In this document: positions 1 to 19,921 of the stretch, one piece after another
How the letters are laid out: every line of letters starts with the position of its first letter
How positions within the stretch are numbered: position 1 is the stretch's first letter
Source: Vulcanimicrobiota bacterium
Lineage (GTDB): Bacteria > Vulcanimicrobiota > Vulcanimicrobiia > Vulcanimicrobiales > Vulcanimicrobiaceae
NCBI GenBank assembly: GCA_003133025.1
Contig: PKZK01000066.1
Coordinates: forward strand, 2,183 to 22,103
Length of the DNA stretch: 19,921 bases
Direction of reading: 5' to 3'
Position numbers and translations under genes: made by a program
Notes under the pieces: model-generated
Told to the model about the DNA's origin: nothing
The model's input: the letters and a program-made list of their open reading frames with translations, nothing else
The model's database searches: none

Positions 1-1233
1 ACGTGTGCGGTGATCTGCTATTACGTCGACGGGGTCAACGGCTCGGATGGCAACAGCGGCCTCTCGCCGCAGTCGGCCTTCGCGACGCTCGACAAAGCCT
101 CGAGTCTCGTCGTGCCGGGCGCCACCGTCTACGTCTTCTCCGCGACGTATTCGGCGTTCGATGCGTCGGGCGCAACGTTGACCGTTGCGACTGCCGGCAG
201 CGCGAACGCCTGGATCACGTTCGTCGCCTATCCCGGTCAACATCCGGTGATCCAGGTGTATCCGCACGCCTGGCAAGGCGTGCACATCCTCGGCTCGGCG
301 GCCTACGTCGTCATCGACGGTTTCGAGGTCGCCGGCCTGCGCTCGAGCGTCGATCCGGGAAAGGCCAAGAAAGATCACGGCCGGGACGGCCTGTACAACG
401 AGAACTGCATCGATCTCGACGGCGCGAGCCAAGGCACGATCGTCAACAACGTCGTGATCAGGAACAACTACGTGCACGACTGCACGGGCGCCGGCATCGG
501 CGGCGATCAGGTCGACTACGTGACCGTCGACAACAACGTCGTCGCCTACAACGCTTTCTACTCCGCCTACGGGCAGAGCGGCATCACGCTCTATCATCAG
601 ACCGACATCGACGGGAATACCGGCTACAAGACCTACGTCGTGGCCAACTTGGCCTACGGCAATCGCCAAGAAGTGCCGACCCTGAATTCGAGCCCGCCGC
701 AGATCACCGACGGCAACGCGATCATCATCGATAGCAACCTGCACGCGGGCAGCGGGGGCACGCCCTACGGCGGCCGCACCTACATCGCCAACAACATCGT
801 CTACAAGAATGGCGGCCGCGGCGTGCACGTGTTCAGTTCGCAGCACGTCGACGCCGTCAACAATACGGCGTTCCACGACATGCGCACGCCCGCGATCACC
901 ACGGGCGAACTCGATGCCATCGACGCCTACGACGTCAACCTGCTCAACTCGATCGGCGTCGCCGACAAAACGAAGCAGGTCGATAGCGGTTACGGCGACT
1001 CGTCGGTGACGTACGACTACAACGTCTACTTCGGCACAACGCAAGTTCCGGTCAGCGGGCCGCACGACATCGTCGCGAATCCGCGTTTCATTTCGCCCGC
1101 AAAGGACGACTTCGGCCTCGGGCGCTTCTCGCCGGCGTATCACAGCGGTACCGACGACCTAGCGCCGGCGGTCGATTACTTCGGCAACCTCCGCCCGCAG
1201 GGCATGGTGGATCGCGGCGCGATTCAGTCTTGA
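1..1233 (+). CDS. Right-handed parallel beta-helix (pectate lyase-like) repeat protein, probably secreted; 5'-truncated
   Basis: Frame is open from base 1. N-terminal YYVDGVNGSDGNSGLSPQSAFATL motif, Asn-rich repeats (VIRNNYVHD, VTVDNNVVAYN, YIANNIVYKNGG) and C-terminal DYFGNLRPQGMVDRGA tail are typical of this family. Stop TGA at 1231-1233. Confidence 0.8.
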   Translation, partial: TCAVICYYVDGVNGSDGNSGLSPQSAFATLDKASSLVVPGATVYVFSATYSAFDASGATLTVATAGSANAWITFVAYPGQHPVIQVYPHAWQGVHILGSAAYVVIDGFEVAGLRSSVDPGKAKKDHGRDGLYNENCIDLDGASQGTIVNNVVIRNNYVHDCTGAGIGGDQVDYVTVDNNVVAYNAFYSAYGQSGITLYHQTDIDGNTGYKTYVVANLAYGNRQEVPTLNSSPPQITDGNAIIIDSNLHAGSGGTPYGGRTYIANNIVYKNGGRGVHVFSSQHVDAVNNTAFHDMRTPAITTGELDAIDAYDVNLLNSIGVADKTKQVDSGYGDSSVTYDYNVYFGTTQVPVSGPHDIVANPRFISPAKDDFGLGRFSPAYHSGTDDLAPAVDYFGNLRPQGMVDRGAIQS

Positions 1234-1706
1234 TGCCCGAGTTTCGCACGAGCACGCCCGCCGATGCGGAAACGATCGTCGCGATGCTCGGGCCGCCCGC
1301 GCGGGAAGGCTTCGTGGTCCTGCCGACGGTGGAGCGCGTGCGCGAGCGGCTTGCCGACCCCGATCTCGTGCAGCGCATCATCGAGGTGGAGGGCAGACCG
1401 GTCGGCCTGCTGGTGCTGGGTTTCGTCGCCGACTGGCTCGCCGAATTCCGGCTCATCGTGGTGAGCGAACCGGGCCGCGGCTACGGTCGGGCCGGCGTCG
1501 AGTACGTCAAGCGCTACGTTTTTTCCGAGCGGGGCGCGCACCGGCTCTATCTCGAGGTCGTCGCGCACAACCTGCGCGCCCGCCGGTTGTACGAGTCGTG
1601 CGGTTTCTCGCTGGAGGGCACGTGGCGCGACGGATTTCGCGCGGCCGACGGATCCTATGCCGACCTCTGCGCCTACGGGATGCTGGCGAGCGAGTATCGC
1701 GGCTAG
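1233..1706 (+). CDS. GNAT family N-acetyltransferase (RimJ/RimL-like)
   Basis: TGATG overlap with the upstream stop. Acetyl-CoA motif PGRGYGRA and C-terminal HRLYLEVVAHNLRARRLYESCGFSLEG. Confidence 0.9.
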   Translation: MPEFRTSTPADAETIVAMLGPPAREGFVVLPTVERVRERLADPDLVQRIIEVEGRPVGLLVLGFVADWLAEFRLIVVSEPGRGYGRAGVEYVKRYVFSERGAHRLYLEVVAHNLRARRLYESCGFSLEGTWRDGFRAADGSYADLCAYGMLASEYRG

Positions 1707-1768
1707 GTCTCGCGCGCGTCGAGTTCGGGCCTTTCGATCGCGTCCATCGATCGTCTGCGGACGGCACC

Positions 1769-2344
1769 TTACGGTGGATACGAGGTGTAGGCGGCGGGCA
1801 GCGCGTGCCATGTCTTCGAGGTCGGGTGCCCCGGCTCGCGCGTTATCTCGTGGTCGAAGTTGCGGATCGCGTCGGGATCGCCGGCGTTGAGCCCGATCGC
1901 GGTCCGCAGCAGCGTGCGGCGCTGAGCGTCGTCGAACTGGTCGAGCACACGGATCAGCAAGCGCGGATTGGTCGACATGAGATCGTAGAAGGCGCCGTAC
2001 GCGCTCTCGCCCGCAGCGCCGTCGGCCACGAGCGCGTAGCGCACGAGCAGGTCGGCCGCAACGCGATCCGACTTGGCGCGCTCGCCCAAGGTGCGTAACG
2101 CCGCACGGGCGTTCGAGCCGCAGCGCACCGTCGTCATCGAGACGTGCACCCAGCCGGCTGCGGGCGAGGTGACGTGCAGCCAGCCGCCGCGGTCTTCATC
2201 GACGGAGATTTCGATGCCGTCGCTCAGCGTCGTCGCGATCGCGCCGCCGGGCGTCGCGCGCAGGTTCGTCGGCGGCGACGGATCGTGCACGAACGTCGCG
2301 CAGCCCGGCGATGCGAGCGCGAGAAAGAATGCGGCCGCGATCAT
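1769..2344 (-). CDS. Putative secreted protein with N-terminal bacterial SH3 (SH3b)-like domain
   Basis: C-terminal part of the 1769..3190 ORF. ATG at 2344 overlaps the AraC stop (ATGA). Hydrophobic MIAAAFFLALA, then TNLRATPGG...GWLHV...GWVH, the SH3b pattern. Confidence 0.7.
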   Translation of the reverse strand: MIAAAFFLALASPGCATFVHDPSPPTNLRATPGGAIATTLSDGIEISVDEDRGGWLHVTSPAAGWVHVSMTTVRCGSNARAALRTLGERAKSDRVAADLLVRYALVADGAAGESAYGAFYDLMSTNPRLLIRVLDQFDDAQRRTLLRTAIGLNAGDPDAIRNFDHEITREPGHPTSKTWHALPAAYTSYPP

Positions 2345-3153
2345 CGCACGAAGGCCCGCGGCGTCGTCAGGAATTCGCGTTTGAAGGCCGCGATGAACGC
2401 ACTCGGTGCGGCGTACCCTGCGTCGAACGCCGCGTCGGTGACCGATCTGCCCGCGCGCAGCGCGTGGAGCGCGTCGACGAAGCGCAGGCGGCGCAGCCAA
2501 ATCGCGATGCCCACGCCCAGCTCGCGCGCGAACGCGCGCTCGAGCGTGCGCCGGCTGACGCCGCATAGCGCGGCGACGCCCTCGATGCCGAGCGCGCGTG
2601 CGTCGTCGGCGATCAACGCGATGGCGGCGTCGCGCGCGAGGCCCGGGCGCGGTGGAAGCGGGATCGCAAGCGTCGACTCGTGGAGCGCGGCGATCTCGTC
2701 GGCGACGACGGCGGCTAGGCGGCGCTGCGCGGGGATCCTCGCGTCGAGCGCACCGTGTTCGATCGTTCGCGCTATCAACTCCGCGAGCAGCGGCGTGATC
2801 TCGAGCGGCACCGCCGCGGCGCGGGATTCGGCGCAGGGCCGCACGTAGAGCAGGCGCACCTCCGCCGGGCCGGCCAGGGCGATCCTGTAGGGCACGTGCG
2901 CGGGAATCCACACGCCCGTTCCGGCGGGTAGCGGAAAGGCCGCCGCAGCGGTGTGCACGGTCGCGCGGCCGGACGCCGCGGTGACCAACTGATGCCACGG
3001 TTCGACGCGCGGCGGCGCGATGGTTCCACTGCCGAGCCGCAGTCCGAACGTGCGCACGAGCGCGGGATCGCGTCCGACGCCGCGTCGCAAACTCGACACG
3101 ACCGGTCGCGCCGGCGCAAGACGGCCGGCCGTCCGGTGCGCTACTCTGTTCAC
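2341..3153 (-). CDS. AraC family transcriptional regulator with N-terminal cupin-like domain; start uncertain (GTG 3153 or TTG 3090)
   Basis: WHQL...GVWIPAHVP cupin segment and double HTH VSRRTLERAFARELG...SVTDAAFDAGYAAPSAFIAAFKREF. Confidence 0.9.
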   Translation of the reverse strand: MNRVAHRTAGRLAPARPVVSSLRRGVGRDPALVRTFGLRLGSGTIAPPRVEPWHQLVTAASGRATVHTAAAAFPLPAGTGVWIPAHVPYRIALAGPAEVRLLYVRPCAESRAAAVPLEITPLLAELIARTIEHGALDARIPAQRRLAAVVADEIAALHESTLAIPLPPRPGLARDAAIALIADDARALGIEGVAALCGVSRRTLERAFARELGVGIAIWLRRLRFVDALHALRAGRSVTDAAFDAGYAAPSAFIAAFKREFLTTPRAFVR

Positions 3154-3182
3154 AACGTACTCGACGACATTGGAGCGACCTC

Positions 3183-3563
3183 GTGAGCAACGAGCTGTGT
3201 CATTTTTCGATCAACGCCGACGACGTCGAACGCGCGCGGACGTTTTACGAAACGGTCTTCGGGTGGGCGATCTCGCCCTGGGGTCCTCCGGGCTTCTACG
3301 TCATTCGCACGAAGCCCGGCGACGGGCCGGTCACCGACGGCGGCATCCAGCAGCGGCGCGAACTGATCCCGGGCAAGCCGATGATCGGCCTCGAGTGCAC
3401 GTTCGGCGTCGACGACGTCGATGCGGTGGCCGCGGCCGTCGAAGCCTCCGGCGGACGCATCGTGATGCCCAAGGTGACGATCCCGGGCATCTGCGACCTG
3501 ATCTACTTCGAGGACACCGAAGGCAACGTCGCGGGCGCCGCCCGCTACCACGACGGCAGATAA
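3183..3563 (+). CDS. VOC (glyoxalase/bleomycin resistance) family protein
   Basis: GGAG upstream of the GTG start. HFSINADDVERARTFYETVFGW, FGVDDVDA and YFEDTEGN motifs. Confidence 0.92.
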   Translation: MSNELCHFSINADDVERARTFYETVFGWAISPWGPPGFYVIRTKPGDGPVTDGGIQQRRELIPGKPMIGLECTFGVDDVDAVAAAVEASGGRIVMPKVTIPGICDLIYFEDTEGNVAGAARYHDGR

Positions 3564-3802
3564 GCACTCTCGACCTCGTCGTAGGCGGCCGCGAAGGCCT
3601 CGTCGGGGTTTCGCCGGGCGTGAAGAGGTGGGTCCTTTAGCGGCGCCGGAAGGCTCCCGCGCGCCGGGCTGGCGTTGCGGCGCGTTTTTTGGTACTCTAC
3701 CGTGGTCGCCTTTCGGGGCGGCTTCCTGAAATCCGGACTCGTTCCGGTCGTGGCGCGGGCCACGTGTGTAGGGCGCCGGGCCGACTGCTTCTTGCGGGCC
3801 AC
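3545..3802 (-). CDS. Small basic hypothetical protein (85 aa)
   Basis: Fills the otherwise empty gap between the VOC gene and rpsR. AGGTGG lies about 10 nt upstream of the GTG. Lys/Arg-rich N-terminus and acidic helical C-terminus. No recognised domain. Confidence 0.4.
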
Positions 3803-3824
3803 GTCGCCGCATCCACCTACATAC

Positions 3825-3843
3825 CCCCTCCCCGCAGGAGGGG
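3825..3843 (+). promoter_or_regulatory. Hairpin in the rpsR leader (CCCCTCC-CCGCA-GGAGGGG)
   Basis: Perfect 7-bp stem with a CCG-containing loop, ending 18 nt upstream of the rpsR ATG. A regulatory role is inferred. Confidence 0.35.
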
Positions 3844-3861
3844 TTCGAAGGACGAAAACTG

Positions 3862-4116
3862 ATGGCTGCCAGCACCAAGCGCCGCGGCGCCGCGAAAAAA
3901 GAGCGGCGTCCCAAGCGCAAAGTTTGTAACTTCTGCGCCGACAAACTGCCCGAGGCGAACTACAAAGACGTCACGCGGCTGCGCAAATATATTTCCGAGC
4001 GGGGCAAGATCTTGCCGCGCCGCATCTCCGGCAACTGCGCGAAGCACCAGCGCCACCTCACCGTGGCGGTCAAGCGTGCGCGCGTCATCGCCTTCCTCCC
4101 CTTCGTCGCAGAGTAA
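3862..4116 (+). CDS. rpsR: 30S ribosomal protein S18 (zinc-ribbon C+ form)
   Basis: KVCNFC...[32 protein letters not shown]...KRAR; AAGGA RBS. Confidence 0.98.
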
Positions 4117-4130
4117 CGCGGAAGTACGTA

Positions 4131-4583
4131 ATGAAAGTCATTTTGCTCAACGACGTGAAGCCGCTCGGACAGACGGGCGTCGTGGTCGAAGTCGCCGACG
4201 GCTACGCGCGTAACTACCTCTTGCCGCGCGGGCTCGCGGCCGAAGCCTCGAAGGGTTCGCTCGCGTTGCTCGAACAGCAACGCCGCGCCAAGGCCCGTCG
4301 CGACGCGGAAGCGATCGCCGACGCGCAAGAACTCGCGGTCAAACTCGAAGCCGCCGTGATCAGCGTGCCGGCCAAGAGCGGCGGCAACGGACGCCTCTTC
4401 GGCGGCGTGACCAACGCCAACGTGTCCGAAGCGATCCACCGCGATTTGGGCGTCGAGATCGACCGCCACAAGATCGAAGTGCCCGACAACATCAAGTCGC
4501 TGGGCAGCTACCCCGTCGAGATTCGCCTGGGCAAGAACATCGTCGCGAAAACCACCGTGAAGGTCGTCGCAGCGGCGAACTGA
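4131..4583 (+). CDS. rplI: 50S ribosomal protein L9
   Basis: MKVILLNDVKPLGQTG...VADGYARNYLLPRGLA, GRLFGGVT and IKSLGSY motifs; follows rpsR. Confidence 0.98.
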   Translation: MKVILLNDVKPLGQTGVVVEVADGYARNYLLPRGLAAEASKGSLALLEQQRRAKARRDAEAIADAQELAVKLEAAVISVPAKSGGNGRLFGGVTNANVSEAIHRDLGVEIDRHKIEVPDNIKSLGSYPVEIRLGKNIVAKTTVKVVAAAN

Positions 4584-4590
4584 CGCTTCC

Positions 4591-6507
4591 GTGGCCCAAG
4601 CTGCCGATCCGGCCTACGTCGCGCGCTTCCGCCGGAAATACGGCGGCGACGACGGCGTACGCCGGTACGTCGCGGCGCTCTACGAGGTTTTGGCCAACGC
4701 GCTCGGCTCCGATAAGGTCGTGCTCCGCGCGGGCAAACTCAACGCGCTCAAACTGATGCGCTCGACGCTGCTGCCCGAGCGCATCTTGGCCTTGCAGCGC
4801 CTCGTCTTCGAGGATCCCACGCTCGAACGGTTGCCCCAGCCGGGAAAGTATCGCGAGGTCATCGCCGAGATCGAAGACGGTCTGGCCGACCTCGTCGCGC
4901 AGCGCAGCGTCGAAGAGAAGATCGAGACGCGCGTCAACGTGAAGATGGCCGAACGCCATCACGAGTATCTCAAAGACTTGCGCCTCGAGGCGATCCGCGA
5001 GGACGGCGGCCCCGAAACGCCCGCAACGCAGAAGAAGCTCTCCGACCTCGAAGCGCTCGAAGGCCGGCGGCTGGCCGCCTCCGCGCTCGAACTCTTGCGC
5101 CCCGCCGCCCTCGAAGACGTCGTCGGGCAAGAATCGGCGGTGCGTTCCTTACTGGCCAAGATCTCGTCGCCGTACCCGCAGCACGTCATTCTCTACGGGC
5201 CGCCCGGCGTGGGCAAGACGACGGTTGCGCGGCTCGCGCTGGAAGTCGCCAAGCGGCGTCCGCAGAGCGTCTTCGCGCAGGACGCGCCCTTCGTCGAGGC
5301 CAGCGGTGCGACGTTGCGTTGGGACCCGCGCGAGACGACCAACCCGCTGTTGGGCAGCGTGCACGATCCGATCTATCAGGGCAGCCGTCGCGAGTTCGCC
5401 GAGGGCGGCATCCCCGAACCGAAGTTGGGCTTGGTCAGCAAAGCCCATGGCGGCGTGCTCTTCATCGACGAACTCGGTGAGATGGACGCGCAGTTGCTGG
5501 CCAAACTGCTCAAGGTGCTCGAAGATAAGCGCTTCACGTTCGAGTCGTCGTATTTCGACGAGAACGATCCGAGCGTGCCCGCCTACGTCAAGAAGTTGTT
5601 CCGCGACGGCGCGCCCGCGGACTTCGTGTTGATCGGCGCGACCACGCGCGAACCCGACGAAATCGATGCGGCGATTCGCTCGCGCTGCGCCGAAGTGCAA
5701 TTCGAGCCGCTGTCGGAGCCGCAGATCCGCGACATCGTCGCGGGTGCGGCAAAGCGCCTGGGCGCGAAGCTCGCGCGCGGCGTGCCGGCGTTGATCGCTT
5801 CGTACACGATCGAGGGCCGCAAGGCCGTGCAGATCGTGGCCGACGCGTTCGGGCATGCCCTCGAGCGTGCCGCGAAGGGCGCCGTCACGATCACCGAGCC
5901 CGACGTCAACCTCGTCGTGCAGGCGGGGCGCCTCGTGCCGCACACGCCGGTGCGCGCGCGCCGAGCGCGCGAACTCGGCCGCACCCTCGGCCTCGGCGTC
6001 GCGCACCACGTCGGCAGTCTGATCGAGATCGAGGCCATCGCCTTTCCCGCGAGCGAGCAGCGCAAGGGCGCCATCCGCTTCAACGACACCGCGGGCTCGA
6101 TGGCCAAGGACAGCGTCTTCAACGCGGGTTCCGTCGTGCGCGCCGTGACCGGCATCGACCCGGCCGACTTCGACCTCCACGTCAACGTGGTGGGCGGCGG
6201 CAACATCGATGGGCCCTCGGCGGGTCTCGCGATCTTCCTCGCGCTCTATTCCGCCCTGACCAAGAGCCGTCTGCCGCAAGACGTGGCGGTCACGGGCGAA
6301 CTGTCGCTCGCGGGCAAGGTCCGCGGCGTGGGCGGCGTGATCGAGAAAGTCTACGCGGCGCGTCAGGCCGGCATGCGCCTCGTGCTGATCCCCAAGGAGA
6401 ACGAACGCGACGTGCGCGCCCGCGCCAGCGGCGTGGAAGTTGTCGCGGTCAAAGACGTCTACGAGGCGTTGGCGGCTTTCGACATCGACATCGCGAAGTC
6501 TCGCTGA
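4591..6507 (+). CDS. lonC: Lon family ATP-dependent protease, LonC type
   Basis: Walker A GPPGVGKT, Walker B LFIDE, TLRWDPRE..NPLLGSVHDPIYQG motif, S16 protease domain DGPSAG with dyad Lys in GGVIEK. Lies between rplI and dnaB. Confidence 0.9.
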   Translation: MAQAADPAYVARFRRKYGGDDGVRRYVAALYEVLANALGSDKVVLRAGKLNALKLMRSTLLPERILALQRLVFEDPTLERLPQPGKYREVIAEIEDGLADLVAQRSVEEKIETRVNVKMAERHHEYLKDLRLEAIREDGGPETPATQKKLSDLEALEGRRLAASALELLRPAALEDVVGQESAVRSLLAKISSPYPQHVILYGPPGVGKTTVARLALEVAKRRPQSVFAQDAPFVEASGATLRWDPRETTNPLLGSVHDPIYQGSRREFAEGGIPEPKLGLVSKAHGGVLFIDELGEMDAQLLAKLLKVLEDKRFTFESSYFDENDPSVPAYVKKLFRDGAPADFVLIGATTREPDEIDAAIRSRCAEVQFEPLSEPQIRDIVAGAAKRLGAKLARGVPALIASYTIEGRKAVQIVADAFGHALERAAKGAVTITEPDVNLVVQAGRLVPHTPVRARRARELGRTLGLGVAHHVGSLIEIEAIAFPASEQRKGAIRFNDTAGSMAKDSVFNAGSVVRAVTGIDPADFDLHVNVVGGGNIDGPSAGLAIFLALYSALTKSRLPQDVAVTGELSLAGKVRGVGGVIEKVYAARQAGMRLVLIPKENERDVRARASGVEVVAVKDVYEALAAFDIDIAKSR

Positions 6508-7880
6508 TGGCGGTCGTATCGAACGGGGTCGGCAACGCCGACCGTATCCCGCCGCAGAATCTCGAAGCCGAAATGGCAGTGCTCGGGTCGATCCTGGTCG
6601 ACCGCGAAATGATGCCCACGGTCAGCGAGATCATCGCTGCGGTCGATTTCTACGCGGTCAATCACGAGTCGATCTACACCGCGCTCTTGCAGCTCTACGA
6701 GCGCGGCGAACCGCTGGATAAGATCACGCTCGCCGAAGAGCTGCGCCGTCGCGACCTGCTCGAACGCGTCGGCGGTTTGCCCTATCTCTCGGCGCTGATG
6801 GAAACGGTGCCGACGGCCGCTTCGGCCGAGTATTACGCCAAGATCGTGCGCGAAAAGTCCGCGCTGCGCGGGCTCATTCACGCCGGTACGATCATCTCCA
6901 AGATCGGCTTCGAGGCCGAGGAAGACGTCGACGGCGCGCTCGACCGCAGCGAACAGATCGTCTACGAAGTCGGCCGCCGCCAGCGCACCGGACAGTTCAC
7001 GCCGATCAATCCGTTGCTCAAACAAGCCTTCGAGCAGATCGACCGGCTCTATCACAGCCACGGCGACCGCACGGGCGTCACCTCGGGCTTCCGCGATATC
7101 GACGAGTACACCGCGGGCTTCCAGCCCGGCAACTTCATCATCTTGGCCGCGCGGCCCGCGATGGGCAAGACGTCGATGGCTTTAACGATGGCCGTTGCGG
7201 CGGGCCGCGAGACGCAGAAGCCGATCGCGATTTTCTCGCTGGAAATGACCGCCGACGAACTCGTCCAACGTTTGCTCTCGGCCGAAGCGCGCATCGACTC
7301 GCAGGCGCTGCGCCGGGCCAAGATTCGCGACCACGAGTGGGAGAAGATCTCCGAGGGCATGAGCGCACTTTCGCAGATACCGATCTTCATCGACGACTCG
7401 GGCTCGCTCACCGTCACCGAAGTGCGCAGCCGCTGCCGCCGCTTGCAGTCGGGCGACGGACTCTCCGCGGTCTTCATCGATTATTTGCAGTTGCTCCGTC
7501 CCGGCTCGACTTCGCGCAACGCCAATCGCAACGACGAACTGTCCGAGATCTGCCGCATCCTCAAGGCGACGGCCAAGGACCTGCAAGTCCCGATCATCGC
7601 GCTAGCCCAACTCAACCGCGGCGTCGAATCCCGCAACGACAAACGCCCGATGCTGTCGGACTTACGCGACTCGGGCGCTATCGAACAGGAGGCGGACATG
7701 GTTTCGTTCCTGTATCGCGATGCGTACTACAATCCGGAGAGCGCGCCCGAACCCGATCTCACCGAGTTCATCATCGCCAAGCAGCGAAACGGCCCGACCG
7801 GGACGATCAAGCTCCGGTTCATCAAAGAACACACGCTCTTCGTGCCCTACGGCGACAGTTCGCGCTATAGCGGGCCGTAA
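6507..7880 (+). CDS. dnaB: Replicative DNA helicase
   Basis: PPQNLEAEMAVLG, AARPAMGKT, FSLEM, IDYLQL, LSDLRDSGAIEQEAD and AKQRNGPTG motifs. TGATG overlap with lonC. Normal length, no intein. Confidence 0.98.
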   Translation: MAVVSNGVGNADRIPPQNLEAEMAVLGSILVDREMMPTVSEIIAAVDFYAVNHESIYTALLQLYERGEPLDKITLAEELRRRDLLERVGGLPYLSALMETVPTAASAEYYAKIVREKSALRGLIHAGTIISKIGFEAEEDVDGALDRSEQIVYEVGRRQRTGQFTPINPLLKQAFEQIDRLYHSHGDRTGVTSGFRDIDEYTAGFQPGNFIILAARPAMGKTSMALTMAVAAGRETQKPIAIFSLEMTADELVQRLLSAEARIDSQALRRAKIRDHEWEKISEGMSALSQIPIFIDDSGSLTVTEVRSRCRRLQSGDGLSAVFIDYLQLLRPGSTSRNANRNDELSEICRILKATAKDLQVPIIALAQLNRGVESRNDKRPMLSDLRDSGAIEQEADMVSFLYRDAYYNPESAPEPDLTEFIIAKQRNGPTGTIKLRFIKEHTLFVPYGDSSRYSGP

Positions 7881-8285
7881 GTGGCCGGGGTACGCAGCGC
7901 GCGGGCCGAGGATCTCGAGCGCGTCGCCGAACTCCTCGCGGCGCGGGGCGAGACCGTCGCGCTCGAATCGCTCCTGGCCCGCGTCGACGACGAGGACGGC
8001 GGCATCCTGCTCGCCGCCGGCGCGACGCTCTCGTGGAAGCTCGACGCGGGCGCGCTCTATCTCTACGACCTCGCCGGCGCGGCTGCCGACGTGCCCGCGT
8101 TGCTCGAAGTGGCCGAAGCAACTGCGCGCGCGCGGTTTGCGGCGGTGCTCGCGCTGACGCTCTACGAGGACGACGAGTCGCTCGACGACCTCTTCGCGGC
8201 CGGCTTCGTCGAGGATTGGAGCGAGGCCGACGTGCGTTCGGGGAAACCGGCGCGATTGCTGGCGCTCGCGCGCGAAGTCAGCTGA
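7881..8285 (+). CDS. Hypothetical protein, possibly a divergent GNAT fold
   Basis: GTG immediately follows the dnaB stop. Genome-like codon usage. N-terminus VRSARAEDLERVAELL and late LFAAGF are GNAT-like, but no clear acetyl-CoA motif. Confidence 0.65.
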   Translation: MAGVRSARAEDLERVAELLAARGETVALESLLARVDDEDGGILLAAGATLSWKLDAGALYLYDLAGAAADVPALLEVAEATARARFAAVLALTLYEDDESLDDLFAAGFVEDWSEADVRSGKPARLLALAREVS

Positions 8286-8835
8286 CCTCTTCGACCTCTT
8301 CGATCTCGTGAATTTCCGGGTCGCCGATGCCCATGCGGCGGTAGGTGCGCGAGAGGTGCACGTATTCGGGGCCCGCGTGGTCGACCCAGCCCACCGCGGC
8401 GCCCTCGAGCTTCTTCTTGACGGCCGCGGGTGCGCCGGCGGCGACCGATTCGGGCGGAATCTTTGCGTTCACGCCGACCACGCTGCCCGCGGCGATCAGC
8501 GAGCGTCTGCCCACGACCGCGCCATTGAGAATCGTCGCGTTGGTGCCGATCAAGGCGCCCGCTTCGATCGTGCAATCCTCGAGGATCGCACAATGCCCGA
8601 CGGTGACGTCCTCCCCGATGATCGTGGCGCAATGCTCGCTCACGTGGACGACCGAATTATCTTGGATGTTCGCGCGCGCGCCGATCCTGATCGGGCCGTT
8701 GTCGCCGCGGATGACCGTGCCGAACCAGATGCTCGCCTCCTCGCCCACCTCCACGTCCCCGATGAGGACGGCGGTCGGTGCGACGAACGCCGTCGGATGC
8801 ACCTTCGGAATCTTGCCCTTAAATTCGATGAACAC
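8278..8835 (-). CDS. Gamma carbonic anhydrase family (YrdA/PaaY-like) hexapeptide-repeat protein
   Basis: GAGGAG precedes the GTG at 8835. PKVHPTAFVAPTAVLIGDV, SIWFGTVIRGD, NIQDNSVVH and TVGH motifs. Confidence 0.92.
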   Translation of the reverse strand: MFIEFKGKIPKVHPTAFVAPTAVLIGDVEVGEEASIWFGTVIRGDNGPIRIGARANIQDNSVVHVSEHCATIIGEDVTVGHCAILEDCTIEAGALIGTNATILNGAVVGRRSLIAAGSVVGVNAKIPPESVAAGAPAAVKKKLEGAAVGWVDHAGPEYVHLSRTYRRMGIGDPEIHEIEEVEEVS

Positions 8836-8894
8836 GCGCGCTCCTCGACGAAACCTGGAACGATGCTTTTTCCGACCGGCGTGCGGCGGCCCTG

Positions 8895-9170
8895 GTGAGC
8901 GGCGACCCGCAGGCAAAACCGCCGCACCGCCACCAGACGGCCCTGCGCGGCGTGAAAGCGATCCCGCGGCCCAAGCCCGACGACCCGTCGTACACCGAGG
9001 TCAATTACCGCTATGCGGGCCAAGAGGGGCACGTGCACGAGGTCGTGACCATCGGCGGCAAGCGCTTGGCGAAGGTCGGATTCGACGATCGCAAGATCGT
9101 CTATTACCTCCTCGACGACCTGGAACTCGACGAGTCGGCCGCGCGCGGCACGTTTCACGATAAGCCGTAA
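8895..9170 (+). CDS. Small hypothetical protein, predicted SH3-like beta-barrel
   Basis: Genome-like codon usage and fills the gap between its neighbours. Pattern YAGQEGHVHEV...KVGFDD...YYLLDDLE. Confidence 0.7.
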   Translation: MSGDPQAKPPHRHQTALRGVKAIPRPKPDDPSYTEVNYRYAGQEGHVHEVVTIGGKRLAKVGFDDRKIVYYLLDDLELDESAARGTFHDKP

Positions 9171-9191
9171 GGGCTCGCTGCGGGAGCCGGC

Positions 9192-11897
9192 CTAGATAGT
9201 CAACTTCGCGCTCAGCGTCAGCGAAGCGGGCAGCAGGCCGTATCGTTCGTTGAAGGTCTGCAAGAACGGCGAGGCGTTTTGCCCGTTGTAGGCATTGGTC
9301 GCGTAGGGCAGGCCGTAGCCGACGAGGCCGTACGACTGTGCGTGGCTGTTGAAAATGTTGGCTCCGTCGAGCGCCAAGACGAGGCGGCGCGAAACTCGTT
9401 GCTCGAGTGACGCGTCGGCATACGCGTAGCCCGGAAGCTGTTGCGGATTGTTGGGACCGACGGCGTGCCCGTCTAACCGCAGCAGCAGGCCGGCGGGCGT
9501 GCTGAACTCGATACCCAGCGTTGCCTTCTGCAGCGGCACTTCGAACGCTTGAACCCCGTTGACCAGCGTCGGATCGGTGCGTAACGCATTCACGGGTAAC
9601 CCATCGAGCACGATCGACTGGACGTCGTAGGCGTAATGTACCGCGAGGTGCGCCGTCGCACGCGTTCGCCCCGTGAGTTCGATGCCGCGCAATCGCGCAC
9701 TCGCCGCGTTGAAGGAGCGTGCCAGCGTAAACGTGACGGCGCCCGGCGCGGGCGACAGTCCGCAGAAATCCTTGATTCGCGTCAGCAGCGCCGGCACCGT
9801 CGAGGCCGGCAGGTCGGTGCCCGCTGCGAATTGCCCGGTCGTGATCCGGTTAGCGATATTCGCGTCGTAGAGCGTCAGGTTCACCGCGTCCATCGCATCG
9901 AAACGATGTTCGTAGCCGAACTCCAGATCCGAACCCGTCTCGGCCGCGAGTGCGGAGTTTGACGGACCGGCGCCGACGCTCACCGGCTCCGGGTTAGCGG
10001 GCGTGGCGTTGGCCAGCGCGCCGCAGTTTGGGTTGAGTGCGCCGATCGGCAGCAGGTTGACGCGGTCGTTCTGCAAGCTCGGCTCGTCCGATGTCGCGCC
10101 CGCGCTCAAGCGAAACGCATCGCTCGGGCCGGGCCGGTACAGCAGCGACGCTTGCGGATCGACGTGCGTCACCGGATCGATGCTCGAATTGCGCAGCCAT
10201 GCTTCCCCGACGAGGGTGAAGGTCGGGCTGACGGCCAGGCCGTCGCGTACGAAGACGCTCCGGTCGATTCTGCCGGCCGGCGTGTTGCCGGCGAAGGCGC
10301 CTGAGCCCGTTACCGTCCCGTTTCCGGTCAGCGCTTGATGAAGCCATGTCAGGCCGAAGCCTAGCGTGTTGTTCGCCGACCCGATGAAGTCGGTCGCGCG
10401 AAATCCCTGCGTCGACCATTGCTCCAAGAAATCGTCGAGCGGACCGTTCACGAGCGACGCGTCGCGGTGATACACTTCGGCGTACTCGTCCGCGAAGACG
10501 TCGAGGGTCAACGCTCCGCGCCCGGCAACGCTCGTGATGCGGCCGTCGTAATCTTGGTTGCGCAGAGCTTGCCATGCGCCCGGACCGCCACCCGCGGGCC
10601 CCGAAGCGGCTGCCGCGTAGGCGCTCGGGGAGAGGCAGGCGGGTCCGGCGTTCTCCGTCACGAGGACGCCGTGAGGGCAGGCGGCCGAATTCCCCACCGG
10701 TGCATTCGCGAGCACGTAGGCGTACGGATTGAAATCGTTATCGCCTTCACCGGTTTTATCTGCCCACGAGGTCGCATCGTATGCGCTCAGCGTCAACTTC
10801 GTGACCGGCGAGGCGACGTACGCCACCTTGGCAAACTGATTGCGCAACACGTAGTCGCCCGAAACGTGATAGGTCAGTTGCCGCAGCGTCGAACTGGTGA
10901 AGTCGGTACCGCGCAAGCCCGTCTGCGCCACGAGGCCGCCGGGAAACTCGCCGTACGTGCCTTGCACGCCGCTCACCAGCGCGTAGCTCAGCCTTGCATC
11001 GGTGCCCGTCGCGCGCAGCGCCGTCGAACTGCGACCCTGCGAGCCGAGAGATTGTTCGACCGCGAACTGCGATCCGGCGGTCGGTTCGATCGTGCGGAGG
11101 TCGACCGATCCGCCAACCGCGTCGCTTCCCGCGCTCGCGCTCGATGCGGTGCCGAAAGCGACGTTCACCTCGCGCACGGCGAACAGCGGCGCATCCTGAA
11201 AATTGAAACCCTGAATCGTTCCGTCGGCATCGGGTTTGCCCGGAAGAACGCCGATGGGACCGACCGGATGGCCGTCGAGGAGAACGTCACTTTCGGCGGG
11301 GCGCAACCCGCGCAAGCTGACGTATGCGTCGCCTCCAGGCGAAAGCGCGTCGCCCGAGACGACGACCCCGGGTAGGCTCTTCAGAGCATCGGCGACGCGG
11401 ACCGCGCCCTGCGCGGCGAGGTTCGCCGCCGGCAGCGTTTGGCCCGATTCCGCGGTGACCGACGAACTCGCCCGAGCGGTCAGGTGCCCGATTTCGCGTA
11501 AGGCGCCGTTCCTCGTCAGATCGATGCGTACGCCCGTTTGTTGCGCCGGGGCCGCCGTTACGTCGAGCGACGCTTCGAGGTACCCATTCGCGCTGACCGC
11601 GAGGCGATAGCGTCCCGCCGGCGCGGTGAAGCCGAAGCTCCCTTCGGCGTCGCTGCGCGTCGAGATGAGAAGCTTGCCGCTGGGTAGGTCGAGGTCGAGC
11701 AGCGCGCCCGGAACGGGCTTTCCGCTTGCTTCGTCGCGCACTTCGCCGATCAGGCGAGCCTGCTGAAGGATCGTGCTCTGTTCGGTGGAGGCTAGGCACC
11801 GGTGCGGAAGGATGCATGCCGCGGCCACGAACGCCGCAACCCATCGCCGTCCACCACGCGCGGTTCTTCGCGGCGTGCCCCGCAGAATAGGCCGCAT
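9192..11897 (-). CDS. TonB-dependent receptor with N-terminal carboxypeptidase-regulatory-like domain
   Basis: Signal peptide, GEVRDEASGKPVPGA...GRYRLAVSANGY domain, plug region (DALKSLPGV, SLRGL, VLLDGHPV, AVGGSVDLRT), AAETG, NIFN and a terminal amphipathic beta-strand. Confidence 0.9.
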   Translation of the reverse strand: MRPILRGTPRRTARGGRRWVAAFVAAACILPHRCLASTEQSTILQQARLIGEVRDEASGKPVPGALLDLDLPSGKLLISTRSDAEGSFGFTAPAGRYRLAVSANGYLEASLDVTAAPAQQTGVRIDLTRNGALREIGHLTARASSSVTAESGQTLPAANLAAQGAVRVADALKSLPGVVVSGDALSPGGDAYVSLRGLRPAESDVLLDGHPVGPIGVLPGKPDADGTIQGFNFQDAPLFAVREVNVAFGTASSASAGSDAVGGSVDLRTIEPTAGSQFAVEQSLGSQGRSSTALRATGTDARLSYALVSGVQGTYGEFPGGLVAQTGLRGTDFTSSTLRQLTYHVSGDYVLRNQFAKVAYVASPVTKLTLSAYDATSWADKTGEGDNDFNPYAYVLANAPVGNSAACPHGVLVTENAGPACLSPSAYAAAASGPAGGGPGAWQALRNQDYDGRITSVAGRGALTLDVFADEYAEVYHRDASLVNGPLDDFLEQWSTQGFRATDFIGSANNTLGFGLTWLHQALTGNGTVTGSGAFAGNTPAGRIDRSVFVRDGLAVSPTFTLVGEAWLRNSSIDPVTHVDPQASLLYRPGPSDAFRLSAGATSDEPSLQNDRVNLLPIGALNPNCGALANATPANPEPVSVGAGPSNSALAAETGSDLEFGYEHRFDAMDAVNLTLYDANIANRITTGQFAAGTDLPASTVPALLTRIKDFCGLSPAPGAVTFTLARSFNAASARLRGIELTGRTRATAHLAVHYAYDVQSIVLDGLPVNALRTDPTLVNGVQAFEVPLQKATLGIEFSTPAGLLLRLDGHAVGPNNPQQLPGYAYADASLEQRVSRRLVLALDGANIFNSHAQSYGLVGYGLPYATNAYNGQNASPFLQTFNERYGLLPASLTLSAKLTI

Positions 11898-11992
11898 GCA
11901 GCATATATCGACGCTTTGCGGCGCGGGCCTGAGATCTCGGAGCCTATCCGGCGCGAGGAGAGCGCTGCGTGGCTGCCGATAGGGAGCCTGAC

Positions 11993-12904
11993 ATGCCGAT
12001 CGTACCCTTCGCTCCGCCTCAGACCGTCCCGATCTTCAGCGGCTTCGACTACGTCACCGTCGATGCGGCGCGGCGCAGAGTCTACGCGGCGCATACCGGC
12101 AGCCAAGCCCTGTTGGTCGTCGATGCCGACACGGGCAAGGTCGTCACGCAAGTGCGCGTCGGGCCGTTGCACGGCGTCGCGGTCGAGCCCAAGAGCGGCC
12201 ACGTCTTCACCGGTGACGGCGATGCGCGCACCGTGTCTGAAGTCGATCCGGTCGCCTCGAGCGTCGTACGCAGCGTCGACGTTCCCGGGGCGATCGATGC
12301 GCTTGCCTTCGATCCGAAGACCAACCGCATCTTCGCCGACGAGGACGACGGCACGCAAATCTTCGTGATCGACGCCGCGACCTTCAAACAGATCGGCACC
12401 GTCAAGCTGCCCGGCAATAAGCCCGAGTATCTCGGCGTCGATCCCAAGACGAGCGACGTGTATCAGAACATCGCCGACCTCGGCGAATTCGTGGTCGTCG
12501 ACGCACAGAGTCTGAGCGTGAAGAAGACGGTGCCCACACCGGAACTCGGCGCGAACCATCCGCTGGTCTACGACGCGGCGTTCGGCGCGATCGTCGTCGG
12601 CGGCACTAAAGGATTGCTCTCTTCGTTCGATCCGCAGGGCCGCCGCCTCGGCTCGGCCGAGCTCCAACCCCGCGTGGATCAATGTTCGCTCGATGCGGTC
12701 GCGCACGTGCTGGCCTGCGCCGGTGGCGGCACGCTGACGTTCGTCAAGGTTTCACCGAACGGCGCGCTCTCGGTGATCGGCAAGACGGCCGTGGCGCCGG
12801 GCGTTCACACGGTCGGCCTCGATGCGCAGGCGCATCGGGCTTGGGTCGTGTGGAACGATCGCGCGAGCGGCGACTTCGTCCAGGGTTTCGACTACACGCC
12901 GTAG
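11993..12904 (+). CDS. YncE/YVTN-like beta-propeller protein
   Basis: AGGGAG precedes the ATG at 11993. Repeated blades FDYVTVDAARRRVYAA, HGVAVEPKSGHVFTG, DALAFDPKTNRIFAD, EYLGVDPKTSDVYQN. Confidence 0.85.
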   Translation: MPIVPFAPPQTVPIFSGFDYVTVDAARRRVYAAHTGSQALLVVDADTGKVVTQVRVGPLHGVAVEPKSGHVFTGDGDARTVSEVDPVASSVVRSVDVPGAIDALAFDPKTNRIFADEDDGTQIFVIDAATFKQIGTVKLPGNKPEYLGVDPKTSDVYQNIADLGEFVVVDAQSLSVKKTVPTPELGANHPLVYDAAFGAIVVGGTKGLLSSFDPQGRRLGSAELQPRVDQCSLDAVAHVLACAGGGTLTFVKVSPNGALSVIGKTAVAPGVHTVGLDAQAHRAWVVWNDRASGDFVQGFDYTP

Positions 12905-13503
12905 CCTTCCAACACGGCGAGCATCGCGCACAGCCACGCGGCGCCGAACGCATAGCCGCCGAGCACGTCGGAGAGATAGTGCGCGCCGAGCACCAGGCGC
13001 GACCAGCCGATGCCGAGCGCAAAACATGCGGGCGGTATGCTTGCCGCGACTTTCAGATCGTGCGGTAAAGACGAGCGCCAGACCAAGAGCACGATGCCCG
13101 CGAAGGTGACCGCGGCCGTCGTCGCGTGACCGCTGGGAAACGACGAGTCGTGTTCCTGGCGCTTCAGCCACTTCTCCGGACGGAGACGCTTGAAGACGAG
13201 CTTGAGCCGGCCCGCCGAAAATTGCGATAGCATCTGCGTCAGGGTCAACATGCAGAGTTCGAGGATCGAACGATGCAACGCCAGCGCGAGCACGAAGAAC
13301 GCCGCGTACGTGGCCGATAACGTCGGGCCGTATCCCGTCACCGTGAAGATCCAGGCGAGGTTGGTACCGCGGCCATGAAAGAATTGCCCCGCTCGAACGT
13401 CGAGAGCTAAGCGTCGCGGTTCGCGCGTGGCGACGCCGAGCAAGATCGTTGCGGCCACACAGGCGAGGCTCGCCAGCGCAAACGGCAGCGCGTGATGAAT
13501 CAG
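12892..13503 (-). CDS. PAP2 family membrane phosphatase (undecaprenyl-PP/lipid phosphate phosphatase-like); start uncertain (CTG 13503 or GTG 13458)
   Basis: PAP2 motifs KLVFKRLRP, SFPSGH and SRLVLGAHYLSD, with several hydrophobic helices. Confidence 0.88.
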   Translation of the reverse strand: MIHHALPFALASLACVAATILLGVATREPRRLALDVRAGQFFHGRGTNLAWIFTVTGYGPTLSATYAAFFVLALALHRSILELCMLTLTQMLSQFSAGRLKLVFKRLRPEKWLKRQEHDSSFPSGHATTAAVTFAGIVLLVWRSSLPHDLKVAASIPPACFALGIGWSRLVLGAHYLSDVLGGYAFGAAWLCAMLAVLEGYGV

Positions 13504-14414
13504 GGGGGCGATCCCACGAACGATTGCGGAACGACGATGCGCAGACCGTTGCGTGCGACGGAGAACGTGGCCGGCGTGCGCGTAACGATCTCGCCGTCCA
13601 TGTCGATCGCGCGACGCGGTTTGGTTTCGAGCATGAGGTGTTTGCTCGAGATGAAGAGCGCGTCTTCGAGATCGGTTTGGCGTCCCGCGAGCAGCGCCGT
13701 CCAGGTGCGCTGGATCTGCCGCCGGTTCGCGCCGGGCACGGCGAAGACGGTCAAGAGTCCGTCGTCGACCTTCGCGCCCGGATGGATCGGCGTCGCGCCG
13801 AAGATGCGCCCGTTGGCGATGACCAACTGGTGCGTGCGGAAGCGGTGTACGCCGTCGTCGGCATCGATGCGGCAGTCGAATGCGCGGTGCCGCCCGGCGA
13901 GAAAAATGCCGGTCAGCACGTAGGCCACGGGACCGAAGAGCCGCTTGAGCAACGGCTTCGTCTCCCGGGCCACGACGGCGGAGAGGCCGACGGTCGTGAA
14001 ATTCGCGAACGTCCGCCCGTTGACGATGCCGAGGTCGACGTCGGCCACCTTGCCCTCGACGAGCGTTCGCACCGCGCCCGCGAGATCGAGCGGTATGCCC
14101 ACGCCCTGCGCGAAGCTGTTGCCCGTTCCCAGTGGGAGCAAGCCCATCACGCTTTGCCCGCGCAAGAACGCGCGCGAGACCATCGTCACGGTGCCGTCGC
14201 CACCGCCGACGATCACGAGCGGCCGGCCTTGGTGAATCTCGCGTTCCACGACGCGGAGCATCTGTTTGGGCTTCCGTACCGGATATGCGGCGCCGAGGTC
14301 GATGCCGCGCTCGAGCATCGCCCGGCACGCCGGCTCGAAGGCGTCGCGGCCCCGGCGCGAGGCGGTGTTGACGACGAGCGCCGCACTGCCGGCGACCGGC
14401 AACTGCGGTTCCAT
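13500..14414 (-). CDS. Diacylglycerol/lipid kinase family protein (YegS/Rv2252/BmrU-like)
   Basis: VNTASRRG, GGGDGT, PLGTGNSFA and DMDGE motifs. ATG at 14414 gives 304 aa. Confidence 0.92.
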   Translation of the reverse strand: MEPQLPVAGSAALVVNTASRRGRDAFEPACRAMLERGIDLGAAYPVRKPKQMLRVVEREIHQGRPLVIVGGGDGTVTMVSRAFLRGQSVMGLLPLGTGNSFAQGVGIPLDLAGAVRTLVEGKVADVDLGIVNGRTFANFTTVGLSAVVARETKPLLKRLFGPVAYVLTGIFLAGRHRAFDCRIDADDGVHRFRTHQLVIANGRIFGATPIHPGAKVDDGLLTVFAVPGANRRQIQRTWTALLAGRQTDLEDALFISSKHLMLETKPRRAIDMDGEIVTRTPATFSVARNGLRIVVPQSFVGSPP

Positions 14415-14473
14415 GCGGGCATCTACCGCACGGCCGGATCGATTTCCGGCTCGACCCGGAAGCCGGCTTGCGG

Positions 14474-17227
14474 CTAGGGTGCGATGCGCAGGCGGGGCCG
14501 GCGCGTCCGGCGCTCGGCCACTGCCTCGAGCCAGGGAGCGACGTCGGCTTCGGCAAGCGCGGGAGCGAACAGAAAACCTTGACCGAAGCGGCAGCCGTCT
14601 TCGCGCAATTTGGCGCGTTGTTCTTCGGTCTCGATGCCCTCTGCGATGACCGTGACCTTCAGCGACTCGGCCAGGTTCATGAGCATCGTGATGATCGGCT
14701 CGTTGGCCAGATGGCCGTTTGCGCCGCGGACGAAGCTGCGGTCGATCTTGAGCACGTCGAACGGAAACTCGTGCAGGTAGCGCAGTGAGGAATAGCCCGT
14801 GCCGAAGTCGTCGATGCACAAGCGCACGCCCATGGCGCGCAAGCTCGCGAACATGCTCGAGGCGTGCGCGCCGTTGTCCATGATCGCGCTTTCTGTCACT
14901 TCCAGGAGCAGACGTTTTCCTTCGAGGCCGTTTTGTTCGAGCGTCCGGCGCACGTCTTCGAGGATGTCGCCTTTTGCCAACTGCGCCACCGACAAGTTCA
15001 CGCTGATGGACGGCGGCGAGAGCGACGGATAGCGCCTATCGAGTGCGGCGAGCAACGCGCCCGCGCGCTGCAAGGCAAATCGCCCGAGTTCGAAGATGAC
15101 TTCCGATTCTTCGGCCACGGGAATGAAGTCGGCCGGCGAAATGGAGCCGAACTGCGGATGCTCCCAGCGCAGCAGCCCTTCCAAGCCCACCACCGACGCG
15201 TCGTTGAGCGCGACGATCGGCTGATAGGCCAGTTGGATCTGTCCCTTCTGGAGCGCGTGGCGCAGTTCGCTTGCGATCCGGAAGTGGCTCGCGACCTTCT
15301 GGTACATCGAGTCGTCGAAGACGGCGGTGTTGGAACGGCCGCGCGATTTGGCGTGATACATCGCCGCGTCGGCGTTGCGCAGGACTTGTTCCGCATCGAC
15401 GTAGCCCGCGTGCAACATCACGATGCCTACGCTCGAGGTCACCATCGCGACCGAGCCGCCCACCGAGATCGGCGTGCGCAGTTCGCTCTGCACCCGATCC
15501 GCGGCGGCGCGAGCGGCTTGTTCGCCCGAAATATTGCGCAGGAGGATGGCGAATTCGTCGCCGTGGAAGCGGGCTACGACGTCGCCGGGCCGGCAGGCGG
15601 CGCGCAGACGGCGCGCGCTCGCGGCGAGCACGCGGTCGCCCGCGAAGTGACCGAGCCCGTCGTTGACCATCTTGAAGCCGTCGAGGTCGATGAACAACAC
15701 CGCGTGACGCTCGCAGGTCTCACGATCGGCCAGCACCGCGCTGACCTCGCGCACGAATTCGGTCCGGTTGGGCAGACTCGTCAGTTCGTCGTGTGAGGCC
15801 GCATAGCGCAGGCGTTCGTCGACCGCCTTGCGTTCGGTGATGTCTTGGACGATCGCAATCGCGGCGGTCTCTTCCGGTTGCGGCACGGTCACGGGCGAAA
15901 CGGTGATCTCGACCCAAACGGCAGAGCCGTCGGTGCGCGCGAGATTGCGCTCTATCTGAAAGGTGCCGCGCTTGCCCTCGAGGAGTTCGGCGAACACCGG
16001 GTCGCCCGTGGCCAGCAGCGAACCCACGTCGTCGCCGAGCATGGCCCGCAACGCGCCGTTGGATTCGATCGTCGTGCCGTCCCTCGCCAGCAACGCGATG
16101 CCCATCTGCGAACGTTCGAAGACCGCGCGAAACTGCGCCTCGGTGAGCAACAGGGCGCGTTCGGCACGTTGGCGTGCGAGTTCGGCGCTGAGGCGCTCCG
16201 CATCTTGTTGCGCCACGCGCAATTCGCTGCGATGGCGCCGGCTGACGGCGCGACCCACCAGGATGCTCATGCCCAGGAGGACCGCGATGCCCGCAAAGCC
16301 CACCGACGTCAAGATGCGATCCGCGCGATCGAGGCCCGCCAGCCGCTGCTCGAGGAGGTCGCGCACGACGTTTTGCAACCGGGAGAAATAAAGCGCGCTA
16401 TTCTGCAGCAGGCGCGTGTGATCGTCGGCGAGGCGCGCCCGCACGGCCGGCGTCACGGCTTGCCCGTGCATCACGTCGAGCAGCGAACCCTGCAGATCTG
16501 CAGCGGCCTTCGCGCTGTCTTGCCAGGGTTGGGCCAACAGGTTCTGGAGCGCCGGCGCTTGGCGGAACGTTTCGCCCATGTCGACGTTGAGCGGCATGCG
16601 CGCCGCCTCGGCGCGCGAGATCTCTCCCGCCATGGCGATTCGCGAATCGACCGGCGCCGGCAGACCGGGCCGCGCTTCATCGGAGCTTCGATAGGCGGCG
16701 ACCAGCCGTTCGAATTGATGCGCGTACGTGTCGTCGAGCGCGTCGGCGACGTCGCCGACTTCGATCTGGGATTCGAACGTAAAGCGGACGGCGTCCGCAA
16801 CGTCGCCGATCGAGTCGACCACGAGATCGCCGAAGCGGGCCAAACTCTGCGGATCGCGCGTCTTCTCGGCCTTGGTCCAAGAGGCGCGCAATTCGGCGAC
16901 CCGGCGAGCCGCCACGGGCACATCGCCCATGCTCGCCGCGGTCCGTTCTAAGGCGATCAGGCTCGTCTCGACGGCCGCGCTCGCCGCGGGCGGCGAGGAA
17001 CGATCGACGTCGGCCGAACGCTGGAGCACGTCCAGGGCGTGGGCGATGAAGGTGAGCCCGCGCTGCTCGCCGCTGGTCAGCGCAATCGACTGATGAATCT
17101 GCTGATATTGTCCGAGGCCGAGCCAGGCCAAAGGCACGATCAAGATCGCCGAGAGCAATATCAAACGGAGGACCAGCGAACCGGACCAATGGGAAGCGTG
17201 AGTAGGAGCGGAGAGATTTGCGGTCAC
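14474..17227 (-). CDS. Membrane-anchored PAS-GGDEF-EAL c-di-GMP signalling protein
   Basis: Two TM segments flank an extracytoplasmic helical region. PAS/PAC (FRAVFE...QDITERK), GGDEF domain (HDELTSLPNR, DLDGFKMVND, RFHGDEF) and EAL domain (YQPIV, EGLLRW, EVTES, DDFGTGYSS, KIDRSF, AEGIE). Confidence 0.95.
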   Translation of the reverse strand: MTANLSAPTHASHWSGSLVLRLILLSAILIVPLAWLGLGQYQQIHQSIALTSGEQRGLTFIAHALDVLQRSADVDRSSPPAASAAVETSLIALERTAASMGDVPVAARRVAELRASWTKAEKTRDPQSLARFGDLVVDSIGDVADAVRFTFESQIEVGDVADALDDTYAHQFERLVAAYRSSDEARPGLPAPVDSRIAMAGEISRAEAARMPLNVDMGETFRQAPALQNLLAQPWQDSAKAAADLQGSLLDVMHGQAVTPAVRARLADDHTRLLQNSALYFSRLQNVVRDLLEQRLAGLDRADRILTSVGFAGIAVLLGMSILVGRAVSRRHRSELRVAQQDAERLSAELARQRAERALLLTEAQFRAVFERSQMGIALLARDGTTIESNGALRAMLGDDVGSLLATGDPVFAELLEGKRGTFQIERNLARTDGSAVWVEITVSPVTVPQPEETAAIAIVQDITERKAVDERLRYAASHDELTSLPNRTEFVREVSAVLADRETCERHAVLFIDLDGFKMVNDGLGHFAGDRVLAASARRLRAACRPGDVVARFHGDEFAILLRNISGEQAARAAADRVQSELRTPISVGGSVAMVTSSVGIVMLHAGYVDAEQVLRNADAAMYHAKSRGRSNTAVFDDSMYQKVASHFRIASELRHALQKGQIQLAYQPIVALNDASVVGLEGLLRWEHPQFGSISPADFIPVAEESEVIFELGRFALQRAGALLAALDRRYPSLSPPSISVNLSVAQLAKGDILEDVRRTLEQNGLEGKRLLLEVTESAIMDNGAHASSMFASLRAMGVRLCIDDFGTGYSSLRYLHEFPFDVLKIDRSFVRGANGHLANEPIITMLMNLAESLKVTVIAEGIETEEQRAKLREDGCRFGQGFLFAPALAEADVAPWLEAVAERRTRRPRLRIAP

Positions 17228-17285
17228 AATGGATTACCGTTTTGGTCGGCCCCCGTGCGGGGTGGGGTGAGATGCCCCTCTTTAC

Positions 17286-17301
17286 TGTGACGCGCGTCAT
17301 G
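17286..17301. promoter_or_regulatory. CRP/FNR-like palindromic site
   Basis: TGTGA-CGCGCG-TCATG is an 8/10 match to TGTGA-N6-TCACA and contains the perfect palindrome TGACGCGCGTCA. Intergenic, upstream of the GGDEF-EAL gene. Confidence 0.35.
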
Positions 17302-17303
17302 GT

Positions 17304-18518
17304 TTAGGTTGCGGGGTGGGCGCCCAGCGCCTCGTCGAGGTCGTCGATGAGGTCGCGTGCGTCTTCCAAGCCGACGGAAATGCGCAGCAGGTCGGGGGTG
17401 ATGCCCAATTGCTCCTTCCGCTCGGCCGGAACCGATTTGTGCGTCATCGCGGCCGGAGAACAGATCAGCGACTCGACGCCGCCGAGCGAGACCGCGAGGT
17501 TGAAGAGGCGCGTCGATCGGGCCACCGCGAGGGCCCGCTCGGCGCCGCCTCGCACGCGGAACGACACCACGCCCCCGAATCCGCGCTGCTGCTGCGAGGC
17601 CAGTTCGTGGTCGGGGTGCGAGCGCAAGCCCGGGAAGTAGACGCGCTCGATGTCCTCACGCCCTTCGAGCCATTGGGCGACAGAGAGCGCGTTGCGCTCG
17701 TGTTGACGCATTCTCACCGCAAGCGTCTTCGCGCCGCGCAGCGTGAGATAGGCGTCTTGCGGCCCGGGCACGGCGCCGACCGCGTTTTGGTGGAAGGCGA
17801 TCTCGGCGAAGAGATCGGCGTCGTTGACGACGACCGCACCGCCGACGACGTCGCTATGCCCGTTGATGTATTTGGTGGTCGAATGCACGACGAGGTCGGC
17901 CCCGAGCTCGAGCGGGTTCTGAAAGAACGGCGATAAGAACGTATTGTCGACGGCCAGGATCTGGCCGGGGCGCTTGAGGCCGGCGATGGCGCGGATGTTC
18001 GCGACGCGCAGCAGCGGATTGGTCGGTGTCTCGACCCAGATCAATTTGACGCCGTCCTCGAGCGCGGCCTCGACGGCACGCAGATCGGTCATGTCGACGA
18101 ACGTCGTCGCGATGCCGTTGCGCGCGAGCACGTCGCAGAAGAAGCGATACGTGCCGCCGTACAAGTCGTCGGTCGCAAGAACGCGATCCCCCGCGCGTAC
18201 GATGCTGCACGCCGCGGCGACCGCGGCCATGCCCGAGCCGAAGGCCGCCGCGAAACGTGCGTTTTCGAGGGCGGCGAGTTGCCGTTCGAGCGCGAGCCGA
18301 GTCGGATTGCCCGTGCGCGAGTAGTCGAAGCCCTTATCGCTGCCCACGGCATCGAGCGTGAACGTCGCGCTCTGGTAGATGGGCGGTATCGTCGCGCCGG
18401 TTGCCGAGCAAGGGTCCTGGCCTGCGCGGATCGCACGCGTATCGAAACGATCCGAGATGCGCGAACGCGCGCTGCCGAGGTTGTGCGGGGCAGAGTGGCC
18501 GAGCGTGGTGGACGGCAT
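17304..18518 (-). CDS. Cystathionine gamma-synthase / gamma-lyase family PLP enzyme (Cys/Met transsulfuration)
   Basis: PPIYQSATF, YSRTGNPTR, FGSGMAA, LYGGT, ETPTNP, DNTF, PLP-lysine motif HSTTKYINGHSD and SLGGVESL. AAAGAGAG lies 8 nt before the ATG at 18518. Confidence 0.95.
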   Translation of the reverse strand: MPSTTLGHSAPHNLGSARSRISDRFDTRAIRAGQDPCSATGATIPPIYQSATFTLDAVGSDKGFDYSRTGNPTRLALERQLAALENARFAAAFGSGMAAVAAACSIVRAGDRVLATDDLYGGTYRFFCDVLARNGIATTFVDMTDLRAVEAALEDGVKLIWVETPTNPLLRVANIRAIAGLKRPGQILAVDNTFLSPFFQNPLELGADLVVHSTTKYINGHSDVVGGAVVVNDADLFAEIAFHQNAVGAVPGPQDAYLTLRGAKTLAVRMRQHERNALSVAQWLEGREDIERVYFPGLRSHPDHELASQQQRGFGGVVSFRVRGGAERALAVARSTRLFNLAVSLGGVESLICSPAAMTHKSVPAERKEQLGITPDLLRISVGLEDARDLIDDLDEALGAHPAT

Positions 18519-18558
18519 GAGTAACACTCTCTTTCAACGTGGTGGAAACGTTAGGGGG

Positions 18559-18591
18559 AAATGAAAAAGCCCTCGCTGCGGCGAGGGCTTT
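18559..18591 (-). terminator. Intrinsic terminator in the leader of the transsulfuration gene (attenuator 3:4 hairpin)
   Basis: Minus strand AAA-GCCCTCGC-CGCA-GCGAGGGC-TTTTTCATTT: an 8-bp GC-rich stem plus U-tract, about 40 nt before the gene start. Confidence 0.85.
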
Positions 18592-18617
18592 GACGTAAGC
18601 GACCGGCGCGAGCCGGG

Positions 18618-18698
18618 CTATCTCACATGCAAAAGCACCAGGCCGCGCGGCGCGCAACCCGTCATTCGCATGGACATCGCAAATTGCGATCGAATCAT
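18618..18698 (-). CDS. Putative leaderless Met-rich leader peptide MIRSQFAMSMRMTGCAPRGLVLLHVR (26 aa)
   Basis: ATG lies 7 nt downstream of the -10 box, with no SD. Met codons at 8, 10 and 12 and Cys at 15. Stop TAG is 26 nt before the terminator hairpin. Confidence 0.7.
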   Translation of the reverse strand: MIRSQFAMSMRMTGCAPRGLVLLHVR

Positions 18699-18705
18699 GC
18701 TGCCG

Positions 18706-18734
18706 ACCTTAGCATGGCCCGGGGACACTGTCAA
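18706..18734 (-). promoter_or_regulatory. Sigma70-type promoter
   Basis: Perfect -35 TTGACA (18734-18729), 17-nt spacer, extended -10 TGc-TAAGGT (18711-18706). Confidence 0.8.
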
Positions 18735-19069
18735 CGCTTCTCGTCCGTTGCCTTGAGCAGTGCGAGCAGGTCTCCCACGAAGGCGCCCTGTTCGTTGGGG
18801 TGCCGGAGGCGCGCCGAGTCGATGATCACGTAGTGGTTGCGCCGGCCCTCGCGCTCCCGCTCGATCACGCCTTCTTCCTCGAGGTCGGTCAGGATCTGCT
18901 GCACGGCCCGCTCGGTGATCTTGACGGCGGCCGCCAGATCGCGCACGCGCAAATCCGGATTGCGGGCAAGAGCGATCAGCACGTGGGCGTGATTGGTCAG
19001 GAACGTCCAATTCGTTCGATGCGGATGCGCGGACTCGGCTTCGGGAAGCAAAGGAGGGGCAACCTTCAT
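18731..19069 (-). CDS. Winged helix-turn-helix transcriptional regulator (MarR/AsnC-like HTH); alternative start at 19099
   Basis: WTFLTNHAHVLIALARNPDLRVRDLAAAVKITERAVQQILTDLEEEGVIEREREGRRNHY...LRHP. AGGAAG/GGAG lies upstream of the ATG at 19069. Confidence 0.9.
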   Translation of the reverse strand: MKVAPPLLPEAESAHPHRTNWTFLTNHAHVLIALARNPDLRVRDLAAAVKITERAVQQILTDLEEEGVIEREREGRRNHYVIIDSARLRHPNEQGAFVGDLLALLKATDEKR

Positions 19070-19201
19070 ATCTCCGGCTTCCTGAATGGGCAGGCTCATC
19101 CCCCTGTATCCGGCCCGTCCCGACCCTCGTCCTGGGGCAGGTCGGGGAGCGACGCCGTGGAACCCCGCAAGGCTGCCGGATCGACTCCGGCGCGCGCCCA
19201 C

Positions 19202-19274
19202 GCCGACGTAGCTCAGTTGGTAGAGCAGCTGATTCGTAATCAGCAGGTCAGCGGTTCAAGTCCGCTCGTCGGCT
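19202..19274 (+). tRNA. tRNA-Thr(CGT); CCA not encoded
   Basis: Acceptor stem GCCGACG/CGTCGGC, D-arm GCTCAGTTGGTAGAGC, anticodon arm GCTGA-TTCGTAA-TCAGC (CGT at 19235-19237), T-arm AGCGG-TTCAAGT-CCGCT. Confidence 0.97.
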
Positions 19275-19571
19275 AATGGTTTGCCTCGACAGTCTACAGT
19301 TATTTCTATTTCGAGAATTGGTTCGTCGGCGAACTCGCCCGCCGGGCTTGCGCCGGCGATCGTACGCCAAGCGTGCGGCTAAGCGATCGGAGCAATGTCG
19401 TGCTAGCTTGCCGCATGCCCGCAGATGCCGCCGTCCGACGGCGACGGCCGGCCACGTAACGCGCCGGCCTTGCTCGAAGCGATCGCTGCGTTCGTCCGGC
19501 ACGGGGGAGGGCCAGAGTGACGAGAGGAACGGCTTACGCGTTACCCTCCCTGCCCGAATGATAGGTCTTTC

Positions 19572-19921
19572 ATGCTGAAGGCTCGGCTCATCGCGCGTTC
19601 GTCTTCGCTTCTTACGTTCGCCGTCGCGCTGTCCGCTTGCGCGGGCTTGAATGCGCCGGGAGCGGTGACTCCGCCGGGCGTCGGGCCCGATGCTCGCGCG
19701 CAGCAGGCGCGCGGGGTTTCCGGACCGGACGCCGCGGCTTCCGTGGAATACGTGTATACGGCCAACTTCGGTTCGGGCAACGTGTCGGGTTACAGCGTCA
19801 ACGTGAAGACGGGCGCCTTGACGCAATTGTCGAGTTCGCCTTTCGCCGCAGGGAACGGTCCGGTCGGCGTCGCGATCGACCCCAAGGGCCGATACGCCTA
19901 CGTCGGCAATTTCAACGCGAA
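19572..19921 (+). CDS. Lactonase-family (6-phosphogluconolactonase-like) beta-propeller lipoprotein; 3'-truncated
   Basis: Not in the ORF track because it has no stop in the window. Own translation: MLKARLIARSSSLLTFAVALSAC (lipobox LSAC)...EYVYTANFGSGNVSGYSVNVKTGALTQLSSSPFAAGNGPVGVAIDPKGRYAYVGN. Confidence 0.85.
   Translation, partial: MLKARLIARSSSLLTFAVALSACAGLNAPGAVTPPGVGPDARAQQARGVSGPDAAASVEYVYTANFGSGNVSGYSVNVKTGALTQLSSSPFAAGNGPVGVAIDPKGRYAYVGNFNA

Follow-up and report, generated by a model that had tools for sequence, protein, structure and literature searches.

A conserved methionine-codon leader, probably a ribosome-read transcription attenuator, upstream of a putative cystathionine beta-lyase gene in Vulcanimicrobiota

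Methionine represents an awkward case for ribosome-read attenuation, as the same amino acid whose supply is to be sensed is also needed to start translation of the leader. The classical leader-peptide attenuators are trpL, hisL, leuL, thrL, pheL and the ilv leaders. A 19,921-nt stretch of contig PKZK01000066.1 from a Vulcanimicrobiota bacterium (hereafter, the window) carries on its minus strand a Met-rich leader element followed by a gene of sulfur amino acid metabolism, and thereby raises the question of whether elongator Met-tRNA can be sensed during ongoing initiation. With its complete set of terminator and antiterminator, the conserved family to which this leader belongs lends itself to a direct test of this question. 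The comparison of relatives, together with folding models, suggests that the leader is very probably a ribosome-read transcription attenuator sensing charged elongator Met-tRNA.

The element opens with a predicted sigma-70-type promoter (18706..18734, minus strand, as are the features that follow), composed of TTGACA at 18734-18729, a 17-nt spacer and TG-n-TAAGGT at 18714-18706, with a presumed start site downstream. It is followed by a leader ORF of 26 codons, MIRSQFAMSMRMTGCAPRGLVLLHVR (18618..18698; ATG at 18698, stop ending at 18618), by an intrinsic terminator with its U tract (18561..18591; hairpin 18591-18566 and then a T tail, with the RNAfold helix at 18588-18569) and by the gene of a 404-aa Cys/Met-metabolism PLP enzyme of the transsulfuration family (17304..18518; ATG at 18518). 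This order of promoter, ORF, terminator and gene had been claimed in a preliminary description of the locus, and it is borne out by the sequence, by the terminator call and by the promoter spacing, TTGAC being found 35-40 nt 5' of the leader ATG in 28 of 29 homologous leaders, with the 29th at a contig edge. The window promoter is absent from the output of a consensus promoter scan and its -10 matches at 3 of 6 positions only; the promoter call is nevertheless upheld because its spacing to the leader ATG is conserved. This ATG lies just 7 nt past the -10, so translation from a leaderless mRNA is predicted.

The putative sensing codons Met8, Met10 and Met12 (segment 1; 18663..18677) occupy a cluster position shared by the 29 leaders, and Arg11 and Cys15 of the window leader lie within the antiterminating zone computed by folding, or on its border. 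The helices that had been folded by hand, that is 1:2, the cap hairpin, 2:3 and 3:4, are all reproduced by RNAfold. Specifically, with no ribosome present the predicted 1:2 helix (18626..18672) pairs 18672-18665 with 18633-18626 and encloses a hairpin of 10 bp at 18661-18639, while the predicted 2:3 antiterminator (18578..18646) pairs 18646-18622 with 18599-18578 around the cap hairpin 18616-18603. The inner hairpin, as well as 5 bp gained by the antiterminator (18646-18642/18582-18578), which reach the terminator arm and loop, come from RNAfold and extend the earlier drawing. Helix 1:2 forms in the window leader as drawn, but its register differs among homologues. On the upstream side, an ArsR-like HTH gene (18731-19201, minus strand) overlaps with its stop codon the -35 box of the leader promoter, and a tRNA-Thr(CGT) (19202-19274, plus strand) is divergent from it; this neighbourhood is not kept beside the relatives' leaders that were inspected.

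Within the window genome this combination of features is rare. At least four Met are found in 312 of 13,156 short ATG ORFs, and a terminator-like hairpin lies behind 2 of these 312, only one of which, the window leader, has a promoter. When short ORFs of the same genome are anchored on a promoter, a terminator follows in 2 of 9, namely the window leader and an aromatic-rich leader.

Relatives carrying the leader belong to the Vulcanimicrobiota, including the Vulcanimicrobiaceae, and are uncultured soil bacteria. A total of 29 distinct leaders, all 5' of the same orthologue and from at least four subclades, was assembled from a Met-filtered search (24 leaders) and from a promoter-anchored search with no Met filter (5 leaders); duplicate loci were left out, as was L036, which barely differs from L033, and no claim rests alone on L002 (genome G008), included among the 29, or on L064 (G258), included among the leader-lacking rows. 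The unfiltered promoter-anchored search, in which a leader was found at 20 of 34 loci, is a non-circular check of Met richness, as all 20 have at least two internal Met. The ORF, its Met codons, the terminator and the antiterminator are kept in the 29 relatives' leaders, which agrees with the attenuator proposed in the preliminary description. Leader length ranges from 20 to 33 codons and the number of internal Met from 2 to 7; overall, Met accounts for 15.5% of internal codons, versus about 1% in the genome's long ORFs counted in all frames. Moreover, 110 of the 115 internal ATGs are in frame, and 92 of these 110 lie within codons 8-14. Met is the sole residue kept in 29 of 29 leaders, although its number and spacing vary, and in 23 of 29 the last clustered Met lies 13-16 codons ahead of the stop. 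The claim for a Met-rich peptide with a Cys holds, consequently, for the Met codons and not for the Cys, which occurs anywhere in 13 of 29 leaders and at varying positions; Cys co-sensing as a conserved feature was rejected on this ground. A close strain, represented by one contig, shows changes at leader codons 2 and 3, with none listed in the Met codons or helices. The contigs available from small shares of public RNA runs did not span leader and terminator.

In the tree of the orthologue group, 28 of 58 rows have the leader and 30 of 58 show none. At three loci (L009, L058 and L048) a promoter 65-106 nt before the gene is kept while leader and terminator are absent, which likely reflects loss of the attenuator. 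Three further loci, L117, L107 and L124, are labelled Babeliales, Janthinobacterium and Alphaproteobacteria, respectively; their genes resemble the Vulcanimicrobiota orthologues and may derive from mislabelled bins or from transfer.

The capacity of the leader RNA to switch between exclusive structures was evaluated with folding models in which the ribosome is represented by a mask over the RNA that reaches 13 nt beyond the A-site codon, applied codon by codon before folding; for a ribosome at the stop codon, this mask to some extent imposes terminator formation. The antiterminator is computed to be exclusive with the terminator and to use the 3' part of the ORF. When the ribosome occupies the last Met of the cluster, this 3' part holds the terminator 5' arm of the nascent RNA in 27 of 29 leaders, and the arm is released 2-5 codons further on in 26 of 29. 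If no ribosome is present, 28 of 29 complete leaders fold into the terminator. At equilibrium of the full transcript, terminator occupancy at the Met cluster is below 50% in 15 of 29 leaders and the terminator wins in 14 of 29; the latter would need kinetic trapping, a process beyond the reach of these models. The window leader shows 64% terminator at Met12, 46-49% at codons 13-14 and 100% again at Cys15, and read-through would therefore rely on kinetic trapping.

Segment 2 and the terminator 5' arm covary across the 29 leaders. For 28 of 29, the duplex between ORF and terminator arm is stronger than that of dinucleotide-shuffled sequences, at a mean z of -1.8; taken singly, 12 of 29 leaders have p<=0.05, and the window leader has p = 0.075. 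The raw test of cognate ranks is weak, as GC cores are shared, and a double-centred version was used instead: here, cognate segment 2/terminator-arm duplexes exceed the expected strength by 3.6 kcal/mol, a value reached by none of 10,000 permutations, although the result is inflated by the fact that kin are not independent. Terminator GC stems are present in 29 of 29 leaders, with a weak U tract in about 5.

The strongest argument for the Met codons as the sensor is that codons swap with the pathway on one scaffold. A covariance model built from 24 leaders and run on the genomes of the phylum matches 56 of 151 of them, with 48 of 71 among the other genomes of the family; 66 of the further matches were inspected and 62 downstream proteins annotated. 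Among these matches, leaders with Met or Met/Cys precede metY and homoserine dehydrogenase, and leaders with Cys or Cys/Met precede sulfite reductase, PAPS reductase, TauE and sulfonate-binding proteins (ssuA). In the same way, Thr runs are found 5' of hom, thrC and aspartokinase, Ile codons 5' of ilvA, Ile/Leu/Val codons 5' of ilvB, and aromatic codons 5' of aroA and pheA-aroF. Among the weak matches, a few lack a clear leader (L242, L243) or a gene (L222, L225). The window genome itself (G000) has two predicted leaderless attenuators of this kind, one rich in Trp/Tyr/Phe 5' of a DAHP-synthase-like gene (C81:5372, plus strand) and one rich in Ile/Leu/Val 5' of an ilvB-like gene (C103:15006, plus strand), both genes being named by likeness and not by HMM. 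Leader codons hint at the functions of downstream genes, as for the probable beta-lyase discussed below.

The family-wide set on the same scaffold (L206-L245 and L180-L205) spans Met, Cys, Thr, Ile, Ile/Leu/Val and aromatic leaders, and many of its met/cys members share a pyrimidine-rich motif just 5' of the ribosome-binding site. Three leaders with Tyr runs (L221, L232 and L233) lie 5' of a haem-oxygenase-like iron-redox protein, with a weak PF14518 match in 2 of 3, which suggests a tyrosine-linked function for that uncharacterised enzyme.

Rfam scans of the window leader, of 20 orthologue loci and of 16 sister loci returned no SAM riboswitch or T-box above threshold, in keeping with the preliminary description, which had read the region as an attenuator. 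None of the Rfam leader models passes on the window leader, Leu_leader reaching 25 of 50 bits through its terminator part. SAM-I, T-box, MetJ and MetE were not found in five genomes searched (80-97% complete), SAM riboswitch classes other than SAM-I being tested at the loci only; MetH is present in 5 of 5 of these genomes and MetX in 4 of 5. The leader thus shows a possible means of met-gene control in a phylum with no detectable SAM-I, T-box or MetJ in the five genomes searched.

Sensing of Met alone has to be weighed against other readings of the same leader. The attenuator might respond to Met together with Cys or Arg, or to slow translation in general, as would fit the Arg11 and Cys15 of the window leader, the mixture of Met with Cys in sister leaders 5' of metY and hom, and the frequency of Arg, which makes up 19% of codons and often adjoins Met. 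However, Arg is spread over all six synonymous codons, mostly within the GC-rich pairing segment, and the Cys present in 13 of 29 leaders contrasts with the Met kept in all, and we regard this reading as quite improbable. A switch driven by a ligand or a protein, similar to a SAM riboswitch or bound by a regulator, would instead make the ORF incidental and its AUGs structural. The leader does fold stably, and the accessible part of PMC3771891 describes met genes as commonly controlled by SAM riboswitches or T-boxes; nevertheless, the in-frame placement of the AUGs, the codons that change with the pathway on a common scaffold, the lack of an Rfam match and the lack of a conserved aptamer-like core (50% column identity) render such a switch very unlikely.

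A terminator that constitutively damps the gene, or that ends the upstream HTH gene, with the ORF present by chance, is hardly credible at all: 14 of 29 models favour the terminator at equilibrium and the HTH gene stops exactly at the -35, but promoter, ORF and terminator persist in relatives whose upstream genes are different, and neither in-frame clustering of Met nor a covarying antiterminator is in line with this reading. Finally, the peptide itself might sense a metabolite inside the ribosome. TnaC acts by nascent-peptide arrest, and plant CGS1 by an arrest induced by SAM. The conserved length of the leader and the conserved spacing from Met to stop could be viewed in this light; against it, no residue except Met is conserved, the number and spacing of Met vary, and the C-terminal residues follow the RNA pairing, so that arrest of this type has a very slim chance.

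The preferred reading, attenuation by a ribosome that reads Met codons, can be laid out as follows. Transcription would begin at the leader ATG or directly beside it, and the leaderless mRNA would then be engaged by an initiating ribosome. When Met is plentiful, the ribosome would pass codon ~15 and cover segment 2, allowing the terminator to form. When Met-tRNA is scarce, it would stall at Met8, Met10 or Met12, breaking 1:2 and leaving 18646-18622 free to capture the emerging terminator 5' arm and loop, with read-through by the polymerase. Since the models yield the terminator when no ribosome is present, initiator fMet-tRNA would have to stay charged while elongator Met-tRNA falls. Selective-charging theory permits elongator Met-tRNA to fall first; no bacterial measurement of selective Met-tRNA charging was found in the accessible literature. 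The induced enzyme, a paralogue of gamma-lyase minus the gamma-specifying glutamate, would then likely cleave cystathionine, providing homocysteine for MetH.

The identity of this enzyme deserves attention, as it had been called a cystathionine gamma-synthase/lyase. The assignment to the transsulfuration family stands, but the protein is probably, though by no means certainly, a cystathionine beta-lyase (MetC-like), a proposal drawn from one residue and from gene context, a gamma-synthase being the less likely identity. No curated HMM cut-off is reached by the window enzyme, including that of the beta-lyase model, the best score being 503 of 513 bits, and its best relatives of solved structure are gamma-lyases. 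Val343 of the window enzyme aligns with Glu333 of yeast cystathionine gamma-lyase, that is, the gamma-lyase glutamate is absent. According to the accessible part of PMC6073527, Glu333 of the yeast enzyme orients cystathionine for gamma-elimination and a hydrophobic replacement favours beta-elimination; function in this enzyme family is, however, hard to predict from sequence (PMC7483736, accessible part). The family holds two paralogues, each clade with 100% SH-aLRT in a quick protein tree that excludes proteins with a frameshift or truncation (L010, L119 and others below 330 aa). The window orthologue group has V, T, A or I at yeast position 333 throughout, plus an N-terminal extension, while the paralogue clade has Glu in 35 of 35 rows and no leader in 35 of 35, and sits behind cystathionine beta-synthase at the 2 loci checked. 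A beta-lyase that supplies MetH with homocysteine would agree with induction on Met shortage.

The window leader resembles the classical attenuators in its short ORF with cognate codons, its 1:2, 2:3 and 3:4 alternatives, its intrinsic terminator and a stall zone that ends just before segment 2; it differs from them in its Met codons, in being predicted leaderless and in its lineage, the Vulcanimicrobiota. The attenuation principle is known from trp, and Met leaders have previously been only proposed in the accessible literature. That no well-characterised Met equivalent is known, as stated in the preliminary description, stands for this literature, to be supplemented with two Met leaders already proposed in print (PMC4007540 and PMC8079986, as far as accessible). 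The former, Deinococcus deserti Deide_09379, was proposed in 2014 as a transcription-attenuation leader 5' of Met-tRNA ligase (metG) and is likewise a leaderless short ORF, with 15 codons, 4 Met and a mapped start site at the ATG; it belongs to another phylum, and the accessible part of the report gives neither a terminator/antiterminator nor conservation or a test (PMC4007540, Table S9). The latter, metL 5' of metNIQ in Streptomyces lividans, was proposed in 2021 as a methionine-dependent leaderless leader, but its 29 codons mix Thr, Cys and Met, a typical intrinsic terminator is missing according to its authors, and no test was found in the accessible part (PMC8079986). Mycobacterial polycysteine ORFs are also leaderless, sense a sulfur amino acid and were experimentally tested, but they employ Cys codons and act on a downstream ribosome-binding site instead of an intrinsic terminator (bioRxiv 10.1101/834739, accessible part). 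In the Met T-box of S. aureus, Met-tRNA charging similarly controls a terminator 5' of met genes; there, however, the RNA binds uncharged initiator tRNA directly and no ribosome or ORF is involved (PMC3771891, in its accessible part). As far as their accessible parts extend, PMC1262725 reports that no such attenuator structure was seen upstream of actinobacterial met operons and PMC2965389 names no Met attenuator. An experimentally tested Met attenuator was not found in the accessible literature, closed journals lying outside the search.

A second RNA element covers the start of the gene. It consists of a bulged stem that spans both the ribosome-binding site and the start codon (18492..18530, minus strand), with an outer helix 18530-18525/18497-18492, an inner helix 18516-18513/18501-18498 and a conserved bulge of 8 nt. 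The 37-nt motif, extending over the ribosome-binding site and the first 9 codons, is found in 51 of 51 aligned orthologues, with or without the leader; 90.8% of cells are paired, versus 33-51% when the pattern is slid, and 10 cells have compensatory double changes, several of them synonymous. The exact pattern occurs at the start of this gene in 34 of 34 matches among 185,579 species genomes (GTDB), and the element has no Rfam match. The alternative of a local hairpin across the ribosome-binding site was dropped, since several orthologues break it. The bulged stem would be a candidate translational switch or protein-binding site, damping or regulating translation. A bolder reading, tentative and rather doubtful, would place two layers of control on a paralogue of gamma-lyase that has been converted to a beta-lyase: a ribosome reading the Met codons would set its transcription, and the stem, as a new small riboswitch or autogenous operator responding to SAM, to homocysteine/cystathionine or to the enzyme, would set its translation, in a lineage that may base its control of amino-acid genes on a single leaderless attenuator scaffold, duplicated and fitted with different codons. 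At one locus, L010, the loop of this second element contains a single extra base that changes the reading frame downstream of the conserved ATG, leading to a 53-aa product.
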